Virus genome (UHGV): UHGV-0106476
DNA from: a virus
DNA length: 31,719 bases
Strand: one strand, 5' to 3'
This document shows positions 1 through 31,719 of the stretch, one piece after another (within the stretch, counting starts at the first letter, position 1; each line of letters begins with the position of its first letter). The notes under the pieces were generated by a model. The model was not told the DNA's origin and ran no database searches. It saw only the letters and a program-made list of their open reading frames with translations. The position numbers were made by a program, and so were the translations under genes.

Positions 1-347
1 GGTTCGGCCTGAAGCATGGCGGCGCGATAGGCGTTCCAGCCGACAGCTTTTCCGTGTTCAAACGCGCTGTCAAAGTCATCATCCATTTCCATCGCATCAG
101 GCACAGATACCGGCGCTGGCGGGGCGGTGTAAACAGGCATAACGTCGCTTTGCCCTTTATTGCTCTCGTCAGTAAGCGCCCAGAAAAGCCTACCCGCTGG
201 ATGCTTGAAGATATACGCCACAGCCTCCGCTTCGAGCGATGCCAGCGCGATACGCGCCAGCGCCGAAGCCTCACCACATTGAACGTGGTCAGTTTCGATA
301 ATTTGCTGTAACTGCTCTTTGGTGAATTCTTTGGTGATAGTGATCAT
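1..347 (-). CDS. hypothetical early-left operon protein, N-terminal part only (gene runs off the window start)
   Basis: Minus-strand ATG at 345-347 with GAGGA about 8 nt upstream; frame open to the window edge (MITITKEFTKEQLQQIIETDHVQCGE...). Absent from the ORF track because there is no stop in the window. Confidence 0.5.
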   Translation of the reverse strand, partial: MITITKEFTKEQLQQIIETDHVQCGEASALARIALASLEAEAVAYIFKHPAGRLFWALTDESNKGQSDVMPVYTAPPAPVSVPDAMEMDDDFDSAFEHGKAVGWNAYRAAMLQAE

Positions 348-350
348 GGG

Positions 351-785
351 TTAGTCCTCACCTTTCTGCTGTACAACCGGAACCGATAAATCTACACACC
401 AGGAAATCACCCCAAATTGGGCGTCGTTCTGCGCTTCACCGTAAACGTAATATTTAGCACCAGGTCGCCCCATCACTGGATCAAATACTTCGATACCACG
501 CTCTGCCGTTAATGACATTAAAATCTGGTGTAACCCGCCCTGAATATTCAGAGACGGTACGGTCAGGAAATAAATAAACCCATAAAGCAGTTCACATTTT
601 CTTTGGCTGCCGTAGAAGTAAGGGATTTTGTAATAATCCAGGGCATCATCCAGCCAGTCTGTTTTGTCGTGAAAAGCCTGGTGCCAGCGAGCAACCACCT
701 CGTCAACAGGCTGACCAGCAACCATTGCTACACAGGTAGCCATGCAGGTGTTAAATGTTGGCTGCATTTGATGTTGAAGCATCAC
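351..785 (-). CDS. hypothetical protein with peptidase C39-like (papain-fold cysteine peptidase) N-terminal motif
   Basis: 144-aa ORF; N-terminal Q-x5-TC-MATC-VAMV resembles the Q...CG-x-AC-LAM-I catalytic-Cys motif of C39 bacteriocin-processing peptidases. Start overlaps the upstream gene's stop (ATGA-type coupling). Family call is from memory. Confidence 0.5.
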   Translation of the reverse strand: MMLQHQMQPTFNTCMATCVAMVAGQPVDEVVARWHQAFHDKTDWLDDALDYYKIPYFYGSQRKCELLYGFIYFLTVPSLNIQGGLHQILMSLTAERGIEVFDPVMGRPGAKYYVYGEAQNDAQFGVISWCVDLSVPVVQQKGED

Positions 786-1324
786 TCCCCCTTACCGATG
801 CCAGCGGCGCGGTCTATGCGTTCGATTTCAGCCAGAATTAAAGCCCCTGCTTTTACCAGGTTGAGACGGCGGGCATTTGGCTTCCACCATGAAGTATCCC
901 AAGGCCACCCCCACGGCTTGCCACCATTGCGGTTAACAGTTCCTGTTTCGTTTATGTAACAAACCGCCGCCATTGCCAGTTCCCCGTTGCAGTGTTCGTC
1001 ATCATGCTCTGGCATCCACCCCTCAACCGATTGTTGCCGCTGGCGCTCTGCTATCACATCCAGAATTGCAGGATTGAATGCACGCGCTTCCAGTTCTGCA
1101 ATGCGCTTCTCTGCGGCTTCCAGCGATGCCAGCAGCGCCAGCACGGTAGTGGGGTTTGCTGCGGAGTTCAGCGCGTTCAAGGCAGTGATATCTGCATCAA
1201 GCTGAGTTCCTTCTGCCAGTGAGATATCGAAAATGTCATCAGGCGGCATAACACTAAGGCGCTCATGTGCGCCAACTGCTGCCGCTGCGATTTCACGCAG
1301 CGCCTGTTTGTCGATGTTGCTCAT
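782..1324 (-). CDS. Ea22-like (ead/Ea22 family) early protein
   Basis: 180-aa ORF beginning [16 protein letters not shown] with a coiled-coil middle and Trp-rich C-terminus (GKPWGWPWDTSWWKP); translationally coupled to flanking genes. Family assignment from recollection. Confidence 0.45.
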   Translation of the reverse strand: MSNIDKQALREIAAAAVGAHERLSVMPPDDIFDISLAEGTQLDADITALNALNSAANPTTVLALLASLEAAEKRIAELEARAFNPAILDVIAERQRQQSVEGWMPEHDDEHCNGELAMAAVCYINETGTVNRNGGKPWGWPWDTSWWKPNARRLNLVKAGALILAEIERIDRAAGIGKGE

Positions 1325-1902
1325 TGCGCGTCCCCCTTGCGAATCTGGGCGGCGATGTCTTCGAGTACACCATCAGCGAACGAGCGATCGAAATCGCCTT
1401 CCGGCGCATTAGCCATAAACTCAGTAGAGGTAAGAATCATCCTGGCAATATCCGCTGCGTTCTTCGCAGTATCATCAATAAAACCAGCATCCCAGGCAGC
1501 CAGCATTCTGTTCGCCACAAAGTAAGCGCCTTCCTTGCGTGCTTCAGTCTTCACTTCATCCCAAAAAGCGTCGGTGACTTGGGTTTGCGGCATCCTTCCG
1601 TCTATTGCGCAGATATACGCATCAGATAGTTCACCCTGCTCGCCGTCAAACACGTAGCAACTCTGTACGATAAATTTATTCAGCCACGCATTCTCCACAG
1701 CCAGCGCCGCGCACTTGGCCTCAAGGTTATCAATCGTGATTCCAGCAGAACGACACTCCCGCAACGCCGTTTCTAGTTTTGATTCAAGTTCACCGAACTT
1801 ACGCACCAGATATTCAGCGTTTGTTTCGTTAACCTTTAAATCACATGGGATGCATTTACCTTTCAGAAAACCATCCATCTTAATTAGTGACATTTGTTTC
1901 AT
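1321..1902 (-). CDS. hypothetical early protein (possibly Ea22-like)
   Basis: 193-aa ORF in a chain of 4-nt-overlapping minus-strand genes downstream of the recombination module. Confidence 0.5.
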
Positions 1903-2063
1903 TTCTTCCCACTCCGCAACATTGCATTCAGATATTTGTTGTCATTAACAGAACCGAAACTCTTTCTCTTAAGCAATTTCTCTCTCGATGGCATTGGCTT
2001 TACGCGTTGGCGAATAATCATTTCTGCCGGAAGAATGCCGGGATTGTATGCAAGTCCTCTCAT
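1899..2063 (-). CDS. small hypothetical protein
   Basis: ORF track gives 1899..2096; the ATG at 2061-2063 (MRGLAYNPG...) has a GAGGAA RBS 7-8 nt upstream and avoids overlap with the upstream gene, so it is preferred. Starts at 2081 or 2096 remain possible. Confidence 0.4.
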
Positions 2064-2073
2064 GGTAAATTCC

Positions 2074-2370
2074 TCAGTCATTACTGATAGCGCCATAGCG
2101 TGAGCGGTAATTACGCAGGCGCGGGTCGATATATTCAGGGAATTTGTCTATTGTCTCTTTTCGCAACGGTCTCATTGCTGTTTCGTTTGTTCGGTCCTTC
2201 TCATCTTTTAACGCGAGTTGTATATCGCGTCGGTACATCCGTTCTGCTTTTGTTTCTGGTGGAAGATCGATAAACGTGTCGAAATTATTTTTGATATTTT
2301 CCAGCACCTCCGCCTTGGAGCTACCGGAGCAGTTGCGCGGGTCATCCGCACCATACAGAGGCGCTGGCAT
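2074..2370 (-). CDS. hypothetical protein (position compatible with a P22 Abc-type anti-RecBCD gene; unverified)
   Basis: 98-aa [19 protein letters not shown]... downstream of erf/ssb on the pL strand. Functional guess is positional only. Confidence 0.5.
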
Positions 2371-2393
2371 AATGGGAGCCTTATTTTGCTAAT

Positions 2394-2774
2394 CTAGAAG
2401 GGAATTGAATCGTCGTATTCAGGATGATTTTGATGATTGCTACTTTGCTGCTGGCCATTTCCTGAAGCTGCAAATCCAATCTTTGCATTCAGTAATTCAA
2501 GAGTGATTGATTGACCATTTTGCCCCTGATAAACATCAACCCTGATGTTTTCTCCGGTAATTTCCACAATTCCACCTTCAACAAGAACACTACGGTAGTA
2601 ATCCGCTTGCGCTCCCGGCTTGGCAAATACAACGGCGCTGTAGTTTGTCCATTCTTTCTTTTTTGTCTGGCGATCGTAATACTGAACGCCAGCACGGATG
2701 TTGAATCCGATATTTTCCCCGGCCTGAAACTCTCTTGCGGGCTTGTTTAGTCTTACAGTAATCGAATGTGCCAT
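2394..2774 (-). CDS. phage SSB-like protein with acidic C-terminal tail
   Basis: In-frame ATG at 2772-2774 gives 126 aa (MAHSITVRLNK...) ending DDSIPF, which matches the bacterial SSB C-terminal tip DDDIPF. Start overlaps the erf stop (TAATG). Confidence 0.6.
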   Translation of the reverse strand: MAHSITVRLNKPAREFQAGENIGFNIRAGVQYYDRQTKKKEWTNYSAVVFAKPGAQADYYRSVLVEGGIVEITGENIRVDVYQGQNGQSITLELLNAKIGFAASGNGQQQSSNHQNHPEYDDSIPF

Positions 2775-3379
2775 TAAGCAGCAGCTCCTTCTAATTCGTC
2801 TCGTCTGATGTTGTAAACGTCCTGCGCTTTGTGCTGCTCCGGTGTGCCTTCGAGCATCTTCCACGCTTTGGCGAACGCCTGTTTAAGCTCTTCTACGGTG
2901 TTTTTCTGCATTGCTGCGTCAGTGAATGCTTTTAGAACCTGTTCAGGTGTAGGTGATGGTTTTGATTGCTTTGCTGCTGCGTTCTGCTGATGTTTATGCT
3001 CGTCTGTATCTGCATCTTTCGCATCATCAATGCCGAACAAACCATTGAGGCAATACTTGCGTGCATAAGAGCTTGTAGCTCCCGTAACTTGTGCAGAATC
3101 CATTCCTTTCTTGCTTTCTTCCTCTCGTGCAAGAGCGGTTGCCGTATGACTGTTTTCGCCATCGGTAATAGTTGCCGTGGCTTTCACGTAATACCGATCA
3201 CCAATCAACACAACTTCATCGCTGATTGATAAAAACAGACCATTCAGTAACGGCTTAACGCCTTCAAGAATATCTTCGCAGCTTCTGTATTTATATTTAC
3301 CGAATGAGTTGTACTGATTTTTTGGCGCGTTCAGATTCTCCTGAATAGCTGCCAGTCTTGCGTAAAATTCTTTGCTCAT
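2774..3379 (-). CDS. erf: Erf-family single-strand annealing recombinase
   Basis: 201 aa from the ATG at 3377-3379 (MSKEFYARLAAIQENLNAPKNQYNSFGKYKYRSCEDILEG...), recalled as close to P22 Erf. The ORF track's longer form begins at an upstream TTG. Confidence 0.8.
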   Translation of the reverse strand: MSKEFYARLAAIQENLNAPKNQYNSFGKYKYRSCEDILEGVKPLLNGLFLSISDEVVLIGDRYYVKATATITDGENSHTATALAREEESKKGMDSAQVTGATSSYARKYCLNGLFGIDDAKDADTDEHKHQQNAAAKQSKPSPTPEQVLKAFTDAAMQKNTVEELKQAFAKAWKMLEGTPEQHKAQDVYNIRRDELEGAAA

Positions 3380-3389
3380 ATGTTTGTTC

Positions 3390-3560
3390 TCAGAATGGAC
3401 ATTCCCCAAGGAAATAACGCTGATTTAAAACTTCGACTCTGGACAAATTAAGGCATACCCGCATTCCTTCGCGATCGCCATTATGGCGATACCAGAGAGC
3501 TTTCTGCGTGTACATGCGTCTCTGTAACTTGCTCTCCTTCACTGTGGTTGCAAGTGACAT
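3390..3560 (-). CDS. small ORF between kil and erf (Arf-like position), candidate A
   Basis: 56 codons, ATG at 3558-3560 with GGAG about 6 nt upstream. Overlaps candidate B in another frame; only one is likely real. Confidence 0.3.
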   Translation of the reverse strand: MSLATTVKESKLQRRMYTQKALWYRHNGDREGMRVCLNLSRVEVLNQRYFLGECPF

Positions 3561-3639
3561 GAATATCTCCTTCGTTACCGATTAATTCTTTCATCTGACG
3601 AATGAATTCTTCGTCTGACCAGTTATCTGTAAAACTCAT
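3481..3639 (-). CDS. small ORF between kil and erf (Arf-like position), candidate B
   Basis: 52 codons (MSFTDNWSDEEFIRQMKELIGNEG...); its ATG overlaps the kil stop (ATGA). Alternative to candidate A. Confidence 0.3.
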   Translation of the reverse strand: MSFTDNWSDEEFIRQMKELIGNEGDIHVTCNHSEGEQVTETHVHAESSLVSP

Positions 3640-3788
3640 TTCCTGCGATACCACGGAAGGTTGATAGCTGATTTCATCGCTTTATTTGCTTCAAACCACA
3701 TTTTGGAATCACCAATAAATCTGGCTATTACTGCTTTGTTCTGTGCAGCACGAAGCATCTGGTGATTGATGGCTATTTCATTGCGCAT
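3636..3788 (-). CDS. kil: Kil-like host cell-division (FtsZ) inhibitor
   Basis: 50-aa ORF MRNEIAINHQMLRAAQNKAVIARFIGDSKMWFEANKAMKSAINLPWYRRK, with the FIGD-x-KM core recalled from lambda/P22 Kil; sits directly downstream of cIII as in lambda. Confidence 0.6.
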   Translation of the reverse strand: MRNEIAINHQMLRAAQNKAVIARFIGDSKMWFEANKAMKSAINLPWYRRK

Positions 3789-3904
3789 AATAAGACCTCA
3801 ACTCTTTTCCATCCGTCACGTAATTTACGGGTGATTCGTTCAAGTAAAGATTCATTTAGTTGGAAGGCACCCATGCGAGCGCCTCCCGCGATTGCGTAAA
3901 TCAT
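3773..3904 (-). CDS. cIII: CIII (FtsH inhibitor stabilising CII)
   Basis: 43-aa ORF MIYAIAGGARMGAFQLNESLLERITRKLRDGWKRVEVLLCAMK; the ESLLERITRKLRDGWKR segment matches the conserved core of lambda CIII. Below the ORF-track length cutoff. Confidence 0.8.
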   Translation of the reverse strand: MIYAIAGGARMGAFQLNESLLERITRKLRDGWKRVEVLLCAMK

Positions 3905-3927
3905 GGGTGGTTCCTTATGTTGGTTTA

Positions 3928-4896
3928 TTAGTAGGTTATTTTTGTTGCGAATACTTCGCCTTTTACGATGGCTGTTATGATATTTTTAGCAACATCTTCT
4001 GATGCGCCAACCTTGATAAGGTCAGCAAGTATTTTGTTATTTACTTCTTTCCGGTGAGCTTTATCCTTTGCTCTACGCTCTTCTTCGTCCTTGATTCTTT
4101 TTTCTTCTGCTATTCTGGCTTGCTCTTTTGCTTCAGCCTCGCGCCGGATTCGTTCAGCCTCCTCCTGTGCTTTTCGGCGTTCTGCTTCAATTGCCGCCTG
4201 CTTTTCTCTTTCAGCTCGTTCTGCTGCCTCTTTTGCTTCGCGCTGTGCTCGTTGCTCGGCTTCAATGCGTTCACGCTCTGCACGTTCCGCTGCGGCCTTA
4301 GCTTCTGCTTCTCGCCTTGCTGCTGCTTCAATTTCGGCTTTTGCCTTTGCTTCGGCTTCTGCTCTGGCTTTCTCTTCAGCTTCTCTTTTTAAGCGTTCTT
4401 CATGCTCTCGCTTTTCCTGCTCCGCTTTGAGTCTTGCCTCTTCTCTTTGGCGGTCAAATTCGCGATCCATCAAAATAGCTATTTCATGGTCAGACTCAAT
4501 TTGCTTTGCGAGAGCTTCAGCTGCTGCCTTAGCTTCTTCTTCGGCTTTAATCCGTGCCTGTTCCTCCTCATAATCAGTAAGAGGCTGGCGTGCCTTGGAT
4601 TTCAGCTCATCAAGGCGATCACGCACTGTCTTGCGGTTGGCATCAATTAGCTTTGGAATTTCCTTCAGTTCAGCAACAAGGTCTTTTCCAAGACCATCGA
4701 GATATGTTTTCGTCTGCGCAACTTTATACGCCAGAGAAGCGATCTCCTTTCTGCCCTTTGCCGTTGTGATATCAGGCACAAAGGACATAACTTCACGTTC
4801 AACCTTTTGAAGGATTTCTTCAATCTGGTCGGCAGACTGAAATACAGTCATTGCATTTGCTTTTTCAATAACAACTAAATCTGTTACTTCACTCAT
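3928..4896 (-). CDS. hypothetical protein with long E/A/K/R-rich charged helical repeat region
   Basis: 322-aa ORF: globular N-terminus, about 150 aa of EAKAxAE/RREAE-type repeats, then a short C-terminal domain (NKILADLIKVGASEDVAKNIITAIVKGEVFATKITY). Confidence 0.6.
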   Translation of the reverse strand: MSEVTDLVVIEKANAMTVFQSADQIEEILQKVEREVMSFVPDITTAKGRKEIASLAYKVAQTKTYLDGLGKDLVAELKEIPKLIDANRKTVRDRLDELKSKARQPLTDYEEEQARIKAEEEAKAAAEALAKQIESDHEIAILMDREFDRQREEARLKAEQEKREHEERLKREAEEKARAEAEAKAKAEIEAAARREAEAKAAAERAERERIEAEQRAQREAKEAAERAEREKQAAIEAERRKAQEEAERIRREAEAKEQARIAEEKRIKDEEERRAKDKAHRKEVNNKILADLIKVGASEDVAKNIITAIVKGEVFATKITY

Positions 4897-4908
4897 ATAT
4901 CCTCCGTC

Positions 4909-4936
4909 AAAAAATTGCCCTCACACTGGAGGGCAA
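4909..4936 (-). terminator. intrinsic terminator on the pL strand upstream of the 322-aa gene
   Basis: Minus-strand RNA: 8-bp stem (4929-4936 with 4915-4922), 6-nt loop, then a U6 run (4909-4914). A second 9-bp hairpin lies at 4997-5024. Confidence 0.5.
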
Positions 4937-5029
4937 AGAAGATTTCCAATAATCAGAACAAGTCGGCTCCTGTTTAGTTACGAGCGACATTGCTCCGTGT
5001 ATTCACTCGTTGGAATGAATACACAGTGC

Positions 5030-5218
5030 TTATTCGTCATGCATTTCAGGTAATTCTTCGTATTCGACGCCCCATACGAGTTTACACCAACTAACTCGCT
5101 CATATCTTTTACAAAAATCAGACCACATAACTTGGGTTCCATCATGGTTTGTTATTACTTCTGTAATATCACCAACACTAACAAAACTGGTATTAGAAGC
5201 AGTTATTTTTACTTTCAT
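5030..5218 (-). CDS. hypothetical protein (AT-rich accessory block)
   Basis: 62-aa ORF; start overlaps the upstream stop (TAATG); low-GC local composition by eye. Confidence 0.45.
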   Translation of the reverse strand: MKVKITASNTSFVSVGDITEVITNHDGTQVMWSDFCKRYERVSWCKLVWGVEYEELPEMHDE

Positions 5219-5514
5219 TACTTATCCCCAAGAGCTTTTCTGATTGCTGCAAGACCTTTATTAACAGCTCCATACCATTCTGGATATGTTGTCGTTGTTC
5301 TATTTTTGGATTGCTTAAGTAATAACTGAAGTGCTTCGAGAAGGTCAGGTGCTGCCGCTATTAGATTGGCATCTTCAATGCATTGAACTTCCTCACAGAT
5401 TGCAATATACGAACGCCAGCCTGCGCCATTTTCAAGTGAGTCTGCCTGGATTATTTTAATCTCATCGCCATCCATCATTATTTCCCACTTACCTTCAGTA
5501 CCTTTAAATTCCAT
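5218..5514 (-). CDS. hypothetical protein (AT-rich accessory block)
   Basis: 98-aa ORF, ATG at 5512-5514 with AGAGGA RBS. Confidence 0.5.
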   Translation of the reverse strand: MEFKGTEGKWEIMMDGDEIKIIQADSLENGAGWRSYIAICEEVQCIEDANLIAAAPDLLEALQLLLKQSKNRTTTTYPEWYGAVNKGLAAIRKALGDK

Positions 5515-5535
5515 GTTATCCTCTGTTGTTTATGC

Positions 5536-5562
5536 CAAAAATAAAGGCCGACTATGCGGCCT
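5536..5562 (-). terminator. putative intrinsic terminator between the 156-aa and 98-aa genes
   Basis: Minus-strand hairpin (stems 5545-5550 and 5557-5562, 6-nt loop) followed by UUUAUUUUUG; overlaps the 156-aa gene stop. Confidence 0.4.
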
Positions 5563-6031
5563 AGTAGAATACCCAATTTTCTGTTTCTTGGTTGTGTCCA
5601 AAGTTATATTCAATATCTGGTGTTGATGTATCAATATTCTTCATCCCATCAACAAGAGTTGATACAACAGCCAAATCTTGTTTGATTCTCATCAAATGGT
5701 ATTTCTTCCGGCGCAATAAACTTTCAATGGCAAGTTTCTTCGTTGGGAATGCAAAAGATCTTTCTGCATTTTTTGCTACTTTCTTAATTGCATATCTATT
5801 TCTCCTTTGTTTCCATTCCTGTAACCACTGATTTGGTGCTGGTTTAAAATTAACAATCCAATGCGCAGGAACCAACCATGCATAATGCTCTGTCTGATGA
5901 AAAGCTATATATTGAAGTGCGAATATTTTGATTCCATCTTCTTCAACTGTCGCTTGGAATCTCCAGAAAACAGGCATTCCATCATGTTCAGTTTCTGATT
6001 CAGGAAAAGGTACGCTCCATGATTTTGTCAT
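5561..6031 (-). CDS. hypothetical protein (AT-rich accessory block)
   Basis: 156-aa ORF, ATG at 6029-6031 with GAGGTGAG RBS; soluble, Trp/His-rich, no motif recognised. Confidence 0.55.
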   Translation of the reverse strand: MTKSWSVPFPESETEHDGMPVFWRFQATVEEDGIKIFALQYIAFHQTEHYAWLVPAHWIVNFKPAPNQWLQEWKQRRNRYAIKKVAKNAERSFAFPTKKLAIESLLRRKKYHLMRIKQDLAVVSTLVDGMKNIDTSTPDIEYNFGHNQETENWVFY

Positions 6032-6093
6032 ATCTCACCTCAAATAAGTGGTTTGCTGCCAAAACAATGAACCATCCGGAAATTCCAGATAGT

Positions 6094-6318
6094 TCATAAT
6101 TCACTCTTCAATACTTCCAACTTACTAATCGCCGATAGATATCCGCGCTGATAGGGCATCATCACTCCTTCGAGCTTGCCACTTCTTAACTCCTCCCTGA
6201 GCAATTGTATTGCTTGATCAATAACCTCTGCCTTAGCGTCCTTTATGGCTTGCTTGCGGGGCTTTGCTTTCTGCTTTGGCAGATTTCTCAAGCATGATGG
6301 AATGTATGTCTGATTCAT
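6094..6318 (-). CDS. hypothetical small basic protein immediately downstream of N
   Basis: 74 aa from the ATG at 6316-6318 (MNQTYIPSCLRNLPKQKAKPRK...), GAGGTAAG RBS; the ORF track's extra codon is a GTG. Confidence 0.5.
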   Translation of the reverse strand: MNQTYIPSCLRNLPKQKAKPRKQAIKDAKAEVIDQAIQLLREELRSGKLEGVMMPYQRGYLSAISKLEVLKSEL

Positions 6319-6321
6319 CAC

Positions 6322-6594
6322 TTACCTCGCTGTCAGTTGTTTTGATTTCCGGTAGCCTGCCGCGTAAAGAGCTACGTTTGGCAGGCAAATACTTCCACTG
6401 CATTCATCTGCCTTCTTGCAGCGAAGGCTTCCGAGTGATGCTGCTTTGTCTGCTCTGACGCAACCAGAGAGCTTTAGCGCAATTTTTCGCGCCAGTCGCT
6501 GCTCTTGCATTGCCTGTTCACGTTGAGCCTGTCTGCGTGCTCTGCGGCGATTTCTGGCGTTATCGTCAGCCAGATATGTAATGACTACTGTCAT
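6322..6594 (-). CDS. N: N-type transcription antiterminator
   Basis: 90-aa ORF with an N-terminal arginine-rich motif (NARNRRRARRQAQREQ) and a C-terminus (LPNVALYAAGYRKSKQLTAR) recalled as close to P22 gp24; sits downstream of pL and nutL. Confidence 0.75.
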   Translation of the reverse strand: MTVVITYLADDNARNRRRARRQAQREQAMQEQRLARKIALKLSGCVRADKAASLGSLRCKKADECSGSICLPNVALYAAGYRKSKQLTAR

Positions 6595-6701
6595 GTTGAC
6601 CTCCGATGATTGACTTTGGCGGTGACGCGCCGGGTGCTTATCTTCCGGTTGCCGTCGTGCAGCTGCACTTCACGTCACCCCAAAGCCAACTACTCTTTGG
6701 T

Positions 6702-6743
6702 TCCCGCATTTCGGCGGGACAATCCCATCAATGTTAAAGAGCC
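6702..6743 (-). promoter_or_regulatory. nutL: nutL (boxA and boxB)
   Basis: Minus-strand boxB UCCCGC-CGAAAU-GCGGGA at 6702-6719, identical to the hairpin at 8399-8416; boxA-like GGCTCTTTAACA at 6732-6743, 12 nt upstream. Confidence 0.7.
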
Positions 6744-6788
6744 TGCCAATCTGTTCCGTTTGGCTACCAGCGTCCTGCTGATGGCTAA

Positions 6789-6830
6789 AGAATACTGTAG
6801 GTATTTTATTGTGTAAATACCCAAGGTATT
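6789..6830 (-). promoter_or_regulatory. pL promoter with OL operators
   Basis: Minus-strand -35 TTTACA (6812-6817), 17-nt spacer, -10 TATTCT (6789-6794). Operator-like 15-mers AATACTGTAGGTATT (6791-6805) and AATACCCAAGGTATT (6816-6830); a weaker third site at 6861-6875. Confidence 0.55.
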
Positions 6831-6962
6831 TATTTTTGGTGAAATAATGATAAGCAAATGAATACAAAGGATATTTATTTTTTTCGGTGTCTGCTTGTTC
6901 AGTGCTTTTTATGCGGGATATGTGAAGTGGATCCCGATAGCTATTGCTGCCGGGATTATGGG

Positions 6963-7331
6963 TTAGTCAGCGAAGGTTAAGACGAGAATTACCTTAATGA
7001 TGTCTGCTACAACAGACACGGCCATAGATAAACCAAAGACAATCCAAGCCATAGAGATGTCTTCACTACCATCGTATAGAGTTCCGTAATCACTGGTGTA
7101 AGGCGTAAATGTCGCGCCTTGATACAATAGGTATAAGCTTGATCCATAGAGGAAAAATGCAGATATCCCTTGTATTGCCATGATCACCAGAATCATGAAA
7201 CGAGCTGATCTATGCGCCCAAGCCTGGCTTATTTTTTCTGATAGAGATTTCGCAATAAAAGCATGCGCTAAGCCGTAAATTGTCGAGATTGCCAACATCC
7301 CAAAAAAGCTTGCTATAGCGGTTCCAACCAT
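6963..7331 (-). CDS. small three-TM membrane protein in the rex position downstream of cI
   Basis: 122 aa from the ATG at 7329-7331 (MVGTAIASFFGMLAISTIYGLAHAFIA...) with AAGGGG RBS, 17 nt after the cI stop; three hydrophobic segments. The ORF track's longer form starts at a TTG. Confidence 0.6.
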   Translation of the reverse strand: MVGTAIASFFGMLAISTIYGLAHAFIAKSLSEKISQAWAHRSARFMILVIMAIQGISAFFLYGSSLYLLYQGATFTPYTSDYGTLYDGSEDISMAWIVFGLSMAVSVVADIIKVILVLTFAD

Positions 7332-7348
7332 AAGCGCCCCTTGCGTGA

Positions 7349-8065
7349 TCAAACCAGCCTTAGTTTTGTCTCAATTGCAACGCCTATAATCTTGCAGTTT
7401 CCATTGATTGGCACGAGAGGCCATGCAGGGTTAAGTCCCTTGAGGTATTTATTTCCGCCGTCGATTATCAGCTTCTTGAATGTTGCTTCGTTAGAGTCAG
7501 AAAGTTTTGCTATGACCAAGCTGCCGTTGATCGCCTCCCTTCCGGTATCGAAAAGAACGAATGTTCCCTCTGGAATGCTTAACCCAACCGGTGCCGTCAT
7601 TGAATCACCTTCCACTTTAAGCCAAAACGCATTACCTTGAATATGCGCGTCAGACTCAAGCCAAACATCTATGTCTTTAATGGTGTATGGTTCGCATGCT
7701 TCACACCACGAGCCAGCCTGGATACTGCTTAACACCGGATACCTCTTTCCTGCTCTGTATTCCCCTGCATACCTTACGTTGGCATCGCTCTTAAGGCTTT
7801 CTGCCTGTTCTGCAACCTTGGCAGCAATTGACTGGCTAAAATCAGCAATTGAGACTTGCAATAATCGTGCAAAACCAGATGCAACCTCAACGTTTAGCGC
7901 ATTTCTGCCATTAAGATAATGCCCTACCGCTCCTTGGGTGATACCCAGTTCATCAGCGATTGAGTATTGGGTTATTCCCAATTCTTTCTTTTTTGACTCA
8001 TACAAAGCCTTAAGCCGCTTAGCGTCTTCGAGCTGTTCTGTCGTCAGTGATTTTTTATTTTCCAT
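7349..8065 (-). CDS. cI: CI repressor (HTH plus LexA-type S24 autopeptidase domain)
   Basis: 238 aa with an N-terminus resembling lambda CI (LTTEQLEDAKRLKALYESKKKELGITQ), an EGDSM Ser motif and a C-terminal catalytic-Lys region (FKKLIIDGG); divergent from cro. Confidence 0.9.
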   Translation of the reverse strand: MENKKSLTTEQLEDAKRLKALYESKKKELGITQYSIADELGITQGAVGHYLNGRNALNVEVASGFARLLQVSIADFSQSIAAKVAEQAESLKSDANVRYAGEYRAGKRYPVLSSIQAGSWCEACEPYTIKDIDVWLESDAHIQGNAFWLKVEGDSMTAPVGLSIPEGTFVLFDTGREAINGSLVIAKLSDSNEATFKKLIIDGGNKYLKGLNPAWPLVPINGNCKIIGVAIETKLRLV

Positions 8066-8100
8066 AGCTTAATTCTAATAGCTAAGGTACTTAAACTAAA

Positions 8101-8142
8101 AATACCCTGAGTATTGATTGCCTTGAATACCTGTAGTATTCT
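8101..8142 (+). promoter_or_regulatory. PR promoter with OR operators
   Basis: -35 TTGATT (8114-8119), 17-nt spacer, -10 TATTCT (8137-8142). Operators AATACCCTGAGTATT (8101-8115) and AATACCTGTAGTATT (8126-8140), the same family as OL. GGAGAG RBS at 8161-8166 precedes cro. Confidence 0.55.
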
Positions 8143-8171
8143 TTGTTCATGGTTAATAACGGAGAGTGCAT

Positions 8172-8366
8172 ATGATTCGAATGACACTTGCCGATTACGC
8201 CAAAATCCATGGACAGGCTAAAGCAGCCAGTGACTTTGGTGTAATCCAGTGCGCTATCAGCAAGGCCATTCTGGCAGGCCGTAACATCATGGTTACGGTA
8301 AAGCCTGATGGCAGTGTGATTGGAGAGGAAGTTCGTCCTTTCCCAAGCAACAAGAAAAACAAATAG
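8172..8366 (+). CDS. cro: Cro repressor
   Basis: 64 aa from the ATG at 8172 ([64 protein letters not shown]), closely resembling lambda Cro. The ORF track's start is an upstream GTG. Confidence 0.85.
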
Positions 8367-8372
8367 TAACAC

Positions 8373-8416
8373 CGCTCTTTAACAGTCATGGTCCTCATTC
8401 CCGCCGAAATGCGGGA
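8373..8416 (+). promoter_or_regulatory. nutR: nutR (boxA and boxB)
   Basis: boxA CGCTCTTTAACA at 8373-8384; boxB TCCCGC-CGAAAT-GCGGGA at 8399-8416, identical to nutL boxB. Confidence 0.7.
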
Positions 8417-8474
8417 ATACAACGCGCATAAGTTGATGCGCATAACTTCTTATTAGTTAAGGAAATACTTACAT

Positions 8475-8753
8475 ATGCAACTTACAAGTACTCGCAAGAA
8501 AGCGAATGCAATTACAAGCAACATCCTGAATCGAATTGCTGTACGTGGTCAGCGAAAGGTTGCCGACGCGTTAGGGATTAATGAATCGCAAATTTCGCGA
8601 TGGAAAGACAGCTTCATCCCAAAAATGGGAATGCTTCTGGCTGTTCTTGAATGGGGTGTTGAAGACGAGGAGTTGGCGGAACTGGCTAAGAAAGTAGCCA
8701 GAATGCTGACAAAAGAAAAAGCCCCGAAGAACGGCGAATTCTTCGAGGCCTAA
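8475..8753 (+). CDS. cII: CII transcriptional activator
   Basis: 92-aa ORF; NESQISRWKDSFIPKMGMLLAVLEWGV matches the lambda CII core (KSQISRWKRDWIPKFSMLLAVLEWGV). Confidence 0.85.
   Translation: MQLTSTRKKANAITSNILNRIAVRGQRKVADALGINESQISRWKDSFIPKMGMLLAVLEWGVEDEELAELAKKVARMLTKEKAPKNGEFFEA
8508..8521 (-). promoter_or_regulatory. CII-binding site of a pRE-like promoter
   Basis: Minus-strand TTGC-TTGTAA-TTGC (TTGC-N6-TTGC) inside the 5' end of cII, the same arrangement as lambda pRE. Confidence 0.55.
8711..8749 (-). terminator. OOP-like antisense RNA terminator overlapping the 3' end of cII
   Basis: Minus-strand 10-bp stem (one G-U) with 9-nt loop followed by UUUUUCUUUU (8711-8720); convergent with cII, as for lambda oop. 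A candidate -10 (CATAAT, reverse complement of 8785-8790) lies about 60-70 nt upstream. Confidence 0.5.
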
Positions 8754-8787
8754 TGTAGAAAGACTGGATCAATCCACGGGAGTAATT

Positions 8788-8949
8788 ATGACAAAACGTC
8801 GTAAGAAATACCAGGAAAAAGAAGAGATTCGACACCCTGATTCACCTGAGGGATTAGTGGTAGCCGCAGCAAATAACAGGGCGTTCGCAGAGCGCCTTGT
8901 TGGTGTTTACAGACTAGCCAAAGCAGGAGTGAAACATGGGCGTCGTTAA
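8788..8949 (+). CDS. small basic hypothetical protein between cII and the replication genes
   Basis: 53-codon ORF (MTKRRKKYQEKEEIRHPDSPEG...) with GGGAG RBS; below the ORF-track cutoff; overlaps the candidate pO region. Confidence 0.3.
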   Translation: MTKRRKKYQEKEEIRHPDSPEGLVVAAANNRAFAERLVGVYRLAKAGVKHGRR

Positions 8950-9826
8950 GTTAGCTGATTACAGGCATAACCCTGTACAACATCAGGAGGCATCCAGTAT
9001 GGGGTATGTCTCTATACACCGCCAGTTTATGGACAGCAGGCTCTATAAGGACTCTCAGGCAGTACATCTTTGGCTTCACTTAATCCTCAAGGCTAATCAC
9101 GAATCTACTGTCGTCAATACGGATATCGGTCCGATAACTGTTGATCGCGGTCAGATGATAACTGGACGCCCGTCTCTGGTCAGAGAAACATTCATCCCTG
9201 ACAACAAAGTTCGGAGCTTATTACGGACTTTTGAGTCGAAAGGGATGCTTAATATTTGCTCGATGGGGAAGAAATTTAGCCTGTTTACAATCGTTAAATA
9301 TGACGATTTTCAGGCAAAAAATTGTCCAACGGTTGTCCAACAGTTGTCCAACGCAAACACCAGTAATGGTGCGGCTCTCAGCGGAGATTGTCCAACGGTT
9401 GTCCAACGGTTGTCCATAAACAATAATATAAATAATATCTCTAATACTGACGTATTAGAGAGTGCTACAGCAGACAAAAAGTCTGACAAGAAAAAACCTT
9501 CCGTCAGCTGTCAGGATGTTGTCGATGCTTACCACGAAATCCTTCCTGAAGCGCCAAGAATCCGCGCACTGAATGACAAGCGTAAAAACCAGATCCGAAC
9601 GTTCTGGCGCAAAGCCGGAGTGATAACCCGACAGCTTGACGGGCATGGTTTCACGATGCAGGACTGGAGAAATTATTTGAGCTACGTAGGCGAAAATTGC
9701 CGATGGATGTTCGAAGAGCGCCCAAACCATCAGCGCGGAACCGTCTGGCACAAAAAGGGATTTGATTTCCTGCTTAACGATAATACCTACCTGAAAGTTC
9801 GTGAGGGTGAACACGATGACCGATAA
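8936..9826 (+). CDS. replication initiator (O-like, origin-binding)
   Basis: 296-aa ORF with the ori iterons inside it and a DnaB-like helicase gene immediately downstream (P22 gene 18/12 arrangement). The ATG at 8999 (strong AGGAGG RBS) is an alternative start. Confidence 0.65.
   Translation: MGVVKLADYRHNPVQHQEASSMGYVSIHRQFMDSRLYKDSQAVHLWLHLILKANHESTVVNTDIGPITVDRGQMITGRPSLVRETFIPDNKVRSLLRTFESKGMLNICSMGKKFSLFTIVKYDDFQAKNCPTVVQQLSNANTSNGAALSGDCPTVVQRLSINNNINNISNTDVLESATADKKSDKKKPSVSCQDVVDAYHEILPEAPRIRALNDKRKNQIRTFWRKAGVITRQLDGHGFTMQDWRNYLSYVGENCRWMFEERPNHQRGTVWHKKGFDFLLNDNTYLKVREGEHDDR
9322..9450 (+). repeat. replication origin: iteron clusters plus AT-rich tract
   Basis: Six TTGTCCAAC-type repeats at 11-bp spacing in two clusters (9322-9352 and 9388-9418), then an AT-rich segment (9419-9450), all within the O-like reading frame. 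Confidence 0.7.
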
Positions 9827-11252
9827 TTTTTATGCGCCGCCCCATAGCATCGAGGCAGAGCAGGCGGTGATTGGTGGATTGCTTCTGGATGATGACAGCA
9901 GTGAGCGCGTCCAGAAGGTTCTGGCGATGCTGAAGCCTGACTCATTTTACGGCCGACCACACAAAATCCTTTTCGAAGAAATAACCAGAATGCACCGGGA
10001 GCAAAAGCCAGTAGATGGCCTGACGCTTTTCGATGAACTGGAGCGTAAATCGTTAACTGTGTCTGTTGGCGGTTTTGCTTATATCGCTGAGATCGCAAAG
10101 AACACGCCAAGCGCAGCAAACATCGTTGCCTATGCAATGCAGGTTCGTGAAACCGCAATGGAACGCTACGCCATCAACCGCATGACTGAAGCGACGGAAT
10201 TGCTCTATTCCCGCAACGGAATGACTGCAACACAGAAGTACGAAGCTATTCAGTCGATTTTCACGCAACTGACAGACCATGCAAAAACCGGATCGCGTCG
10301 CGGCCTTCGCTCATTTGGTGAGGTCATGGAAGACTGGGTTAGCGACCTTGAGAAGCGATTTGACCCGTCAGGCGAACAACGAGGAATGAGCACAGGGATC
10401 CCATCGCTGGACAGGATGCTGTCACCGAAAGGTCTGGTGAAAGGCTCTCTGTTTGTCATTGGCGCTCGCCCTAAGATGGGGAAAACGACGCTATACAGCC
10501 AGATGGCAATCAACTGCGCAGTGCATGAGAAAAAGCCCGCTCTGATGTTCAGCCTTGAAATGCCAGGTGATCAGATACTGGAAAAACTGGTAGGGCAGAA
10601 GTCAGGTGTTAACCCGAATATTTTTTACCTTCCGGCGACAAATGACGCCGATGACGGCTATCAGGGTGATTACGATGGTGACTTCAACAGGGCGATCGAA
10701 ACAGCCAATCGCTTGAGTGAAATCGACCTGCTTTACATCGACGACACGCCGGGATTATCTCTGGCTCAAATCGTCAGCGAAAGCCGTCGAATCAAACGAG
10801 AAAAAGGATGCGTTGGCATGATTCTTGTCGATTACCTGACGCTAATGACCGCTGAAAAGGCCGATCGTAACGACCTTGCCTACGGCATGATCACCAAAGG
10901 ACTGAAGAACCTTGCTAAAGAGCTTGATTGCGTTGTTGTTCTTCTGACACAGCTTAACCGCGCACTGGAAAGCCGAACCAATAAACGCCCATTACCAAGT
11001 GACTCCCGAGATACAGGGCAGATTGAACAGGATTGCGATTATTGGGTTGGGATCCATCGTGAAGGTGCTTTTGATGACAGTGTTCCACCTGGTGAAACCG
11101 AACTAATCCTTCGTCTCAATCGTCATGGCAATACCGGCACGGTGTATTGCATTCAGGCAAATGGAGCTATTTATGACACAGACCAACAGTCTGCTGAAAT
11201 GCGCCGCCGTGAACGCGAGGAACCGCAGTCCAAGAAGAAAGGAGGATTCTGA
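9816..11252 (+). CDS. DnaB-family replicative helicase
   Basis: 478 aa from the ATG at 9816 (MTDNFYAPPHSIEAEQAVIGGLLLD...), Walker A GARPKMGKT, typical DnaB N-terminus; overlaps the O-like stop. Confidence 0.85.
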   Translation: MTDNFYAPPHSIEAEQAVIGGLLLDDDSSERVQKVLAMLKPDSFYGRPHKILFEEITRMHREQKPVDGLTLFDELERKSLTVSVGGFAYIAEIAKNTPSAANIVAYAMQVRETAMERYAINRMTEATELLYSRNGMTATQKYEAIQSIFTQLTDHAKTGSRRGLRSFGEVMEDWVSDLEKRFDPSGEQRGMSTGIPSLDRMLSPKGLVKGSLFVIGARPKMGKTTLYSQMAINCAVHEKKPALMFSLEMPGDQILEKLVGQKSGVNPNIFYLPATNDADDGYQGDYDGDFNRAIETANRLSEIDLLYIDDTPGLSLAQIVSESRRIKREKGCVGMILVDYLTLMTAEKADRNDLAYGMITKGLKNLAKELDCVVVLLTQLNRALESRTNKRPLPSDSRDTGQIEQDCDYWVGIHREGAFDDSVPPGETELILRLNRHGNTGTVYCIQANGAIYDTDQQSAEMRRREREEPQSKKKGGF

Positions 11253-11350
11253 TGACCATCTACATCACTGAGCTAATAACAGGGGCTATTTACACAGTGG
11301 CCCTTTTTTATTGGATTAAGAACGAGGGGGATCCTGATGGACACCGTTAA
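11252..11350 (+). CDS. very small hydrophobic ORF
   Basis: 32 codons (MTIYITELITGAIYTVALFYWIKNEGDPDGHR), start overlapping the helicase stop (TGATG) with AAGGAGG upstream; could be a chance ORF. Confidence 0.25.
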   Translation: MTIYITELITGAIYTVALFYWIKNEGDPDGHR

Positions 11351-11549
11351 CGGAATGTGTTCAGACGCACCGCGTGCCAAAAAATGTAAATGCGGAAAAT
11401 CACCGACAATATTTGACATGGAGAGCGGGTGCCAAATCTACTGCGCTAACCACGCCGCTGTGGCGGCCGCGAATTATCGCAGTGCGGTAACGGAGTGGAA
11501 TAACCTGAAATCTGTTAGAGAGGGAAGTCATGAAAAAACTAACCTTTGA
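11337..11549 (+). CDS. small Cys-rich hypothetical protein
   Basis: 70-aa ORF with GAGGGGG RBS and several Cys residues including a CKC pair; occupies the ren/ninA position of lambda. Confidence 0.4.
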   Translation: MDTVNGMCSDAPRAKKCKCGKSPTIFDMESGCQIYCANHAAVAAANYRSAVTEWNNLKSVREGSHEKTNL

Positions 11550-11970
11550 AATTCGATCTCCAGCACATCAGCAAAACGCTATTCACGCAGTACAGCAAAT
11601 TATTCCAGACCCAACCAAACCAATCGTAGTAACCATTCAGGAACGCAACCGCAGCTTAGACCAGAATCGAAAGCTTTGGGCTTGCCTTGGTGACGTCTCT
11701 CGTCAGGTTGAATGGCATGGGCGTTGGCTGGATGCAGAAAGCTGGAAGTGTGTGTTTACCGCAGCATTAAAGCAGCAGGACGTTGTTCCTAACCTTGCCG
11801 GGAATGGCTTTGTGGTAATAGGCCAGTCAACCAGCAGGATGCGTGTAAGCGAATTTGCGGAGTTATTAGAGCTTATACAGGCATTCGGTACAGAGCGTGG
11901 CGTTAAGTGGTCAGACGAAGCGCGACTGGCTCTGGAGTGGAAAGCGAGATGGGGAGACAGTGCTGCATGA
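11530..11970 (+). CDS. ninB: NinB (recombination mediator)
   Basis: 146 aa; sequence recalled as near-identical to lambda NinB. Confidence 0.85.
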   Translation: MKKLTFEIRSPAHQQNAIHAVQQIIPDPTKPIVVTIQERNRSLDQNRKLWACLGDVSRQVEWHGRWLDAESWKCVFTAALKQQDVVPNLAGNGFVVIGQSTSRMRVSEFAELLELIQAFGTERGVKWSDEARLALEWKARWGDSAA

Positions 11971-12494
11971 CTATCAAATCAAATACGCCAGCACACGACA
12001 AGGACTGCTGGCAAACGCCGCTCTGGCTTTTTGATGCACTGGATATTGAGTTTGGATTCTGGCTGGATTCGGCAGCGAGCGACAAAAATGCTCTGTGCGC
12101 TCACTGGCTAACTGAGGCTGACAACGCGCTCAATTCTGAGTGGATAAGCCACGGTGCAATCTGGAATAACCCACCGTACAGCAATATCAGGCCGTGGGTG
12201 GAAAAAGCCGCTGAGCAGTGCATACAACAGCGACAGACGGTAGTGATGCTTGTGCCAGAGGATATGTCTGTCGGATGGTTCAGCAAGGCTCTGGAGAGTG
12301 TTGACGAAGTTCGTATTATCACTGATGGACGGATTAATTTTATCGAACCATCGACAGGGCTGGAGAAAAAGGGAAACAGCAAAGGCTCCATGCTGCTGAT
12401 TTGGCGACCGTTCATCAGTCCTCGACGGATGTTTACTACCGTATCCAAAGTGGCATTGATGGCGATCGGGCAGGGCGTCAGGAGGGCGGCATGA
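11967..12494 (+). CDS. phage DNA N6-adenine methyltransferase
   Basis: NPPY catalytic motif (IWNNPPYS); ATG at 11967 overlaps the ninB stop (ATGA). Upstream in-frame ATGs at 11949 and 11907 are alternative starts. Confidence 0.7.
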
Positions 12495-12673
12495 GACGAC
12501 AGCGACGAAGTATCACCGACATCATCTGCGAAAACTGCAAATACCTTCCAACGAAACGCTCCAGAAATAAACGCAAGCCAATCCCAAAAGAATCTGACGT
12601 AAAAACCTTCAACTACACGGCTCACCTGTGGGATATCCGGTGGCTTAGAGAACGTGCGAGGAAAACAAGGTGA
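12491..12673 (+). CDS. ninE: NinE
   Basis: 60 aa ([60 protein letters not shown]), recalled as close to lambda NinE. Confidence 0.8.
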
Positions 12674-12840
12674 TTGACCCAAATCGAAGTTACGAACAAG
12701 AAAGCGTCGAGCGGGCTTTAACGTGCGCTAACTGCGGTCAGAAGCTGTATGTGCTGGAAGTTCACGTGTGCTCCGATTGCTGCGCAGAACTGATGAGCGA
12801 TCCGAATAGCTCAATGTACGAGGAAGAAGACGATGAATGA
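12670..12840 (+). CDS. ninF: NinF
   Basis: 56 aa from a GTG at 12670 overlapping the ninE stop ([26 protein letters not shown]...), recalled as close to lambda NinF; below the ORF-track cutoff. Confidence 0.65.
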
Positions 12841-12928
12841 TTTCTCTGAGCTTATTTCCTTCAAAAAAGACAGAGAAGAAATGCGGACTGAATCTGTCTA
12901 TTACGTCCAACACCGGAATAAACGCTAG
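12833..12928 (+). CDS. tiny ORF between ninF and ninG
   Basis: 31 codons ([31 protein letters not shown]); may be non-coding. Confidence 0.15.
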   Translation: MNDFSELISFKKDREEMRTESVYYVQHRNKR

Positions 12929-12988
12929 GTGCTTGATCAGGAGCTGGTTATTACCGGAGACCTGGCATTCAGAACATATAAGGCCAGC

Positions 12989-13096
12989 ATGGAAATGAAG
13001 GATTTCCCTAAATGTGGTTCTGAAAGAGAAGCCGCGTTAAAGCTGGCTGAGTGGATGCAGAGAATGGCTGCTGCAATTGAGAATTACTGGAGCTAA
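12989..13096 (+). CDS. tiny ORF between ninF and ninG
   Basis: 35 codons from an ATG ([35 protein letters not shown]); extends to a GTG at 12929; weak RBS. Confidence 0.2.
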
Positions 13097-13101
13097 CCAT
13101 A

Positions 13102-13713
13102 ATAGCTAAACCAGCGCGAAGAAGATGTAAAAACGATGAATGCCGGGAATGGTTTCACCCTGCATTCGCTAATCAGTGGTGGTGCTCTCCAGAGTGTGGA
13201 ACAAAGATAGCACTCGAACGACGAAGTAAAGAACGCGAAAAAGCGGAAAAAGCAGCAGAGAAGAAACGACGACGAGAGGAGCAGAAACAGAAAGATAAAC
13301 TTAAGATTCGAAAACTCGCCTTAAAGCCCCGCAGTTACTGGATTAAACAAGCCCAACAAGCCGTAAACGCCTTCATCAGAGAAAGAGACCGCGACTTACC
13401 ATGTATCTCGTGCGGAACGCTCACGTCTGCTCAGTGGGATGCCGGACATTACCGGACAACTGCTGCGGCACCTCAACTCCGATTTGATGAACGCAATATT
13501 CACAAGCAATGCGTGGTGTGCAACCAGCACAAAAGCGGAAATCTCGTTCCGTATCGCGTCGAACTGATTAATCGCATCGGGCAGGAAGCAGTAGACGAAA
13601 TAGAATCAAACCATAACCGCCATCGCTGGACTGTCGAAGAGTGCAGGGCCATCAAGGCGGAGTATCAGCAGAAACTCAAAGACCTGCGAAATAGCAGAAG
13701 TGAGGCCGCATGA
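13102..13713 (+). CDS. ninG: NinG (Rap-type recombination protein); N-terminus encoded without a canonical start codon
   Basis: The frame is open from 13081 and encodes a full NinG-like protein ([33 protein letters not shown]...CISCG...[10 protein letters not shown]). The first canonical in-frame start is the GTG at 13513; the conserved N-terminus begins at ATA (13102-13104). Confidence 0.6.
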
Positions 13714-13916
13714 CGTTCTCAGTAAAAACCATTCCAGACATGCTCGTTGAAGCATACGGAAACCAGACAGAAGTAGCACGCAGACTGAAATGTAGTCGCG
13801 GTACGGTCAGAAAATACGTTGATGATAAAGACGGGAAAATGCACGCCATCGTCAACGACGTTCTTATGGTTCATCGCGGATGGAGTGAAAGAGATGCGCT
13901 ATTACGAAAGAATTGA
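13710..13916 (+). CDS. ninH: NinH
   Basis: 68 aa ([39 protein letters not shown]...), recalled as close to lambda NinH; ATGA overlap with ninG. Confidence 0.8.
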
Positions 13917-14565
13917 TGGCAGCAAATACCGAAATATTTGGGTAGTTGGCGATCTGCACGGATGCTACACGAACCTGACGAAAAAACTGGAGACGATAGG
14001 ATTCGACACCAAAAAAGACCTGCTTATCTCGGTTGGCGATTTGGTCGATCGCGGTACAGAGAACGTCGAATGTCTGGAATTAATCACATTCCCCTGGTTC
14101 CGAGCTGTACGTGGAAACCATGAGCAAATGATGATTGATGGCTTATCAGAGCGTGGAAACGTTAATCACTGGCTGCTTAATGGCGGTGGCTGGTTCTTCA
14201 ATCTCGATTACGACAAAGAAATTCTGGCTAAAGCTCTTGCCCATAAAGCAGAAGAACTTCCGTTAATCATCGAACTGGTGAGCAAAGGTAAAAAATATGT
14301 CATCTGCCACGCCGATTATCCTTGTGACGAATACGAGTTTGGAAAGCCTGTTGATCATCAGCAGGTAATCTGGAACCGCGAACGAATCAGCAACTCACAA
14401 GACGGGATCGTGAAAGAAATAAAAGGCGCGGACACGTTCATCTTTGGTCATACGCCAGCAGTGAAACCACTCAAGTTTGCCAACCAGATGTATATCGATA
14501 CCGGCGCAGTGTTCTGCGGAAACCTCACATTGATTCAGGTACAGGGAGAAGGCGCATGGGCATAA
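13894..14565 (+). CDS. ninI: serine/threonine protein phosphatase (lambda NinI-type)
   Basis: 221 aa from the ATG at 13894 ([24 protein letters not shown]...), with metallophosphatase motifs GDLHG, GDLVDRG and GNHE; GGAG RBS. Confidence 0.85.
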
Positions 14566-15074
14566 GAGAACTAAACCTCACCAAAGAGCAGCACGAGTGG
14601 CTGAATGGCTGGCTTGAACTGTGGGGCGCATGGGTTTATTCAGGTCGTCTGGAAAAGCGCATGAGCAGCGTAATAGCGAAGTTCATGGAGAGCGTAGAGC
14701 CGGGAAGAGTTATGACAAGGCCAATGTGTAATGATGATGATGGAATGTTGATTTCTCAGGTCGTCGATTCCGTCATGTACATTGACAAGAAAGCCTTTGG
14801 CATCCTCCTCAGCTACTACGCTCATGGTTCATCAAAGCGAGCAATTGCATCCTACTATCACGCGACTGCAAAGCCACGCAAGATGTGTGGACGTGGTGGC
14901 GAGGGATGGAGAAAACCTTCACTGGCAACCTGTAGAAACGAAATTGACGACATCCTGAAATCGTCGTTATTTGTTTTGTACCAACCAATGCAAAATGCTT
15001 TCAAAATGCGTAAACGTGTTGAGAAAGTTAAGCATGTTGCTGTTAAAAGCCTTGACATGCAATTAGCCATTTAG
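14556..15074 (+). CDS. Q: Q-type late-gene antiterminator
   Basis: 172-aa ORF between ninI and the late promoter/lysis genes; LELWGAW and [10 protein letters not shown] segments resemble recalled Q proteins of the P22 gp23 / phage 82 type. Call is by synteny plus partial recollection. Confidence 0.6.
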
Positions 15075-15081
15075 CCATAAT
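15052..15081 (+). promoter_or_regulatory. candidate late promoter pR'
   Basis: TTGACA (15052-15057), 18-nt spacer, CATAAT (15076-15081), spanning the Q stop codon. Confidence 0.4.
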
Positions 15082-15091
15082 TAGAGGGTAA

Positions 15092-15133
15092 GCTGCCGTT
15101 AGTGACTCTTAAGTTGCAACGGTGGCTTTTTTT
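15092..15133 (+). terminator. putative intrinsic terminator downstream of pR' (tR'-like)
   Basis: 9-bp stem (15092-15100 with 15118-15126, two G-U pairs), 17-nt loop, then a T7 run (15127-15133). Confidence 0.4.
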
Positions 15134-15351
15134 GTTTGCACAACAGGTAAGAGCATTGACTACACCAGATAAATCTTCGGATGTAATGGTAAAACCATGC
15201 AGTGCTCTTTCCTGTTATCCCTCCAGCGCATCTCACGCGCATATTAACGAGAGCCTTTCAGTAAGCGAGCCTGAGAAATGCCGTTATAGGTGGCGACCTC
15301 TCTCGGGCGGCTTTTCTGTGAGACAGGCTCGCTTTCTAAAAGGTTTACGCA

Positions 15352-15861
15352 ATGCTTTTAACAAGTGAACGCATTAAAGAATCTTTGTCATTTAATCCAT
15401 CTACCGGCATCTTCGTGTGGAAGGTAAAAACAGGAAGATCTAAGCCTGGCATGATTGCTGGTTCGCTGAATTCGTTCGGTTACAGGCAAATATCTTTAGG
15501 AGGTAAAAGATACTTTGCTCATCGTCTGGCGTGGATTTTGTGCAATGGCGAAATAAATAGCGGCTTAGAAATAGATCATGTGAATGGCATAAGAGACGAC
15601 AACAGGATATCAAATCTTAGGATTGTTAGCAGATCGCAAAACAACATGAACACAATAACCTCGAAAAGGAACCGGTCTGGTTGTCGTGGTGTTTGTTTCC
15701 ACTCGAGAGATAGGCTTTGGCATGCTCGTGTTTTTGTTAATAGAAAAACTGCGGCCTTCAAGACATTTAAACGCAAAGAGGATGCTATAAAATTTGTGAC
15801 TTCGGAAAGGGAAAAAATATTCGGAAGTTACAACAAGAATTGTGGTGAATGCGCAGGCTGA
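15352..15861 (+). CDS. HNH homing-type endonuclease with C-terminal AP2 DNA-binding domain
   Basis: 169 aa with an HNH_3-like core (KRYFAHRLAWILCNG...IDHVNGIRDDNRISNLRIVSRSQNNMN) and an AP2-like C-terminus (GCRGVCFHSRDRLWHARVFVNRKTAAFKTFKRKEDAIKFV). Confidence 0.7.
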   Translation: MLLTSERIKESLSFNPSTGIFVWKVKTGRSKPGMIAGSLNSFGYRQISLGGKRYFAHRLAWILCNGEINSGLEIDHVNGIRDDNRISNLRIVSRSQNNMNTITSKRNRSGCRGVCFHSRDRLWHARVFVNRKTAAFKTFKRKEDAIKFVTSEREKIFGSYNKNCGECAG

Positions 15862-16033
15862 TGCGCTAACGCTCAGAGGTGAGCACCTAGCTTCGGGCTA
15901 GGATGGGTAGCCTCAAGTTGGAGTTCAGCACCAACCACCACAACCCAAACTGAGCCGTAGCCACTGGCTATCCTGAATTCATCAGTGATAGTTACGCTGC
16001 GGCCTTCTACACATGACCTTCGTGAAAGCGGGT

Positions 16034-16068
16034 GGCAGGAGGTCGCGCTAACAACCTCCTGCCGTTTT
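16034..16068 (+). terminator. strong intrinsic terminator between the HNH gene and the lysis cassette
   Basis: Perfect 10-bp GC-rich stem GGCAGGAGGT / ACCTCCTGCC with a 10-nt loop, followed by GTTTTG. Confidence 0.65.
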
Positions 16069-16190
16069 GCCCGTGCATATCGGTCACGAACAAATCTGAT
16101 TACTAAACGCAGTAGCCTGGATTTGTTCTATCAGTAATCGACCTTATTCCTAATTAAATAGAGCAAATCCCCTCAATGAAGGGGTAGAGC

Positions 16191-16394
16191 ATGTACCGTA
16201 TGGACAAAATCAGAGAATGGTTCAGTTACAGCTTCGGAGGACTGACTGCGATGGGTGGCATTCTCTCCCTGAATGACTGGGCTGTCATCATTGGTATTCT
16301 TTGTACTGTCGGCACATTTGGCATCAACTGGTACTACAAGCGCAAAGAGCGCGAGGACAGATTGAATGGCAATGTCACCGGCACTACGAAATAG
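16191..16394 (+). CDS. class II holin (S21-like pinholin) with dual-start motif
   Basis: 67-aa [13 protein letters not shown]... with Met1/Met4 dual starts, two hydrophobic segments and a charged C-terminus; directly upstream of a SAR endolysin. Confidence 0.7.
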
Positions 16395-16869
16395 CGTAAT
16401 AGCGGCGATAAGTGGCGGGGCTATTGCTATAGCATCTGTGTTAATCACTGGACCAAGTGGTAACGATGGTCTGGAAGGTGTCAGCTACATACCATACAAA
16501 GATATTGTTGGTGTATGGACTGTATGTCACGGACACACCGGAAAAGACATCATGCTCGGTAAAACGTATACCGAAGCAGAATGCAAAGCTCTCCTGAATA
16601 AAGACCTTGCCACGGTCGCCAGACAAATTAACCCGTACATCAAAGTCGATATACCGGAAACAACGCGCGGCGCTCTTTACTCGTTCGTCTACAACGTTGG
16701 TGCTGGCAATTTCAGAACATCGACGCTTCTTCGCAAAATCAACCAGGGCGATATCAAAGGTGCATGTGATCAGTTACGTCGTTGGACATACGCTGGCGGT
16801 AAGCAATGGAAAGGGCTGATGACCCGTCGTGATATTGAGCGAGAGGTCTGTTTGTGGGGGCAACAATGA
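16366..16869 (+). CDS. SAR endolysin (phage lysozyme, GH24, R21-like)
   Basis: N-terminal Gly/Ala-rich signal-anchor-release segment ([19 protein letters not shown]) followed by a lysozyme E-x8-D-x5-T catalytic triad ([16 protein letters not shown]); recalled as near-identical to phage 21 R. Confidence 0.85.
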
Positions 16870-17333
16870 GCAGAGTAACCGCGATTATCTCCGCTCTGGT
16901 TATCTGCATCATCGTCTGCCTGTCATGGGCTGTTAATCATTACCGTGATAACGTCATCGCCTACAAAGAACAGCGAGATAAAAAAGTCAGTGAGCTGAAG
17001 CAGGCGACCGCCACCATTACTGACATGCAGCAGCGCCAGCGTTCTGCTGATGCACTCGATGCTAAATACACGAAGGAGTTAGCTGATGCGAAAGCTGAAA
17101 ATGATGCTCTTCGGCGCAAGCTTGATAATGGCGGCAGGGTGCTCGTCAAAGGAAAATGCCCTGTGCCATCCTCAGCCGAAACCTCCGGCGCCTCCGGCAT
17201 GGGCAATGATGCCACCGTCGAACTCTCTCCAGTTGCTGGACGAAACGTTCTCGGTGTCCGGGACGGAATTATCCGCGACCAAACAGCACTGAGAACGCTT
17301 CAGGAATACATCAGGACGCAATGCCTTCGATGA
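16866..17333 (+). CDS. Rz: Rz i-spanin
   Basis: 155 aa with an N-terminal TM segment and coiled-coil periplasmic domain; ATGA overlap with the endolysin stop; Rz1 is embedded in the +1 frame. Confidence 0.8.
17086..17292 (+). CDS. Rz1: Rz1 o-spanin lipoprotein (embedded in Rz)
   Basis: 68 aa [21 protein letters not shown]... with a lipobox and proline-rich mature region, fully inside Rz in another frame. Confidence 0.8.
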
Positions 17334-17506
17334 TAGCGATAATTTTACTCATCATCCTTCACATCTGGCTCTGTAGACAGGGTGGTGATCACTTCTGGAG
17401 TGAATCCAGATTAAACATCTCATTGCTGATGCTTGATATTGAGCATCTGGCGCGCGGTAAGGGGCTGCGTTGAGATAAGAGCCAGTCATTACAAATACCA
17501 GGATTT

Positions 17507-17533
17507 AGCCTCGCATTCGCGGGGCTTTTTATT
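17507..17533 (+). terminator. intrinsic terminator after the lysis cassette
   Basis: 8-bp stem (17507-17514 with 17519-17526, one G-U), ATTC loop, then a T run (17526-17530). A second 9-bp hairpin lies at 17543-17568. Confidence 0.55.
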
Positions 17534-17637
17534 GCCATTACAAAAGCCACTTCCTACAGAGTGGCTTTGATAATGGCTTATACCCTACACGGGATAACTT
17601 AACTGATATCCCTTTTAACGGATAAACGGAGCCAACA

Positions 17638-17880
17638 ATGGCAGAGATTATTCCCATGACTGAAGAACAGAAATTCCAGTTAGAGATTTACAAACTGGTC
17701 ATGAACCAGAACGCAGCCGCAGAAGAAGCATTTCAGTTCATTGGCACTGACGAGCTGAAGCTTGAGTTATTCAAAATTCACTTCCAGTCAGGCGGCGCTA
17801 ATTCAGATATCACGACCCGCACTATCGAAGCGGTGCGTAAATCGAAGGAAGCGTTAGACCTGTTCACTACCGGAGCGTAA
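17638..17880 (+). CDS. hypothetical protein preceding the terminase genes
   Basis: 80-aa ORF with GGAG RBS. Confidence 0.5.
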   Translation: MAEIIPMTEEQKFQLEIYKLVMNQNAAAEEAFQFIGTDELKLELFKIHFQSGGANSDITTRTIEAVRKSKEALDLFTTGA

Positions 17881-17882
17881 AC

Positions 17883-17954
17883 ATGGCAACTCAAGGTTTC
17901 GACAACCCATCCAAATTCCGCGATGAATGGGATAAGCAAGCAGAAGGGAAATAA
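17883..17954 (+). CDS. tiny ORF upstream of terS
   Basis: 23 codons (MATQGFDNPSKFRDEWDKQAEGK) with GGAG RBS; uncertain. Confidence 0.2.
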   Translation: MATQGFDNPSKFRDEWDKQAEGK

Positions 17955-17959
17955 TCAAT

Positions 17960-18385
17960 ATGGCGACTGAGAAAAAGAAAGGTGGTCGCCCCTCTGATTA
18001 TATGCCGGAGGTGGCTAATGACATTTGCGCATTGCTTTCCTCCGGTGAGAGTCTGCGCAAAGTTTGCGAACGCCCAGGAATGCCGAGCAAAACATCAGTT
18101 TTTCGCTGGCTGGCTGAACATCAGGAGTTTCGTGACCAGTACGCGAAGGCAACAGAGACTCGGGCCGACTCTATTTTCGAAGAGATATTCGAAATTGCTG
18201 ACGGCGTAATCCCTGATGCCGCCGAGGTGGCAAAGGCAAGACTTCGCGTTGATACCCGCAAATGGGCGCTGGCCAGAATGAATCCCCGTAAGTATGGCGA
18301 CAAGGTAACTAATGAGCTTGTCGGCAAAGACGGCGGCGCAATCCAGATTGAAACATCACCGATGAGCACTCTATTCGGAAAATGA
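17960..18385 (+). CDS. terminase small subunit (Sf6 gp1-like)
   Basis: 141 aa (MATEKKKGGRPSDYMPEVANDICALLSSGESLRKVCERPGMP...), recalled as close to Sf6 TerS; precedes TerL with an ATGA overlap. Confidence 0.75.
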   Translation: MATEKKKGGRPSDYMPEVANDICALLSSGESLRKVCERPGMPSKTSVFRWLAEHQEFRDQYAKATETRADSIFEEIFEIADGVIPDAAEVAKARLRVDTRKWALARMNPRKYGDKVTNELVGKDGGAIQIETSPMSTLFGK

Positions 18386-19797
18386 CCTCGATTAATCCTA
18401 TCTTTGAACCGTTCATTGAGGCGCATCGCTACAAAGTCGCCAAAGGCGGTCGAGGTAGCGGTAAGTCATGGGCAATTGCGAGGCTGCTTGTTGAAGCGGC
18501 GCGTCGGCAGCCGGTGCGCATACTCTGCGCTCGTGAACTGCAAAACAGTATCAGCGATTCGGTAATCCGGTTGCTTGAAGACACCATCGAGCGTGAAGGG
18601 TATTCGGCTGAGTTTGAAATTCAGCGTTCCATGATTCGTCATCTCGGAACGAATGCTGAGTTCATGTTCTACGGCATCAAAAACAACCCGACGAAGATTA
18701 AATCGCTCGAAGGCATTGATATCTGCTGGGTGGAAGAAGCGGAAGCGGTAACGAAGGAATCATGGGACATCCTGATACCAACCATCCGCAAGCCGTTTTC
18801 CGAAATATGGGTGAGCTTTAACCCGAAAAACATCCTCGACGATACCTATCAGCGATTCGTCGTAAATCCTCCCGATGATATTTGTCTGCTGACAGTGAAC
18901 TACACCGACAACCCGCATTTTCCTGAAGTTCTCCGTCTGGAGATGGAAGAGTGTAAACGCAGAAATCCGACACTGTATCGTCACATCTGGCTTGGTGAGC
19001 CAGTAAGCGCAAGTGATATGGCAATCATCAAACGTGAATGGCTTGAAGCTGCTACCGATGCGCACAAGAAACTCGGATGGAAAGCGAAAGGCGCGGTTGT
19101 TTCTGCGCATGACCCATCAGACACAGGGCCAGATGCTAAAGGTTACGCATCGCGTCACGGTTCGGTAGTTAAGCGCATTGCCGAAGGCCTGCTGATGGAC
19201 ATCAACGAGGGCGCTGACTGGGCTACTTCTCTGGCGATTGAAGACGGCGCTGACCACTACTTGTGGGATGGTGATGGTGTTGGTGCAGGTCTACGCAGAC
19301 AGACAACGGAAGCGTTCTCCGGTAAGAAAATCACCGCCACGATGTTCAAGGGTAGCGAATCGCCATTCGATGAGGATGCGCCTTATCAGGCCGGGGCATG
19401 GGCTGATGAAGTCGTGCAGGGCGACAACGTTCGCACTATTGGCGATGTGTTCCGCAATAAGCGAGCGCAATTCTATTACGCGCTGGCTGACAGGCTGTAT
19501 CTGACATATCGGGCGGTTGTTCACGGTGAGTATGCAGACCCCGACGACATGCTGAGTTTCGACAAAGAAGCGATAGGCGAGAAGATGCTGGAGAAGCTGT
19601 TTGCAGAACTGACGCAGATTCAGCGCAAATTCAATAACAACGGGAAGCTTGAGCTAATGACTAAGGTCGAAATGAAGCAGAAGCTCGGTATTCCATCTCC
19701 TAACCTGGCTGATGCGTTGATGATGTGTATGCATTGCCCGGAGTCGGCTGCGCAACCCGACTATTCCAGTTACTCAATTCCTTGTGGTGTAGGTTGA
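18382..19797 (+). CDS. terminase large subunit
   Basis: 471 aa with a Walker A ATPase motif (KGGRGSGKSWA) and a C-terminal nuclease-like region. Confidence 0.85.
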   Translation: MTSINPIFEPFIEAHRYKVAKGGRGSGKSWAIARLLVEAARRQPVRILCARELQNSISDSVIRLLEDTIEREGYSAEFEIQRSMIRHLGTNAEFMFYGIKNNPTKIKSLEGIDICWVEEAEAVTKESWDILIPTIRKPFSEIWVSFNPKNILDDTYQRFVVNPPDDICLLTVNYTDNPHFPEVLRLEMEECKRRNPTLYRHIWLGEPVSASDMAIIKREWLEAATDAHKKLGWKAKGAVVSAHDPSDTGPDAKGYASRHGSVVKRIAEGLLMDINEGADWATSLAIEDGADHYLWDGDGVGAGLRRQTTEAFSGKKITATMFKGSESPFDEDAPYQAGAWADEVVQGDNVRTIGDVFRNKRAQFYYALADRLYLTYRAVVHGEYADPDDMLSFDKEAIGEKMLEKLFAELTQIQRKFNNNGKLELMTKVEMKQKLGIPSPNLADALMMCMHCPESAAQPDYSSYSIPCGVG

Positions 19798-19798
19798 T

Positions 19799-21997
19799 AT
19801 GGCAGAAAAAAAGATGACTGACTGGCATCGCAAGGTGCTGTGCAACTTTGATAATGCCTGGTCAGCAACGCAGGATATGCGTGAGCAGATTATTGAAGCT
19901 CAACGTTTCGTCCGGGTGTCCGGCGCACAGTGGGAAGGCAGCACAAACGCTGGTTACTCATTTGATGAAGGCAGGTTTGAGCATTACCCGCGATTTGAGC
20001 TGAATAAGATTGCCCGTGAATGTGATCGCATCATTGGCGAGTATCGACAGAATCGCATCAGCGTTAAATTCAGGCCGAAGGATGACAAGGCATCAGAAGC
20101 GTTAGCCGAAAAGATGAACGGCAAATTCCGCGCTGACTATCAGGAAACATCCGGTGGCGAAGCGTGTGATAACGCATTTGATGATGCTGTAACGGGCGGA
20201 TTCGGTTGTTTCCGCATGTGTGCCGATTACGAAGATGAAATGGATCCGAGTAACGAGCAGCGCCGCATCAGCCTTCTCCCGGTTTACGACCCAGCGACAT
20301 GCGTCTTCTTCGATCAGGACAGCAAGCAATATGACCGCTCTGATGCTATGTGGGCTATGGAGATGTTCTCCATGACGCCTAAAGCGTTCGAGGCTGAATA
20401 CCCTGATTCCATCGCGGCAAGCCTTTCTCGTGATGACACTGGCACTCAATATGACTGGTCAACGCCCGATGCCATCTATGTTGGACGCTACTACGAAGTT
20501 CGCATAGAGAAGGTGAAGCTCACGGCGTGGCGCAACCCTGTTAGCGGAGAAACGGCAATCTATGATGAAGAGCAAATCAAAGATATTGTCGACGAGCTGA
20601 CCGATGGCGCATTCGAACTGATTGGCGAGCGGACAGTGAAGAAACGCCGCGTTTATTGCGGCCTTCTGTCTGGCGCTGAATGGCTGGAAGAACCGAAGCG
20701 TATTCCGGGCGAACATATTCCTCTCATCCCGGTATATGGGCGTCGTTCATTTGTTGATAATCAGGAGCGAATCGAAGGCCACGCAGCAAAAGCGATGGAT
20801 GCACAGCGTCTTGAGAATCTGATGGTTTCCATGATTGCAGATAACGCTACTCAGGCTGGCGGTGATGGCATTCCTATCGTGGATGTTGATTTCATTCCAG
20901 GGCCATTAATGAATTACTGGGCAGAGAGGAATAAGAAAAGACCTGCAGTTCTTCCTATGACCAGCAAGAAGGACAAAAACGGAACAGTCATTTCAGAAGC
21001 TCAGGTTGCTGGCTGGACACCTCCGACACAAATGCCGCCTGCTCTTGCCGGGCTGTTGCAGTACACCGGAACGGCTATTCAGCAAATTACAGGTGCGTCG
21101 CAGCTTGAGAACATGCCGAGCAACGTCGCCACCGATACCGTTGATAGCATTTTTAACCGGATGGACACGCAGTCCTATATCTACATGGACAACATGGCTA
21201 AATCCATGCGCCGCGCTGGCGTTGTGTGGCTTTCTATGGCGCGTGAGGTCTATGGCAGTGATACGCCGATGCGTATCGTTAATGAGGACGGCAGCGATGA
21301 CGTGGCGCTGATGACTGGTGAAGTGGTTGACCGTCAGACAGGGCAGGTTATCGCGCTTAACGACCTTTCGCAGGGTAACTATGAAGTGACTGTCGATGTC
21401 GGTCAGTCGTTCGCTACTCGCCGTGATGCAACGGTTAAGTCGTTACTTTCCATGCTGGCACTTATCCCACCAGGAACGCCGAAGCACGACCTTGTATCGT
21501 CGATGATTCTCGACAATATGGACGGCGAAGGGATGGACGACCTGAAAGAATACAACCGCAATCAGTTGCTTCTGTCTGGCGTTATCAAGCCGAGAACGCC
21601 TGAAGAACAGCAGATGGTTGAACAGGCGAAACAACAACAGGCCAGTCAGCCAGATCCGGCTATGGTTGCAGCGCAAGGTCAGCTTCTTGCTGGTCAGGCT
21701 GAATTGCAGAAAGCGCAGAACGAACAGGCAGCCATTCAGGTTAAAGCATTCCAGGCACAGACGGATGCTCAGGTTGCTGCGGCAAATGTTGTGAAAATCC
21801 TCGCATCTGCCGATAGCCAGCAAAAATCTGATATCCGTGAGGCGCTGAAACTGCTCGGACAGTTCCAGCAACAGCAAGGAGATAATGCCCGTGCTGATGC
21901 AGAGCTTGTCCTGAAAAGTCAGGCACAGGGCCATGCGCAGCGCATGGACATCAGCAGCATCCTGCAAAAATCAACTCAGCAACAACCACAGCAGTAA
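19799..21997 (+). CDS. portal protein (P22 gp1 / Sf6 gp3-like)
   Basis: 732 aa; KKRRVY and EHIPLIPVYG segments and a Gln/Ala-rich C-terminal helix match the recalled P22 portal. Confidence 0.85.
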   Translation: MAEKKMTDWHRKVLCNFDNAWSATQDMREQIIEAQRFVRVSGAQWEGSTNAGYSFDEGRFEHYPRFELNKIARECDRIIGEYRQNRISVKFRPKDDKASEALAEKMNGKFRADYQETSGGEACDNAFDDAVTGGFGCFRMCADYEDEMDPSNEQRRISLLPVYDPATCVFFDQDSKQYDRSDAMWAMEMFSMTPKAFEAEYPDSIAASLSRDDTGTQYDWSTPDAIYVGRYYEVRIEKVKLTAWRNPVSGETAIYDEEQIKDIVDELTDGAFELIGERTVKKRRVYCGLLSGAEWLEEPKRIPGEHIPLIPVYGRRSFVDNQERIEGHAAKAMDAQRLENLMVSMIADNATQAGGDGIPIVDVDFIPGPLMNYWAERNKKRPAVLPMTSKKDKNGTVISEAQVAGWTPPTQMPPALAGLLQYTGTAIQQITGASQLENMPSNVATDTVDSIFNRMDTQSYIYMDNMAKSMRRAGVVWLSMAREVYGSDTPMRIVNEDGSDDVALMTGEVVDRQTGQVIALNDLSQGNYEVTVDVGQSFATRRDATVKSLLSMLALIPPGTPKHDLVSSMILDNMDGEGMDDLKEYNRNQLLLSGVIKPRTPEEQQMVEQAKQQQASQPDPAMVAAQGQLLAGQAELQKAQNEQAAIQVKAFQAQTDAQVAAANVVKILASADSQQKSDIREALKLLGQFQQQQGDNARADAELVLKSQAQGHAQRMDISSILQKSTQQQPQQ

Positions 21998-22087
21998 TTA
22001 ACCCATAACGTGCAATGGCTGTCTTTATGAGGCCTGGCACCCTATTGCCTTCCGATGGGCTGAACATCGAGTAAACAGGGGTAACAA

Positions 22088-22981
22088 ATGGACCAGATGG
22101 CAGAAAACACACCAGAAGTTGAAATCGAAACCGACGCGTCAGAGCAGATTCCTGATGATGTCGAACTGGCTGAAGAAGTCGAAACAGAAGATGGCAGTGA
22201 GTCCTCCGGCAATGATGCAGAGGAAGCTACTGAAACTGATGACGACGAATTAGAACAGGAATTCTACTTTGGTGACGAAAAGCTGGATTCGCCAACCAGC
22301 GAAGATGGCGCAGAGCATGGACTGGTAAAACACCTGCGCAAGACGATTAAAGAGAAAGACCGCGAGCTGAAAGAGCTGATGCGCCAGTCTCAGAAACCCG
22401 TCGAGCAGCAGCCGGTAATTACTCAACCACCGCGAATGCCAAAACTGGACGATGAGGACATCGGTTTCGATGAAGAAATCTACCAGCAACGCATGGCTAA
22501 GTGGGCAGAGGATAACGGCAAGTACCAGCAACAGGAGATGGCTCGCAAGCAGAAGGAGCAGGAGCTTCAGGCTGCCTATCAAGAGCGATTATCCAAATAT
22601 CAGCAACGTGTTAAGGCTCTCAAAGTTCCTGGCTATCAGGAAGCTGAGCAGGCCGTACTCGAGGAAATCCCCATCGAGACACAAAACGCGATCCTGTTTG
22701 AGTCAGAGAAGCCGGAAATCGTTGTTCTGGCACTCGGTCGCAACGCTGAACTGCGCAAGCAACTGGCAGAAGCTACCAACCCCGTAGCAATTGGTCGTCT
22801 GCTGGAACGTATCGAATCGAAGGCCAGAATCATGCCAAAAGCAAAAACCACGGCAGCCACAACCCCGACAGTTAAGGGGAGCAACGGCGCAGTAATCAAC
22901 AACCTCGACAAATTGAAAGCCAAGGCGCTGGAAACTGGTGACTGGACGCCGTATTTCGCCGCTAAAAAGGCAAAAAAATAA
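22088..22981 (+). CDS. scaffolding protein
   Basis: 297 aa: acidic N-terminus, helical charged body, basic C-terminal tip; lies between portal and coat. Confidence 0.7.
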   Translation: MDQMAENTPEVEIETDASEQIPDDVELAEEVETEDGSESSGNDAEEATETDDDELEQEFYFGDEKLDSPTSEDGAEHGLVKHLRKTIKEKDRELKELMRQSQKPVEQQPVITQPPRMPKLDDEDIGFDEEIYQQRMAKWAEDNGKYQQQEMARKQKEQELQAAYQERLSKYQQRVKALKVPGYQEAEQAVLEEIPIETQNAILFESEKPEIVVLALGRNAELRKQLAEATNPVAIGRLLERIESKARIMPKAKTTAATTPTVKGSNGAVINNLDKLKAKALETGDWTPYFAAKKAKK

Positions 22982-22999
22982 CCTATCGGAGCATTAAGC

Positions 23000-24253
23000 A
23001 TGGCTAACCAATTAGCAAAAGACCTTGAAATCATGTTCGAAAACTACGTTGAAGGCTTTGAGGCCGCCTGCGTAGTTTCCCGTAACGCTAAAAAATTCCG
23101 TCCCGGTGATACAGCAATGCAGCGAGCAGGTGATGTTCTGTATCGTCCGCAGCATTACCACATGAACATTGAGGAAGGCCTCGATCTCAGCAGCAAAACG
23201 CCAACAGCACTGGTTCAGCGCCTTGTTCCTTCAGTGTTCAAGGAGCCGAAAAACATTCTGTACACTCTGGATGCGCGTGAAATGCGTGACCCGGAACATA
23301 AAACTGAAGCTGGTCGCGCCGCAGGTATGCGCCTTGCTGCACAGATTGACTCGGACCTGATTTCCATGGTCACGCAGCGTGCTACTAACGTGATCACAAT
23401 GGCTGACTCAACCACTGGTTCACAGGGCCGTGATTTGTGGAACTGTGCGGCAGGTATTGATGCCACCATGACGGCGATTGGGGTACCACAGGGTATCAAC
23501 CGCCGCTCTTTCTGGAACCCCTTCAACTACAAAGACCTTGCTGGCGAGCTTGGTCACCGTGCCTATGCTCAGGGCGCAACCCTGACAGCATACGAAAAAG
23601 CGCAGATCCCTCCGGTTGCGTCCTTCGATAGCTACAAGACCGATATTTCTGGTCGTGTTCCGAAGGGTACAGCAACTTCCATTACGCTGGCAGCAGCACC
23701 TGCGCACAAGGTTGAAGCGAAAGATGCTAACGATATGCCAGTGGATAACCGACAGGGGACCATTACGGTATCTGCTGAAGGTTTGCAGGTTGGCGATGCG
23801 TTTACCATCGCAGGGGTGAATTCCGTACACCAGATCACCAAAGATACCACCGGGCAGCCGCAGGTATTCCGCGTTCTGGCAGTTAGCGGAACGACAGTAA
23901 CTATCTCCCCGAAAATTCTGCCGCCTGACAACGCGGATGTCGCCAGCCGTCCATATGCAAACGTTGATGCTAATGCGGCAAGTAGCGCAGCAATCACCAT
24001 TCTCAACAAAAATGCCGCACCGGCTAACCTGTTCTGGGCTGATGGTTCTGTTGAACTGATGTACGGCAAACTGGCGTTCCCGACTGGTCAGGGTCCACAG
24101 GTAATGACAGCAACCACCGAGCAGGGCGCTACGCTGATCATGTCTTACGCCTTCGACCACATCAAAGGCGTAACCACTGCGCGTTTCACCACTCTGTACG
24201 GTTGCTCTGTACTGGTTCCTGAATATACGGGCATCGTTATTGCCGGGCAGTAA
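23000..24253 (+). CDS. major capsid (coat) protein, P22 gp5-like
   Basis: 417 aa; AKKFRPGDTAMQRAG and NLFWADGSVELMYG resemble recalled P22 coat segments; followed by a strong terminator. Confidence 0.8.
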   Translation: MANQLAKDLEIMFENYVEGFEAACVVSRNAKKFRPGDTAMQRAGDVLYRPQHYHMNIEEGLDLSSKTPTALVQRLVPSVFKEPKNILYTLDAREMRDPEHKTEAGRAAGMRLAAQIDSDLISMVTQRATNVITMADSTTGSQGRDLWNCAAGIDATMTAIGVPQGINRRSFWNPFNYKDLAGELGHRAYAQGATLTAYEKAQIPPVASFDSYKTDISGRVPKGTATSITLAAAPAHKVEAKDANDMPVDNRQGTITVSAEGLQVGDAFTIAGVNSVHQITKDTTGQPQVFRVLAVSGTTVTISPKILPPDNADVASRPYANVDANAASSAAITILNKNAAPANLFWADGSVELMYGKLAFPTGQGPQVMTATTEQGATLIMSYAFDHIKGVTTARFTTLYGCSVLVPEYTGIVIAGQ

Positions 24254-24260
24254 TTTAGGT

Positions 24261-24280
24261 GGGGCTTCGGCCCCATTTTT
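24261..24280 (+). terminator. intrinsic terminator after the coat gene
   Basis: GGGGC-TTCG-GCCCC hairpin (24261-24274) followed by ATTTTTATT. Confidence 0.7.
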
Positions 24281-24294
24281 ATTGGGAGAAGACA

Positions 24295-24483
24295 ATGGCA
24301 CGAACAATGCTCTATAAGCCGGGCAACATGATCACCTGTGGTCAGTTTGCTGTCGATTACATCATTGTTGATGACGAAGAAGTTAAATCTCACCTGAAAA
24401 AAGGCTGGGTAAAAACTCCTGAAGAAACCGCAACGAAGCAAAAAGTGGCTAAGGCGGAAGAAGATGGCGAAAACGAAGGGTGA
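24295..24483 (+). CDS. small hypothetical protein between coat and gp4
   Basis: 62 aa from the ATG at 24295 (MARTMLYKPGNMITCGQFAVDYIIVDDEEV...) with GGGAGAAG RBS; the ORF track's form starts upstream inside the terminator. Confidence 0.45.
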   Translation: MARTMLYKPGNMITCGQFAVDYIIVDDEEVKSHLKKGWVKTPEETATKQKVAKAEEDGENEG

Positions 24484-24925
24484 TCTCGTTCTTAAGGCTT
24501 TACGAAAAGCCGGGCTGTATTCCAATGCCACGTTGACAGATGCTGACCCTCAGGCAATTGAAGATGCCATTAATGACCTCGAAGACATGATGGCAGCATG
24601 GCAGGCAAAAGGTATCGAGCTTGGGTATCAGTTTGCTGATACAGAAAACGGCATCATGCCGTTACCTGACGATGATTCAGGTATCCCTGCATGGGCAAAT
24701 GATGGCGTCGCTTTGAAACTCGCTGTGCAAGTGTGCATGGATAACGTCATTCAGCCGTCAGACGCTCTCCTTACCGCTGCTGACAGTGCATATCAGACAA
24801 TCTGTATCGCTTTAACCAAAATACCACCACTTGAGCGGAGAAATGACATGCCTCGCGGTAGTGGTAACAAAAGCGCGTTTACGTGGAATCGGTTTTACAT
24901 CGAGAAAGATGATCCGAGTACGTGA
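24464..24925 (+). CDS. head completion / tail adaptor protein (P22 gp4-like)
   Basis: 153 aa MAKTKGDLVLKALRKAGLYSNATLTD..., resembling the recalled P22 gp4 N-terminus; order coat-gp4-gp10-gp26 conserved. Confidence 0.7.
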   Translation: MAKTKGDLVLKALRKAGLYSNATLTDADPQAIEDAINDLEDMMAAWQAKGIELGYQFADTENGIMPLPDDDSGIPAWANDGVALKLAVQVCMDNVIQPSDALLTAADSAYQTICIALTKIPPLERRNDMPRGSGNKSAFTWNRFYIEKDDPST

Positions 24926-24934
24926 GGTGAATAA

Positions 24935-26353
24935 ATGCCGATTCAGCAACTTCCGCTTATGAAAGGTGTCGGCAAAGACTTTCGAAACGCCGACTATATC
25001 GACTATCTGCCAGTGAATATGTTGGCAACCCCCAAAGAAATCCTGAACAGCAGCGGATATCTTCGCTCATTCCCGGGCATTGCCAAACGCTCTGATGTGA
25101 ACGGTGTATCGCGCGGCGTCGAGTACAACATGGCGCAGAATGCTGTCTATCGTGTGTGTGGCGGCAAGCTCTACAAAGGCGAAAGCGAAGTCGGTGACGT
25201 CGCTGGAAGTGGTCGCGTATCAATGGCGCATGGTCGAACATCTCAGGCTGTAGGTGTTAATGGTCAACTGGTTGAGTATCGCTATGATGGCACGGTTAAA
25301 ACCGTCTCAAACTGGCCTACAGACAGCGGATTCACGCAGTATGAGTTAGGTTCGGTTCGCGACATTACACGCTTACGTGGCCGTTATGCGTGGTCAAAAG
25401 ACGGAACTGATTCATGGTTCATCACTGACCTTGAAGACGAATCGCATCCTGACCGTTACAGCGCACAATATCGTGCCGAGTCGCAGCCTGACGGCATCAT
25501 CGGCATAGGAACATGGCGAGACTTCATCGTCTGCTTTGGTTCATCGACGATTGAATATTTCTCCCTGACTGGCGCAACCACAGTTGGTGCTGCTTTGTAT
25601 GTCGCACAGCCATCACTGATGGTGCAGAAAGGCATTGCCGGGACTTACTGCAAAACGCCATTCGCTGATTCGTATGCGTTCATCAGCAATCCGGCAACAG
25701 GTGCGCCGTCTGTTTACATCATCGGCTCTGGTCAGGTATCACCAATCGCCAGCGCGAGCATTGAGAAAATTCTCCGCTCCTACACTGCTAATGAACTGGC
25801 TGATGGTGTGATGGAGTCTCTGCGATTTGATGCGCATGAGCTGCTGATTATCCATCTTCCGCGCCATGTTCTCGTGTACGACGCATCTTCAAGCGCCAAT
25901 GGTCCGCAATGGTGTGTGCTGAAAACGGGCCTGTATGACGATGTGTACCGCGCTATCGACTTCATTTACGAAGGCAATCAGATAACGTGCGGTGATAAGC
26001 TGGAGTCCGTGACCGGGAAATTGCAATTCGACATCAGCAGCCAGTACGACAAGCAACAGGAACACCTGCTGTTTACTCCACTGTTCAAAGCGGATAACGC
26101 CAGAGTGTTCGACCTTGAGGTTGAATCGTCAACTGGCGTTGCGCAGTACGCCGACCGCCTGTTCCTATCGGCAACCACTGACGGCATCAATTACGGACGT
26201 GAGCAGATGATTGAGCAGAATGAACCGTTCGTTTACGACAAGCGTGTTTTGTGGAAGCGAGTAGGGCGCATCAGGAAAAATGTCGGCTTCAAATTGCGCG
26301 TTATCACGAAGTCACCTGTCACTCTGTCTGGCGCTCAGATAAGGATTGAGTAA
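24935..26353 (+). CDS. tail hub protein (P22 gp10-like)
   Basis: 472 aa, the same length as P22 gp10, in the syntenic position. Confidence 0.7.
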
Positions 26354-27054
26354 TGGCTGATTCGAATCTCAATGTGCCGGTAATCATCCAAGCTACGCGG
26401 CTCGACACATCAATCCTTCCACGCAATATCTTCAGCCAGTCTTACCTGCTGTATGTCATTAATCAGGGGGCTGATGTCGGTGCAATTGCTGGAAAGGCAA
26501 ATCAGGCTGGTCAGGGCGCTTATGATGCCCAAGTAAAAAACGATGAACAGGATGTCGAACTGGCTGACCACGATGCAAGAATCACCGCAAACACAAAAGC
26601 GATAAATCTCCTTGAGGTCAGGTTAACAACCGCCGAAGGGAAGATAGTCGTACTGCGTAGCGATGTTGATTACTTGCTGGATGAGGTTATCGATATTCAG
26701 GCGCATCTGGTCACTGTTGACCAAAGACTGGATGGCGTAGAAAGCGATGTATCTGACATTAAGAGTGATTACGTATCGAAAACCGTAACCGAATCGCAGT
26801 CTCTTGCGTCACCGCTGGATGTAAAAACATCATATTCAGTTGATGGAATTCAGGTTGTTGGAGCAAGAAATACCGGATGGACTGCAGCCACAGGTACACC
26901 TCTTCTTGGCTCATTCAACGCTAACCAGTCATACACGGTCGGCACTACGTACACACAATCCGAAGTCGCGGCTCTCGCTACAGGTTTGCAGCAGGCGCGG
27001 CAGCGTATTCTGGCGCTTGAAACAGCACTTAGATTACATGGGCTGATTGACTGA
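26353..27054 (+). CDS. tail needle protein (P22 gp26-like trimeric coiled coil)
   Basis: 233 aa; N-terminus [36 protein letters not shown] and heptad-repeat body resemble the recalled P22 gp26. Confidence 0.85.
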
Positions 27055-27509
27055 TGATTACATTCAAACCAACGCGAAACATCGACTTGATCGAAGCAGT
27101 CGGAAATCACCCTGACATTATTGCCGGGAGCAACAACGGTGATGGATACGACTACAAGCCTGAATGCCGTTACTTTGAGGTTAACGTGCACGGTCAGTTT
27201 GGCGGCATTGTTTACTATCAGGAGATTCAGCCGCTGACATTCGATTGCCACGCCATGTACCTGCCAGAGGTTCGTGGATTCAGCAAGGAAATCGGGCTGG
27301 CGTTCTGGCGATACATTCTGACTAACACCACCGTTCAGTGCGTAACATCGTTCGCTGCACGCAAATTCCGACACGGTCAGATGTACTGCGCAATGATTGG
27401 CCTTAAGCGTGTAGGAACCATCAAGAAATACTTCAAAGGCGTGGATGACGTGACGTTTTACAGCGCCACACGCGAAGAACTAATCGACTTCCTGAATCAC
27501 GGGAGATAG
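27054..27509 (+). CDS. gp14-like virion assembly protein
   Basis: 151-aa ORF in the P22 gene 14 position; ATGA overlap with the needle gene. Confidence 0.55.
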   Translation: MITFKPTRNIDLIEAVGNHPDIIAGSNNGDGYDYKPECRYFEVNVHGQFGGIVYYQEIQPLTFDCHAMYLPEVRGFSKEIGLAFWRYILTNTTVQCVTSFAARKFRHGQMYCAMIGLKRVGTIKKYFKGVDDVTFYSATREELIDFLNHGR

Positions 27510-27511
27510 CC

Positions 27512-28204
27512 ATGTTATATGCATTTAAGCTGGGCAGAAAACTGCGCGGCGAGGAACCTTATTGCCCTGAAAAGGGCGGGAAAGGTGGCAGCTCTGATAA
27601 AAGCGCAAAGTATGCAGCAGAAGCTCAGAAGTATGCTGCAGACCTGCAAAATCAGCAGTTCAACACCATCATGAACAACCTGAAGCCGTTTACTCCTCTG
27701 GCTGATAAGTATGTCGGCAGCCTCGAGAACTTATCGTCTCTGGAAGGGCAAGGTCAGGCGCTTAACCAGTATTACAACTCTCAGCAGTATAAAGACCTTG
27801 CAGGTCAGGCTCGCTATCAGAGTCTGGCTGCAGCGGAAGCAACAGGTGGATTGGGTTCCACCGCAACCAGTAATCAGTTAGCAACAATCGCACCAACGCT
27901 TGGTCAGCAATGGCTATCTGGTCAGATGAACAACTACCAGAATCTGGCAAATATTGGTCTTGGCGCACTGCAAGGTCAGGCAAACGCCGGGCAGACATAT
28001 GCCAACAACATGAGTCAGATTTCGCAGCAAAGTGCGGCTCTTGCAGCGGCAAATGCCAACAGACCATCAGCAATGCAATCTGCTATTGGCGGAGGTGCGT
28101 CTGGTGCTATTGCTGGGGCTGGACTTGCGAAATTAATCGGTTCATCAACTCCGTGGGGGGCTGCGATCGGCGGCGGTCTTGGTCTGCTTGGCTCGTTGTT
28201 TTAA
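27512..28204 (+). CDS. ejection (internal virion) protein, P22 gp7-like
   Basis: 230 aa, Gln/Ala/Gly-rich with a Gly-rich hydrophobic C-terminus; syntenic with P22 gene 7. Confidence 0.7.
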   Translation: MLYAFKLGRKLRGEEPYCPEKGGKGGSSDKSAKYAAEAQKYAADLQNQQFNTIMNNLKPFTPLADKYVGSLENLSSLEGQGQALNQYYNSQQYKDLAGQARYQSLAAAEATGGLGSTATSNQLATIAPTLGQQWLSGQMNNYQNLANIGLGALQGQANAGQTYANNMSQISQQSAALAAANANRPSAMQSAIGGGASGAIAGAGLAKLIGSSTPWGAAIGGGLGLLGSLF

Positions 28205-28214
28205 GGGGTAATCA

Positions 28215-29519
28215 ATGGCTACGTGGCAACAGGGTATTAATTCTGGTGGTTTTCTGGCTGGCATCGGTACGCAAAATGAGAATGCGCCAAAGGCAAGCGA
28301 CATTAACGCAACGCTTGGTCTGATCCGAGAAAACAATGAACTGGCTCGCTCAGGTGCAAATAACGTTGGTCTGACCGCGTTACGTGGTCTGGCTGGAGTT
28401 GCTGAGATTTACAATCAGGAACAGCAACAGAAAGCGATTAGTGCGTTCAATAAGGTTCATGCTGATGCATGGGCTTCTGGTGATCCATCGGGACTATTTA
28501 AGTTTGCCCAGGAAAATCCAGCGTTTGTTGCACAGGCACAACAGGCGTTTTCCGGTCTTAATGAGCAGCAACGCAACGATATGGGCGATTTAGCCATGAG
28601 GGCTAACGTCGCTCTTTCTCAGGGACCGGAAGCCTACAGTAAATTCATTACTGACAACAAGGACAGGTTAAATCGCGTGGGGGCGAATGCTGACTGGATG
28701 ATTCAGACAGGTATTCAGAATCCAGAGCAGCTATCACACATGCTGACTACTATGTCTCTCGGTGCGCTTGGACCAGAAAAGGCGTTTGCTGTTCAGGACA
28801 AGATGGCTGGTCGTGAAATTGACCGAGGCAAACTTGCAGAGACAATCCGCAGCAATCAGGCTGGAGAAGCACTAACAGCTCGAGGTCAGGACATCCAGAT
28901 ACGTGGACAGAACATCAGCGCACAGAATGCTGCTCTTTCCCGAGAAATACAAAGAGCAGAATTACAAGAAAAGGCTCTGGACAGACAGATAGCCAGAGAA
29001 AGCAATCAGTTAAAGCTTGAAGAGCTAAAACAGAAACAGGCAGATGTTAGGCAAAAGGCTGACATAGCCCGCGCTGACAGGCAGGCCGCCGCTCAGGGTG
29101 CAGTTGATACGTTCAGCACCGCGCTTGATTCTCTCAACGAGATAGAGCAAAGCCCCGGCCTTTCAAAAGCAGTAGGAATTCGCTCAGCGTTTCCGACAGT
29201 TCCTGGCTCTGATGCGGCTAACTTTGAAGCAAGGCTCGACACCTTTAAAGCTCAAACATTCCTTCCTATGGTGCAGTCCCTGAAGGGTATGGGTGCTCTT
29301 TCAGATGCTGAGGGTAAAAAATTATCCGATGCGGTTGGTGCCCTAAGCCCCAAAATGAGTGAAAAGGCTTTTCGTGACTCTATCGGAAAGATTAGAAATC
29401 AGCTTGAAAGCAAGTTGAGCACTGTTAAAAAACAGTTTGATTATCAGGAGCCAGTACAGAATACGCCAGCGCAACAACCTACTACTGGCAGTAATTTTTC
29501 TTCACTATGGGGTGATTAA
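28215..29519 (+). CDS. ejection protein, P22 gp20-like
   Basis: 434-aa ORF in the gene 20 position, helical with charged repeats. Confidence 0.65.
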
Positions 29520-31516
29520 TGGCTAAAGCATGGAAAGATGTTATCGCCTCTCCACAGTATCAGGCGTTAGCACCAGAACAAAAAGCGCAGGCTCAGGAGC
29601 AATACTTCAATGAAGTCGTGGCCCCGCAAGCCGGAGAAAATGCAGAGCAGGCTAAGCAAGCTTTCTATGCTGCCTATCCATTGCCATCTGTGCAGAAAGT
29701 GGAGACACAGCAACCAGTAGCACAGCAACAACCACAGCAAAGTGGATTTATGTCTGATCTTGGCGAAGCAGTAAAAGAGACTGGTCGCGGACTGGTGCAG
29801 GCTGGCGTGAACGTGGCAAACATACCTGCATCAGTTGCCGATGCTGTAACAAGCGCGGCGGCTTGGGCTGGCGGTAAACTCGGAATTGGCGATGGGACAT
29901 ATCAACCAGCGCCACGAGTAACAACGCAGGGATTAGAGCAGGACTTTGGCCTTCAGCAAGGCGCGCTGACTCCACAAACGACAGAGGGAAGGGTATTTGC
30001 TGAAGCATTGCCTTACCTCACTCCTGCTGGCGTTGAGAGAGCGGCAACACAGGCACCAACACTCGCTGGTAGAATCGCTCAGGGTGCAACTCGCCTTCTC
30101 GCTGAAAACGCAGTCGGGTCACTTGCTGCAAATAGTGCGAAAGATGATGCGGAAGCACTCGCTACCGATTTAGGCATTGGCGTTCTGGCTGGCGGCGCTA
30201 TTAACGCTGCCGGACGTGGATTAGGCGCTGCTTATCGTGGCGTTCGTGGTGCTATTGCACCAGAAGCGCAGCAAGCTATCAGATTTGCAGAGCGTGAAGG
30301 AGTGCCTCTGCACACCACAGACCTGTTACAACCAACTTCCCGCGTCGGAAAAATGGCGCAGACTACAGCAGAAAATATCCCTCTGGCTGGCACAAGCGGA
30401 ATGAGAGCAACGCAACAGGAAGCGAGAAGCCAGTTGGTGCAGAGATTTGCTGATAAATTCGGTGAGTATGATCCAGCGGTTGTTATTGACAGCCTTAAAG
30501 CGAAAACATCAGGAATTCGTCGTGCTGCTGGGAACCGTCTTGAGCAGGTACAGAATGCAATGGCAGGAATCAACATTCAACCTGCCAGAGCAATTCAGCA
30601 GATAGATACTGAGATATCTAACCTGCAGAAGCTTGGTAAGGTCGCTGATAACGAGACGATTTCAAAACTTCAATCCTATCGTGATGAGCTTATTCGCAAT
30701 GCTGGTCCTGATGGTCCGGTAAATCTGGATTTGAAGCAATTAAGCGATCTACGCAGCCAGTTCAGAATGGACGTGAAGGGTGAGAGACCAGTGCTACCAA
30801 ACCGTTCCGATGCCGCCATTCAGCGCGTTTACAAGGCAATGACCGACGATATCAATGGTGCCATTGGTCAGAATCTTGGCAACGATACTCTCCGTAAATA
30901 TCAGCAGGCCAATGCCGTCTACGCTGACGAAGCGGCGAAACTAAAGAATACCAGGCTGAAGAATGTTCTCATGAAAGGCGACCTGACGCCGGAAGTTGTC
31001 AATAACATGCTATTCAGCAAGAACAAATCTGAAATTAAGACGCTGTATAACTCAGTTGGTCGTGTTGGCAGGGCGCAAATGCGCAATGGCATCATTGGAA
31101 AGGCGATGGAGAAATCAGGTGGTTCCCCTGATCAGTTCCTTCGACAGCTTAACATCCTGCAAAACCAGACTGGCATCACATTTAAGGGGCAGGACGCTGC
31201 TTATCTGAAAGGATTGAAAAACTATCTGCAATCCACGCAGCAGGCTGCAAAAGCGGCAGTAACAACACCAACAGGGCAGCAAACCATCCCGTTCATTATC
31301 GGGTATGGGACGGCAATGAACCCGGCGACAACTGGCGCAGCGGTAAGCTACGGACTTCTTACTCGCGCCTACGAGAGCGAGCCATTCAGAAATGCAATGC
31401 TCCGAATGGCAAACACACCACGCGGATCAACAGCGTTTGAGAAAGCCATGCAGCAGGCGCAAAAGGCCATTAACGCCCTGACTCAGGGTGCCAAGTCTGA
31501 TGCGTTGTCAGAATAG
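29519..31516 (+). CDS. ejection protein, P22 gp16-like
   Basis: 665-aa ORF in the gene 16 position; ATGA overlap with the upstream gene. Confidence 0.65.
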   Translation: MAKAWKDVIASPQYQALAPEQKAQAQEQYFNEVVAPQAGENAEQAKQAFYAAYPLPSVQKVETQQPVAQQQPQQSGFMSDLGEAVKETGRGLVQAGVNVANIPASVADAVTSAAAWAGGKLGIGDGTYQPAPRVTTQGLEQDFGLQQGALTPQTTEGRVFAEALPYLTPAGVERAATQAPTLAGRIAQGATRLLAENAVGSLAANSAKDDAEALATDLGIGVLAGGAINAAGRGLGAAYRGVRGAIAPEAQQAIRFAEREGVPLHTTDLLQPTSRVGKMAQTTAENIPLAGTSGMRATQQEARSQLVQRFADKFGEYDPAVVIDSLKAKTSGIRRAAGNRLEQVQNAMAGINIQPARAIQQIDTEISNLQKLGKVADNETISKLQSYRDELIRNAGPDGPVNLDLKQLSDLRSQFRMDVKGERPVLPNRSDAAIQRVYKAMTDDINGAIGQNLGNDTLRKYQQANAVYADEAAKLKNTRLKNVLMKGDLTPEVVNNMLFSKNKSEIKTLYNSVGRVGRAQMRNGIIGKAMEKSGGSPDQFLRQLNILQNQTGITFKGQDAAYLKGLKNYLQSTQQAAKAAVTTPTGQQTIPFIIGYGTAMNPATTGAAVSYGLLTRAYESEPFRNAMLRMANTPRGSTAFEKAMQQAQKAINALTQGAKSDALSE

Positions 31517-31585
31517 CTTCGCAAACACCAGGAACGTGCAAAAACCAAATATGTAGAACGCAATATTCATCATATCTCTTTGCAT
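31508..31585 (-). CDS. tiny hydrophobic ORF convergent with gp16
   Basis: 25 codons (MQRDMMNIAFYIFGFCTFLVFAKLF) with GGAGG RBS; uncertain. Confidence 0.2.
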   Translation of the reverse strand: MQRDMMNIAFYIFGFCTFLVFAKLF

Positions 31586-31605
31586 AAATCCTCCGTAATG
31601 GATGG

Positions 31606-31719
31606 TTAGTTGCTGTCTTTTTTATATAGCTCCTTGAGCGTATCAAAGACAATTTTCTTAACCATATCAGATTGTTGTTCTGCCATACGCTCTGCATCGT
31701 CAATGTAAACTGATGCAGA
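31606..31719 (-). CDS. C-terminal end of a minus-strand gene entering from beyond the window
   Basis: Frame open from the window edge to TAA at 31606-31608 (...DAERMAEQQSDMVKKIVFDTLKELYKKDSN); AT-rich; lies where P22-like phages carry sieA/immI-type accessory genes. Confidence 0.35.
   Translation of the reverse strand, partial: SASVYIDDAERMAEQQSDMVKKIVFDTLKELYKKDSN

Follow-up and report, generated by a model that had tools for sequence, protein, structure and literature searches.

In the closest described systems, exemplified by ComA, PCAT1 and LahT, the C39 peptidase domain (PF03412) is fused to an ABC transporter, and in PCAT/AMS systems a leader-bearing substrate gene is located nearby. 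HlyB-type C39-like domains lack the catalytic Cys and represent inactive substrate-binding modules. To our knowledge, site-specific proteolysis of host proteins has been described for few phage proteins. Free C39-like peptidases whose specific cytosolic targets are cut at Gly-Gly have also been reported, namely Cpe1, a peptidase toxin delivered as a T6SS effector by Escherichia coli ATCC 11775 (PMC12136450), and StbD-CT, the peptidase of a CdiA-like toxin of Citrobacter rodentium (bioRxiv 10.64898/2026.05.07.723447). Both enzymes cleave GyrB/ParE between the two glycines of LHAGGKF in the ATPase domain (PMC12136450; bioRxiv 10.64898/2026.05.07.723447), and both are accompanied by PAAR, CdiA or YajC-dependent entry domains and by a cognate immunity gene directly downstream. 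Here, a gene that departs from each of these arrangements is described in the early-left operon of a lambdoid phage, whose product is, as far as sequence profiles and structural modeling indicate, a divergent stand-alone C39-like cysteine peptidase with intact catalytic residues.

The gene lies at 351..782 on the minus strand of the window, that is, the whole 31,719-nt stretch of the UHGV virus genome UHGV-0106476 that was analyzed. It encodes 143 aa between an ATG at 782 and a TAA stop at 353..351, as delineated by the open reading frame (ORF) list, the match to the phage protein family phrog_4049 and an AF2 model. The mechanical ORF extends by one codon to a GTG at 785 (351..785, minus strand), and residue numbering throughout follows this 144-aa product. 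Because homologs begin with MLQHQ and the exact 143-aa product is recovered in a public assembly collection (on contigs in 81 blocks), sequence comparison indicates that translation almost certainly begins at the ATG at 782 and not at the GTG at 785.

Directly upstream lies an Ead/Ea22-like ORF of 180 aa (782..1324, minus strand; Pfam Ead_Ea22 at 4e-17), which is not co-inherited with the peptidase gene. The junction between them (780..794, minus strand) consists of a Shine-Dalgarno-like AAGGGGGAG in the terminal part of the upstream ORF and, after it, TGATG, so that the upstream TGA (784..782) and the ATG of the peptidase gene (782..780) overlap by one base. The original prediction, which regarded the gene as translationally coupled to an Ea22-like gene, is borne out by this arrangement. 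Its placement of the gene at the distal end of the operon was mistaken, since a further ORF (1..347, minus strand; ATG at 347) begins 3 nt past the peptidase stop and runs out of the window, and in related prophages several more genes precede xis/int. This downstream ORF has PHROG matches of unknown function, and Pfam and PDB searches with the upstream and downstream ORFs returned no informative domain.

The genes around the peptidase in the window include an anti-RecBCD abc2, Erf, SSB, an N-like antiterminator and a CI/C2-type repressor, and the closest DNA matches of the window are P22-like and lambdoid phages; on these grounds the gene is assigned to the early-left operon of a P22-like lambdoid phage. 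No sigma-70-like promoter site was detected in window positions 1..2500, where 3.1 would be expected by chance, and the two terminator-like hits in the same interval both fall upstream of the peptidase inside 1258..1302, a number no higher than the 2.5 obtained with shuffled sequence. With neither a promoter-like site of its own nor a convincing terminator-like site, the gene is read within a polycistron. The GC content drops to approximately 47% over the peptidase gene (window 201..800), compared with 53-56% in the flanking ORFs, which fits a cassette of separate origin.

Further indications of mobility come from lambdoid prophages that encode an identical protein. In these prophages (loci L008-L015, with the gene at 8001-8432 in each), it occupies three kinds of site: within the early-left (PL) operon it is flanked by the recombination genes on one side and xis/int on the other, within the nin region it separates the replication genes from NinE/NinG/Q, and in a single case it lies a few genes upstream of a small terminase subunit. 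At all three sites an Ead/Ea22-like gene of variable length directly precedes the peptidase gene, and both the body of this Ead/Ea22-like gene and the genes downstream vary between prophages that share the identical peptidase. At the DNA level, identity to the window sets in only 12 nt ahead of the GTG, and where the prophages are least similar it extends no further than 24 nt past the stop. The mobile unit is therefore the single gene. Among 5426 complete E. coli genomes, only seven contain a match to the gene (83% nucleotide identity). As a separate observation, an E. coli protein of 95 aa (P0032) has first ~66 residues that are 91% identical to the peptidase together with a precomputed Pfam NinE hit; judging from its sequence, it looks like a recombination remnant in which the 5' end of the peptidase gene has been fused to ninE.

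Beyond lambdoid prophages, the family extends to Mu-like prophages, Ackermannviridae, Vequintavirinae, Seuratvirus, Nonagvirus, and phages of Vibrio and Pseudomonas. A tblastn search located it in 192 phage records, nearly all annotated examples of which are labeled hypothetical, and literature searches aimed at phage C39-like or cysteine proteases turned up no account of the phrog_4049 family. In the contexts examined, family genes sit mostly among early or small accessory genes. The homolog lies within arrays of small genes in Vequintavirinae and in Samunavirus SM1, among unannotated genes in Vibrio phage VP5, and, in a Mu-like prophage, immediately behind MuB, with Kil two genes further on. 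The latter prophage belongs to a gammaproteobacterial metagenome-assembled genome (L020, 5048-6972), in which the homolog (P0195) follows MuA and MuB, at the point where the Mu "semi-essential" early region opens. In Ackermannviridae, represented by Kuttervirus Maynard and Agtrevirus Gloob, the homolog is inserted between the genes for the large and medium subunits of the phage topoisomerase II. These two loci (L003, 1071-4757, in Salmonella phage Maynard; L017, 1074-4768, in Shigella phage Gloob) come from two subfamilies, and their reading frames overlap or abut; in Maynard, a gene for a MazG-like pyrophosphatase is found just upstream. In Seuratvirus CAjan the homolog is positioned ~1.5 kb upstream of holin and LysB-like genes, and in Pseudomonas phage Almagne it comes just past a holin and LysB-like gene and upstream of the large terminase.

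An all-against-all comparison of neighboring ORFs from seven lineages (within ~3 kb, or up to 8 kb in prophages) revealed the peptidase as the only common gene, the holin/LysB-like pair excepted. This pair, the only other one shared, connects CAjan and Almagne (L002, 4932-5733; L018, 2070-2919), whose holin ORFs are ~29% and LysB-like ORFs ~30% identical. No similarity to the Ead/Ea22-like ORF of the window was detected for VP5 gp36 or for the protein encoded upstream of the homolog in CAjan.

At the sequence level, the window protein matches phrog_4049, a PHROGs family whose function is unannotated, with an E-value of 5.6e-51 (173 bits), residues 1-141 aligning to profile positions 1-144 of 145. 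This end-to-end match, in which no difference is apparent, identifies phrog_4049 as its own family. Close homologs form 34 clusters from Enterobacterales and, where named, are designated hypothetical or uncharacterized. A profile built from 23 of these close homologs and searched against 1.84 billion cluster representatives retrieved 762 proteins at E<=1e-3 (clusters at 50% identity), 404 of them at E<=1e-10; most matches are 135-160 aa long, and the family signal is far beyond chance. In an alignment of 103 diverse full-length members (mean column identity 24%; 23-58% identity to the window protein), only Q8, C14, H86, D102 and P103 are invariant in all 103, while Cys18 (96/103), Ala20, Met21, Val76, Ser78, Asn80 and Tyr113 are nearly so. 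The motif quoted in the original prediction is present in the minus-strand ORF 351..785 as Q8-PTFNT-C14-MAT-C18-VAMV.

Used alone as a query, the window protein has no significant match in Pfam (no hit at E<=1), NCBIfam, PADLOC or PDB sequences, and it falls below the Pfam gathering cut-off of 22 bits for PF03412 (Peptidase_C39). Peptidase_C39 is matched weakly by 27 of the 103 relatives at E<=0.1, and every other Pfam family by at most two. When ten relatives were rescanned, two reached the cut-off (P0143 with 27.9 bits and P0204 with 22.1 bits). Judged by such profile scores, the phrog_4049 family lies at the fringe of the Pfam C39 model. No extra Pfam domain at the curated cut-off was present in ten longer family members scanned. 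One relative bears the UniRef title "Peptidase C39 domain-containing protein", and the same title is carried by a Bacillus phage protein found as a structural neighbor in BFVD.

The AF2 model, generated from the close alignment, has a mean pLDDT of 87.8 and a pTM of 0.85. In it, a helix spanning residues 14-23 opens at Cys14 (TGC, 744..746, minus strand), the predicted nucleophile; His86 (CAC, 528..530, minus strand), the predicted general base, stands at the start of strand 85-93; and Asp102, the predicted third member of the triad, directly follows strand 97-101 and is joined to Pro103 (GAT CCx, 477..482, minus strand). Gln8 (CAG, 762..764, minus strand), the predicted oxyanion-hole residue, precedes the nucleophile by six residues, and a second cysteine, Cys18 (TGT, 732..734, minus strand), lies one helical turn past Cys14 in a C-x3-C arrangement. 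In the model, this secondary-structure layout is the papain-fold arrangement: the fold is papain-like, the catalytic Cys occupies the N-terminus of a helix, and the His and Asp reside on adjacent beta-strands, as in C39 peptidases.

A Foldseek search against the PDB returned PCAT1 for all of the best seven matches. The structural-match table lists the ComA peptidase domain (5xe8) at 9.7, PCAT1 (8vp3) at 9.6, the PeiR endoisopeptidase (8z4h) at 9.3, the LahT double-glycine protease (6mpz) at 9.2 and a C39-like peptidase (3erv) at 9.1, and in both fold searches C39 peptidases outrank all other classes. By hhalign, the 103-member profile aligns to the LahT150 fragment with an E-value of 2.6e-5, at a probability of only 75%, and Q8, C14, H86 and D102 fall on the Gln, catalytic Cys, His and Asp of LahT, with D102-P103 on its "DP"; the four catalytic residues thus follow one another in C39 order and spacing. 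Against PDB sequences, the broad profile matched 6mpz (LahT) with a non-significant E-value of 0.89 and the catalytic residues in correct register, and the profile of close homologs gave nothing significant. The C39 link therefore comes from the predicted structure, from the comparison of profiles and from transitive homology, since the window protein alone yields no sequence hit.

These results favor the C39-like cysteine peptidase originally proposed: the PCAT1 matches, the LahT150 alignment and the 27 relatives that match Peptidase_C39 all agree with it, the papain-fold profile match exists for the family although the window protein by itself has none in Pfam, the model supplies a Cys14/His86 pair at a helix start and a strand start, and the His partner is invariant together with Asp102 and Gln8. 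The claimed absence of a transporter domain also holds, the product being only ~143 aa long. An inactive C39-like domain was ruled out by the invariant Gln, Cys, His and Asp; in particular, the retention of Cys14 in 103/103 members separates the family from HlyB-type domains. It is thus very probable that the protein is an active C39-like peptidase.

In comparison with the transporter-associated C39 domains, the phage protein is neither fused nor adjacent to an ABC transporter, has no linked gene for a double-glycine substrate, scores below the Pfam threshold, and is phage-borne within an early operon. It also possesses family-specific motifs, C-x3-C and VPSLN, relative to PF03412, and LahT150 has no Cys at the position of Cys18. 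Unlike Cpe1 and StbD-CT, it contains no entry domain, with Gln8 only 7-8 residues from the N-terminus (the family median is eight residues preceding the catalytic Gln), and the downstream gene varies between prophages that carry the identical peptidase, whereas an immunity gene directly follows both toxins. Nor was any resemblance to these toxins detected at the sequence level.

On this basis, the gene is read within the early-left polycistron and is translationally coupled to the Ead/Ea22-like gene ahead of it. The peptidase would be produced early in lytic growth and would act in the cytoplasm, with Gln8 forming the predicted oxyanion hole, Cys14 serving as the predicted nucleophile, and His86 and Asp102 completing the predicted triad. 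Its targets would be a small number of specific proteins, perhaps a single one, whose genes are not adjacent to its own and which most probably belong to the host; it would cut them at a site that may be of the Gly-Gly type by analogy with characterized C39 enzymes, and the outcome could be host takeover or counter-defense. Neither in nor next to the peptidase was a signal peptide, pro-region, transporter, delivery domain or linked partner found. Since this cassette travels by itself between phages of Enterobacterales, Vibrio and Pseudomonas that are not related to one another, a conserved host protein or a host defense component is the most likely substrate, and the combination of intact catalytic machinery, occurrence in many unrelated phage groups, near-universal "hypothetical" annotation and single-gene travel is a pattern typical of host-takeover or counter-defense effectors. 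A role in host manipulation or anti-defense also fits the gene contexts, and Cpe1 and StbD-CT provide a precedent for free C39-like peptidases that act on specific cytosolic proteins. An early role is not universal, because in two lineages (CAjan and Almagne) the gene adjoins lysis genes. The whole reading, a cytoplasmic endopeptidase cutting one or more proteins encoded elsewhere and including the host-directed role, is given a probability of roughly 60%.

The precedent of the two toxins raises the question of whether the target might be the host topoisomerase itself. The residues Q177/C183/C187/H258/D275 of StbD-CT (bioRxiv 10.64898/2026.05.07.723447) are spaced similarly to Q8/C14/C18/H86/D102, including a second Cys that is present in both proteins and missing from LahT, but by structure StbD-CT is matched no more closely than the transporter C39 domains are, and profile searches against PDB sequences found no sequence-level affinity to it. 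Genomic context offers a further hint, in that the homolog lies inside the topoisomerase II operon in Ackermannviridae of two subfamilies and the large subunit of Maynard reads YAGSNF where GyrB has HAGGKF, a match made by eye that would leave the phage enzyme without the Gly-Gly site. Taken together, the gene position and the missing site suggest that such a phage might destroy the host enzymes and substitute its own. This synteny is limited to a single phage family, and YAGSNF may be no more than the usual form of this stretch in topoisomerase II of the T4 or eukaryotic type; a non-systematic inspection of the ORF list of the window noticed no phage topoisomerase gene. Both the replication of lambda and the transposition of Mu depend on host gyrase, so cleavage of GyrB would be costly for the lambdoid and Mu-like carriers. 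Cleavage of host GyrB/ParE by the phage peptidase is consequently considered improbable, and equally long odds apply to its broader form, in which a widespread early phage C39 effector would cleave GyrB, ParE or both within LHAGGKF, between its two glycines, and the Ackermannviridae topoisomerase II would act as an uncut replacement; if true, the family would provide the first case of a C39 effector protease that a phage encodes and directs against its host. A somewhat better, though still unlikely, candidate is a counter-defense protease or isopeptidase that cuts a host immune protein or removes Gly-Gly-ended ubiquitin-like conjugates of the Bil type or CBASS Cap2 type. Cleavage after Gly-Gly is what C39 enzymes perform, the same accessory regions harbor the anti-RecBCD gene abc2 and, in a related prophage, a Lar-type restriction-alleviation gene, and the patchy distribution (7/5426 E. 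coli genomes at 83% nucleotide identity) would suit such a role; set against this, no PADLOC model match points to a partner, the literature search found no such activity for the phrog_4049 family, and deubiquitinase-like structural hits rank below C39 hits.

Other readings retain the fold and assign it a different task. The papain fold and its triad also support acyl transfer, deamidation and isopeptide cleavage, and papain-fold triads are compatible with an acyltransferase, deamidase or transglutaminase; PeiR is a close structural neighbor, and one relative aligns to the His/Asp region of arylamine N-acetyltransferase, weakly and non-significantly (E 0.32). Against these chemistries, C39 outranks other classes in both fold searches, and among Pfam families it alone is hit by more than two members. 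A CHAP or NlpC-P60 cell-wall enzyme would be in keeping with the proximity of holin and LysB-like genes in CAjan and Almagne, but the window gene belongs to the early-left operon and not to a lysis cassette, and neither a signal peptide nor a wall-binding domain is present; for the same reasons of operon position, export signal and wall-binding domain, an endolysin-type cell-wall peptidase was judged unlikely in the window. With an inactive HlyB-like binding domain already excluded, this group of same-fold alternatives appears highly improbable. The processing of a phage-encoded precursor, such as the removal of a double-glycine leader, is the canonical C39 function and that of the top structural matches LahT, ComA and PCAT1, yet no neighbor gene is conserved across the seven lineages, the cassette travels alone between unrelated prophages and operons, and no ABC transporter accompanies it, leaving this possibility most improbable.

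With the host-directed endopeptidase as the preferred reading, what is best filed as new is a phage-borne, single-gene, free C39-like peptidase that is predicted from sequence and modeling to be expressed early; the C39 fold and free C39 toxins are already known, and the fold assignment itself is unsurprising. The enzyme would carry the recently recognized class of free C39 peptidases with specific cytosolic targets beyond interbacterial toxins and into viruses, and discovery of its substrate could expose a new phage route to disabling a host function. Annotation pipelines could already rename phrog_4049 as "C39-like cysteine peptidase".

Two additional ORFs of the early-left operon deserve mention. 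The 322-aa ORF at window 3928..4896 (minus strand) matches phrog_1376 and phrog_21365, both of unknown function, and contains a long Glu/Ala/Lys/Arg-rich stretch consistent with a coiled coil. The Ead/Ea22-like ORF at 782..1324 (minus strand) is modular: its N-terminal 80 aa correspond to Pfam Ead_Ea22, whereas its C-terminal ~105 aa, which include EHDDEHCNGELAMAAVCY and have no Pfam or PDB sequence match, recur at the C-terminus of at least seven PHROG families with differing N-termini. The EHDDEHCNGELAMAAVCY motif is reminiscent of all-alpha NTP pyrophosphohydrolases.

Follow-up and report, generated by a model that had tools for sequence, protein, structure and literature searches.

What is the small protein encoded directly behind the erf gene in the virus genome UHGV-0106476, and how does its DDSIPF end relate to the DDDIPF tip by which bacterial SSB recruits partner proteins? 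An earlier note on this 31,719-nt stretch (called the window here) had read the protein as a dedicated ssDNA-binding partner of Erf with a tail that mimics host SSB. In substance this reading largely stands, as the prediction is of an SSB with an OB fold and a conserved tip for docking partners, encoded in a recombination module, but "dedicated" and "mimic" had to be given up. The observation is real but ordinary, as the SSB type concerned (SSB-1b) is already known at the prediction level (PMC12315714).

The interval 2394-3379 corresponds to exactly two CDSs, both on the minus strand (Table 1). They meet in a TAATG junction, in which the erf stop codon TAA (2776-2774) and the ssb start codon ATG (2774-2772) have 1 base in common, and a strong Shine-Dalgarno sequence, AAGGAG, is placed 10 nt upstream of the ssb ATG at 2774. 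The C-terminal end of the 126-aa protein reads ...NHQNHPEYDDSIPF, followed by the stop codon. Thus the start overlap and the DDSIPF ending described before are both confirmed. Downstream of ssb, abc2 is the final gene of the Rec module, and on the upstream side erf is flanked by a pair of short, overlapping ORFs and also by kil and cIII. The paired ORFs at the "arf" position belong to phrog_2123 and phrog_1723 and are homologous to HK97 gp42 and HK75 gp33; in the alignment with HK97 and HK75, a 2-nt difference splits the 83-aa ORF of HK97. The best matches of the whole window are phiv205-1 and CUS-3 (about 96% identity). The prophage is an E. coli prophage of the P22/HK97-like kind, and the locus is its early-left (PL) operon. 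In the recombination module of this operon, the small ORFs are followed by Erf, SSB and Abc2.

Table 1. Positions of genes, signals and protein domains in the erf-ssb region of the window
Feature	Position	Strand	Description or basis
abc2, anti-RecBCD protein 2	2074..2370	minus	Pfam PF11043 Anti-RecBCD_p2, E 1.4e-35, full length
ssb (HK97 gp40 / SSB-1b type)	2394..2774	minus	126 aa + stop
SSB C-terminal tip EYDDSIPF, aa 119-126	2397..2420	minus	matches [FWY]-D-D-x-I-P-F
SSB disordered linker, aa 104-118	2421..2465	minus	Q/N/S/G-rich; AF2 pLDDT
SSB OB-fold domain (predicted), aa 1-103	2466..2774	minus	AF2 pLDDT 83-96
erf	2774..3379	minus	201 aa + stop; Erf-family single-strand annealing protein
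Erf C-terminal three-helix domain, aa 144-201	2777..2950	minus	AF2 model
Shine-Dalgarno AAGGAG for ssb	2785..2790	minus	within erf 3' end; read from sequence
Erf disordered linker, aa 126-141	2957..3004	minus	AF2 pLDDT <50
Erf N-terminal annealing domain, aa 1-125	3005..3379	minus	Pfam ERF match + AF2 model
Two overlapping small ORFs, "arf" position upstream of erf	3390..3654	minus	3481-3654 + 3390-3560

The upstream gene was correctly named erf. Its product is a true member of the ERF family: Pfam PF04404 (ERF) matches aa 5-143 with E 2e-44 and scores 151.6 bits where 25 are required, and phrog_155 matches with E 2e-57. Over the first 127 residues, it shares 100% identity with HK97 Erf and 92% with P22 Erf. 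In the AlphaFold2 (AF2) model, the N-terminal domain is built from helices, a three-stranded sheet and a long helix (pLDDT mostly 85–95), and three further helices (145-158, 162-175 and 181-199; pLDDT 73–84) form the C-terminal domain.

The 126-aa protein is 89.8% identical to HK97 Gp40 over 100% of its length (tblastn) and matches PHROG 44, annotated as "single strand DNA binding protein", with an E-value of 3.4e-27. A chance or non-coding ORF was rejected on the conservation of the gene among its homologs and in related loci, described below. The curated sequence thresholds for bacterial-type SSB (PF00436 / TIGR00621) are not reached by the protein. Pfam returns no match at E<=1, the NCBIfam model TIGR00621 scores 15.3 bits, under its cut-off of 53.95, and sequence and profile searches of the PDB yield marginal SSB matches only (E 0.05–0.58).

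The earlier note had proposed a structure prediction for an OB fold, and the prediction returned one with high confidence, with bacterial SSBs as nearest structural neighbours (AF2, Foldseek). The monomer model, built on 50 homologs, has a mean pLDDT of 85.4. Strands 3-8, 14-18, 21-34 and 39-51 are followed by a helix (55-63) and strands 69-74, 76-84, 87-95 and 98-103, so that a single helix interrupts the strands of the predicted beta barrel, as in the OB topology of SSBs. The top 50 Foldseek matches in the PDB are, without exception, PriB or SSBs from bacteria or mitochondria, and they reach E 3e-5 (probability 1.0) at best, with TM 0.4–0.56 and identity 10–19%. Moreover, hhalign aligned the family profile with E. 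coli SSB (probability 85%, E 6e-6) and paired Y32, W42, F50 and Y82 with W40, W54, F60 and W88 of E. coli SSB. Among 108 diverse members of the SSB family, positions W42, Y45 and F50 are aromatic in at least 99%, compared with about 72% for Y82 and about 45% for Y32. The family itself is small and discrete: when 1.84 billion representative proteins were searched with its profile, just 218 clusters emerged at E<=1e-3. From the sequence and the model, the 126-aa protein is predicted to belong genuinely to the superfamily of bacterial-type SSBs, as a highly diverged member, and we infer that it binds ssDNA. It may do so in the manner of bacterial-type SSBs, with high affinity, independently of sequence and as a homo-oligomer (tetramer or dimer).

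Compared with E. coli SSB, the predicted OB fold, the disordered linker and the [F]-D-D-x-I-P-F tip are alike, and the aromatic DNA-binding positions can be aligned, two of them (Y32 and Y82) with lower conservation in the family. The differences lie in the low identity (10–19%), in the linker (about 60 aa in E. coli SSB and about 17 in the phage protein) and at position -4 of the tip, where E. coli SSB has Asp and the phage protein has Ser. In addition, His55 at the tetramer interface of E. coli SSB aligns to an invariant Thr of the phage family. A 2025 Genome Research paper on the Rec modules of lambdoid phages gave HK97 gp40 the name "SSB-1b", because its AlphaFold 3 fold resembles that of bacterial SSB even though identity does not exceed 15%, and pointed out that experimental studies of such proteins are lacking (PMC12315714). 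It also defined a module type of anti-RecBCD + SSB + SAP, the HK75-type (Abc2+SSB+SAP). HK97 gp40 is the orthologue of the protein described here, in the same order of small ORFs, erf, gp40 and abc2, and shows no substantive difference from it. The C-terminal tip is not discussed in the main text of PMC12315714; relative to that text, the present analysis adds the tip, its conservation, and RecT and Sak4-like partners outside the lambdoid phages. HK75 gp31, "uncharacterized" in the OLD preprint, was considered as the same protein and rejected, for it proved to be an SSB-1 of the canonical type, and the annealing domain encoded upstream of it is a different one.

The slot between erf and abc2 is the place of abc1 in P22, and the protein might accordingly be taken for an analogue of P22 Abc1, a modulator of RecBCD that would not bind DNA. 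In HK620, the gene in this slot was also first annotated abc1, but it proved to be an SSB (PMC5928155), so the precedent itself turns against this explanation. BLASTP of the 126-aa protein against P22 Abc1 gave no alignment even at E<=100, and a predicted OB fold with an SSB tip points the same way. We regard an Abc1-like role as very improbable. P22 resembles the present locus in its near-identical Erf (92% in the N-terminal domain), in a homologous Erf C-terminal domain and in abc2, but differs in having in the SSB slot Abc1, which is unrelated in sequence to the 126-aa protein. Presumably, P22 Erf would rely on host SSB.

The tested system closest to this locus is the Sak4/SSB pair of HK620, which can serve as its mechanistic model. 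[quoted passage not shown] The tail is also needed to load Sak4 on SSB-coated ssDNA (Hutinet et al. 2018, PMC5928155). The two loci share the slot between annealing protein and abc2 and an acidic tail, which ends in PPF in HK620. They differ in that HK620 SSB belongs to another SSB sequence family, which has been described as not homologous to bacterial SSB (PMC12315714), and in that its partner is a RecA-like ATPase instead of Erf.

A large protein database contains 323 homologs of the 126-aa protein. An end in -PF or -PY is found in 83 of 104 full-length homologs, and in these 83 the tip positions are occupied by F (82), P (83), I (66) and the two D (59 and 68), with an aromatic residue at -7 in 66 and S at -4 in 38; the counts give the motif [FWY]-D-D-[S/D/E]-I-P-F. 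In the AF2 model, residues 107-120 have a pLDDT below 50. In tip-bearing homologs, 14 to 74 aa separate the OB domain from the final six residues, and about 17 aa do so here. Homologs share a mean pairwise identity of 0.75 over the OB domain, 0.36 over the linker and 0.68 over those six residues, so that constraint falls on the tip and spares the linker. Strong conservation of the acidic -IPF tail thus speaks, at the prediction level, for the earlier note, which a non-conserved tail would have contradicted. Among full-length representatives of 50%-identity clusters (n=116), an xPF end occurs in 60, and IPF stands within the last few residues in a further 12. The tip is absent in about a quarter of diverse family members, and several of these tail-less members still adjoin Erf, so it is not universally required.

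Is this tail a mimic of the host tip? Distant members carry tips such as NEPPMDFDSDIPF (Aeromonas phage) and IPPMDFDDDIPF (Leminorella prophage), and many end in variants of ...FDDFDDDIPF, which is nearly the E. coli SSB terminus. Furthermore, the family profile aligned to the PPMDFDDDIPF tip of HK75 gp31, a canonical SSB, with a probability of 88%. Because distant members are near-canonical (PPMDFDSDIPF, MDFDDDIPF) and the profile aligns to a canonical SSB tip, the DDSIPF tail is an ancestral canonical SSB tip that was retained, and not a newly evolved mimic.

A retained tip may still act on the host, and engagement of host SSB partners, or competition for them, is plausible. In its strongest form, this would make the protein a decoy, with a tip that titrates or redirects host SSB-interacting proteins (ExoI, RecQ, RecJ, PriA and others) and with ssDNA coating as a secondary activity. 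The tip differs from that of the host at one position (DDSIPF vs DDDIPF), this variant is conserved across enteric members, and the protein has a very short linker of about 17 aa. Interference with host SSB partners has likewise been proposed for another phage SSB-like protein, which carries an FDDDIPF tip, is a trigger of DRT10 and might displace SbcB. However, the conserved aromatic residues at SSB DNA-binding positions argue that DNA binding is under selection, tail-less family members exist, and there is no evidence for toxicity or partner specificity. We therefore consider the decoy improbable, and the effects that would follow from it, protection of recombination intermediates or disturbance of host DNA metabolism, are improbable to the same degree.

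The genomic neighbourhood was summarized at two scales. A scan of viral contigs with Erf (IMG/VR) gave 80 loci, all with near-identical Erf, which inform on linkage and not on diversity. The same ORF and abc2 lie downstream in all of them (80 of 80). A full-length SSB match is present in 78 of 80 loci, the 1-nt overlap with erf is identical in all of these (78 of 78), and 77 of the 78 end in DDSIPF or EDSIPF. The second survey covered 13 independent genomic contexts of SSB family members. Erf is immediately upstream in 8 of them (the window with its HK97 relatives, Serratia prophages, Vibrio phage K46 and five metagenomic phage contigs), RecT occurs in 2 (one with the YqaJ exonuclease and one with Gp157), and a Sak4-like AAA_24 ATPase is upstream in 1. 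In the remaining two, no annealing protein can be recognised nearby; they are L006 and Vibrio phage 1.284.A, the latter with the gene beside that of a dUTPase. Since the family also follows RecT with YqaJ, RecT with Gp157 and the Sak4-like AAA_24 ATPase, the protein is not dedicated to Erf as had been proposed. SSB-1b is a modular SSB of recombination modules, often but not exclusively paired with Erf.

These contexts also bear on whether the gene could be a general replication SSB that adjoins erf by chance, coats lagging-strand or rolling-circle ssDNA and recruits host replisome factors through its tip, and would then have no specific part in Erf recombination. Host SSB uses the canonical tip for replisome partners (PMC5872125). 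The two contexts without a recognisable annealing protein nearby would suit such a role, as would P22, where the same Erf C-terminal domain works without a phage SSB. On the other hand, in 11 of the 13 contexts an SSAP is encoded by the next gene upstream or the one beyond it, with the ssb gene directly after the SSAP or an SSAP-associated nuclease and often overlapping it by 1 nt; the ssb start is the last base of the upstream gene also after the Serratia Erf, the Sak4-like gene and YqaJ. In the window, ssb lies between erf and abc2 in the PL recombination module and not in the O/P replication module, and the published analysis likewise assigns the gp40 type to Rec modules (PMC12315714). A replication SSB placed here by chance is thus unlikely.

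If the SSB belongs to the recombination module, the part of Erf that receives its tip may be sought in the three-helix C-terminal domain. This domain is homologous in the Erfs of P22, mEp554, Vibrio K46 and Serratia, and in HK75 gp32 it is fused to a different, unrelated annealing domain beside a canonical SSB. Its settings vary: P22 Erf is followed by Abc1, with no phage SSB, mEp554 Erf by a canonical SSB, and the Vibrio K46 and Serratia Erfs by SSB-1b. According to work by Poteete, the C-terminal domain of P22 Erf is reportedly needed in vivo and dispensable for DNA binding. An SSB with an -IPF end, of host or phage, is the common partner in all settings, and for this reason the domain is a candidate partner-interaction module and could be the one that binds the tip. 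Such a function would fit the analogy with Redβ, whose C-terminal domain interacts with E. coli SSB (PMC6393309). The annealing proteins Redβ and RecT, with a separate C-terminal domain, likewise act on SSB-coated ssDNA through the SSB tip (Filsinger 2021, as cited in PMC12054835). Redβ differs in that its C-terminal domain has no detectable sequence or fold similarity to that of Erf: hhalign of the Erf alignment against Redβ gave a probability of 0.1%, and the Erf AF2 model has no match by fold in the PDB at E<=0.001. With neither a fold match nor similarity to Redβ, the contact between tip and Erf is one that we infer.

We also compared SSB tail type with Erf C-terminal domain type in 7 Erf/SSB-1b pairs. 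P22-type domains occur with -IPF tails, and for two further domain types most of the SSBs lack a tail. This co-variation is weak and is broken by L098, which has an -NIPF tail and the same Erf C-terminal domain type as L096 and L097 with their -QPQR tails. It was rejected as evidence because the sample is small and phylogenetically non-independent.

The best explanation for the locus as a whole, which we hold to be quite probable, is a diverged SSB that coats ssDNA and recruits Erf through a canonical tip, with the two proteins made by coupled translation. The gene structure, the fold, the family membership, the conservation of tip and linker and the linkage to annealing proteins were computed directly, and the process may be pictured as follows. 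The TAATG overlap and the internal Shine-Dalgarno sequence would couple the translation of ssb to that of erf. The N-terminal OB domain (aa 1-103) would bind ssDNA by the aromatic residues W42, Y45, F50 and Y82 or their equivalents, and the short disordered linker would display the conserved tip Y-D-D-S-I-P-F, presumably equivalent to the docking peptide by which E. coli SSB (...FDDDIPF) recruits partners. When Abc2-modified RecBCD or replication exposes ssDNA, the phage SSB would protect the strand, and its tip would recruit the annealing protein, probably via the three-helix C-terminal domain of Erf; the tip may also dock proteins of the host SSB interactome, possibly in competition with host SSB. 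The expected outcome would be a stimulation of Erf-mediated single-strand annealing, as shown for the HK620 Sak4/SSB pair. The activity of SSAPs is known to depend on SSB C-terminal tails, and phage SSBs are frequent in SSAP operons (PMC12054835). The principle of a phage annealing protein acting with SSB via the C-terminal tip is already established, and the locus raises no new question in this respect.

A more specialised version can be imagined, in which the enteric SSB-1b tip (Y/F-DDSIPF on an unusually short linker of about 17 residues) is tuned to bind the Erf C-terminal domain together with a subset of the host SSB interactome. We judge this rather unlikely, and equally so its alternative form, in which the tuned tip out-competes host SSB for the interactome, for example by excluding ExoI or RecJ. 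If true, the phage would have ssDNA for annealing in a pool with its own private address, shielded from host nucleases, and this would amount to a selective hijack of the SSB hub instead of a plain extra SSB.

For the family of the diverged, tip-bearing SSB, the practical meaning is direct. Thousands of copies in enterobacterial prophages are still called "hypothetical protein" and can safely be annotated as predicted SSB of the HK97 gp40 / SSB-1b type, and Erf with its cognate SSB is a candidate recombineering pair for E. coli and Salmonella. Phage SSBs are known to trigger defence systems, including Retron-Eco8, Hachiman, Hna, AbpAB and DRT10, and the abundant prophage SSB-1b is therefore a candidate trigger as well.

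Upstream of erf, the window has a gene that is broken up into two overlapping ORFs, and its counterpart in HK97 is a single 83-aa ORF, gp42. When we aligned the window with HK97 and HK75 across this region (alignment A4), the same 2 nt were absent from the window and from HK75 relative to HK97 gp42 (columns 150 and 157). The first of the two ORFs (3481-3654) has its match in the N-terminal ~46 residues of HK75 gp33, a segment that reportedly suffices to set off P2 OLD, an abortive system (2026 preprint, 10.64898/2026.07.10.737580). Just upstream of cIII in the same early-left operon lies the gene of a 322-aa protein, the centre of which is a very long predicted coiled coil rich in E, A, K and R. 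No Pfam match was found for this protein, and its PHROG matches are only groups of unknown function (phrog_1376 and phrog_21365).

Features noted in the window and in other phage loci
Feature	Locus	Coordinates	Strand
ORF upstream of erf (MSFTDNWSDEEF...)	window, within 3390-3654	3481-3654	minus
ORF overlapping it	window, within 3390-3654	3390-3560	minus
322-aa protein	window	3928-4896	minus
HK75 gp31, internal tip	L095	4910-5416	
mEp554_23, internal tip	L093	2633-3100	
P0247, P0274, P0277, internal tip			
HK75 gp32	L095	5417-6124	
P22 Erf	L091	1501-2115	
Tip-less SSB-1b: P0094, P0100, P0109, P0111 (…NFQQPR / …NFNQPQR), P0106, P0110	L096, L097, L099, L007		
SSB-1b and Sak4-like AAA_24 gene, Leminorella grimontii prophage	L004	3138-4417	

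In some phage SSBs, the DDDIPF tip is internal and is followed by an extension of ~15 residues, for example APVTLPFPRHAIHAI, SCVGLQYGKHRIYAL or AP[IV]GLQ.... Such tips are found alike in canonical SSB-1 and in SSB-1b members, two families with almost no sequence in common, and with the tip buried in this way, normal partner binding would not be expected.

A marine or metagenomic SSB-1b sub-lineage has no -IPF tip and ends in Q/N-rich sequence or PDDDWV. Its genes still lie directly 3' of Erf genes, and the C-terminal regions of these Erfs are different and shorter. Frameshifts in the repetitive coding region of the Q-rich linker could account for the tip loss, or a different docking code could be used.

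In HK75 gp32, a three-helix C-terminal domain of the P22 Erf type (...ETDKKKLIERYQ.DWQL...VQVMNIR.NELKQ.A) is joined to an N-terminal sequence which by inspection is apparently unrelated to the annealing domain of P22/HK97 Erf. If so, domain shuffling would have moved a module that presumably mediates partner interactions.

In the L. grimontii prophage, the SSB-1b gene starts at the last base of the Sak4-like gene, and its product ends in a perfect host-type tip, MDFDDDIPF. Compared with HK620, the partner class is the same (Sak4-like), whereas the SSB family is different. Because an HK620-class partner is here paired with another SSB family, SSB families and annealing-protein families are freely mixed.

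What the first reader, a model, noticed from the sequence alone, without database searches (positions are those of the whole stretch)
3928..4896. 322-aa protein with an unusually long E/A/K/R-rich charged helical repeat
About 150 residues are almost pure EAKAEAE / RREAEAK-type repeats flanked by small globular ends, sitting just upstream of cIII in the pL operon. This looks like a single-alpha-helix or coiled-coil spacer domain. The repeat makes the DNA low-complexity and generates spurious antisense ORFs. I recognise no function for it.
Basis: seen in the sequence. Interest (0 to 1): 0.4.

Follow-up and report, generated by a model that had tools for sequence, protein, structure and literature searches.

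The report
Phage Agt/gp53-family protein with long charged helix
This is a real, selected phage gene from a very large but uncurated family (phi80 Agt, Pseudomonas phage D3 gp53, Sf6 gp33): two small end domains joined by a long, stiff charged helix, encoded next to phage recombination genes, and probably acting on the host RecBCD/DNA-end machinery.

Summary
Window 3928-4896 (-) encodes a 322-aa protein. Residues 150-285 are 90% E/A/K/R/Q and residues 106-290 have no Gly or Pro. The gene lies between a terminator and cIII-kil-erf-ssb-abc2 in the pL operon.

The charged stretch has the signature of an ER/K single alpha-helix, not a coiled coil, and not a true tandem repeat. Opposite charges at i/i+4 are enriched (z +4.7 to +7), and strong hydrophobics at heptad a/d positions are 13% or less. 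AlphaFold2 predicts one 146-residue helix.

The gene is not a pseudogene. 78 of 80 close relatives are intact and dN/dS is 0.11.

It is not functionally anonymous. It is 51% identical over its full length to phi80 Agt/Mog, annotated as anti-toxin/modifier of the RecBCD inhibitor GamL. It also shares N- and C-terminal domains with D3 Orf53, which a 2025 preprint shows licenses Gabija restriction on its own.

The N-domain profile finds 5,716 clusters at 50% identity. There is no Pfam family and no solved relative.

In about 18 of 21 diverse phage and prophage contexts the gene lies beside or a few genes from an SSAP and/or recombination exonuclease gene.

Helix length varies naturally; whole proteins run from 197 to 432 aa.

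Best reading: an accessory factor of the phage recombination module directed at RecBCD or DNA ends, with the helix as spacer. The mechanism is inferred, not shown.

The parts
3928..4896 (-). Complete gene for the 322-aa protein (stop codon at 3928-3930). Member of the phi80 Agt / D3 Orf53 / Sf6 gp33 family (PHROG 1376).
   Evidence: ORF list and sequence. PHROG 1376 matches over the full length, E 1.7e-110. At least 97% nt identity in 35 lambdoid/P22-like phage records. 51% identity to phi80 Agt. dN/dS 0.11.
4552..4896 (-). N-terminal domain, aa 1-115. Predicted helical hairpin: H12-20 and H22-38 packed on the start of long helix H46-). Carries the family motif VPDxxTxKGRxxIxSxAxKVxxSKT, with invariant R49, S54, A56 and P105.
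   Evidence: Alignments. AF2 N-domain model, pLDDT 89.7. The profile of this domain finds 5,716 clusters at 50% identity. dN/dS 0.05.
4447..4551 (-). aa 116-150. First part of the helical middle, carrying the semi-conserved motif E(S/A)DHE(I/M)A(I/L)LM(D/N)xxFDR. AF2 places a low-confidence break at residues 142-150. This segment is absent from the 245-aa and 197-aa alleles.
   Evidence: motif; pLDDT below 50 at 142-150; short alleles.
4042..4446 (-). aa 151-285. ER/K-type single alpha-helix core, 90% E/A/K/R/Q. About 200 A long if straight, assuming 1.5 A rise per residue.
   Evidence: Composition. Charge-pair statistics and lack of a heptad seam. AF2 helix 150-295 with pLDDT above 90. Family-wide signature. 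dN/dS 0.18.
3931..4041 (-). aa 286-322. Small C-terminal helix-loop-helix module plus tail. Family consensus: (D/N)KxH(R/K)xx(I/V)N...L(I/M)xxG(I/L)xExxAKxx(I/V)xAIxxGx(V/I)xxxxIx(Y/F). H281 lies just upstream. The last residue is aromatic.
   Evidence: Alignments. 106 of 134 representatives end in Y or F. AF2 H300-311. Only weak, non-significant resemblance to RuvA domain III / UBA-like modules.
4901..4905 (-). Shine-Dalgarno GGAGG upstream of the ATG.
   Evidence: Read from the sequence.
4909..4936 (-). Intrinsic-terminator-like hairpin (TTGCCCTC...GAGGGCAA followed by a T run) immediately upstream of the gene. It corresponds to the 'tL2A' feature annotated in Sf6. The gene therefore heads the N-antiterminated segment that carries cIII, kil and the recombination genes.
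   Evidence: Terminator scan. Sf6 annotation.
4516..4536 (-). First copy of a 21-nt direct repeat encoding EAKAAAE (codons 121-127). Left end of the 77-codon in-frame deletion that gives the natural 245-aa allele.
   Evidence: 19 of 21 nt identical to the second copy.
4285..4305 (-). Second copy of the 21-nt direct repeat encoding EAKAAAE (codons 198-204). Right end of the deletion in the 245-aa allele.
3773..3904 (-). Context: cIII, the next gene downstream. It follows this gene in all 80 close relatives examined.
   Evidence: PHROG 550. PF02061. Neighbourhood of the 80 relatives.
3636..3788 (-). Context: kil.
   Evidence: PHROG 2055. PF06301.
2774..3409 (-). Context: Erf-family single-strand annealing protein of the recombination module.
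   Evidence: PHROG 155, E 7.6e-58.
2394..2864 (-). Context: phage SSB. The listed ORF starts at a GTG that overlaps erf, so the real start is probably further in.
   Evidence: PHROG 44.
2074..2370 (-). Context: Abc2 anti-RecBCD protein. This is the RecBCD modifier of this phage; no GamL is present.
   Evidence: PHROG 656. PF11043 Anti-RecBCD_p2, E 1.4e-35.

Best explanation
**What it is.** The gene encodes a member of the phi80 Agt/Mog, D3 gp53 and Sf6 gp33 family. This is a very large family of proteins from phages and prophages, mostly of Proteobacteria, with no Pfam model. The family is a so-far unrecognised accessory component of phage recombination (Rec) modules.

**Architecture (shown).**
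- A helical N-terminal domain of about 115 aa.
- A long Gly/Pro-free helix, whose core (aa 151-285 here) is an ER/K-type single alpha-helix.
- A C-terminal helix-loop-helix module of about 40 aa that ends in an aromatic residue.

**Function (inferred from homolog phenotypes and gene position).**
- The protein is made with the delayed-early pL genes.
- It acts on the contest between phage DNA ends and host RecBCD. It either keeps RecBCD off phage DNA locally or modulates the phage's own RecBCD modifier (GamL in phi80, Abc2 here).
- The two end domains would bind the partners, whether protein or DNA.
- The stiff charged helix would hold them a set distance apart, roughly 20-35 nm.
- It is dispensable for plaque formation, like most Rec-module accessories.
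For: **Family membership**
- PHROG 1376 matches over the full length.
- 51% identity to phi80 Agt, E 5e-65, with the same length of 322 aa.
- 51% identity over 119 aa to D3 Orf53, E 2e-37, plus an aligned C-terminal module.

**Family size and real function**
- 5,716 representative clusters at E <= 1e-3 and 1,626 at E <= 1e-30.
- 78 of 80 close relatives are intact.
- dN/dS is 0.05 in the N-domain, 0.18 in the helix and 0.11 overall.

**Genomic association with recombination genes (non-homologous SSAP types)**
- phi80: agt-gamL-recT-exo.
- D3 and PAJU2: homolog-erf-exo.
- Piluca: homolog-bet-exo.
- Shewanella 1/41: homolog-exoVIII-bet.
- phiPLPE: recE-bet-homolog-rdgC.
- D273: erf-homolog.
- BT-1011: rec-ssb-homolog.
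- MR15: homolog-x-AAA ATPase-DUF669-exonuclease; I read the ATPase as Sak4-like.
- Yersinia and Edwardsiella phages: homolog-cIII-...-exo/recT or a recombination protein.
- Assemblies with precomputed Pfam labels: homolog-GamL(PF28165)-RecT-YqaJ, homolog-RecT-YqaJ, and YqaJ-homolog.
- The same E. coli allele sits in front of Erf+Abc2, phi80-type RecT, or Bet+Exo modules.

**Homolog phenotypes**
- The phi80 record labels agt 'anti-toxin for Gam; Mog (modifier of Gam)' and gamL 'toxic without Mog'.
- In PMC12407980, D3 orf53 alone licenses Gabija restriction in trans.
- It is redundant with Exo-Erf and orf66.
- It cross-complements a JBD30 escape phage.
- It sensitises a transduced plasmid.
- That paper's model is that licensing factors keep RecBCD off linear phage DNA.

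**Positional analogy**
- In Firmicutes phages the slot upstream of erf, sak4 or recT is filled by Mu Gam-like, DUF1351, DUF2483 or gp157 genes. The authors of PMC8093625 propose these have analogous functions.

**Single alpha-helix**
-.

**Spacer behaviour**
- Natural alleles of 197, 221, 245, 262, 322, 334, 344, 354 and 432 aa all keep both end domains.
- The middle region has a median length of 190 aa, with a 10th-90th percentile range of 151-213.
Against: - No biochemical activity is known for any family member.
- The phi80 claim rests on a GenBank annotation, plus my memory that it comes from Rotman et al. 2012 (J Bacteriol 194:6802). That paper could not be read here.
- The D3 data come from a preprint. 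It does not show that gp53 binds DNA ends or RecBCD, and it lists gp53 apart from the three 'end-binding systems'.
- This phage has no GamL, so a GamL-specific role cannot apply here.
- Three of about 21 contexts show no recognisable SSAP nearby: Vibrio 1.015.O, Cobetia Carin1 and Acinetobacter WUPSU.
- Between phi80 and this phage the helix is more conserved (73% aa identity at 151-240) than either end domain (40% and 38%). That is unexpected for a purely passive spacer.
- D3 deletions spanning orf52-66 are well tolerated, so any role is conditional.
Confidence: 0.5

Rival explanations
1. General recombination accessory or scaffold, independent of RecBCD. The protein would bind the SSAP, exonuclease, SSB or replisome and organise them on DNA, in the manner of P22 Arf or Abc1. 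The helix would act as a tether or ruler. Gabija licensing and GamL detoxification would then be indirect consequences.
For: The gene is tightly adjacent to SSAP and exonuclease genes of different, non-homologous families. The same allele is combined with different Rec modules. The terminal domains diverge faster between lineages than the helix does, as expected if they co-evolve with variable partners.
Against: D3 orf53 licenses Gabija on its own, without Exo-Erf, and does so in a heterologous phage (JBD30) and on a plasmid. A factor that works only through its cognate SSAP or exonuclease should not do that. A single allele preceding non-homologous SSAPs argues against specific SSAP binding.
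Confidence: 0.2
2. Dimeric coiled-coil DNA-end tether. Two chains would pair along the long helix, as in Rad50/SMC or Mu Gam's leucine zipper. They would bridge or cap the two ends of injected linear DNA, helping circularisation and thereby excluding RecBCD.
For: The helix is long, about 250 residues in total. The segment aa 106-150 is more hydrophobic and carries a conserved motif that could nucleate pairing. Ala is abundant in the helix (26%). The phenotype resembles that of the end-binding Gam(Mu) in the Gabija study.
Against: No heptad register in residues 150-285 has more than 13% strong hydrophobics at a/d positions, and those positions are at least 56% charged. Family-wide, the best-register value has a median of 0.21. 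The i/i+4 salt-bridge pattern is the hallmark of a monomeric single alpha-helix. The 245-aa and 197-aa alleles lack the hydrophobic motif altogether. No DNA-binding domain was detected.
Confidence: 0.12
3. Dedicated antitoxin or modifier for a toxic phage RecBCD inhibitor (the literal phi80 'Agt/Mog' role). Here it would work on Abc2, or on another toxic early gene such as kil.
For: The phi80 annotation. The Agt-GamL pair is conserved in Klebsiella and Raoultella prophages. In close relatives the gene is always followed by cIII and usually by kil.
Against: Most family members have no GamL beside them. In D3, PAJU2, Piluca, Shewanella 1/41 and P. citronellolis the homolog lies directly next to the SSAP or exonuclease gene. 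This window has Abc2, which lies five genes away. D3 lacks kil and cIII at this position. D3 orf53 has a phenotype by itself.
Confidence: 0.1
4. TolA-like or other cell-envelope or structural protein, as many database records label it ('TolA', 'cell envelope biogenesis protein', 'tail-fiber', 'colicin import membrane protein').
For: Database names only. A weak TIGR02794 tolA_full match, E 0.26.
Against: The TolA score is 10.5 bits against a cut-off of 59.45, and the match lies only in the low-complexity helix. There is no transmembrane segment (maximum Kyte-Doolittle 19-residue mean 1.03). There is no TolA C-terminal domain, nor any Pfam hit at all. The gene lies in the early pL operon, not among structural or lysis genes.
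Confidence: 0.02
5. Decaying or meaningless low-complexity ORF (pseudogene or junk).
For: The frame is interrupted in CUS-3 (1-nt insertion) and in 2 of 80 IMG/VR relatives. D3 tolerates loss of the region.
Against: 78 of 80 relatives are intact. dN/dS is 0.11 overall and 0.18 in the helix itself. Both end domains are conserved from Escherichia to Pseudomonas, Vibrio, Acinetobacter and Shewanella phages. The family has 5,716 clusters.
Confidence: 0.01

Closest known systems
Phage phi80 (Lula) Agt / Mog, YP_007947961 ('anti-toxin for Gam; modifier of Gam')
   Same: Both proteins are 322 aa and 51% identical over the full length (E 5e-65). They share the same three-part architecture. Both are transcribed leftward from pL, after N and ahead of the recombination genes.
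   Different: phi80 agt is followed directly by gamL-recT-exo. Here the gene is followed by cIII-kil-(two small ORFs)-erf-ssb-abc2, with no GamL. The end domains are only 38-40% identical, against 73% in the helix. The functional claim for Agt could not be checked against the primary paper.
Pseudomonas phage D3 Orf53 (gp53), a Gabija 'licensing factor' (Hong et al. 2025 preprint, PMC12407980)
   Same: The N-domain is homologous (51% identity over 119 aa, E 2e-37). The C-terminal module is homologous and a long charged helix is present. It sits at the head of the Rec module (orf53-erf-exo).
   Different: It is 354 aa, with a longer and less purely charged first half of the middle region. It lies directly next to erf and exo, with no cIII or kil. 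Its phenotype was measured in P. aeruginosa with the PA14 Gabija system; nothing equivalent has been tested for the E. coli and Shigella phage alleles.
ER/K single alpha-helix (SAH) domains (e.g. myosin VI/X lever extensions, caldesmon; from general knowledge)
   Same: Composition is E/K/R(/A/Q)-rich with no Gly or Pro. Opposite charges at i/i+4 are strongly enriched and like charges depleted. There is no hydrophobic seam. The region is predicted as one uninterrupted helix that joins two functional modules.
   Different: It is unusually Ala-rich (26%) and encoded by a bacteriophage. I know of no characterised phage single alpha-helix proteins, though that is a statement from memory, not a search. 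Monomeric state and stiffness are untested.
Genes occupying the slot upstream of the SSAP in Firmicutes phages: Mu Gam-like, DUF1351 (PF07083), DUF2483, Sipho_gp157 (PMC8093625)
   Same: They hold the same gene position relative to erf, recT or sak4. The authors of that paper propose an analogous function for the slot occupants. Lactobacillus phage A2 shows a 'Mu Gam-like end protection' gene followed by sak4.
   Different: There is no detectable sequence relationship. Pfam hmmscan of the window protein and of 12 diverse homologs gives no hit to PF07083 or to any Gam family. DUF1351 itself has no known function.
TolA domain II (the label most databases give this protein)
   Same: A long helical stretch rich in A, E and K.
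   Different: There is no membrane anchor and no TolA domain III. The score is far below the family cut-off. The genomic context is different. The similarity is compositional only.

Membership tests
phi80 Agt / D3 gp53 / Sf6 gp33 family (PHROG 1376; no Pfam model) | Significant full-length sequence similarity to named members | tested here: met
   PHROG 1376, E 1.7e-110, covering residues 1-322. phi80 Agt, 51% identity, E 5e-65. D3 Orf53 N-domain, 51% identity, E 2e-37. Sf6 gene 33, 98.6% nt identity.
phi80 Agt / D3 gp53 / Sf6 gp33 family (PHROG 1376; no Pfam model) | Three-part architecture: conserved N-domain (KGR...S.A.KV..SKT motif), a Gly/Pro-poor charged helix of variable length, and a C-terminal module with H(R/K)xx(I/V)N...G(I/L)xExxAK...Ix(Y/F) at the end | tested here: met
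   Alignments. AF2 model. 106 of 134 representatives end in Y or F, with a middle region 73% E/A/K/R/Q/D.
phi80 Agt / D3 gp53 / Sf6 gp33 family (PHROG 1376; no Pfam model) | Encoded in the early operon, beside or a few genes from an SSAP and/or recombination exonuclease gene | tested here: met
   Window gene order: gene-cIII-kil-x-x-Erf-SSB-Abc2. The same pattern appears in about 18 of 21 diverse contexts.
phi80 Agt / D3 gp53 / Sf6 gp33 family (PHROG 1376; no Pfam model) | Functional read-outs reported for members: neutralising GamL toxicity (phi80) and licensing Gabija restriction (D3) | not testable with these tools
   These are genetic phenotypes, known only from the phi80 record and PMC12407980.
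'Antitoxin for Gam' in the strict sense (Agt-GamL gene pair) | A gamL (PF28165) gene immediately downstream | tested here: not met
   The downstream genes are cIII and kil, and the RecBCD modifier is Abc2 (PF11043). No GamL was found among the pL genes scanned. The pair is present in phi80 and in Klebsiella prophages.
ER/K single alpha-helix (SAH) domain | High E/K/R content with enriched i/i+4 (and i/i+3) opposite-charge pairs and depleted like-charge pairs | tested here: met
   E->K/R at i+4: 24 observed against 12.4 expected (z 4.7). K/R->E at i+4: 29 against 12.4 (z 6.7). Like-charge pairs: 4 against 24 (z -5.3). The i/i+3 pairs are not enriched. Family-wide, the median z is 4.6.
ER/K single alpha-helix (SAH) domain | No hydrophobic a/d seam, so it cannot form a classical coiled coil | tested here: met
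   At most 13% strong hydrophobics, and at least 56% charged residues, at a/d positions in all seven registers.
ER/K single alpha-helix (SAH) domain | A stable, monomeric, extended helix in solution | not testable with these tools
   Only a prediction is available: AF2 helix 150-295 with pLDDT above 90. Circular dichroism, analytical ultracentrifugation or SAXS is needed.
Canonical coiled coil | Heptad repeat with hydrophobic a/d positions | tested here: not met
TolA (TIGR02794 tolA_full) | Score above the curated cut-off, an N-terminal membrane anchor and a C-terminal TolA domain | tested here: not met
   10.5 bits against a cut-off of 59.45. The maximum 19-residue hydropathy is 1.03, so no transmembrane helix. 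No Pfam domain.
DUF1351 (PF07083), positional analogue in Firmicutes phages | Match to the Pfam model | tested here: not met
   No hit at E <= 1 for the window protein, nor at E <= 0.1 for 13 diverse members. A profile-profile test could not be run because no DUF1351 sequence was obtained.
Known anti-RecBCD proteins (lambda Gam, GamL, Mu Gam, Abc2) | Sequence or fold similarity to any of them | tested here: not met
   No Pfam, NCBIfam or PADLOC match. No PDB sequence or fold match. A functional resemblance is suggested only by the homolog phenotypes.

The most novel reading that the evidence does not exclude
The family is a new, widespread class of phage factors that antagonise or redirect RecBCD-type end-processing enzymes locally at phage DNA ends. 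It would be unrelated to Gam, GamL, Mu Gam or Abc2. It would use an ER/K single alpha-helix as a molecular ruler to place its C-terminal partner-binding module 20-35 nm from an N-terminal anchor. Such factors would in turn be what defence systems like Gabija detect indirectly. On this reading, phi80 Agt ('antitoxin for GamL') and D3 gp53 ('Gabija licensing factor') are two views of one activity.
Probability: 0.3. Interest if true: 0.7.

Novelty: new member of a known kind. Interest (0 to 1): 0.45.

Why it matters
- **Uncurated and mislabelled.** The family has at least 5,700 clusters at 50% identity. It has no Pfam model and is routinely mislabelled as TolA, cell-envelope protein, tail fibre and so on.
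- **Two findings joined.** I found no paper in the searched library that connects phi80 Agt (modifier of the RecBCD inhibitor GamL) with D3 gp53 (a stand-alone Gabija licensing factor). Here they turn out to be homologs.
- **A missing Rec-module gene.** They are also homologs of a gene found in many lambdoid and P22-like coliphages: Sf6, HK544, mEp043/213/234, CUS-3 and Stx1a phages. A recent survey of lambdoid Rec modules (PMC12315714) does not list this gene among Rec-module components.
- **What it would add if the RecBCD/DNA-end reading is right.** It would add a fifth kind of phage counter-measure to RecBCD. It would explain what Gabija senses in D3-like phages. It would also give a tractable bacterial-virus example of a single alpha-helix used as a spacer.
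- **Limit.** For this particular window it is one more copy of a gene that has been sequenced many times.

Tried and rejected
1. **Family libraries.** Pfam, NCBIfam and PADLOC scans of the protein gave nothing, or only low-complexity noise (TolA 10.5 bits, LmuB E 0.028, NlpC/P60 E 0.012). A Pfam scan of 13 diverse members gave only single, weak compositional hits.
2. **PDB sequence search.** A search with the family profile found only Prp45 and Zuotin charged helices at E > 0.05.
3. **Fold searches.**
   - Full model against PDB with Foldseek: nothing at E <= 1e-3.
   - N-domain against BFVD: family members only.
   - The afdb50 library was unavailable.
4. **C-terminal module.** Only non-significant hints were found: RuvA domain III (E 0.59 and 1.1), UBA_7 (0.22) and Phage_Arf (0.2). 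I keep this as a lead, not a finding. There is no relation to the small ORF at 3390-3560.
5. **Domain fusions.** None was found in the longest family members.
6. **True DNA tandem repeat.** Rejected.
7. **DUF1351 profile comparison.** I looked for a DUF1351 sequence to compare against. PV491271 is not in the collection. Phages A2 and A118 carry other genes in that slot.
8. **Rotman et al. 2012.** The source of the Agt name is not held in the paper library. No other paper mentions Agt together with GamL.
9. **The search for related loci.** The narrower alignment returned only close relatives.
Full report
**1. The observation**

Window 3928-4896 on the minus strand is an ATG-initiated ORF of 322 codons, with a GGAGG ribosome-binding site at 4905-4901.
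- Residues 150-285 are 90% E/A/K/R/Q, 61% charged and 6% strongly hydrophobic.
- The whole stretch 106-290 has no Gly or Pro.
- No other stop-free stretch in the window comes close. The best 100-residue E/A/K/R/Q fraction is 0.94, against 0.60 for the next best of 74.
- It is low-complexity rather than truly repetitive. Tandem Repeats Finder reports only weak 6-, 15- and 18-nt arrays, all scoring below 50.
- The long plus-strand ORFs that overlap it (4054-4392 and 4091-4573) translate to S/A/F/L/C strings.

**2. Context in the window**

Reading leftward from the repressor, the order is as follows.
- cI (7349-8065; HTH_3 plus Peptidase_S24).
- N (6322-6594; PF25694).
- Several small unknown ORFs.
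- A terminator-like hairpin at 4936-4915 followed by a T run. Sf6 annotates the equivalent feature as tL2A, next to a mosaic boundary.
- This gene.
- cIII (PF02061) and kil (PF06301).
- Two small ORFs.
- Erf, SSB and Abc2 (PF11043, anti-RecBCD).
- An Ead/Ea22-like gene.

The gene is therefore the first cistron of the N-dependent segment that carries cIII, kil and the recombination module.

**3. The gene is real and selected**

- The DNA is at least 97% identical in 35 phage records. These include Sf6 gene 33, mEp043/213/234, HK544, IME10, CUS-3, Stx1a phages and BASEL phages.
- Of the 80 closest IMG/VR loci, 78 carry an intact 322-codon gene and two have 3'-proximal frameshifts.
- CUS-3 has a 1-nt insertion that splits the gene into two annotated ORFs. 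This probably explains the two 'half' families, PHROG 17211 and PHROG 21365.
- Across 73 distinct alleles, dN/dS by region is as follows:

| Region (aa) | dN/dS |
|---|---|
| 1-110 | 0.05 |
| 111-150 | 0.05 |
| 151-285 | 0.18 |
| 286-322 | 0.27 |
| Whole gene | 0.11 |

The pseudogene reading is rejected.

**4. The family**

No Pfam, NCBIfam or PADLOC model matches. The TolA model scores 10.5 bits against a cut-off of 59.45.

tblastn with the N-domain finds 190 phage records from Pseudomonas, Vibrio, Klebsiella, Yersinia, Erwinia, Acinetobacter, Shewanella and other hosts.

A profile of the N-domain, run against 1.84 billion cluster representatives, finds:
- 5,716 clusters at E <= 1e-3;
- 5,194 clusters at E <= 1e-10;
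- 1,626 clusters at E <= 1e-30.

Alignments define three parts.
- **(i) N-domain**, about 115 aa. Motif VPDxxTxKGRxxIxSxAxKVxxSKT...GK.L...K...K..D..R...R...D......R.P, with invariant R49, S54, A56 and P105.
- **(ii) Middle region.** Among 106 representatives it is 96-288 aa long (median 190). It is 73% E/A/K/R/Q/D and about 1.5% Gly plus Pro.
- **(iii) C-terminal module**, about 40 aa. Pattern (D/N)KxH(R/K)xx(I/V)N...L(I/M)..G(I/L)xExxAKxx(I/V)xAI..Gx(V/I)....Ix(Y/F). It ends in Tyr or Phe in 106 of 134 representatives.

**5. Single alpha-helix versus coiled coil**

In residues 150-285:
- opposite charges four residues apart are twice as frequent as in shuffles (z +4.7 and +6.7);
- like charges are six-fold depleted (z -5.3);
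- charge has a periodicity of about 8 residues;
- no heptad register has more than 13% strong hydrophobics at a/d positions, and at least 56% of those positions are charged.

The same signature holds in 93% of 106 diverse representatives, where the best a/d hydrophobic fraction has a median of 0.21.

AlphaFold2, run with a 35-sequence alignment (mean pLDDT 85.5), predicts H12-20, H22-38, H46-142, a low-confidence break at 142-150, a single helix over 150-295 (pLDDT mostly above 90), H300-311 and a short tail. At 1.5 A rise per residue, helix 150-295 would span about 22 nm.

I conclude it is an ER/K-type single alpha-helix. The monomeric state remains untested.

**6. Length variation**

Natural alleles keep both end domains but differ in helix length.
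- Klebsiella: 197, 221 and 262 aa.
- E. coli and Salmonella: 245 aa.
- This window and phi80: 322 aa.
- Klebsiella and Raoultella: 333/334 aa.
- Hafnia: 344 aa.
- Pseudomonas: 354 aa.
- Vibrio phage D273: 432 aa.

The 245-aa allele is an exact 77-codon in-frame deletion between two 21-nt direct repeats that encode EAKAAAE. The repeats lie at window 4516-4536 and 4285-4305 and are identical at 19 of 21 positions.

One observation does not fit a purely passive spacer. Between phi80 and this phage the helix is better conserved (73% aa identity at 151-240, 64% at the nucleotide level) than the N-domain (40%) or the C-domain (38%).

**7. Folds**

- The N-domain model has pLDDT 89.7. It is a helical hairpin packed on the start of the long helix.
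- Foldseek against PDB found nothing at E <= 1e-3.
- Foldseek against BFVD found family members only.
- The C-module gives only sub-threshold hints to RuvA domain III and UBA-like helix-loop-helix modules. I treat this as a lead.
- No transmembrane helix is present.

**8. Genomic association**

In annotated phages the homolog lies directly beside, or a few genes from, an SSAP and/or recombination exonuclease gene.

| Phage or prophage | Gene order |
|---|---|
| phi80 | agt-gamL-recT-exo |
| D3 and PAJU2 | homolog-erf-exo |
| Acinetobacter phi5013-M1 | homolog-x-exo |
| Alcaligenes Piluca | homolog-bet-exo |
| Serratia Eta | homolog-x-exoVIII-x-bet |
| Shewanella 1/41 | homolog-exoVIII-bet |
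| Vibrio D273 | erf-homolog |
| Iodobacter phiPLPE | recE-bet-homolog-rdgC |
| Vibrio BT-1011 | rec-ssb-homolog |
| Yersinia 210.17 | homolog-cIII-x-x-exoVIII-recT |
| Edwardsiella GF-2 | homolog-cIII-...-recombination protein |
| Pseudomonas MR15 | homolog-x-AAA ATPase (Sak4-like by my reading)-DUF669-exonuclease |
| Erwinia Gungnir39 | homolog-x-x-exoVIII-DNA-binding protein |
| Klebsiella prophages (Pfam labels) | homolog-GamL(PF28165)-RecT-YqaJ |
| P. citronellolis (Pfam labels) | homolog-RecT-YqaJ |
| Assembly JAZHCG012206601.1 (GCA_044240345.1), 208-aa homolog (Pfam labels) | YqaJ-homolog |

Three contexts are uninformative: Vibrio 1.015.O, Cobetia Carin1 and Acinetobacter WUPSU.

Among the 80 near-identical E. 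coli alleles the gene is always followed by cIII. The Rec module behind it varies: Erf+SSB+Abc2, another SSAP plus Abc2, phi80-type RecT, or Bet+Exo.

The partner SSAP families are mutually non-homologous. The association is therefore with the recombination or DNA-end function as such, not with one protein.

**9. What homologs do**

The next gene, gamL, is labelled 'gam-like host nuclease inhibitor; toxic without Mog'. From memory this comes from Rotman et al. 2012, which I could not read.

*(b) D3 (Hong et al. 2025, PMC12407980).*
- Spontaneous Gabija-escape mutants of D3 delete orf52-orf66.
- It works in trans.
- It cross-complements a JBD30 escape phage.
- It makes a transduced plasmid Gabija-sensitive.
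- Escape phages lose their protection in recB- or recD-ATPase mutant hosts.
- The authors conclude that factors keeping RecBCD off linear phage DNA license Gabija.
- The paper gives no mechanism for gp53.
- D3 orf53 there is the gene I aligned. It lies next to orf52 (Erf) and orf51 (exonuclease).

*(c) Firmicutes phages.* The slot upstream of erf, sak4 or recT is filled by Mu Gam-like, DUF1351, DUF2483 or gp157 genes, proposed to be functionally analogous (PMC8093625). Phage A2 illustrates this with Mu Gam-like followed by sak4.

*(d) A recent lambdoid Rec-module survey.* PMC12315714 does not mention this gene.

**10. Interpretation**

*Shown.* Family membership, architecture, the single-alpha-helix signature, purifying selection, length polymorphism, and the association with Rec modules.

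*Inferred.*
- The protein acts on the RecBCD/DNA-end axis, because the two independent homolog phenotypes and the gene position all point there.
- The end domains are the binding modules and the helix sets their separation.

Because this phage has Abc2 and no GamL, the literal 'antitoxin for GamL' label (copied into at least one record, HF4s) should not be transferred.

Rivals are given in the rival explanations section: an SSAP or replisome scaffold, a dimeric end tether, a strict antitoxin, a TolA-like protein, and junk.

**11. Novelty and score**

- The gene has been sequenced many times, and two homologs carry names and phenotypes. This is therefore a new member of a known but barely characterised kind.
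- The analysis adds two things. First, the link between Agt, gp53 and the coliphage genes. Second, the definition of a conserved three-part architecture built around a single alpha-helix, in a family of at least 5,700 clusters with no Pfam entry.
- Interest is moderate, at 0.45.

Noticed in passing
window 3928-4896; public records listed: The family is widely mis-annotated because of its charged helix. Labels seen include 'TolA', 'cell envelope biogenesis protein', 'colicin import membrane protein', 'putative tail-fiber protein' (phiPLPE gp77), 'fibrinogen binding protein', 'IgA-specific serine endopeptidase autotransporter precursor' and 'SlyX'. The 'antitoxin protein' label in phage HF4s presumably derives from phi80 agt.
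   Followed up: partly
P0078 (111 aa, E. coli prophage); compare window 4657-4896 and 2074-2370: In this protein the first 80 residues of the gene are fused to a tail that carries a precomputed PF11043 (Abc2) hit. This suggests a prophage deletion that removed everything from mid-gene through cIII, kil, erf and ssb into abc2.
   Followed up: no
P0008 (222 aa), P0074 (249 aa), P0118 (130 aa): These variants have the N-domain (or the N-domain plus part of the middle) joined to unrelated C-terminal sequence. They indicate mosaic or deletion breakpoints inside the gene in some prophages.
   Followed up: no
L093 (phage CUS-3) 301-1270: A 1-nt insertion splits the gene into two annotated ORFs of 351 and 645 nt. 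It is either a sequencing error or a pseudogene. It is the likely source of the separate 'half-gene' families PHROG 17211 and PHROG 21365.
   Followed up: partly
window 3390-3560 (-) and 3481-3654 (-): Two small overlapping ORFs (56 and 57 aa) lie between kil and erf. They match PHROG 1723 and PHROG 2123, both labelled 'recombinase'. They correspond to Sf6 genes 29 and 30 (HK97 gp42 and gp42.1 homologs). They have no Pfam hit and their role in the Rec module is unknown.
   Followed up: partly
window 4042-4446 compared with L002 (phi80 agt): Between phi80 and this phage the charged helix is more conserved (73% aa identity at residues 151-240) than the N-domain (40%) or the C-domain (38%). My estimate of the identity expected from composition alone is about 20%. 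Within the E. coli clade the order is reversed: dN/dS is 0.05 in the N-domain and 0.18 in the helix. Possible causes are old intragenic mosaicism or sequence constraint on the helix.
   Followed up: partly
window 4909-4936 (-): A strong terminator-like hairpin lies between the 62-aa ORF (5030-5218) and the start of the gene. It matches Sf6 'tL2A' and sits next to the annotated mosaic boundary bsq4. In close relatives the upstream genes vary while gene-cIII-kil stays linked.
   Followed up: partly
window 5030-5218, 5218-5514, 5561-6031 (-): Three pL-operon ORFs upstream of the gene (62, 98 and 156 aa) belong to PHROGs of unknown function (10407, 1273 and 1636). They have no Pfam match.
   Followed up: no
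L103/L104 (Klebsiella prophages) 6013-6297: Pfam now has a GamL family (PF28165). In Klebsiella and Raoultella prophages it lies directly after the 334-aa homolog and before RecT and YqaJ. The Agt-GamL pair is therefore conserved well beyond phi80.
   Followed up: partly
window 2394-2864 (-): The listed SSB ORF starts at a GTG that overlaps the end of erf by about 90 nt. The PHROG match begins at residue 17, so the true start is probably the internal ATG (MAHSITVRL...).
   Followed up: no

Follow-up and report, generated by a model that had tools for sequence, protein, structure and literature searches.

Four small genes between N and a PreS/tL2a element in a phage genome: a mosaic of independently assorting modules

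Introduction

What are the short genes that follow the antiterminator gene N in this phage, and have they arrived together or separately? The question is raised by viral genome UHGV-0106476, whose 31,719 nucleotides, analyzed as one strand, are referred to here as the window. A first-pass annotation had pointed to four consecutive minus-strand ORFs (ORF1 to ORF4) placed between N and the recombination genes and had noted that this position in lambdoid phages typically carries anti-restriction or host-takeover morons. Ral and P22 gp17, known occupants of the corresponding slot, deal with host or prophage defenses. The study of Silas et al. describes the ral-containing accessory region as one of hypervariable small early genes, comprising counter-defense factors and abortive-infection triggers (10.1101/2023.04.06.535777); the same genomic slot is occupied here.

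Results

The coordinates, lengths and ribosome-binding sites (RBS) of the four ORFs were verified as first annotated (Table 1); in public records, ORF1 is 74 aa long. Each ORF matches a PHROG profile over its full length, with E values of 4e-38 (phrog_5305), 3e-112 (phrog_1636), 9e-32 (phrog_1273), and 6e-46 (phrog_10407) for ORF1 to ORF4 in order, and all four profiles carry an unknown function label. The exact sequences of the four proteins are common among E. coli prophages, and in cross-genus comparisons synonymous sites are saturated, with pN at 0.23-0.33. At the level of sequence, purifying selection or distant phage homologs confirm that the four ORFs are real protein genes. All four products are hydrophilic (negative GRAVY), ORF1 and ORF2 being basic (pI 9.7 and 9.1) and ORF3 and ORF4 acidic (pI 4.7 and 4.8). 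The reported AT richness was borne out by a windowed calculation, in which the GC content of the block (0.389) fell in the lowest 1% of same-size windows (mean 0.483, S.D. 0.031) and the minimum of the whole window lay inside the same region. This signal comes from ORF2 to ORF4 (GC 0.35-0.40, GC3 0.24-0.29), ORF1 not being markedly AT-rich (GC 0.443).

Table 1. Features of the N to kil region, given as positions in the window
Feature	Position	Strand	Description
Candidate nutL	6703-6742	minus	boxA-like GCTCTTTAACA 6742-6732; boxB-like hairpin CCCGC-CGAAAT-GCGGG 6718-6703; read from sequence
Antiterminator N	6322-6594	minus	90 aa; PF25694 N_peptide, E 4.8e-16; phrog_271
ORF1	6094-6321	minus	75 aa from GTG 6321, 74 aa from ATG 6318; RBS GAGG
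Hairpin over ORF1 stop codon	6059-6097 (stem 6097-6067)	minus	14 bp, then TTGTTTTGG / UUGUUUUGG
Linker A	6029-6060	minus	GGCAGCAAACCACTTATTTGAGGTGAGATATG; holds strong RBS of ORF2
ORF2	5561-6031	minus	156 aa; RBS GAGGTGA
Terminator-like hairpin directly 3' of ORF2	5537-5562 (stem 5562-5545)	minus	AGGCCG-CATAGT-CGGCCT, 6 bp with 5 GC, then TTATTTTT
Linker B	5520-5545	minus	TTTATTTTTGGCATAAACAACAGAGG; terminator tail and RBS of ORF3
ORF3	5218-5514	minus	98 aa; RBS AGAGGA
ORF4	5030-5218	minus	62 aa; RBS GGGGA; start overlaps ORF3 stop (TAATG)
HP1	4995-5026	minus	perfect 14-bp hairpin directly 3' of ORF4 stop; abuts 5' end of PreS-like RNA
PreS (LPR1)-like sRNA	4909-4996	minus	88 nt; ends in lambda tL2a terminator 4936-4909
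Sf6 gp33-like downstream flank gene	3928-4896	minus	322 aa; E/K/A/R-rich charged protein; RefSeq label 'TolA'
cIII	3773-3904	minus	3' of the 322-aa gene
kil	3636-3788	minus	3' of the 322-aa gene

The candidate nutL lies upstream of N, and N and all four ORFs follow on the same strand. The placement of the block directly behind N was correct (PF25694), whereas the recombination genes do not adjoin it, the 322-aa Sf6 gp33-like gene, cIII, and kil intervening before erf and abc2. A consensus scan, which weak or unusual promoters could escape, found no promoter-like site on the minus strand between positions 4900 and 6300; because none was found on the coding strand inside the block, the ORFs look like operon members and not like classical morons, and this part of the original proposal is not favored. 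Terminator-like sites are more frequent than expected (6 observed versus 3.1 expected).

Two hairpins followed by U-tracts had been recorded, and both exist, at 5562-5545 and at 4936-4915. For the first, directly 3' of ORF2, the energy points to a weak terminator, the centroid fold having -9.6 kcal/mol and a z of only -0.5. The second (8 bp, then TTTTTT) is not a terminator of the block's own; its sequence identifies it as lambda tL2a, the 3' end of a PreS-like sRNA. A third terminator-like site, missing from the first-pass annotation, is the hairpin that spans the ORF1 stop codon. This 6097-6067 hairpin has a folding energy of -20.8 kcal/mol (z -5.4), was matched in stability by 0 of 200 shuffles, and is kept together with N and ORF1 in phi367, mEp213, and L013; it possibly serves as the operon's first terminator or marks a site of RNA processing.

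The PreS-like element lies outside the coordinates of the four-ORF block and belongs to none of the ORFs. It is identical to lambda PreS at 87 of 88 positions (4996-4909) and scores 153.5 bits with covariance model R1, the lambda copy between ral and ea10 scoring 156.5 bits. In lambda, ea10 and ral flank LPR1/PreS, whose 3' end is at tL2a; it is an Hfq-bound transcript of ~88 or 68 nt by which the translation of dnaN is increased (10.1101/2024.10.31.621285). The PreS region contains a 26-codon ORF, and phi367 has an ORF annotated there; coding is improbable, since the Salmonella versions have ATA in place of its ATG. The adjoining hairpin HP1 (-22.1 kcal/mol, z -5.9) is replaced in relatives by at least four unrelated stem sequences, the structure being kept and the sequence variable. 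Both-sided changes were counted in 9 of its 13 pairs after realignment to the covariance model, an alignment that leans toward the model. With RNAalifold, neither HP1 nor the terminator was recovered from a MAFFT alignment in which the hairpin variants were shifted by one column, and an Rfam search of positions 3800-8600 found nothing.

ORF2 is present in 598 of 5426 complete E. coli genomes (11%) and in 83 phage records, mostly of Stx-converting phages, where it is directly 3' of N. It belongs to the family of HK97 gp45, Stx2-phage I ORF-60c, and phi24B vb_24B_11c (phrog_1636), contains 7 Trp residues, and is under purifying selection (cross-genus pN 0.23-0.25 versus pS 0.85; dN/dS 0.047 within E. 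coli). The wider family consists of proteins of 130-155 aa with the core SRFAFxTKxxAxxxLxxRKxxQLxHLKR; a Cronobacter prophage carries its member after N, and in Pectobacterium the gene is beside xis-int, not N. Pfam searches of ORF2 and of the wider alignment returned only noise, and an AP2-like DNA-binding domain considered for the core was dropped at an hhalign probability of 0.4%. Two long proteins matched by the ORF2 profile, P0207 and P0221, are repeat artifacts. ORF1 travels with the present N allele, the stretch from 6029 to 7400 being contiguous with phi367 at 98.3% identity, and the N+ORF1 module is found in 149 of the 5426 complete E. coli genomes. Phages of Erwinia, Salmonella, Pseudomonas, and Vibrio, lytic siphophages among them, carry homologs of ORF1 that are 38-55% identical to it.

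ORF3 is a member of the P22 orf78/ST104 orf18 family (phrog_1273), and an alignment of homologs displays the motif EDAxLIAAAPDLLEALQ, a variable middle, and the invariant tail AAIxKALGxx. In its structure model (pLDDT 72), the C-terminal helical hairpin is confident and the N-terminal half is a predicted beta region of low confidence. ST104 orf18 is 45% identical to ORF3 (dN/dS 0.14). A precomputed PF27050.1 assignment is carried by nearly all ORF3 homologs among the matches listed, near-identical ones included; a name for PF27050 was not found in the literature. The exact ORF4 protein (phrog_10407) is encoded on 571 contigs, and no phage record reaches 80% identity to it. In T4-like Krischvirus phages, the 119-aa RB49ORF076c is ~60% identical to ORF4 over its C-terminal part (pN 0.33, pS 0.94 against RB49), the domain being fused there to an N-terminal part of another kind.

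Comparison with more than 10 related phages and prophages demonstrated that the slot is variable. Its occupants in relatives include Ral, P22 gp17-like proteins, SieB, DUF2528, a pentapeptide protein, and Ea10, in more than 10 different gene orders, and phages that share the flanks differ in gene content with breakpoints at gene borders. Positions 4850-6650 have no match with 80% coverage among phage or E. coli records, although pieces of the stretch are present in 2314 of 5426 E. coli genomes. The four ORFs are not a single cassette: the block consists of at least three independently assorting modules, namely N+ORF1, ORF2, and ORF3/ORF4 (three or four in all), which recur separately and differ in prevalence (149, 598, and 60 genomes, respectively, with a further figure of 195 for partial occurrences of the last). 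Short conserved linkers connect the modules, and in them lies the RBS or the terminator tail of the neighboring gene. The same 28-30 nt of linker A are found 5' of ORF2 behind four different upstream genes, and linker A also precedes unrelated genes in phi367 and mEp213. Linker B, the U-tract with the bases downstream of it, is also found behind a different stem 3' of ral in phi367 and lambda.

The closest parallels differ in what they hold. Lambda shares the PL operon, the strand order, and both borders, with nutL and N upstream and PreS/tL2a followed by cIII and kil downstream; its linker 3' of ral is the one 3' of ORF2 here, and PreS/tL2a directly follows ral there and ORF4 here. On the other hand, lambda has sieB-orf28-ral between these borders, none of which is present here, and ea10 in the place of the Sf6 gp33-like gene. 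The 933W-type Stx phages have ORF2, whose annotation there notes a similarity to HK97 gp45, at 99-100% identity as an early-left gene after N, with the same linker A and RBS, but another N stands directly before it, PreS/tL2a and ea10/ssb follow at once, and ORF1, ORF3, and ORF4 are absent. In ST104, a P22-like Salmonella phage, orf18, which its record compares to P22 orf78, has the motifs and tail of ORF3 and belongs to this operon as well, in the interval that ral and gene 17 delimit, and a Salmonella version of the PreS-like element comes next; the N-terminal half of orf18 is unlike ORF3, and besides ral and gene 17 it has a pentapeptide-repeat protein as a neighbor.

Pfam, NCBIfam, PADLOC, and PDB-sequence searches of the four ORFs returned only noise, and two structure models had no fold matches. 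Similarity to Ral was absent from Pfam, NCBIfam, and PHROG labels, Ral being a separate extra gene in the relatives that have it, and no similarity to SieB or to PADLOC defense systems was detected. Literature searches by database identifier or by the gene names of relatives returned nothing relevant. The statement that none of the four resembles Ral, SieB, or a named family stands; there were no matches to characterized proteins, and comparison showed that the ORFs are not core genes. Identity of ORF2 with orf184, the gop-beta-cII trigger of the ral region, was rejected: in the accessible material of Silas et al. (10.1101/2023.04.06.535777), the orf184 model file starts with MEALVVERSEDGYWT and corresponds to none of the four ORFs. 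The accessible supplementary text of that study contains no peptide strings of ORF1 to ORF4 or of P22 orf78.

Discussion

We consider it reasonably probable that the block is the hypervariable PL accessory slot of lambdoid phages, reaching from N to PreS/tL2a, and that it holds N-dependent accessory genes, probably directed against host or rival-phage factors. The features of such a slot are all present, with nutL and N upstream, PreS/tL2a and then cIII-kil on the distal side, and variable content in between. The accessory character is also apparent from the AT-rich composition and from relatives of ORF1, ORF3, and ORF4 in lytic phages that are unrelated but infect the same hosts. An anti-restriction, counter-defense, or host-takeover function of the four proteins is what their position suggests as probable. 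The four genes would be transcribed from PL during lytic growth and stay silent in the prophage, N antitermination would be needed for expression beyond the first hairpin, and ORF4 would be translationally coupled to ORF3; phages may exchange the cassettes by recombination at the linkers. The products are predicted to be small and soluble and show no enzyme signatures, two of them being basic and two acidic; they would probably bind host or rival-phage components in counter-defense or host takeover, like Ral and P22 gp17.

An unlikely alternative is that host defenses are not the target and that some of the proteins or a single one, with the basic ORF1 and ORF2 as foremost candidates, would regulate or assist the phage's own program (transcription, replication, recombination, or the lysis-lysogeny decision) through nucleic-acid binding. 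In addition to their pI, this would fit the constant association of ORF1 with the present N allele in lambdoid phages, the nearly invariant ORF2 directly after N in 933W-type Stx phages and its place after N in the Cronobacter prophage, the conserved basic helix RKxxQLxHLKR of the ORF2 family, and operon neighbors (N, cIII, and PreS) that are all regulators. However, ORF1 and ORF2 are missing from lambda, from P22, and from many close relatives that share the flanks, and are therefore dispensable; ORF1 is also carried by lytic phages without N, the Pectobacterium ORF2 is not beside N, and no DNA-binding family was detected, the AP2 comparison included. Because ORF2 is so constant in 933W-type Stx phages, its role may nonetheless be internal to the phage and not part of an arms race.

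It appears improbable that the genes are lysogenic-conversion morons, expressed from the prophage for superinfection exclusion or abortive infection in the manner of SieB. In lambda and ST104 the slot is taken by SieB, prophages carry the present genes very commonly, and the block combines two features expected of morons, an atypical AT-rich composition and a downstream terminator, with terminators flanking genes. But the consensus scan revealed no sigma-70-like promoter on the coding strand inside the block, the RBS-bearing linkers and the overlap of ORF4 with the ORF3 stop tie the genes to the PL operon, and relatives exist in strictly lytic phages. PADLOC gave no matches, and the hydrophilic character of all four proteins also argues against a SieB-like membrane protein.

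That ORF3 and ORF4 form a toxin-antitoxin-like or otherwise obligate pair is very hard to sustain. Their reading frames overlap (TAATG), and they occur together in 60 of 5426 complete E. coli genomes, but each is also found with other partners and not in the obligate co-occurrence expected of type II toxin-antitoxin systems. In mEp043, ORF3 is followed, as judged from the translated sequence, by an unrelated 52-aa ORF and not by ORF4, and APC_JM3.2 has an ORF of the same length (52 aa) at the position after ORF3; in ETEC4085, an unrelated 44-aa ORF precedes ORF4 in the place of ORF3. Both proteins are acidic, and the ORF4 domain is joined to another N-terminal part in T4-like phages. Finally, the notion that some ORFs are open merely by chance because the DNA is AT-rich, for which their shortness and families without known function might speak, deserves practically no credence and is refuted, as far as sequence analysis goes, by purifying selection, by full-length homologs of 40-70% identity in other genera and phage families, and by a full-length PHROG match for each.

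Returning to the accessory-slot reading, we tentatively propose that at least one of the four proteins could represent a new counter-defense or host-takeover family and, separately, that HP1 could act as a processing signal setting the 5' end of the PreS-like sRNA. ORF2, invariant in 933W-type Stx phages, located directly after N in them, and found in 11% of complete E. coli genomes, would be the best candidate. A second one would be ORF3, because its hypervariable middle, bounded by conserved ends, resembles a specificity region that undergoes diversifying exchange.

These results are consistent with current understanding, and nothing in them contradicts it. Because the slot ends in a near-exact copy of lambda PreS/tL2a, the region is an ordinary one, and it is a source of useful candidates. 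The post-N slot is one home of fast-changing early genes in lambdoid phages, Shiga-toxin phages included, and the exchange points of its cassettes appear to be short linkers that double as RBS or terminator. The present locus yields four well-defined candidates that are supported by selection and uncharacterized, one of which, ORF2, is ubiquitous in Stx phages. The recently described PreS sRNA provides a landmark for the distal border of the slot, which helps in mapping equivalent regions in other prophages.

Results

The window carries on its minus strand the early-left arm of an E. coli phage that is lambdoid and P22-like, and the genes of the block lie inside its PL operon, downstream of nutL and N. 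The four ORFs of the first-pass annotation, their RBSs, and its hairpins with U-tracts behind ORF2 and ORF4 are all where they had been placed, and the AT richness it reported is borne out by a GC of 0.389 against a window mean of 0.483 (sd 0.031, same-size windows), which falls in the lowest 1% of such windows and is due to ORF2-4 (GC3 0.24-0.29). Overlapping the stop codon of ORF1 is a further hairpin, stronger than these two, with UUGUUUUGG behind it (fold energy -20.8 kcal/mol, z -5.4), bringing to three the terminator-like hairpins interspersed among the block genes. No internal promoter-like site was found in the block.

Features of the early-left arm, in order along the minus strand
Feature	Position	Strand	Remark
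cI	7349-8065	-	
129-aa ORF	6963-7352	-	phrog_6534 (function unknown)
Promoter-like site	6817-6789	-	
nutL, boxA/boxB-like	6742-6703	-	
N	6322-6594	-	PF25694, E 5e-16
ORF1	6094-6321	-	74/75 aa, phrog_5305
Hairpin at ORF1 stop	6097-6059		
Linker A	6029-6060	-	GGCAGCAAACCACTTATTTGAGGTGAnnTATG
ORF2	5561-6031	-	156 aa, phrog_1636
Linker B	5520-5545	-	hairpin, then TTTATTTTTGGCATAAACAACAGAGG
ORF3	5218-5514	-	98 aa, phrog_1273
ORF4	5030-5218	-	62 aa, phrog_10407
134-nt structured element	5029-4896	-	
HP1	5026-4995	-	perfect 14-bp hairpin, z -5.9
PreS-like RNA	4996-4909	-	
26-codon ORF	4909-4990	-	MSLVTKQEPTCSDYWKSSLPSSVRAIF
Sf6-gp33-like gene	3928-4896	-	322 aa, phrog_1376
cIII, kil, small 'recombinase'-PHROG ORF, erf, SSB-like ORF, abc2		-	in this order

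Judged by sequence comparison, the four ORFs are real genes. ORF2 differs from its Cronobacter and Pectobacterium homologues at pN 0.23-0.25 and a saturated pS of 0.85, with a dN/dS of 0.047 within E. coli; dN/dS is 0.14 for ORF3 against ST104 orf18, ORF4 gives pN 0.33 and pS 0.94 against its RB49 homologue, and for ORF1 there are homologues over the full length, 38-55% identical, in phages of Erwinia, Salmonella, Pseudomonas, and Vibrio. The exact sequences of all four proteins are already public under the label 'hypothetical protein', that of ORF2 in at least 1000 contigs.

Homology and fold searches returned no functional assignment for ORF1-4. ORF2 is the same protein as ORF-60c of Stx2-phage I, where a similarity to HK97 gp45 is noted, and as phi24B vb_24B_11c, both directly 3' of N; its Cronobacter homologue lies after N and before cIII and its Pectobacterium homologue just before xis-int. 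A profile search with ORF2 gave 87 representative clusters, mostly of ~130-155-aa proteins, the remainder being fragments and two repeat artefacts; most matches share the core SRFAFxTKxxAxxxLxxRKxxQLxHLKR, and the PHROG matches of all aligned proteins are families of unknown function. ORF3 belongs to the family of ST104 orf18 and P22 orf78, homologues of which carry PF27050.1, and its N-terminal half also occurs in ~136-150 kb lytic phages of Klebsiella, Salmonella, Cronobacter, and Proteus. ORF4 is homologous to the C-terminal portion of RB49ORF076c, an early ORF of 119 aa found in the T4-like Krischvirus group (L005 2312-2671), and ORF1 has relatives in lytic siphophages. Because ORF1, the N-terminal half of ORF3, and ORF4 all have relatives in lytic phages, small domains are shared by temperate phages and virulent ones that infect the same hosts. 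Confidence in the structure models was low for ORF2 and moderate for ORF3, and fold searches with both yielded nothing usable.

The block had been viewed as a single cassette in a variable accessory slot. The slot is indeed variable, its contents in relatives including Ral, a P22-gp17-like protein, SieB, DUF2528, a pentapeptide-repeat protein, a Nun-like ORF, and Ea10/Ssb, but the block consists of separable modules joined by shared linkers, whose pieces, prevalence, and partners differ between phages. Coverage of window 4850-6650 reaches 80% in none of the phages or complete E. coli genomes, yet pieces of it occur in 327 phages and in 2314 of 5426 complete E. coli genomes; ORF2 is found in 598 of the latter, ORF1 in 149, ORF3 and ORF4 together in 60, and one or part of that pair in 195. 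For example, phi367 matches 6029-7400 (cI to ORF1) as one piece, continues with an inserted small ORF plus ral before ORF2, and is without ORF3-4. In two E. coli prophages the match runs unbroken over 3801-6063 (gp33-like gene to ORF2), but the N genes are others. After ORF3, mEp043 carries an unrelated 52-aa ORF and APC_JM3.2 an ORF of the same length, and ETEC4085 has an unrelated 44-aa ORF before ORF4. In mEp213 (L011), two N-type genes are annotated in tandem (2336-2608 and 3761-4093) with an orf18-like gene between them.

Short linkers, bearing an RBS or the tail of a terminator, are found repeatedly where unrelated genes meet. Linker A stands 5' of ORF2 behind four different upstream genes, and also 5' of unrelated genes in phi367 and mEp213. 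Linker B follows ORF2 in the window, and in phi367 and lambda it follows ral; compared with lambda, ORF3-ORF4 are an insertion of ~500 bp that separates linker B from the element after it. The tail of the ORF3 family, AAIxKALGxx, is near-invariant (columns 118-128 of the family alignment) and overlaps the RBS and start codon of the following gene, which may be why it is conserved while the middle of the protein is hypervariable. The mosaic seems to recombine at the linkers and at the ORF3-tail sites.

The distal hairpin of the first-pass annotation is present, but it is already explained as tL2a of lambda, where PreS ends. Lambdoid and P22-like phages of both E. coli and Salmonella conserve the 134 nt 3' of ORF4, and a covariance model based on 41 copies gave 81 matches. 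In the alignment 94.6% of cells pair against 37-49% in slid controls, 18 of 27 pairs are changed on both sides, and the observed score is attained by 0 of 500 shuffles. This alignment was one fitted to the model, and a few hairpin alleles, not many independent events, are the source of the compensatory changes. The lambda copy (33912-34045, 156.5 bits) lies between ral and ea10, the site from which a preprint describes LPR1/PreS, an Hfq-dependent sRNA of ~88 nt with a 68-nt processed form that ends at terminator tL2a, raises dnaN translation, and supports lambda replication (10.1101/2024.10.31.621285). The PreS-like RNA of the window is identical to its lambda counterpart at 87 of 88 positions. 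Directly 5' of it, HP1 is kept in position and stem length in relatives (L008 2954-3087, L009 2907-3040, L020 5021-5154), with its sequence in at least four unrelated versions; these (CTGTGTATTCATTC.., TATAGCAGA.., TAATGACCA.., TAATGCGGATTC..) assort independently of the E. coli or Salmonella type of the remaining element. HP1 may be a processing or stabilising signal and, more speculatively, could set the PreS 5' end; no mention of it was found in the available text of the preprint (10.1101/2024.10.31.621285).

mEp213 has two PreS-like copies (see L011 2946-3079), in one of which the terminator hairpin is swapped for a boxB-like hairpin (GCCCTCCGAAATGCGGGAAC). Weak extra matches of the model (34-41 bits) include one in Cronobacter, where N and the ORF2 homologue are separated by a gap with no annotation (L007 3850-4000), and others that are second copies at Salmonella-type loci, ~270 nt upstream of the main one (L032 324-475, L091 6445-6596, L132 10500-10651, L072 7679-7830). 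The 26-codon ORF inside the PreS-like RNA, at whose place an ORF is annotated in phi367, is probably non-coding, since Salmonella versions have ATA instead of its ATG and its RBS is poorly spaced.

Outside the block, the 129-aa ORF overlaps the cI stop codon, as in phi367, and is therefore probably co-transcribed with the repressor in lysogens; this place is taken in other phages by rexAB, stk, or exclusion genes, and Pfam and PADLOC gave no match for it. The 322-aa protein is strongly charged, E/K/A/R-rich, and of the Sf6 gp33 family, whose function is unknown; its RefSeq name, 'cell envelope biogenesis protein TolA', is probably misleading, the TolA match being at noise level (E 0.26).

Discussion

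We propose that transcription of the block would start at PL after infection or induction and that N-modified polymerase would read through the hairpins, leading to early lytic expression together with PreS, cIII, and kil, with ORF4 translation coupled to that of ORF3 and modules exchanged by recombination at the linkers. The weakest step is what the proteins do: given the known occupants of the slot, the occurrence of ORF1, ORF3, and ORF4 relatives in lytic phages that share the hosts but are otherwise unrelated, and the AT-rich composition, they may be non-essential binders of host or competitor components. ORF3 and ORF4 are acidic, ORF1 and ORF2 basic, and all four hydrophilic; the main rival explanation is that the two basic proteins regulate the phage's own programme. 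In this block, cassettes that are known but uncharacterised are newly combined, within a region of a known kind.

Follow-up and report, generated by a model that had tools for sequence, protein, structure and literature searches.

The gene hkaS, which lies immediately behind the cI repressor gene in the virus genome UHGV-0106476, very probably encodes a genuine inner-membrane protein of the cI operon, and the protein family to which it belongs is a strict and true orphan. The DNA analyzed, hereafter referred to as the window, is a stretch of 31,719 nucleotides, in which hkaS occupies positions 6963–7331 on the minus strand and specifies 122 residues with three predicted transmembrane (TM) segments, an assignment backed by a match to PHROG 6534, by dN/dS values, and by an AlphaFold2 model. 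Part of this is not new, as an annotation of the gene dates from 2001, copies of it are common in prophages of E. coli, and the slot that it occupies is a recognized hotspot. What is added here is the strict orphan status of the family, a linkage to cI and a transcript-end structure that are both invariant over lineages and immunity types, and a robust predicted topology together with defined invariant residues that can be used for mutagenesis. With respect to function, analogy with known systems suggests that the protein (HkaS) may have some anti-phage role at the inner membrane, for which we regard the chances as about even.

The start codon of hkaS is the ATG at 7331 and its stop codon the TAA at 6965–6963. 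From the TGA stop of cI (7351–7349), a minus-strand spacer of 17 nt, TCACGCAAGGGGCGCTT (7332–7348), leads to this ATG and carries the Shine–Dalgarno-like site AAGGGG (7342–7337) 5 nt upstream of it. The first-pass annotation had pointed out this arrangement, an open reading frame (ORF) on the cI strand, 17 nt past the cI stop and with its own AAGGGG, and the letters confirm it; the claim that the ORF ends short of pL/OL, in the slot that holds rexAB in lambda, is also correct, with 87 nt separating the end of the gene from the nearest operator site. On the other hand, the span proposed at that time extended to 7352, which corresponds to a 129-aa form with a TTG start taken from the mechanical ORF list, and this had to be revised. 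Because all homologues align from the methionine of the ATG, and one of them has an in-frame TAA immediately 5′ of it, the TTG form was dismissed and the 122-aa form is regarded as the gene. The region had further been described as AT-rich relative to cI, which holds in direction but is only a marginal difference, since GC amounts to 42.0% in the hkaS ORF as against 45.2% in cI and 48.3% in the window. Both in the window and in the annotation of phage HK620, hkaS is the sole ORF on its strand between cI and OL.

The neighboring elements are those of an immunity region. The cI gene (7349–8065, minus strand) encodes a 238-aa repressor with HTH_3 (PF01381, 8e-10) and Peptidase_S24 (PF00717, 5e-24) domains, and cro (8166–8366) and cII (8475–8753) are located to its right. 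Between cI and cro, two right-operator palindromes, AATACCCTGAGTATT (8101–8115) and AATACCTGTAGTATT (8126–8140), sit in the pRM/pR region, in agreement with the OR/pR annotation of HK620. They match three operator-like palindromes, AATACnnnnnGTATT, at 6861–6875, 6816–6830, and 6791–6805, which together with a pL-like promoter (TTTACA-17-TATTCT, 6817–6789) make up the minus-strand OL/pL region (6789–6875), annotated as OL1–3 and pL in HK620. The window thus holds five operator-like sites, and five or more were reached in none of 100 shuffles. The left edge of the slot is formed by the first gene of the pL operon, which encodes the 90-aa antiterminator N (6322–6594, minus strand; N_peptide PF25694, 5e-16; PHROG 271). 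An Rfam scan of positions 6200–8600 gave no meaningful match.

Downstream of hkaS, 9 nt past its stop codon, the minus strand can form the RNA hairpin AUCCCGGCAGCAAUAGCUAUCGGGAU (6931–6956; −13.7 kcal/mol), which lacks a U tract. Its stability is unusual (z −3.4), since equally stable folds were found in none of 200 shuffles, and it is a candidate for the 3′ end of the cI–hkaS transcript, equivalent to tIMM; the HK620 record places tIMM, OL1–3, and pL between hkaS and nutL. In four other lineages, stable hairpins of differing sequence occur at the same position after the hkaS stop (z −2.1 to −4.6), making five lineages in all, and in a sixth, a Buttiauxella locus, hkaS is followed by a canonical terminator composed of a hairpin and U7. 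These structures agree with transcription stopping between hkaS and pL, as it would have to if harmful read-through from pRM into the pL operon is to be avoided. No terminator-like site was found on the minus strand from pRM to the end of hkaS, the cI–hkaS junction included. Given the tight linkage, the lack of an intervening terminator, and the hairpin past hkaS, co-transcription from the repressor promoter is the natural reading, and we infer from this anatomy that pRM drives hkaS in lysogens and that pRE does so while lysogeny is being established. The literature searched on HK620, mEpX2, HK630, HK140, and repressor-linked exclusion yielded neither expression nor phenotype data, and no paper was found on the hkaS of HK620.

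The name of the gene comes from the HK620 record of 2001 (AF335538), in which an ORF whose product is 95.8% identical to that of the window is annotated as hkaS, "unknown". At 96–100% identity, the gene is present in 16 phage records and in 146 (~2.7%) of the 5,426 E. coli genomes that are complete, where all copies are chromosomal and labeled as hypothetical protein. Over 1.9 kb, the immunity region of the window is 98.8–99.1% identical to those of HK620, mEpX2, HK630, HK140, and HF4s, and the same range applies to phi296/phi367, 611R6, and two Stx2c phages. Elsewhere the window is mosaic and P22-like (Lederbergvirus), with phiv205-1 and CUS-3 as the closest phages.

The cI–hkaS module has been found in four virion lineages, represented by HK620 (Lederbergvirus), HK630 (Lambdavirus), HK140 (Hendrixvirinae), and phi296 (Sepvirinae), and therefore hkaS travels with immunity rather than with virion type. 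Among IMG/VR loci whose cI is at least 87% identical to that of the window, hkaS is present wherever the contig reaches, that is, in 64 loci comprising 63 near-identical alleles and the divergent L073; one additional contig (L040) stops at cI. In 16 loci with cI 76–78% identical, the slot carries different cargo or a gene on the reverse strand, in P22 it is empty, and in lambda it contains rexAB. Such variability is in line with the cI–N interval being a known mosaic hotspot that houses rexAB and bstA (Owen et al. 2021, PMC8585504). Linkage is retained among more distant relatives, in which HkaS is 52–83% identical and the gene always begins 17–22 nt past a cI-type (HTH plus S24) repressor gene, is preceded by a spacer with an AAGGA or GAGGG Shine–Dalgarno-like site, and is followed by a hairpin and then by OL/pL and N. 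Even in the Buttiauxella prophage hkaS still stands behind cI, despite an identity of just 60% for that cI and operator-region repeats that differ by eye.

A linkage that persists down to 60% cI identity could point to a function for the prophage itself, such as maintenance or lysis control, with HkaS damping leaky holin activity or lysis in lysogens or tying the state of the membrane to induction, and the holin-like topology of the protein would agree with this. Nevertheless, we consider such a role very improbable, since a complete lysis cassette (holin, 16191–16394; endolysin; Rz) is encoded elsewhere in the window, the holin and lysis modules differ in type among the four hkaS-bearing virion lineages, HF4s is viable with a truncated allele, and P22, with its empty slot, and relatives with other cargo do without hkaS. 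That HkaS is the holin of the phage was rejected as well, on account of the separate cassette at 16191–17333, which includes the holin gene at 16191–16394.

Outside its own family, HkaS has no detectable relatives. PHROG 6534, whose function is unknown, is the sole PHROG family found (E 2.3e-78, residues 1–122 of 122 covered). A word-indexed search of 5.8 billion proteins returned 12 clusters, all from Enterobacterales (E. coli, Salmonella, Hafnia, and Enterobacter) and with every named member called hypothetical, and a profile search of all 1.84 billion representatives recovered the family itself and one 44-aa fragment, nothing else. Among 185,579 species-representative genomes there is a single hkaS locus, that of Buttiauxella. 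No match to HkaS was found in Pfam (E up to 1) or NCBIfam (E up to 10), no family of PADLOC-DB v2 matches it at E up to 10, and a sequence search of the PDB produced no matches. When the structural model was compared with the PDB and BFVD by Foldseek, none of the hits fell below E 0.3 and only generic helical bundles were retrieved. The impression of the first-pass annotation that the protein has no recognizable motif thus stands against Pfam, NCBIfam, and PADLOC, and the remote homology and structure search that it had recommended, carried out here with profiles, hhalign, and Foldseek, revealed no relative of known or housekeeping function.

The topology prediction recommended on the same occasion gave three TM segments in an N-out, C-in orientation, and the three hydrophobic helices originally noted in the 122-aa product are evident from both hydropathy and the structural model. 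By hydropathy, the hydrophobic segments span residues of about 3–27, 44–70, and 94–121. The AlphaFold2 model, built on an alignment of eight sequences (mean pLDDT 89.5), consists of three long helices, a short cytoplasmic helix (31–38), and a small periplasmic β-hairpin (78–86). Loop 1 (28–44) is basic in all homologues, with a net charge of +3 to +5, loop 2 (71–93) is acidic and rich in tyrosine, with a net charge of −1 to −4, and the N-terminus is devoid of basic residues. On the basis of these loop charges and the non-basic N-terminus, the positive-inside rule places the N-terminus outside and the C-terminus inside, so that the predicted topology comprises a periplasmic N-terminus, a cytoplasmic loop 28–44, a periplasmic loop 71–93, and a cytoplasmic C-terminus. 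A cleavable signal peptide in TM1 (A-H-A, 22–24) was considered and rejected, because a basic n-region is missing, the motif is not conserved, and the next loop is basic. With loops of just 17 and 23 residues, HkaS has hardly any soluble surface.

Conservation within the family is concentrated on the cytoplasmic side. About 36 residues, along with length and topology, are invariant down to 52% identity; those invariant in six sequences include K33, I34, Q36, W38, H40, A43-R44-F45, Y-x-L-Y (67–70), D110, K113, and the C-terminal LTFAD, the C-terminus as a whole reading ...ILVLTFAD with a net charge of −1. In terms of mean pairwise identity, the best-kept parts are the cytoplasmic loop (0.66) and the cytoplasm-side half of TM3 with the tail (0.77), and conservation is lowest in the periplasmic loop (0.46). 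Such a pattern would fit a conserved host partner and thus a lysogenic-conversion factor unrelated to defense, which would act on a transporter of the host inner membrane or on a stress response, or would confer tolerance to membrane toxins such as pore-forming bacteriocins, and thereby give lysogens an advantage in the gut. Anything of use to a lysogen could sensibly be expressed from the repressor operon, and hkaS is confined to prophages of Enterobacterales; moreover, immunity proteins for E1-type pore-forming colicins and small transporter regulators may be similar to HkaS in size and three-TM build. In our estimation a conversion factor is nonetheless rather unlikely: at E up to 1–10, Pfam and NCBIfam offer no immunity-protein or regulator family for HkaS, the known occupants of the slot are anti-phage systems, and weak short-range constraint and occasional truncation, described below, speak against a strongly beneficial role of the housekeeping type.

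The extent to which hkaS is under selection depends on the distance over which it is assessed. In unsaturated comparisons, to which the estimate is restricted, its dN/dS is 0.135–0.205, against 0.03 for cI of the same loci, and its dN is 4–5 times that of cI; values of 0.14–0.2 are the reason for regarding hkaS as coding. Within 49 near-identical modules, the variable codons are 22 nonsynonymous and 12 synonymous in hkaS versus 6 and 23 in cI. Judged from these codon counts, the excess of nonsynonymous polymorphism relative to divergence probably indicates weak constraint and not demonstrable positive selection, and diversifying selection or an arms race acting on hkaS was set aside as unsupported for the same reason. 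All 63 IMG/VR loci that carry the gene keep an uninterrupted frame of 122 codons. Truncated alleles do occur, among others in HF4s, and the viability of this phage implies that hkaS is dispensable for lytic growth.

Another reading is that hkaS is a near-neutral or decaying passenger, a membrane-inserting ORF of little present function that is dragged along with the immunity region. The 22:12 ratio set against 6:23 in cI, the truncated alleles, and the orphan status of a family present in 1 of 185,579 species-representative genomes would all be expected of such a gene. Yet dN/dS at longer distances is 0.14–0.2, the frame is complete in each of the 63 loci, the length, topology, and ~36 residues do not change down to 52% identity, and every lineage has kept the gene at its place, along with a ribosome-binding site and a hairpin behind it, which makes a mere passenger highly improbable.

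The explanation that we favor is exclusion at the membrane, which the first-pass annotation had raised alongside abortive infection and which is a reasonable reading resting on the hotspot position of hkaS and on analogy to small membrane exclusion proteins. According to this proposal, hkaS would be an accessory gene of the immunity module that is co-transcribed with cI, in lysogens from pRM and in the establishment phase from pRE, and that uses a ribosome-binding site of its own. The product would form a three-helix bundle in the inner membrane, N out and C in, and shield the lysogen against other phages at the cytoplasmic membrane. It may do so by disturbing the inner-membrane step of the ejection or tape-measure conduit of an incoming phage; alternatively, its target may be a host inner-membrane factor used by that conduit. 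A block of genome entry is preferred because HkaS is nearly all membrane-embedded with small loops and has no partner gene, and because characterized minimal membrane proteins of such build (P22 SieA, T4 Imm, and HK97 gp15) work in this way; the scant soluble surface is likewise easier to reconcile with a blocker at the membrane than with a sensor in the cytoplasm. Still, this being an analogy, a specific block of genome entry is possible but doubtful. Several observations weigh against exclusion, as HkaS matches no known exclusion or defense protein by sequence, profile, or fold, short-range constraint is weak, and alleles are truncated in HF4s and elsewhere. Against an entry block in particular, the cytoplasm-facing parts are the best conserved, which is not obviously what one would expect of a blocker acting on the conduit from the periplasmic side, and hkaS follows immunity, whereas sieA in P22 adjoins the ejection genes.

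An anti-phage protein at the membrane could also act as an abortive-infection effector. In that case, HkaS would be quiescent in the lysogen and open or disrupt the membrane upon heterologous infection, with a Rex-like loss of membrane potential, such that the infected cell dies or is arrested before phage release; given that there is no partner gene, HkaS itself would have to sense a phage membrane protein. The slot is shared with the abortive systems rexAB and bstA, the layout resembles that of class I holins in having three TM segments in an N-out/C-in arrangement, the invariant intramembrane D110 and K113 together with LTFAD hint at a specific intramembrane contact or gating, and hkaS moves, like rexAB, with the immunity region and not with virion type. 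We nevertheless find abortive infection distinctly unlikely, considering that a sensor partner is absent, with hkaS the sole ORF between cI and OL, that the protein is nearly devoid of a soluble domain for sensing, that there is no likeness to RexB or any PADLOC model, and that a pore-former made constitutively would need tight control, of which there is no hint. More specifically, HkaS could be a self-contained sensor–effector of 122 residues that is embedded in the inner membrane, recognizes a membrane-inserted component of a heterologous phage (ejection protein, tape-measure tip, or holin), and collapses the membrane potential, an idea that we consider improbable; it would amount to a one-protein, Rex-like abortive system lacking a cytoplasmic sensor, in a family without detectable relatives.

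The gene is of interest because few phage genes are expressed in every lysogen, those co-transcribed with the repressor being among them, and because the cI–N interval has already been the source of RexAB and BstA. Carriers of hkaS include Stx-phage backgrounds and the laboratory phages HK620, mEpX2, HK630, and HK140. Should HkaS turn out to be an exclusion factor that acts at the membrane as a single gene product, it would represent a new sequence family among minimal injection blockers or abortive effectors and would bear on the prediction of phage host range and on phage therapy against E. coli. Were it instead a conversion factor without a role in defense, it would provide a counter-example to the view of this slot as a "defense hotspot".

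Among known systems, lambda RexB, a small multi-pass inner-membrane protein (PMC8585504), is comparable in the slot between cI and OL/pL, in strand, and presumably in the use of the pRM transcript. It differs in length, with 144 aa versus the 122 aa and three predicted TM segments of HkaS, and HkaS has no RexA-like partner; the hhalign probability for the pair is 0.56%. BstA of prophage BTP1 is strongly expressed in lysogens and mediates abortive infection (PMC8585504). Both bstA and the 933W gene for Stk resemble hkaS in being single-gene cargo right behind the repressor of lambdoid or P22-like prophages. Work by Friedman et al. 2011 reportedly found that Stk, at the same position in 933W, excludes HK97. 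BstA, which associates with DNA, and Stk, a kinase, are both soluble and cytoplasmic, and the all-membrane HkaS shares neither sequence nor architecture with them.

Two very small membrane proteins, T4 Imm and HK97 gp15, each suffice to block genome entry at the inner membrane. They differ from HkaS in genomic position, and T4 Imm is from a virulent phage; a tblastn search of all phage records with HkaS retrieved hkaS only and nothing related to either of them. Class I holins of the lambda S type have the N-out/C-in topology, and HkaS is predicted to be similar to them in this respect, in its three TM segments, and in a size of ~100–120 aa. It departs from them in having no basic cytoplasmic C-terminal tail (it ends in ...LTFAD) and in being encoded outside the lysis cassette (16191–17333), and the PHROG search gave no significant holin match.

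Comparison with P22 yielded hhalign probabilities of 0.29% for SieA and 0.11% for SieB. SieA, an inner-membrane protein that the prophage expresses, has three predicted TM segments, lacks a signal sequence, and blocks DNA injection on its own (PMC10883804). It is larger (162–164 aa) and has a cytoplasmic FxRYPxEAxxFNK motif (PMC10883804) that is absent from HkaS, and sieA has its own promoter beside the ejection-protein genes instead of standing behind the repressor. The likeness is in build, given that HkaS, too, is predicted to be a small inner-membrane protein with three TM segments and no signal peptide.

The membrane-protein gene hkaS, which lies directly behind the cI repressor gene, is followed by a stable hairpin 9-22 nt beyond its stop codon in every lineage compared, namely at 6931..6956 (-) in the window and, in five related cI loci, at 1832-1859 (L008), 5381-5421 (L002), 5383-5412 (L006), 3612-3633 (L073), and about 1890-1915 (L095, a prophage on the Buttiauxella sp. 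contig CBCPKK010000004.1). The sequence of these hairpins varies between lineages, and among the six copies only that of Buttiauxella is followed by a canonical U tract. The arrangement suggests a position-conserved element that either marks the transcript end or stabilizes the RNA. The transcript end annotated in the record of phage HK620, tIMM, is situated further downstream than the hairpin, and its transcribed strand carries an A-run, not a U-run. The third left operator differs in position from this record: its best palindrome, AATACAAAGGATATT (6861..6875, one mismatch), is about 20 nt away from the HK620-annotated OL3, which corresponds to about 6837..6853 in the window.

HkaS alleles that are about 52-61% identical are paired in some loci with cI genes 86-88% identical, and the Buttiauxella allele, within the same range, is linked to a cI of 60% identity; the histories of cI and hkaS are therefore partly uncoupled, through either recombination at the junction or saturated divergence of HkaS. 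The interval between cI and the left operator carries other cargo in prophages whose cI is 76-78% identical. L084 and L089 have three ORFs of 141, 205, and 159 aa (3334-4862) with their own promoter-like region, and the 205-aa ORF contains an HTH-like segment and two CxxC pairs and is MqsA-like in appearance. L074 harbors an acidic 131-aa ORF (3516-3911), and L077, L083, and L087 carry a terminator and then a reverse-strand gene (from 3215).

Elsewhere in the window, the pL operon encodes a 322-aa protein (3928..4896, (-); PHROG 1376, unknown function) with a very long, coiled-coil-like central region rich in Glu, Ala, Lys, and Arg, and the adjoining ORFs (5030-6321) all match PHROGs of unknown function. 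In the late region, a 169-aa HNH endonuclease ORF (15352..15861, (+); PHROG 99, E 6e-61) follows the gene for the antiterminator Q (14556..15074) and precedes the lysis cassette of holin, endolysin, and Rz (16191..17333); this position is the late-promoter accessory-gene slot, the one occupied by stx in Stx phages.

Follow-up and report, generated by a model that had tools for sequence, protein, structure and literature searches.

The window analysed here is the whole 31,719-nt stretch of virus genome UHGV-0106476, which belongs to an E. coli phage or prophage of the P22-like, Lederbergvirus type. The nearest public relatives are phiv205-1, CUS-3, IME10, and mEpX2. The genes and features of the locus are listed in Table 1. 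An oop-like element at 8711–8813 on the minus strand lies between cII and the replication genes, with the O-like and DnaB-like genes downstream. The part of cII under the predicted RNA (8711–8753) amounts to 43 nt, including the stop codon. The CII protein of the window shares 53% identity with lambda CII. A cII gene 100% identical to that of the window was found in a contig labelled "MAG: Bacillota bacterium" (JAEZIN010000021.1, locus L126); this label is probably a binning or contamination artefact in a metagenome-assembled genome.

Table 1. Coordinates of genes and sequence features at the cII–oop locus of the window
Feature	Position	Strand	Evidence or description
cI repressor	7349-8065	minus	Peptidase_S24 and HTH domains
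cro	8166-8366		Cro confirmed by Pfam
cII (P22 c1-type), antisense target	8475-8753	plus	Pfam Phage_CII, E = 1.8e-42
Predicted oop-like antisense RNA	8711..8777	minus	67 nt; covariance model, 96 bits, E = 1e-21
U-tract U5CU4	8711..8720	minus	First two U close the stem
Terminator hairpin, tO homologue	8719..8751	minus	14 bp, loop UCGCC at 8737-8733
Short 5′ stem-loop	8755..8777	minus	GUGGA 8777-8773 with UCUAC 8759-8755; MFE fold
Conserved 33-bp block ACTGGATCAATCCACGGGAGTAATTATGACAAA	8763..8795		oop 5′ end, Shine-Dalgarno GGGAG, start codon, pO -10
Extended -10 of the pO homologue	8785..8793	minus	TGT 8793-8791 and CATAAT 8790-8785
Small ORF of 53 aa, HK97 gp53-like	8788-8949	plus	Annotated in Sf6, HK633, ES18
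-35-like hexamer TGGTAT	8808..8813	minus	17 bp from -10; 2/6 consensus positions
O-like replication gene	8936-9826		ORF list
DnaB-like helicase	9801-11252		ORF list

On the minus strand, positions 8751..8719 read AGGCCUCGAAGAAU-UCGCC-GUUCUUCGGGGCUU and form a hairpin of 14 pairs (6 G-C and 3 G·U) with a 5-nt loop, followed by UUUCUUUUGU. The sequence-only reading had described a minus-strand terminator with a 10-bp stem and a U5CU4 tail at this place. Both were found, the 10-bp stem (CCUCGAAGAA/UUCUUCGGGG, with CUUUUUCUUUU) being the core of the longer hairpin, to which four outer pairs were added. The antisense position of the terminator over the last codons of cII, a gene now confirmed by Pfam, also held: the stem and the U-tract lie within the last 13 cII codons, since the stop codon at 8751–8753 abuts the base of the stem. 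The U-tract is encoded by the cII Lys/Glu codons ACA AAA GAA AAA. The hairpin at 8719..8751 thus has the features of a rho-independent terminator of the tO type, placed on the antisense strand in the C-terminal codons of cII.

The minus-strand RNA from 8777 to 8709 (69 nt) had a predicted folding energy of -27.1 kcal/mol (z = -4.7), and none of 200 shuffled sequences was as stable, while the plus-strand RNA of the same stretch reached -15.1 kcal/mol (z = -2.1). The plus-strand fold is weaker because the three minus-strand G·U pairs turn into C·A mismatches, so that in the window type 14 pairs on the minus strand face 11 on the plus strand. No T-run follows the stem on the plus strand. Among the terminator-like sites on both strands of the 31.7-kb window, 8751..8719 has the longest G+C-rich stem. 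The second 14-pair stem, at 6097..6067 on the minus strand, contains 5 G-C pairs and is followed by a poor T-tail, and the stem of the next best site is 10 pairs long; the hairpin at 8751..8719 is the strongest terminator-like site of the window. Good terminator-like hairpins were also observed in the leftward early region (4915–4936, 5545–5562, and 6067–6097, all minus strand) and just after the helicase gene (11281–11305, plus strand).

The hexamer CATAAT is located about 69 nt upstream of the U-tract on the minus strand, as the sequence-only reading had reported, and its CAT lies opposite the ATG with which the 53-aa ORF begins. The extended -10 of the window is identical to that of lambda, tttgtCATAAT, with TG two bases before the hexamer in both phages. 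In lambda, the O start codon lies within ATTATG, whose complement is CATAAT, and the pO-inactivating mutation affects the A two bp before this start codon (Olszewski et al. 2014, PMC3985674). This base is the last T of CATAAT, and its equivalent in the window is position 8785. The likeness continues into the transcribed region: minus-strand TTTGTCATAATtACTCCcGTgGATtGATCCAGT corresponds to lambda TTTGTCATAATgACTCCtGTtGATaGATCCAGT, which comprises the pO -10 and the first 15 bases of oop, and the string TTTGTCATAAT.ACTCC.GT.GAT.GATCCAGT marks the base-for-base match to the lambda pO -10 and oop +1 to +15. This homology was read by eye, the MAFFT pairwise alignment having misaligned the loci, and was confirmed in a three-way alignment of lambda, P22, and the window.

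The promoter assignment had been called weak in the sequence-only reading. By homology, the -10 assignment is strong, and only the -35 is poor. A generic promoter scan, the check proposed at that time, gave no call at the pO homologue because TGGTAT matches so few consensus positions. The first T and the third G of the -35 are kept at the exact 17-bp spacing in at least eight downstream-gene contexts, where the hexamer reads TTGAGT (lambda), TGGTCA (P22 and BTP1), TGGTAA, TGGAAT, TGGTAC, TTGTAC, or TTGTAA. The hexamer of the window is weaker than those of P22/BTP1 and lambda. In the P22 GenBank record, TGGTCA-17-CATAAT is annotated as a promoter with the remark "homology with phage lambda."

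The low -35 score and the silent consensus scan would fit a real leftward terminator that has no active promoter of its own, stops stray antisense transcription from the replication region, and yields no discrete oop RNA. This explanation is improbable. The -10 is identical to the mutationally defined -10 of lambda pO, and the TGn extension lessens dependence on the -35, whose T1 and G3 occur at 17-bp spacing in every context examined. Furthermore, this downstream ORF stands next to a lambda-type oop in HK633 and HK97-type phages, and discrete transcripts come from the BTP1 and P22 homologues. By comparison with these loci, the pO homologue is presumably active in the exact TGGTAT context as well. 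No LexA box was seen by eye near pO in the locus sequence, and LexA goes without mention in the lambda papers on pO and oop (PMC3985674, PMC3349717).

Both promoter elements overlap a gene, the start codon and the first nine codons of ORF 8788–8949 carrying the pO -10 and -35 on the opposite strand. The -35 region (8808–8815, minus strand) was compared with the same position in loci L002, L004, L043, L129–L133, L215, and L217. Read on the plus strand, it encodes Tyr/Phe-Gln/Lys at codons 8–9 of at least seven otherwise dissimilar downstream ORFs, with conservation at the third positions of codons 8–9 and at the first base of codon 10. The pentamer CCAGG, also a Dcm site, occurs in five downstream gene types. 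These alignments suggest that any gene brought in downstream by recombination has its coding sequence constrained by the promoter, and the -35 (T.G, 17-bp spacing) may be what imposes Tyr/Phe-Gln/Lys on these dissimilar genes.

Other promoter-like sequences were observed in the window. Two copies of TGGACA-18-GACAAT on the minus strand (9416..9387 and 9350..9321, within 9321–9416) are repeats inside the O-like gene; their positions are those of replication-origin iterons in the Sf6 and HK620 annotations, so they are not promoters. Of the sigma-70 consensus matches in the window, the best, TTGACA-18-CATAAT (11/12), lies at 15052–15081 on the plus strand, and a strong plus-strand terminator is located about 2.4 kb downstream, at 17507–17526. 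Together they may represent the late promoter region or another rightward unit.

The predicted RNA is 64–67 nt long, starting at 8777 or 8774 and ending at about 8711. Its 5′ end would be G8777 by homology to lambda +1, or G8774 by the P22 RNA-seq 5′ end; the exact position is uncertain because, in P22, the read begins 3 nt further downstream than the lambda-homologous +1. The 3′ end is predicted within U8714–U8711. In the predicted layout, a short 5′ stem-loop is followed by a single-stranded linker, in which the cII stop codon appears as its complement, and by the terminator hairpin. The whole RNA is complementary to the pR transcript, covering the 43 nt of the cII 3′ end and the intergenic junction. 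The cII stop codon is TAA in the window and TGA in most relatives, which alters the linker between the two hairpins (AUUA versus AUCA). A 49-aa ORF on the minus strand (8686–8835) was rejected as a gene: it starts upstream of the promoter, reads across the terminator, and is simply the antisense of two coding regions.

The conserved 33-bp block is the same as the "bsq5 boundary sequence", a mosaic joint in the Sf6 annotation, and a "33 bp high homology region" at pO/oop of lambdoid phages was described by Hayes et al. 2012 (PMC3349717). Window positions 8763–8795 match the published block ACTGGATCaATCcACAGGAGTaATTATGaCAAA at 32 of 33 positions, the sole mismatch being G for A at 8778; the block also aligns to lambda and P22. 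The block pattern ACTGGATCNATCNACNGGAGTNATTATGAC was present in at least 120 IMG/VR contigs, beside at least four different cII tails, and in HK633 the same 53-aa ORF as in the window is joined to a lambda-type oop. The promoter may not be the sole reason why the block is conserved: the ribosome-binding site and start codon on the plus strand, or use of the block as a recombination joint, could account for part of the conservation. The block also contains a conserved GATC (8767–8770) and the DnaA-box-like sequence TCAATCCAC. In lambda, DnaA-protected sites have been reported downstream of pO (PMC3985674, PMC3349717).

The cII tails upstream of the block fall into several unrelated sequence classes, each of which forms a hairpin. 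These are the lambda class (CGCCCGG..CCGAGCG), a lambda loop variant treated as a separate class, the 933W/HK97-like class (TCCCCGG..CCGAGGA or CCGGGGA), the P22 class (GCCTCAAGACTG..CAGTTTTGAGGC), and a class of the window's own. In every class, the A-run before the stem on the plus strand, that is, the minus-strand U-run, is invariant. Extra variants were collected through loci anchored on the cII protein in Pantoea, Kalamiella, and Enterobacter prophages, and through BLAST in an Erwinia phage. The cII protein scan of genome contigs returned 8 loci, and that of viral contigs 80 near-identical cII genes, which were useful for the diversity of downstream genes and not of hairpins. Fold prediction for 46 distinct RNAs placed a terminator hairpin at the end of all but one (L202), the sequence of which was incomplete in the fold set; its hairpin was intact in the register-corrected comparison.

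A covariance model was built on the P22-type oop family. Run over the whole window, it matched the element at 8711..8777 with 96 bits (E ~1e-21) and nothing else, and lambda-type loci scored only 14–29 bits. Among 16 distinct family members, 85.5% of cells were paired against a shuffled mean of 76.9%, the "not paired" cells being partly an artefact because the 3′ arm of the P22 class was misregistered. Seven pairs changed on both sides, against a shuffled mean of 3.1. Neither observed value was reached in any of 500 shuffles, and the true register was the best among slides from -3 to +3. In the 5′ stem of the same 16 members, 98.8% of cells were paired, and two of the five pairs changed on both sides. 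P22-class hairpins have one extra loop base and one U fewer than the window class, and both MAFFT and the covariance-model alignment placed their 3′ arm in a register shifted by one column; this was corrected by hand. After correction, 10 distinct hairpin variants had 13–14 of 14 positions paired, with two-sided changes at eight positions (2, 5, 6, 8, 11, 12, 13, and 14). The CII tail varied while pairing was kept, for example KAPKNGEFFEA versus KPQDCCNSFEA. The kept pairing and the covariation indicate, therefore, that the structure is under selection as an RNA and on the minus strand. A chance origin of the hairpin is excluded by its z-score and by the covariation.

These comparisons also bear on the idea that the hairpin is a plus-strand feature, either a stabilising or processing structure of the pR mRNA or a by-product of cII coding, and that its resemblance to a minus-strand terminator is coincidental. 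The weaker plus-strand hairpin does form, and P22-type variants have equal numbers of possible pairs on both strands (13 versus 13). However, the pairing of the window type is asymmetric in favour of the minus strand, the plus-strand stem is not followed by a T-run, the A-run preceding it stays unchanged in every class, and pairing outlasts changes of the peptide tail. In addition, P22 minus-strand transcripts end at this very site. A hairpin acting on the plus strand alone, which the sequence-only reading had named as the finding that would speak against it, conflicts with the asymmetry between the strands, the invariance of the U-tract, and the minus-strand 3′ ends in P22, and we consider this explanation very improbable.

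The Rfam search of the whole window at gathering thresholds produced no match, and a local Rfam search at E ≤ 10 gave only chance-level scores (ctRNA_p42d at 19 bits, where the threshold is 50). Since nothing in Rfam matched as oop, these results do not speak against membership in the oop family.

All sequence-testable defining features of a lambdoid pO-oop-tO cassette were found at the locus, except a good -35. The likeness to lambda oop RNA first seen in the sequence extends to position, strand, promoter, and 5′-end sequence. We interpret 8711–8813 (minus strand) as the pO-oop-tO cassette of a P22-like E. coli phage and as a functional oop homologue yielding an RNA of about 65 nt, with a probability of roughly 0.85 for this reading. 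A discrete transcript from the window locus would be expected by analogy with the homologues in which transcripts are known, P22 (63 nt) and OOP-BTP1.

In the proposed mechanism, RNA polymerase would start at the extended -10 TGT-CATAAT, which lies on the start codon of the gene after cII, and transcribe leftward from about G8777. It would stop at the intrinsic terminator in the last cII codons, releasing an RNA of 64–67 nt. This RNA could pair with the pR transcript over the 3′ end of cII and the junction between cII and the replication genes, and the duplex, by analogy with lambda OOP, would be cut by RNase III. The cII mRNA and the CII protein would then fall, with a bias to lytic growth. 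Convergent transcription from pO may, in addition, reduce read-through from pR into the replication genes. In lambda, the lowering of cII expression by OOP through RNase III is attributed to Krinke & Wulff 1987 and 1990, as cited in PMC3349717. That the RNase III/cII mechanism operates in the P22 subtype is somewhat favoured; it is held less likely than the identity of the cassette because the overlap is shorter and the long 5′ stem-loop of lambda is missing. By the same analogy, down-regulation of cII and an effect on lysogeny would be expected in this phage.

It is also conceivable that the convergent promoter itself matters most, so that transcriptional interference and replication control by pO throttle pR transcription into the O and helicase genes and the origin, the RNA being a by-product. 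Inactivation of lambda pO raises pR read-through and impairs phage and plasmid replication (PMC3985674), and the promoter of the window lies directly upstream of the replication module. Interference is nevertheless compatible with an antisense role and does not exclude it. It needs no terminator inside cII and leaves the covariation of the 5′ stem unexplained, while lambda OOP supplied in trans inhibits cII (PMC3349717). As the main role of the locus, interference is rather unlikely, and an antisense RNA directed at cII remains the preferred reading.

A further proposal is that the P22/HK620-type oop is a structurally distinct subclass and that the cassette is an element with three-way overlap that stays linked across mosaic joints. 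We regard this as tentative, at slightly less than even odds. Judging from the aligned tails, the hairpin may have been rebuilt repeatedly by compensatory substitutions in the codons of the CII C-terminal tail; if so, RNA structure and the CII protein tail constrain each other. The proposal includes the constraint of the -35 on the downstream genes described above, and the 33-bp boundary sequence, serving as a recombination joint, would be conserved for being promoter, RNA 5′ end, and ribosome-binding site at once. The comparative data offer a clean case of an RNA hairpin kept by compensatory change inside a protein-coding tail, and of a promoter constraining the first codons of a recombining downstream gene, and neither point alters the understanding of the lysis–lysogeny circuit.

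The element, read here as an oop antisense RNA gene of the P22 type, is already known, down to the identical sequence in HK620 and Sf6. Both phages are 100% identical to the window over the 91 bases from 8705 to 8795, and both are listed among the oop loci found via the 33-bp conserved sequence (Hayes et al. 2012, Figs S1/S2, PMC3349717). The HK633 and HK629 records carry the remark "similar to lambda oop" on the same block. In most GenBank records of P22-like coliphages (HK620, Sf6, mEpX2, IME10), oop is not annotated, and the Sf6 record labels part of the locus only as the bsq5 boundary. The value of the present analysis lies mainly in annotation, as the oop gap in GenBank and Rfam could be closed with a covariance model of this kind.

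Lambda OOP (pO-oop-tO; 77 nt, 38675 to 38599) is likewise antisense to the 3′ end of cII and placed before a replication gene. Lambda and the window share TGT-CATAAT over the ATG of the next gene, and the first ~15 transcribed bases are nearly identical. Both make the terminator from C-terminal cII codons, with the U-tract on aligned Lys codons (lambda ...NKK...). Within 8711–8722, the antisense U-tract corresponds to A-rich Lys/Glu/Asn codons at aligned positions of the window and lambda (L004) CII, the residues beneath it being T-K-E-K in the window and T-N-K-K in lambda. With the U-tract codons at aligned CII positions, the two terminators are therefore positional orthologues, although their stem sequences are unrelated. 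The window RNA is about 10 nt shorter than lambda OOP, and it overlaps cII by 43 nt, compared with 55 nt in lambda. The long 5′ stem-loop of lambda (GAUAGAUCCAG...CUGGAUUUGUUC) is absent, its partner arm not being present in the window RNA, and a 5-bp stem takes its place. The -35 is TGGTAT in the window and TTGAGT in lambda, and the downstream gene is the 53-aa ORF instead of O.

The window RNA lacks the features of the lambda subtype, namely a length of 77–80 nt, the ATCCAG...CUGGAU 5′ stem-loop, and the tO hairpin GCUCGG/CCGGGC. It has those of the P22 subtype: 63–67 nt, the GUGGAUUGAUCCAGUCUUUCUAC 5′ segment, an AUYA linker, a 13–14-bp hairpin, and the UUUUCUUUU tail. Since the lambda-type 5′ stem-loop is not there, the element belongs to the shorter P22 subtype. 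P22C-oop is a 63-nt minus-strand RNA, GAUUGAUCCAGUCUUUCUACAUCAGGCCUCAAAACUGUUCCCGCAGUCUUGAGGCUUUUCUUU, antisense to c1 and reported from RNA-seq in 2026 (PMC13397905), a paper that credits P22 oop to Backhaus & Petri 1984. The P22 locus was found by BLAST of the RNA, as the P22 paper uses the numbering of AF217253 and not that of NC_002371, and the RNA aligns with window positions 8774 to 8712. P22 GenBank records annotate the promoter and terminator of oop. The P22 RNA shares with that of the window the 5′ 25 nt, the linker, the hairpin geometry, the U-tract, and membership in the covariance-model family. Differences lie in the loop and in the inner half of the terminator stem, with five two-sided pair changes and one A·C mismatch in P22, and also in the -35 (TGGTCA) and the downstream gene (orf48).

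A further homologue with a reported transcript is OOP-BTP1 of the Salmonella prophage BTP1, annotated from transcriptomics by Owen et al. 2020 (PMC7067206), the supplements of which do not give OOP coordinates. The BTP1 locus (30555 to 30489) is identical to the predicted RNA of the window at 65 of 67 positions, the two base differences being G3U and U26C. Its promoter has TGGTCA as the -35 and TGG before the -10, where the window has TGGTAT and TGT, and the terminator hairpins of the two loci are identical.

Follow-up and report, generated by a model that had tools for sequence, protein, structure and literature searches.

The nin region of the viral genome UHGV-0106476, analysed here over its whole stretch of 31,719 nucleotides (the window), contains a ninG (rap) gene whose first codon reads ATA at 13102-13104, where homologues carry the initiator ATG. 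This raises the question of whether the codon reflects a start-codon mutation, a sequencing error or a non-canonical mode of initiation, the three options that a preliminary description of the locus had left side by side. The features concerned are the following.

13102 to 13713, plus strand: ninG/rap frame of 203 codons plus TGA, intact except for its first codon
13102 to 13104, plus strand: ATA at the conserved ATG initiator position; base 13104 is A, and G in all relatives
13099 to 13101, plus strand: second in-frame ATA, matching the first ATG of the ATG-ATG of lambda; ATA or another codon in most relatives
13078 to 13080, plus strand: in-frame TGA closing the ninG frame upstream, which rules out a long N-terminal extension
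13513 to 13713, plus strand: C-terminal ORF of 66 amino acids from a GTG, starting inside the second CxxC and devoid of CxxC 101-104 and DAGH 113-116
13710 to 13916, plus strand: ninH, whose ATG overlaps the ninG stop (ATGA), with its own GAGG at 13702-13705 (Pfam Phage_NinH, E = 2.4e-44)

Downstream of the TGA at 13078-13080, the frame stays open as far as the TGA at 13711-13713, and its translation ends in ...RSEAA. The part from 13102 to 13710 matches the NinG family PF05766 from position 2 to 192 of the 193 profile positions (E = 5.9e-91, 304 bits), in agreement with the earlier claim that the frame encodes a complete NinG/Rap protein including the Cys-rich region. The gene is 98 to 99% identical to NinG of HK544, lambda and E. 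coli prophages, and its product harbors the His-Me finger/treble-clef motifs CISC (residues 101 to 104), DAGH (113 to 116) and CVVC (137 to 140). A search of PDB sequences with NinG yielded no relative. Judged by these sequence features, the predicted product is unambiguously a NinG/Rap homologue, and endonuclease activity on Holliday junctions and D-loops may be expected of it by homology. NinG has been assigned to the His-Me finger nucleases (group 24), with a predicted C-terminal catalytic domain (PMC5714182).

With lambda NinG/Rap (NP_040639, PF05766), the window gene shares about 98% DNA identity over its length, the full-length Pfam match, the arrangement CxxC...DAGH...CxxC and the location in the nin region upstream of ninH, ninI and Q. 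In contrast to lambda, in which the gene opens with ATG-ATG (MMAKP) and is preceded by ninF, the first codon of the window gene is ATA and a phrog_1258 ORF lies upstream, so that a mosaic junction falls exactly at the ninG start. The canonical initiator found in all homologues is thus the one feature that the window gene lacks, which concerns its expression and not the homology of its sequence.

The gene resides in a mosaic P22-like/lambdoid E. coli phage related to CUS-3, phiv205-1, HK620 and Sf6. The nin region comprises, in this order, NinB, Dam, NinE, NinF, a small ORF, NinG, NinH, the NinI phosphatase and Q, with Pfam hits for Dam, NinE, NinF, NinG, NinH, Metallophos (NinI) and Q, and the gene order in the nin region is the same in lambda, HK544 and E. 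coli E189. Downstream of Q lie an HNH_3 gene, the genes for lysis and a morphogenesis module of the P22 type. We also considered whether the window represents a decaying or defective prophage and rejected this, since the essential and large genes named below are full length and the only lesions seen are those in ninG and in the small phrog_1258 ORF. Repressor, O, the DnaB-like helicase, TerL, portal, coat and DNA-transfer proteins all give full-length family matches, and the ORFs are tightly packed. As a separate observation, the HNH_3 gene (PF13392; 169 amino acids, 15352-15861), which lies between Q (14556-15074) and the lysis genes, was found in some relatives (L129 and L140) and is missing from others, a distribution that suggests a mobile or homing-type insertion of this putative endonuclease gene.

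In the lists of ORFs and near-cognate codons, the first in-frame ATG, GTG or TTG of the window ninG is the GTG at 13513, corresponding to residue 138 of 203, and 67% of the protein is encoded upstream of any canonical start. Both this position and the ATA at the expected initiator had been pointed out before and were confirmed here. As the anomaly consists of a single base, chance statistics are not applicable, and its rarity was judged by comparison. In alignments, the matching codon is ATG in lambda, HK544 and E. coli E189, which bears out the ATG-to-ATA difference expected from the sequence. In IMG/VR, every genuine occurrence of the ninG 5' end (121 of 121, from 120 loci) is preceded by ATG. 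When 152 loci were compared, 138 had the N terminus AKPxRRC; 134 of these start with ATG and four with ATA, and all four ATA loci belong to the clone of the window itself. Most homologues have a single ATG aligned with 13102-13104 and encode a protein of 203 amino acids starting with MAKPARRR. This is the start that had been expected for lambda; it holds for most homologues, whereas the lambda RefSeq entry itself (NP_040639) is annotated from the tandem ATG-ATG and reads MMAKPARRR, with 204 amino acids.

The ATA records are the ENA contig ERZ1304861 NODE_1497, which is the window, the JGI contig Ga0244883_102993 (3300029577), which was counted twice in the tally, and the ENA contig k119_28421 (ERZ27235172). 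Their identity to the window is 100% over 12.3, 5.5 and 5.3 kb. Outside this clone, an exact match to window positions 13005-13205 (201 nt) was absent among 5,426 complete E. coli genomes and 50,697 phage records, the best match in the E. coli genomes showing 98.0% identity, and an exact search of one genome per species with the 21-mer containing the ATA gave no match. Two metagenome contigs that did match this 21-mer were dismissed as chance hits, as the sequence context is unrelated. Among the loci compared, no homologue outside this clone starts at an ATA or has a genuine downstream start; two short NinG calls that might have been independent lesions, one of 66 amino acids in GCA_000176635.2 (2590-3201) and one of 65 amino acids in CP005998.1 (around 1087-1698), are annotation artefacts, since the former locus carries an intact, ATG-initiated ninG of 203 codons and the latter a full ATG-initiated ninG.

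The nearest relatives share with the window the alleles of the gene upstream of ninG, which carries two lesions of its own.

12833 to 13096, plus strand: phrog_1258 gene of 89 codons in E. coli E189, in the window split by a TAG at 12926-12928 and ended early by a TAA at 13094-13096

Relative to E189, the nonsense changes are TCG to TAG at 12926-12928, directly followed by a GTG, and GAA to TAA at 13094-13096, which ends the gene two codons early and places its stop 5 nt before the ninG start. Nine assemblies from Logan, ENA and NCBI (L128-L132 and L155-L158) share both the TAG and the TAA with the window, and therefore a lineage with the broken phrog_1258 gene circulates naturally. All nine have ATG at the ninG start and a NinG call of 203 amino acids. 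In ninG, one of them (L130) differs from the window by one base only, G instead of A at 13104. Base-by-base comparison over 1 to 3.6 kb with five of the nine (L128-L132) revealed just two differences private to the window, the base at 13104 and a synonymous substitution at position 12613 in ninE. With so few private differences around it, the change at 13104 is very recent, and the stretch that holds it is not rich in errors. On this comparative evidence, the ATG-to-ATA transition is derived, private and very recent, having arisen in a lineage that circulates naturally.

Deliberate engineering or heavy decay might also come to mind, as three differences from E189 that disrupt frames fall within 180 bp (TCT/TCG to TAG, GAA to TAA and ATG to ATA). 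Both were rejected, because the two nonsense alleles occur in the nine other assemblies of a naturally circulating lineage and the ATA alone is private.

Two further positions vary within the sub-lineage. Position 13646 encodes NinG residue 182 as Arg (window and L130) or Met (L128, L129 and L131), and position 14973 encodes Q residue 140 as Val or Ile; both look like ordinary standing variation. With respect to the junction upstream of ninG, the ninG start codon (13099-13102) marks the exact point from which the window resembles lambda and HK544; upstream of it, the window has the phrog_1258 ORF and lambda and HK544 the end of ninF, so that a mosaic module junction is located at a gene boundary. 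In a RusA/YbcO-type prophage (L147), the similarity covers the upstream gene and reaches about 13109, and its next gene also starts with ATGGCTAA.

Of the options raised previously, a start-codon mutation is the one favored by these comparisons, given that all homologues have ATG and that the nearest relatives differ in ninG at 13104, G against A. We consider it very probable that the locus carries a recent, private G-to-A change at 13104 (ATG to ATA), an ordinary point mutation in a dispensable ninG, and that expression of the gene is probably crippled.

One rival explanation lies in the quality of the sequence itself: the phage would in truth have ATG, and the A at 13104 would stem from a sequencing or consensus error in a low-coverage metagenome assembly. 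The k-mer coverage of the source contig is indeed low (4.5x; cov_4.51), none of the isolate genomes and phage records searched has the ATA allele, and the three ATA assemblies may come from one sample or one individual. Nevertheless, the three assemblies (SPAdes-style, JGI and MEGAHIT-style), made with different assemblers and ending differently (31,719, 12,320 and 17,318 nt), are 100% identical and agree at the assembly level on the A at 13104, which makes an assembler artefact unlikely, and two of the ATA contigs are each recorded in two samples. There is also no surplus of private differences nearby (one synonymous change in 3.6 kb), and 13104 lies neither in a homopolymer nor in a methylation-motif context. 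A sequencing error, as considered in the preliminary description, is therefore improbable. As to the contigs themselves, the end of the 17,318-nt MEGAHIT contig (ERZ27235172) maps to window position 17318, which implies a start at window position 1, as for the SPAdes contig, and the JGI contig spans 5352-17671. From these common break points, the contigs seem to end at the same branch points of the assembly graph, and the samples behind them may be identical or closely related.

If the ATA is accepted as real, its possible use as a start depends on the translation signals around it.

13089 to 13092, plus strand: Shine-Dalgarno (SD) sequence GGAG, 9 nt upstream of the ATA at 13102, with -5.6 kcal/mol for pairing with the anti-SD, and the same in the ATG relatives

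This GGAG is the only SD-like element upstream of ninG, and the predicted local fold is the same for A or G at 13104. Since the SD is retained, low-level initiation at the AUA is possible. Published in vivo values for AUA initiation range from roughly 0.02 to 15% of AUG: in E. coli reporters it reached 1 to 2% (0.02 to 3%) of AUG (bioRxiv 10.1101/063800), and a T4 rIIB AUG-to-AUA mutant, as cited in PMC5499595, lost about 85% of its translation (about 15% kept) at 25°C and was temperature sensitive. In one in vitro system, AUA behaved like AUG (PMC5499595). AUA efficiency is strongly context dependent, and expression could therefore have fallen only modestly.

A further reading is a selected non-canonical start, in which AUA or AUA-AUA is used to keep Rap low or condition dependent, as AUU is in infC and pcnB. 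The codon would then both work as a start and be of advantage to the phage: by natural tuning of dosage, or in dependence on temperature and nutrients, it would hold the Rap nuclease at traces, with the help of the SD and of translation termination 5 nt upstream. In line with this, the well-spaced SD and the stop 5 nt upstream have been kept, so that ribosomes are delivered to the site, AUA is able to initiate, at times efficiently, and the ORF shows no other damage. The comparison with homologues speaks against it: all 134 loci outside this clone, the nearest relatives included, have ATG, the initiation region shows no accompanying changes, and a single-base difference from an ATG relative leaves too little time for selection to show. 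We therefore regard a selected start as highly improbable. The likeness to infC (AUU) and pcnB (AUU) of E. coli lies in a near-cognate AUN codon downstream of a functional SD, with expression that is low and IF3 sensitive in infC and pcnB and would be so in ninG; the codons of infC and pcnB are conserved across species as part of an autoregulatory circuit, whereas the ATA of ninG is private to one clone. Conservation of the non-AUG codon among orthologues, as in infC and pcnB, was not found for ninG, all loci outside the clone having ATG.

A barely credible alternative is that NinG is made by another route, for which it can be said that the ninG frame is open from 13081, that the upstream ORF, which lies in the +1 frame relative to ninG, terminates at 13096 and that an ORF of 65 to 66 amino acids does get called by gene callers, but a start at the CTG at 13087 would lie inside the only SD-like element with no SD further upstream, a -1 frameshift from the upstream ORF would find no slippery heptamer in 13079-13096 (GAG AAT TAC TGG AGC TAA), a functional short protein from the GTG at 13513 would cover only positions 134-192 of the NinG profile and lack CxxC 101-104 and DAGH 113-116, and the ATG relatives with the same upstream sequence need no such mechanism. 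Of the non-canonical initiation proposed previously, the CTG thus proved a poor candidate, while leaky initiation at the AUA is compatible with a start-codon mutation.

Under the point mutation favored here, ribosomes would still bind the GGAG, and fMet-tRNA would pair poorly with the AUA, which is disfavored by IF3. Full-length Rap would then be made at a small fraction of its normal level, as expected of a hypomorph-to-null allele, and judged by the published AUA values, the ATA allele is most likely a strong hypomorph, possibly a null. Any product from the GTG at 13513 would be inactive, as half of the zinc/treble-clef site would be missing from it, together with the region of the catalytic His. 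The change closely resembles the T4 rIIB AUG-to-AUA mutation (Belin et al. 1979, as cited in PMC5499595), the same third-position transition in an initiator with an intact SD. The T4 mutant is a laboratory selection with measured protein output, whereas the ninG variant is a natural allele from a metagenome.

Lambda Rap is a non-essential Holliday-junction and D-loop endonuclease (PMC3945230, PMC5714182). Upon deletion of rap, lambda is viable, and recombination is reduced 300- to 500-fold in the RecA pathway and 3- to 6-fold in the Red pathway (PMC3945230). Because Rap is dispensable for growth, the phage would be expected to stay viable, and the expected phenotype would be a drop in recombination through the RecA pathway with homologous DNA, for example plasmids and prophages. 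A polar effect on ninH is speculative. Loss of the start may represent the first step of a neutral or mildly deleterious gene loss rather than a programmed feature. A recently dead gene and a gene still expressed under selection would look alike here, the rest of the ORF being without further lesions.

The biological weight of the finding is small, as start-codon point mutations are to be expected in dispensable accessory genes of phages. Start-codon loss of this kind is already known, the AUG-to-AUA class having been characterized since the work on T4 rIIB, and the allele is nothing new in kind. If real, it would amount to a naturally occurring rap hypomorph in a P22-like phage that is intact in other respects, with isogenic-like ATG relatives in public data, which could be used to study the role of Rap in mosaicism outside lambda.

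The lesion in ninG also affects how the gene is recorded. In the ENA contigs ERZ1304861 NODE_1497 and k119_28421, ninG was dropped by the gene callers, and the JGI gene caller annotated a fragment of 65 amino acids, starting from the second GTG (13516), as NinG. As a result, automatic annotation misreports the gene content of this phage.

Follow-up and report, generated by a model that had tools for sequence, protein, structure and literature searches.

A candidate free-standing homing-type HNH endonuclease gene between the Q antiterminator and lysis genes of a P22-like E. coli phage

To our knowledge, nearly all detailed work on homing endonucleases comes from virulent phages such as T4, T5, SPO1, and ICP1. 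Free-standing members often cut some distance from their own gene, and a family of HNH-AP2 homing endonucleases was reportedly described by Magnani et al. in 2004 (Plant Cell 16:2265). I-HmuI, the HNH homing endonuclease of Bacillus phage SPO1 (PDB 1U3E), is known to act by nicking DNA; its C-terminal DNA-binding part is helical, and its gene lies inside a group I intron. The combination of HNH and AP2 domains marks a known homing endonuclease family, represented by the ‘IPA-HNH’ genes of ICP1 phages (PMC10448857). Its proteins carry an N-terminal HNH and a C-terminal AP2-type domain and occur sporadically in phage genomes, with described examples mostly from virulent phages, cyanobacteria, and protists. 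Our search of the literature on lambdoid HNH homing endonucleases yielded nothing beyond general comments that HNH genes occur sporadically in these phages. The lambdoid Q-to-holin interval harbors an annotated ‘HNH endonuclease’ of this architecture, the 170-aa HNH_3 plus AP2 protein typified by HK629 gp61 and WP_000658763 (E. coli prophages, e.g. that of VR50).

Here we analyzed a second such gene in UHGV-0106476, a viral sequence of 31,719 nucleotides (the whole stretch is referred to as the window) from a P22-like E. coli phage, with terminase and portal genes of the Sf6/P22 type (locus L011). The original prediction had placed a free-standing HNH-AP2 endonuclease gene between Q/pR′ and the lysis cassette. 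The open reading frame proved to extend exactly as claimed (15352–15861, + strand; ATG to TGA, 169 aa), and its placement was confirmed by profile-identified neighbors and a comparison of junctions. To the left lies a Q antiterminator gene of the phage 21/Sf6 type (14556–15074, + strand; Phage_antitermQ, E=1.1e-25; PHROG 943, E=7e-93); to the right, the lysis cassette begins with the holin (16191–16394, + strand; Pfam Phage_holin_2_3, E=4e-21) and continues with lysozyme (16366–16869) and Rz (16854–17333). The Q-to-holin interval thereby measures 1,116 nt, compared with ~460–610 nt in relatives without a gene there. Structured RNA had been proposed on both sides of the gene, and each flank indeed folds far better than shuffled sequence (15082–15365, z=−6.5; 15836–16200, z=−5.5).

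Judged by its sequence, the protein is an I-HmuI-like HNH_3 nuclease with intact catalytic residues. Behind an N-terminal beta domain, residues 54–99 (nt 15511–15648, + strand) cover the whole Pfam HNH_3 profile (PF13392; E=2.9e-18, 65.6 bits against a cut-off of 24.8), and the protein matches PHROG 99, ‘HNH endonuclease’, at E=6e-61. I-HmuI was the sole solved structure matched by sequence (phmmer, E=2e-4) and also the top PDB match of the AlphaFold2 model (pLDDT 88.6; Foldseek probability 1.00, E=7e-4); the match (rmsd 3.2 Å over 94 columns) covers the beta domain at the N terminus as well as the HNH core, which adopts a beta-beta-alpha-metal fold in the model. Residues D75-H76…N88…N97 align with the catalytic D74-H75…N87…N96 of I-HmuI, and D75, H76, N84, N88, N97, and N100 are invariant in an alignment of 49 homologs. 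A lack of the catalytic HNH residues had been named as grounds for abandoning the assignment, but D75, H76, N88, and N97 proved invariant.

The C-terminal domain (aa ~110–160, nt ~15679–15831, + strand) is AP2-like in the predicted structure and by its homologs, in place of the helical part of I-HmuI. Three strands (114–117, 122–129, and 132–139) form an antiparallel sheet packed on a single helix (142–160), and Foldseek returned the AP2 domain of Arabidopsis TEM1 (7ET4/7ET5; probability 0.95–0.99, TM 0.43 on target) as well as weaker matches to WRINKLED1 (7WQ5) and PfAP2 (3IGM). The E-values of these matches are weak (0.17–0.6) because the domain makes up only a third of the query. Pfam AP2 (PF00847; curated cut-off 33.3 bits) was absent from the protein’s own sequence both at E≤0.01 for the whole protein and at E≤10 for aa 104–169 alone. 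Its score climbs from 13.4 bits in a 66% identical homolog (P0003) to 36.4 bits in a 44% identical one (P0012) and 35.1 bits in HK629 gp61. Relatives of 40–45% identity, which do pass the Pfam threshold, align with the 169-aa protein over its full length, the C-terminal domain matching the Pfam-AP2-bearing homologs column for column, and about half of the listed homologs of 40–50% identity carry precomputed Pfam matches to both AP2 and HNH_3. Conservation is complete or at least 90% across the aligned sequences at G110, G113, V114, W123, A125, and A145. Thus, of the predicted HNH_3 plus AP2 protein, the HNH_3 part stands as proposed, and the AP2 part holds by fold and homologs, not by Pfam on the protein itself: compared with the rest of the HNH-AP2 family, the AP2 domain of this subfamily has diverged below Pfam detection.

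Pairwise comparisons indicate that the protein is under purifying selection, with dN/dS of 0.15 between the window and Enterobacter and 0.25 between two further loci (L024 and L025). These values are well below 1 and count against an inactive remnant of a once-mobile endonuclease gene kept by hitch-hiking only, a reading that could otherwise draw on the failure of Pfam to recognize the AP2-like domain, on a C-terminal tail that is read-through into the flank and predicted to be disordered, and on truncated members of the cluster (86 and 136 aa). Given also that the reading frame is full-length with all catalytic residues, that its fold is confidently predicted, and that an identical protein recurs on 24 contigs in different backgrounds, we regard decay to an inactive remnant as very improbable.

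The gene sits at a precise site. Downstream of the terminator tR′ lies a hairpin that is conserved at this position in very many lambdoid phages (15142–15216, + strand; fold) with arms AACAGG-U-AAGAGCAUUG and CAGUGCUCUU-U-CCUGUU enclosing a variable interior; equal arms with different interiors occur in lambda (44,786–44,868), HK75, HK629, CobraSix, and prophages of Klebsiella and Pantoea. Compared with lambda-type empty sites (junctions of lambda, L009, L003, HK75, and CobraSix), the window carries a 627-nt insertion at the 3′ foot of this hairpin (15213–15839, + strand), the insertion point falling within CAGTGCTCTT-TCC / GTTGTGSTGAAT. The corresponding sequence, CAGTGCTCT(T/G)-(ATC/TCC)-G(T/A)TGTG(G/C)TGAA, is unbroken in lambda, HK75, LD39-1, HK629, and CobraSix. 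Both the insertion (GC 42%) and the reading frame (40%) are lower in GC than the window (48%).

The insertion comprises a leader and the HNH reading frame without its last seven codons. What completes the gene is the right half of the target, TTGTGGTGAATGCGCAGGCTGATGCGC (15840–15866, + strand), which in empty alleles directly abuts the hairpin and here supplies the final base of codon 163 through codon 169 (…CGECAG) plus the stop codon. The resulting flank-derived tail is modeled at pLDDT <50, and a Cronobacter homolog reads the right-half DNA in another frame. The right half is conserved despite saturated dS in the gene; for instance, two loci (L024 and L027) have the same 26-nt right-flank sequence after their homologs, though dS is saturated.

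The interval comparison in related phages that the original prediction had called for uncovered abundant empty-site alleles with exact boundaries, and its refuting scenario—all relatives carrying the gene at the same site—was not observed. In the near-isogenic pair L017 and L009, a left flank of 681 nt at 96% identity and a right flank of 1,359 nt at 94% enclose 680 nt in the one and 51 nt in the other. The same presence/absence polymorphism at this one site separates the window from lambda, HK75, LD39-1, and CobraSix, and recurs in IMG/VR, where 6 occupied left junctions contrast with at least 120 empty ones; the empty-site region is matched by 709 E. coli genomes. Junctions were read directly and from blastn segment maps, and a MAFFT alignment of the interval was set aside, as it was misled by large indels.

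The position of the insertion also speaks to whether the gene is free-standing. Around it (15000–16250), Rfam returned no group I or group II intron match at E≤5, the only hits at this threshold being two chance matches (mir-627 and sR14), and no family reached its gathering score anywhere in the window. Given the lack of a meaningful match, we rejected the idea that a riboswitch or ribozyme of known type, or a group I/II intron, lies near the gene. Moreover, there is no room for a 3′ intron core, since the reading frame reaches the very end of the insertion. With the insertion lying within non-coding leader DNA and no intron detected, the gene appears to be free-standing, neither intron- nor intein-encoded, unlike that of I-HmuI.

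Beyond single junctions, blastn delineated a cassette of left target half, insertion, and right target half (15198–15866, + strand) that occupies this junction in E. coli, Klebsiella, Enterobacter, and Pantoea prophages at 89–100% nucleotide identity to the window. Its limits nearly coincide between genera: similarity spans 15198–15866 in Pantoea (94%) and 15201–15869 in Enterobacter (96%), and one further locus (L015) also ends at 15866. In Klebsiella, similarity runs from 15200 on to 16009 at 89–90%; apart from this extension, the flanks of the different host phages beyond the cassette are unrelated. The identical protein (25 contig blocks listed, of which 24 contigs were read) adjoins three different Q/holin combinations, and variants of at least 90% amino acid identity were found in Klebsiella (198 blocks), Enterobacter, and Pantoea and are also recorded from Salmonella and Cronobacter. 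More distant homologs (58–66% identical), those of L024 and L027 among them, likewise sit between antiterminator and lysis genes. Occurrence is sporadic nonetheless: the gene body had no megablast match in 5,426 complete E. coli genomes, and none of 50,697 phage records held a protein of >60% amino acid identity. As the Q and lysis modules around the gene in E. coli, Enterobacter, Klebsiella, and Pantoea are unrelated, its distribution, judged by such contexts, appears discordant with the host genomes and indicative of horizontal spread. The gene is apparently mobile between phages.

How would such a gene be expressed? A pR′-like late promoter (TTGACA-18 nt-CATAAT; 15052–15081, + strand; 11/12 in a promoter scan, annotated pR′ in HK75) overlaps the end of Q and is followed by the intrinsic terminator tR′ (15090–15138, + strand; a hairpin at 15090–15128 plus U-run by MFE fold), which is 98% identical in all relatives and identical to the annotated Tr′ of HK75. 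Expression from lysogens via a constitutive pR′ had been suggested, and this did not hold up because the strong terminator tR′ separates pR′ from the gene. We likewise rejected an own promoter for lysogen expression, as the scan picked up nothing resembling a sigma-70 site in the stretch from tR′ to the start codon. Taken together with a Shine-Dalgarno sequence that is held in a hairpin (see below), this leads us to expect Q-dependent expression that is late and probably low. An effect of the gene on host phenotype or lysogen biology is unlikely.

The hairpin in question is a structured leader RNA, a long stem-loop ending at the ATG (15242–15354, + strand; delineated by blastn, covariation, and CM R1), whose closing stem holds the Shine-Dalgarno AAAGG. 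Compensatory changes affect 15 of its 24 pairs, 93% of cells are paired compared with 32–53% in slid controls, and the leader scores 123 bits with CM R1. It is absent from Rfam, and a literature search on the leader upstream of rha found nothing relevant. In the window, 121 nt (15224–15344) match the leader that precedes rha or T5orf172 at a post-lysis site in other prophages at 98–99% identity (blastn), and the leader family precedes Rha, KilA-N, ANT, and T5orf172 genes as well as two HNH lineages. One locus (L017) contains both leader copies, 2.1 kb apart, while no second copy follows the window’s own lysis genes, where a rha-type slot gene is likewise absent. The 98–99% identity suggests that the unit of leader and gene was assembled at, or exchanged with, the post-lysis accessory slot by recombination.

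On balance, we consider the locus to be, with reasonable likelihood, a free-standing homing-type endonuclease gene that joins an I-HmuI-like HNH_3 core to an AP2-like DNA-binding domain. It would be transcribed by Q-modified polymerase alone, late in lytic growth, as the gene lies behind tR′, and the leader hairpin with its ribosome-binding site would hold translation low. The enzyme would then nick or cut the uninterrupted site, or nearby DNA, in a co-replicating lambdoid genome without the gene; repair by recombination, with the occupied allele as template, would copy in the cassette together with some flanking DNA, and the occupied allele would itself escape attack, since its site is split by the insertion. 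The putative target of the enzyme is deduced solely from the insertion point. Consistent with homing are the HNH_3 match, the empty sites, the spread to the same junction, the sporadic occurrence, purifying selection, and the lower GC, which points to a foreign origin. Other nuclease genes occupy the same leader region as well: the HK629-type HNH-AP2 gene lies right after pR′, both HNH genes stand in tandem in one locus (L015), and one protein (P0005) is a chimera of both. The comparison with HK629 is instructive in that it shares the Q type of the window and has a divergent copy of the leader RNA (35 bits) ahead of gp61, yet gp61 is only 38% identical to the window protein, and its gene has its insertion point ~130 nt upstream of the one described here, immediately behind the −10 box of pR′ and before the tR′ copy. 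The HK629-type gene is also present in complete E. coli genomes, from which the window gene is absent.

Against homing, ordinary homologous recombination between conserved flanks could, without a nuclease, give the same spread to one junction. Since the leader is common to non-nuclease genes (rha, kilA-N, and ant), such cassettes can be shuffled by recombination alone, and leader and gene might travel as a passive moron. In that case the post-tR′ hairpin, the rha-type leader, and the 26-nt right flank would be the short conserved boundaries at which homologous or illegitimate recombination alone moves the unit, without involvement of the nuclease. The near-identical 121-nt leader before rha or T5orf172 at the post-lysis slot, the presence of both copies in L017, and the single leader family ahead of so many gene types all fit this explanation, as do cassette ends that match sequences conserved in most lambdoid phages and the ‘boundary sequences’ that CUS-3 annotates in this interval. 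It leaves unexplained why the leader is repeatedly followed by nuclease genes of three families, T5orf172/GIY-YIG and two HNH-AP2 lineages, and why a gene dispensable to most relatives retains an intact active site at a dN/dS of 0.15. We hold purely passive movement to be rather unlikely; the two models are not exclusive, however, because homing itself ends in homologous recombination.

Purifying selection and the constant late-operon position would also fit a gene useful to the phage. A domesticated, non-selfish nuclease could serve as a late weapon against competing lambdoid or host DNA, or help in DNA processing or packaging, and expression late and under Q control would be well timed for a role in lytic growth; the late-operon position is kept in lineages down to 58% identity. 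Yet hardly any close relative has the gene, so growth does not require it, and the exclusion of competitors would be the same biochemical act as homing. Nor does a packaging role seem apt, as phages with a terminase of the Sf6/P22 type, which the window has alongside a portal of that type, package by a headful mechanism that needs no HNH partner. HNH proteins of the HK97 gp74 type, which reportedly take part in phage packaging (Kala et al. 2014, PNAS 111:6022), are likewise small and from the lambdoid late region, but they belong to another Pfam family (PF01844/HNH_5), measure ~116 aa, and are encoded beside the small terminase gene (Terminase_4). We rejected such an identity for the present gene, given the different family and position and the occurrence of a separate packaging-type HNH in two loci (L024 and L035) that also have the present gene or a homolog. 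Altogether, domestication strikes us as improbable, and the preferred reading is still that of homing.

As a nuclease, the gene is an ordinary member of a known homing endonuclease class, its subfamily apparently specialized for the temperate lambdoid late leader, and the more novel element may be the leader. Tentatively, we consider it possible that this ~100-nt RNA is an undescribed cis-regulatory ‘adaptor’ that travels with interchangeable and potentially toxic accessory genes for DNA-binding proteins in lambdoid late operons, these being Rha, KilA-N, ANT, T5orf172/GIY-YIG, and the two HNH-AP2 lineages; it would throttle translation and provide homology for swaps between phages and between two late-operon sites. 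If so, lambda’s own post-tR′ hairpin would offer a natural homing site at which a temperate-phage endonuclease could be tested directly. Phage lambda itself and hundreds of E. coli prophages carry the putative target sequence, and cleavage and gene conversion are therefore amenable to standard lambda genetics. More broadly, the locus illustrates how cargo is gained and lost in the Q-to-lysis interval, which is also home to tRNA and toxin morons, with entry through a defined hairpin and with a structured, reusable leader that the post-lysis accessory slot shares.

The right flank holds a trace of other such cargo. ARAGORN found no tRNA gene in the window, including at 15862–15935 (+ strand), where a weak local alignment to the tRNA-Thr of KE40 points to a degenerate tRNA-like remnant composed of a D-arm-like part, a CCUAG/CUAGG stem with a 7-nt loop, and a T-arm-like hairpin, followed by CCACCA. 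In relatives, this interval contains intact tRNA-Asn and tRNA-Thr genes, and tRNAs are found in KE40, GF43, and Sf6. In this respect the locus resembles T4 SegB and the T5 tRNA-region endonucleases, which are free-standing, lie among tRNA genes or remnants, and show presence/absence polymorphism; SegB, however, is a GIY-YIG enzyme of a virulent phage whose homing is cited as experimentally shown (PMID 18281701, cited in PMC10448857), whereas homing is deduced from sequence here. Downstream of the remnant, the conserved late-operon leader ahead of the holin (15936–16186, + strand) is 95.6% identical to lambda 44,933–45,181 (blastn) and is annotated in CUS-3 as the boundary sequence bsq3.

The window, a metagenome contig (ENA ERZ1304861, NODE_1497), derives from a P22-like temperate E. 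coli phage whose nearest named relatives are phiv205-1 and CUS-3. The HNH ORF (15352-15861, plus strand, ATG to TGA, 169 aa) is real, and the original prediction had its coordinates and gene order right: the Q antiterminator gene (14556-15074) and a pR'-like promoter (15052-15081) precede it, and the holin, lysozyme and Rz genes follow. NCBI already annotates the protein as 'HNH endonuclease signature motif containing protein'. Two further features concern the neighborhood. At ~13102-13713, where the relatives L010 and L012 encode a 203-aa NinG, the window holds only a 66-aa ORF (13513-13713) matching the NinG C-terminus; ninG is possibly disrupted, or a metagenome assembly error could account for this. 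Between ninF and rusA in its nin region, the close relative L013 carries a second, different nuclease gene that the window lacks (3887-4396; NUMOD4 plus HNH_3, 169 aa).

Segment maps made with blastn showed the Q-to-holin interval to be a mosaic. The pR'/tR' region (15040-15159) is 97-98% identical to all relatives, and 15840-16186 is the ordinary holin-upstream leader (97% to L009, an empty locus), with lambda 44,933-45,181 being 95.6% identical to window 15936-16186. Between them, 15224-15344 is 98-99% identical to an intergenic leader that in other prophages lies 3' of the lysis genes, ahead of a rha or T5orf172/GIY-YIG gene. The HNH gene body had no near match among 5,426 complete E. coli genomes, and its protein no match above 60% amino acid identity among 50,697 phage records.

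We located the insertion point by reading the junctions directly. Empty-site alleles were found in lambda, HK75, HK629, LD39-1, strain 2018-01-1CC and Enterobacter phage CobraSix, all with a hairpin directly 3' of tR' whose arms read CACAAC-AGGT-AAGAGCATTG / CAGTGCTCTT-(ATC or TCC)-GTTGTG, followed by (G/C)TGAAT. The insertion in the window spans 627 nt (15213-15839), flanked by ...CAGTGCTCTTTCC and TTGTGGTGAATGCGCAGGCTGATGCGC; its first bases, CCTGTT, pair with AACAGG, so the base of the hairpin stays closed. Because the ORF extends past the insertion end, its stop and last seven codons are flank sequence—a Cronobacter homolog reads the same flank DNA in a different frame (VVNAQADA...)—and this flank-encoded C-terminal tail is the sole disordered part of the AlphaFold2 model. 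The closest genomic precedent, the annotated HNH gene of HK629, lies in the same interval, but is only 38% identical and inserted ~130 nt further upstream.

The post-tR' hairpin occupies 15142-15216 in the window and 987-1069 of the lambda locus (lambda ~44,786-44,868). Its arms AAGAGCATTG / CAGTGCTCTT are invariant in lambda, HK75, HK629, CobraSix and Klebsiella and Pantoea prophages, while the interior differs in each and is at times tRNA T-arm-like (GGGTTCGAATCCC); the base pairs as CACAAC/GTTGTG in empty alleles and as the insertion-supplied AACAGG/CCTGTT in occupied ones. In L026 (4980-5003), the start codon of a 64% identical homolog, encoded between lysis and terminase genes, is joined straight to the 5' arm of this hairpin (GCACAACAGGTAAGAGCATG), a fusion that suggests an old association of the HNH lineage with the target hairpin.

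Occupied and empty alleles can be near-isogenic: L017 (occupied) and L009 (empty) match at 96% over the left 681 nt and 94% over the right 1,359 nt. In IMG/VR, the occupied left junction is present on 6 contigs versus at least 120 for the empty junction, and the empty-site region has matches in 709 complete E. coli genomes. The identical protein recurs in 25 contig-index blocks (24 contigs read), next to a Q of 172 or 162 aa, a 2_3-type or lambda-S-type holin, or a second HNH gene upstream, and variants of at least 90% identity occur in Klebsiella (198 blocks), Enterobacter, Salmonella, Cronobacter and Pantoea. In the examined Enterobacter, Klebsiella and Pantoea loci, similarity to the window begins at ~15198-15201 and ends at 15866-15869 (Enterobacter, Pantoea) or extends to 16009 (Klebsiella), with antiterminators (lambda-Q type or of no Pfam family) and lysis genes unrelated to the window's. 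Homologs of 58-66% identity likewise sit between antiterminator and lysis genes, and in L024 and L027 the same 26-nt right-flank sequence follows the homolog despite saturated synonymous sites. The gene has a GC content of 40% (phage, 48%) and is under purifying selection, as judged from dN/dS values of 0.15 and 0.25 in two comparisons.

The protein matches Pfam HNH_3 over the full profile (aa 54-99, E=2.9e-18, 65.6 bits, cut-off 24.8) and PHROG 99 'HNH endonuclease' (E=6e-61). I-HmuI (1U3E), the closest characterized enzyme, is the only solved structure with a sequence match (E=2e-4), aligning D75-H76, N88 and N97 with its D74-H75, N87 and N96; it was again the top PDB match (probability 1.00) of an AlphaFold2 model built from 49 homologs (pLDDT 88.6). 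The catalytic HNH residues are present and invariant in that alignment, where H57, R58, D75, H76, N84, N88, L89, R90, N97 and N100 are all unchanging. The predicted AP2 domain stood as architecture and fold, not as a Pfam assignment: it is divergent, and the Pfam AP2 profile did not match the window protein. In the model, the C-terminal third consists of three strands plus one helix (aa 114-160) and matches solved AP2 domains (TEM1 7ET4/7ET5, probability 0.95-0.99; WRINKLED1 and PfAP2 more weakly), and Pfam AP2 does match homologs of 40-45% identity that align over the full length; 'HNH plus AP2' is therefore right at these levels. The closest described family, the HNH-AP2 homing endonucleases, is a recognized one (Magnani et al. 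2004, cited and built upon in PMC10448857). Only the candidate lambda target and the shared leader RNA might be new to a specialist.

Expression in lysogens from a constitutive pR', as had been suggested, finds no support in the sequence: the tR' terminator (hairpin 15090-15128 plus U-run; HK75 annotates the identical sequence as Tr') intervenes before the gene, and no promoter-like site was found between tR' and the HNH ATG. Judging from this layout, transcription would be expected to be late and Q-dependent. Downstream of tR' and the target hairpin, the transcript is predicted to fold into a long leader hairpin (15242-15354, 113 nt ending at the ATG), with the Shine-Dalgarno AAAGG within its closing stem. 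The same architecture, with very different primary sequence, precedes rha, kilA-N, ant-type and T5orf172/GIY-YIG genes and HNH homologs in other phages. Covariation is strong: a MAFFT alignment of 12 leaders showed compensatory double changes in 15 of 24 predicted pairs and 93% paired cells versus 32-53% with partners slid, values reached by none of 500 shuffles. A covariance model from this alignment found more copies on the coding strand, each ending at the start codon of a gene for Rha, KilA-N, ANT, T5orf172/MUG113, HK629-type HNH or a 207-aa protein. Besides the window, the leader occurs at L003 3152-3264, L006 3017-3129, L010 8042-8156, L020 8483-8598, L024 1334-1449 and 3468-3578, L027 8032-8144, HK620 1519-1631 and HK629 1206-1317, running up to the start codon of interchangeable late-operon accessory genes; these encode two HNH-AP2 lineages, Rha, KilA-N, ANT and T5orf172/GIY-YIG proteins. 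Rfam 15 has no entry for it, and searching the literature for a leader of this kind upstream of rha returned nothing relevant. The 207-aa protein (L094, ~120-743, minus strand, downstream of a leader match at 744-858) has no Pfam match and no recognizable nuclease domain; its stretch IGVCLKKGSTKFQAGIKVNGKNKHLGMFHDPYLAHLAW appears AP2-like by eye.

The mobile HNH element of the original prediction is borne out: insertion is precise and recurrent, spread is horizontal, the active site is intact and the gene sits behind tR'. Neither outcome that would have told against that prediction, a site occupied in all related phages or missing catalytic HNH residues, was observed. Late in infection, Q-modified polymerase would transcribe through tR', and the occluded ribosome-binding site would let little enzyme be made. 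This enzyme may nick or cut the uninterrupted post-tR' site of a co-replicating lambdoid genome, whereupon the cassette and some flanking DNA would be copied in from the occupied allele as repair template; a linked variant of the hairpin interior (15160-15199) could be a co-conversion tract. The main rival, passive shuffling of the cassette by recombination at conserved flanks, draws some support from the leader shared with non-nuclease genes, and need not conflict with homing. Separately, between its Q and lysis genes L015 carries two HNH genes in tandem, one of the HK629 HNH-AP2 type (923-1435) and one of the window type (1703-2212). Protein P0005 is a chimera: its N-terminal part is HK629-type as far as the DNRISNLR motif, and its C-terminal part does not differ from that of the window protein, so the conserved HNH motif is where the two genes recombine.

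The gene is indeed bracketed by structured RNA, with tR', the target hairpin and the leader upstream and tRNA-like debris and a conserved lambda-type late leader downstream. A small hairpin followed by CCACCACAA lies at 15917-15940, and at the corresponding positions in L015, L020, L024, L025, L033 and L037. Its stem shows compensatory changes between phages (TTGG/CCAA, CCGG/CCGG, CAGG/CCTG) around the loop AG(W)TCAGCR. It sits where tRNA-carrying alleles have the 3' end of tRNA-Thr, and may be a tRNA remnant retained for another use.
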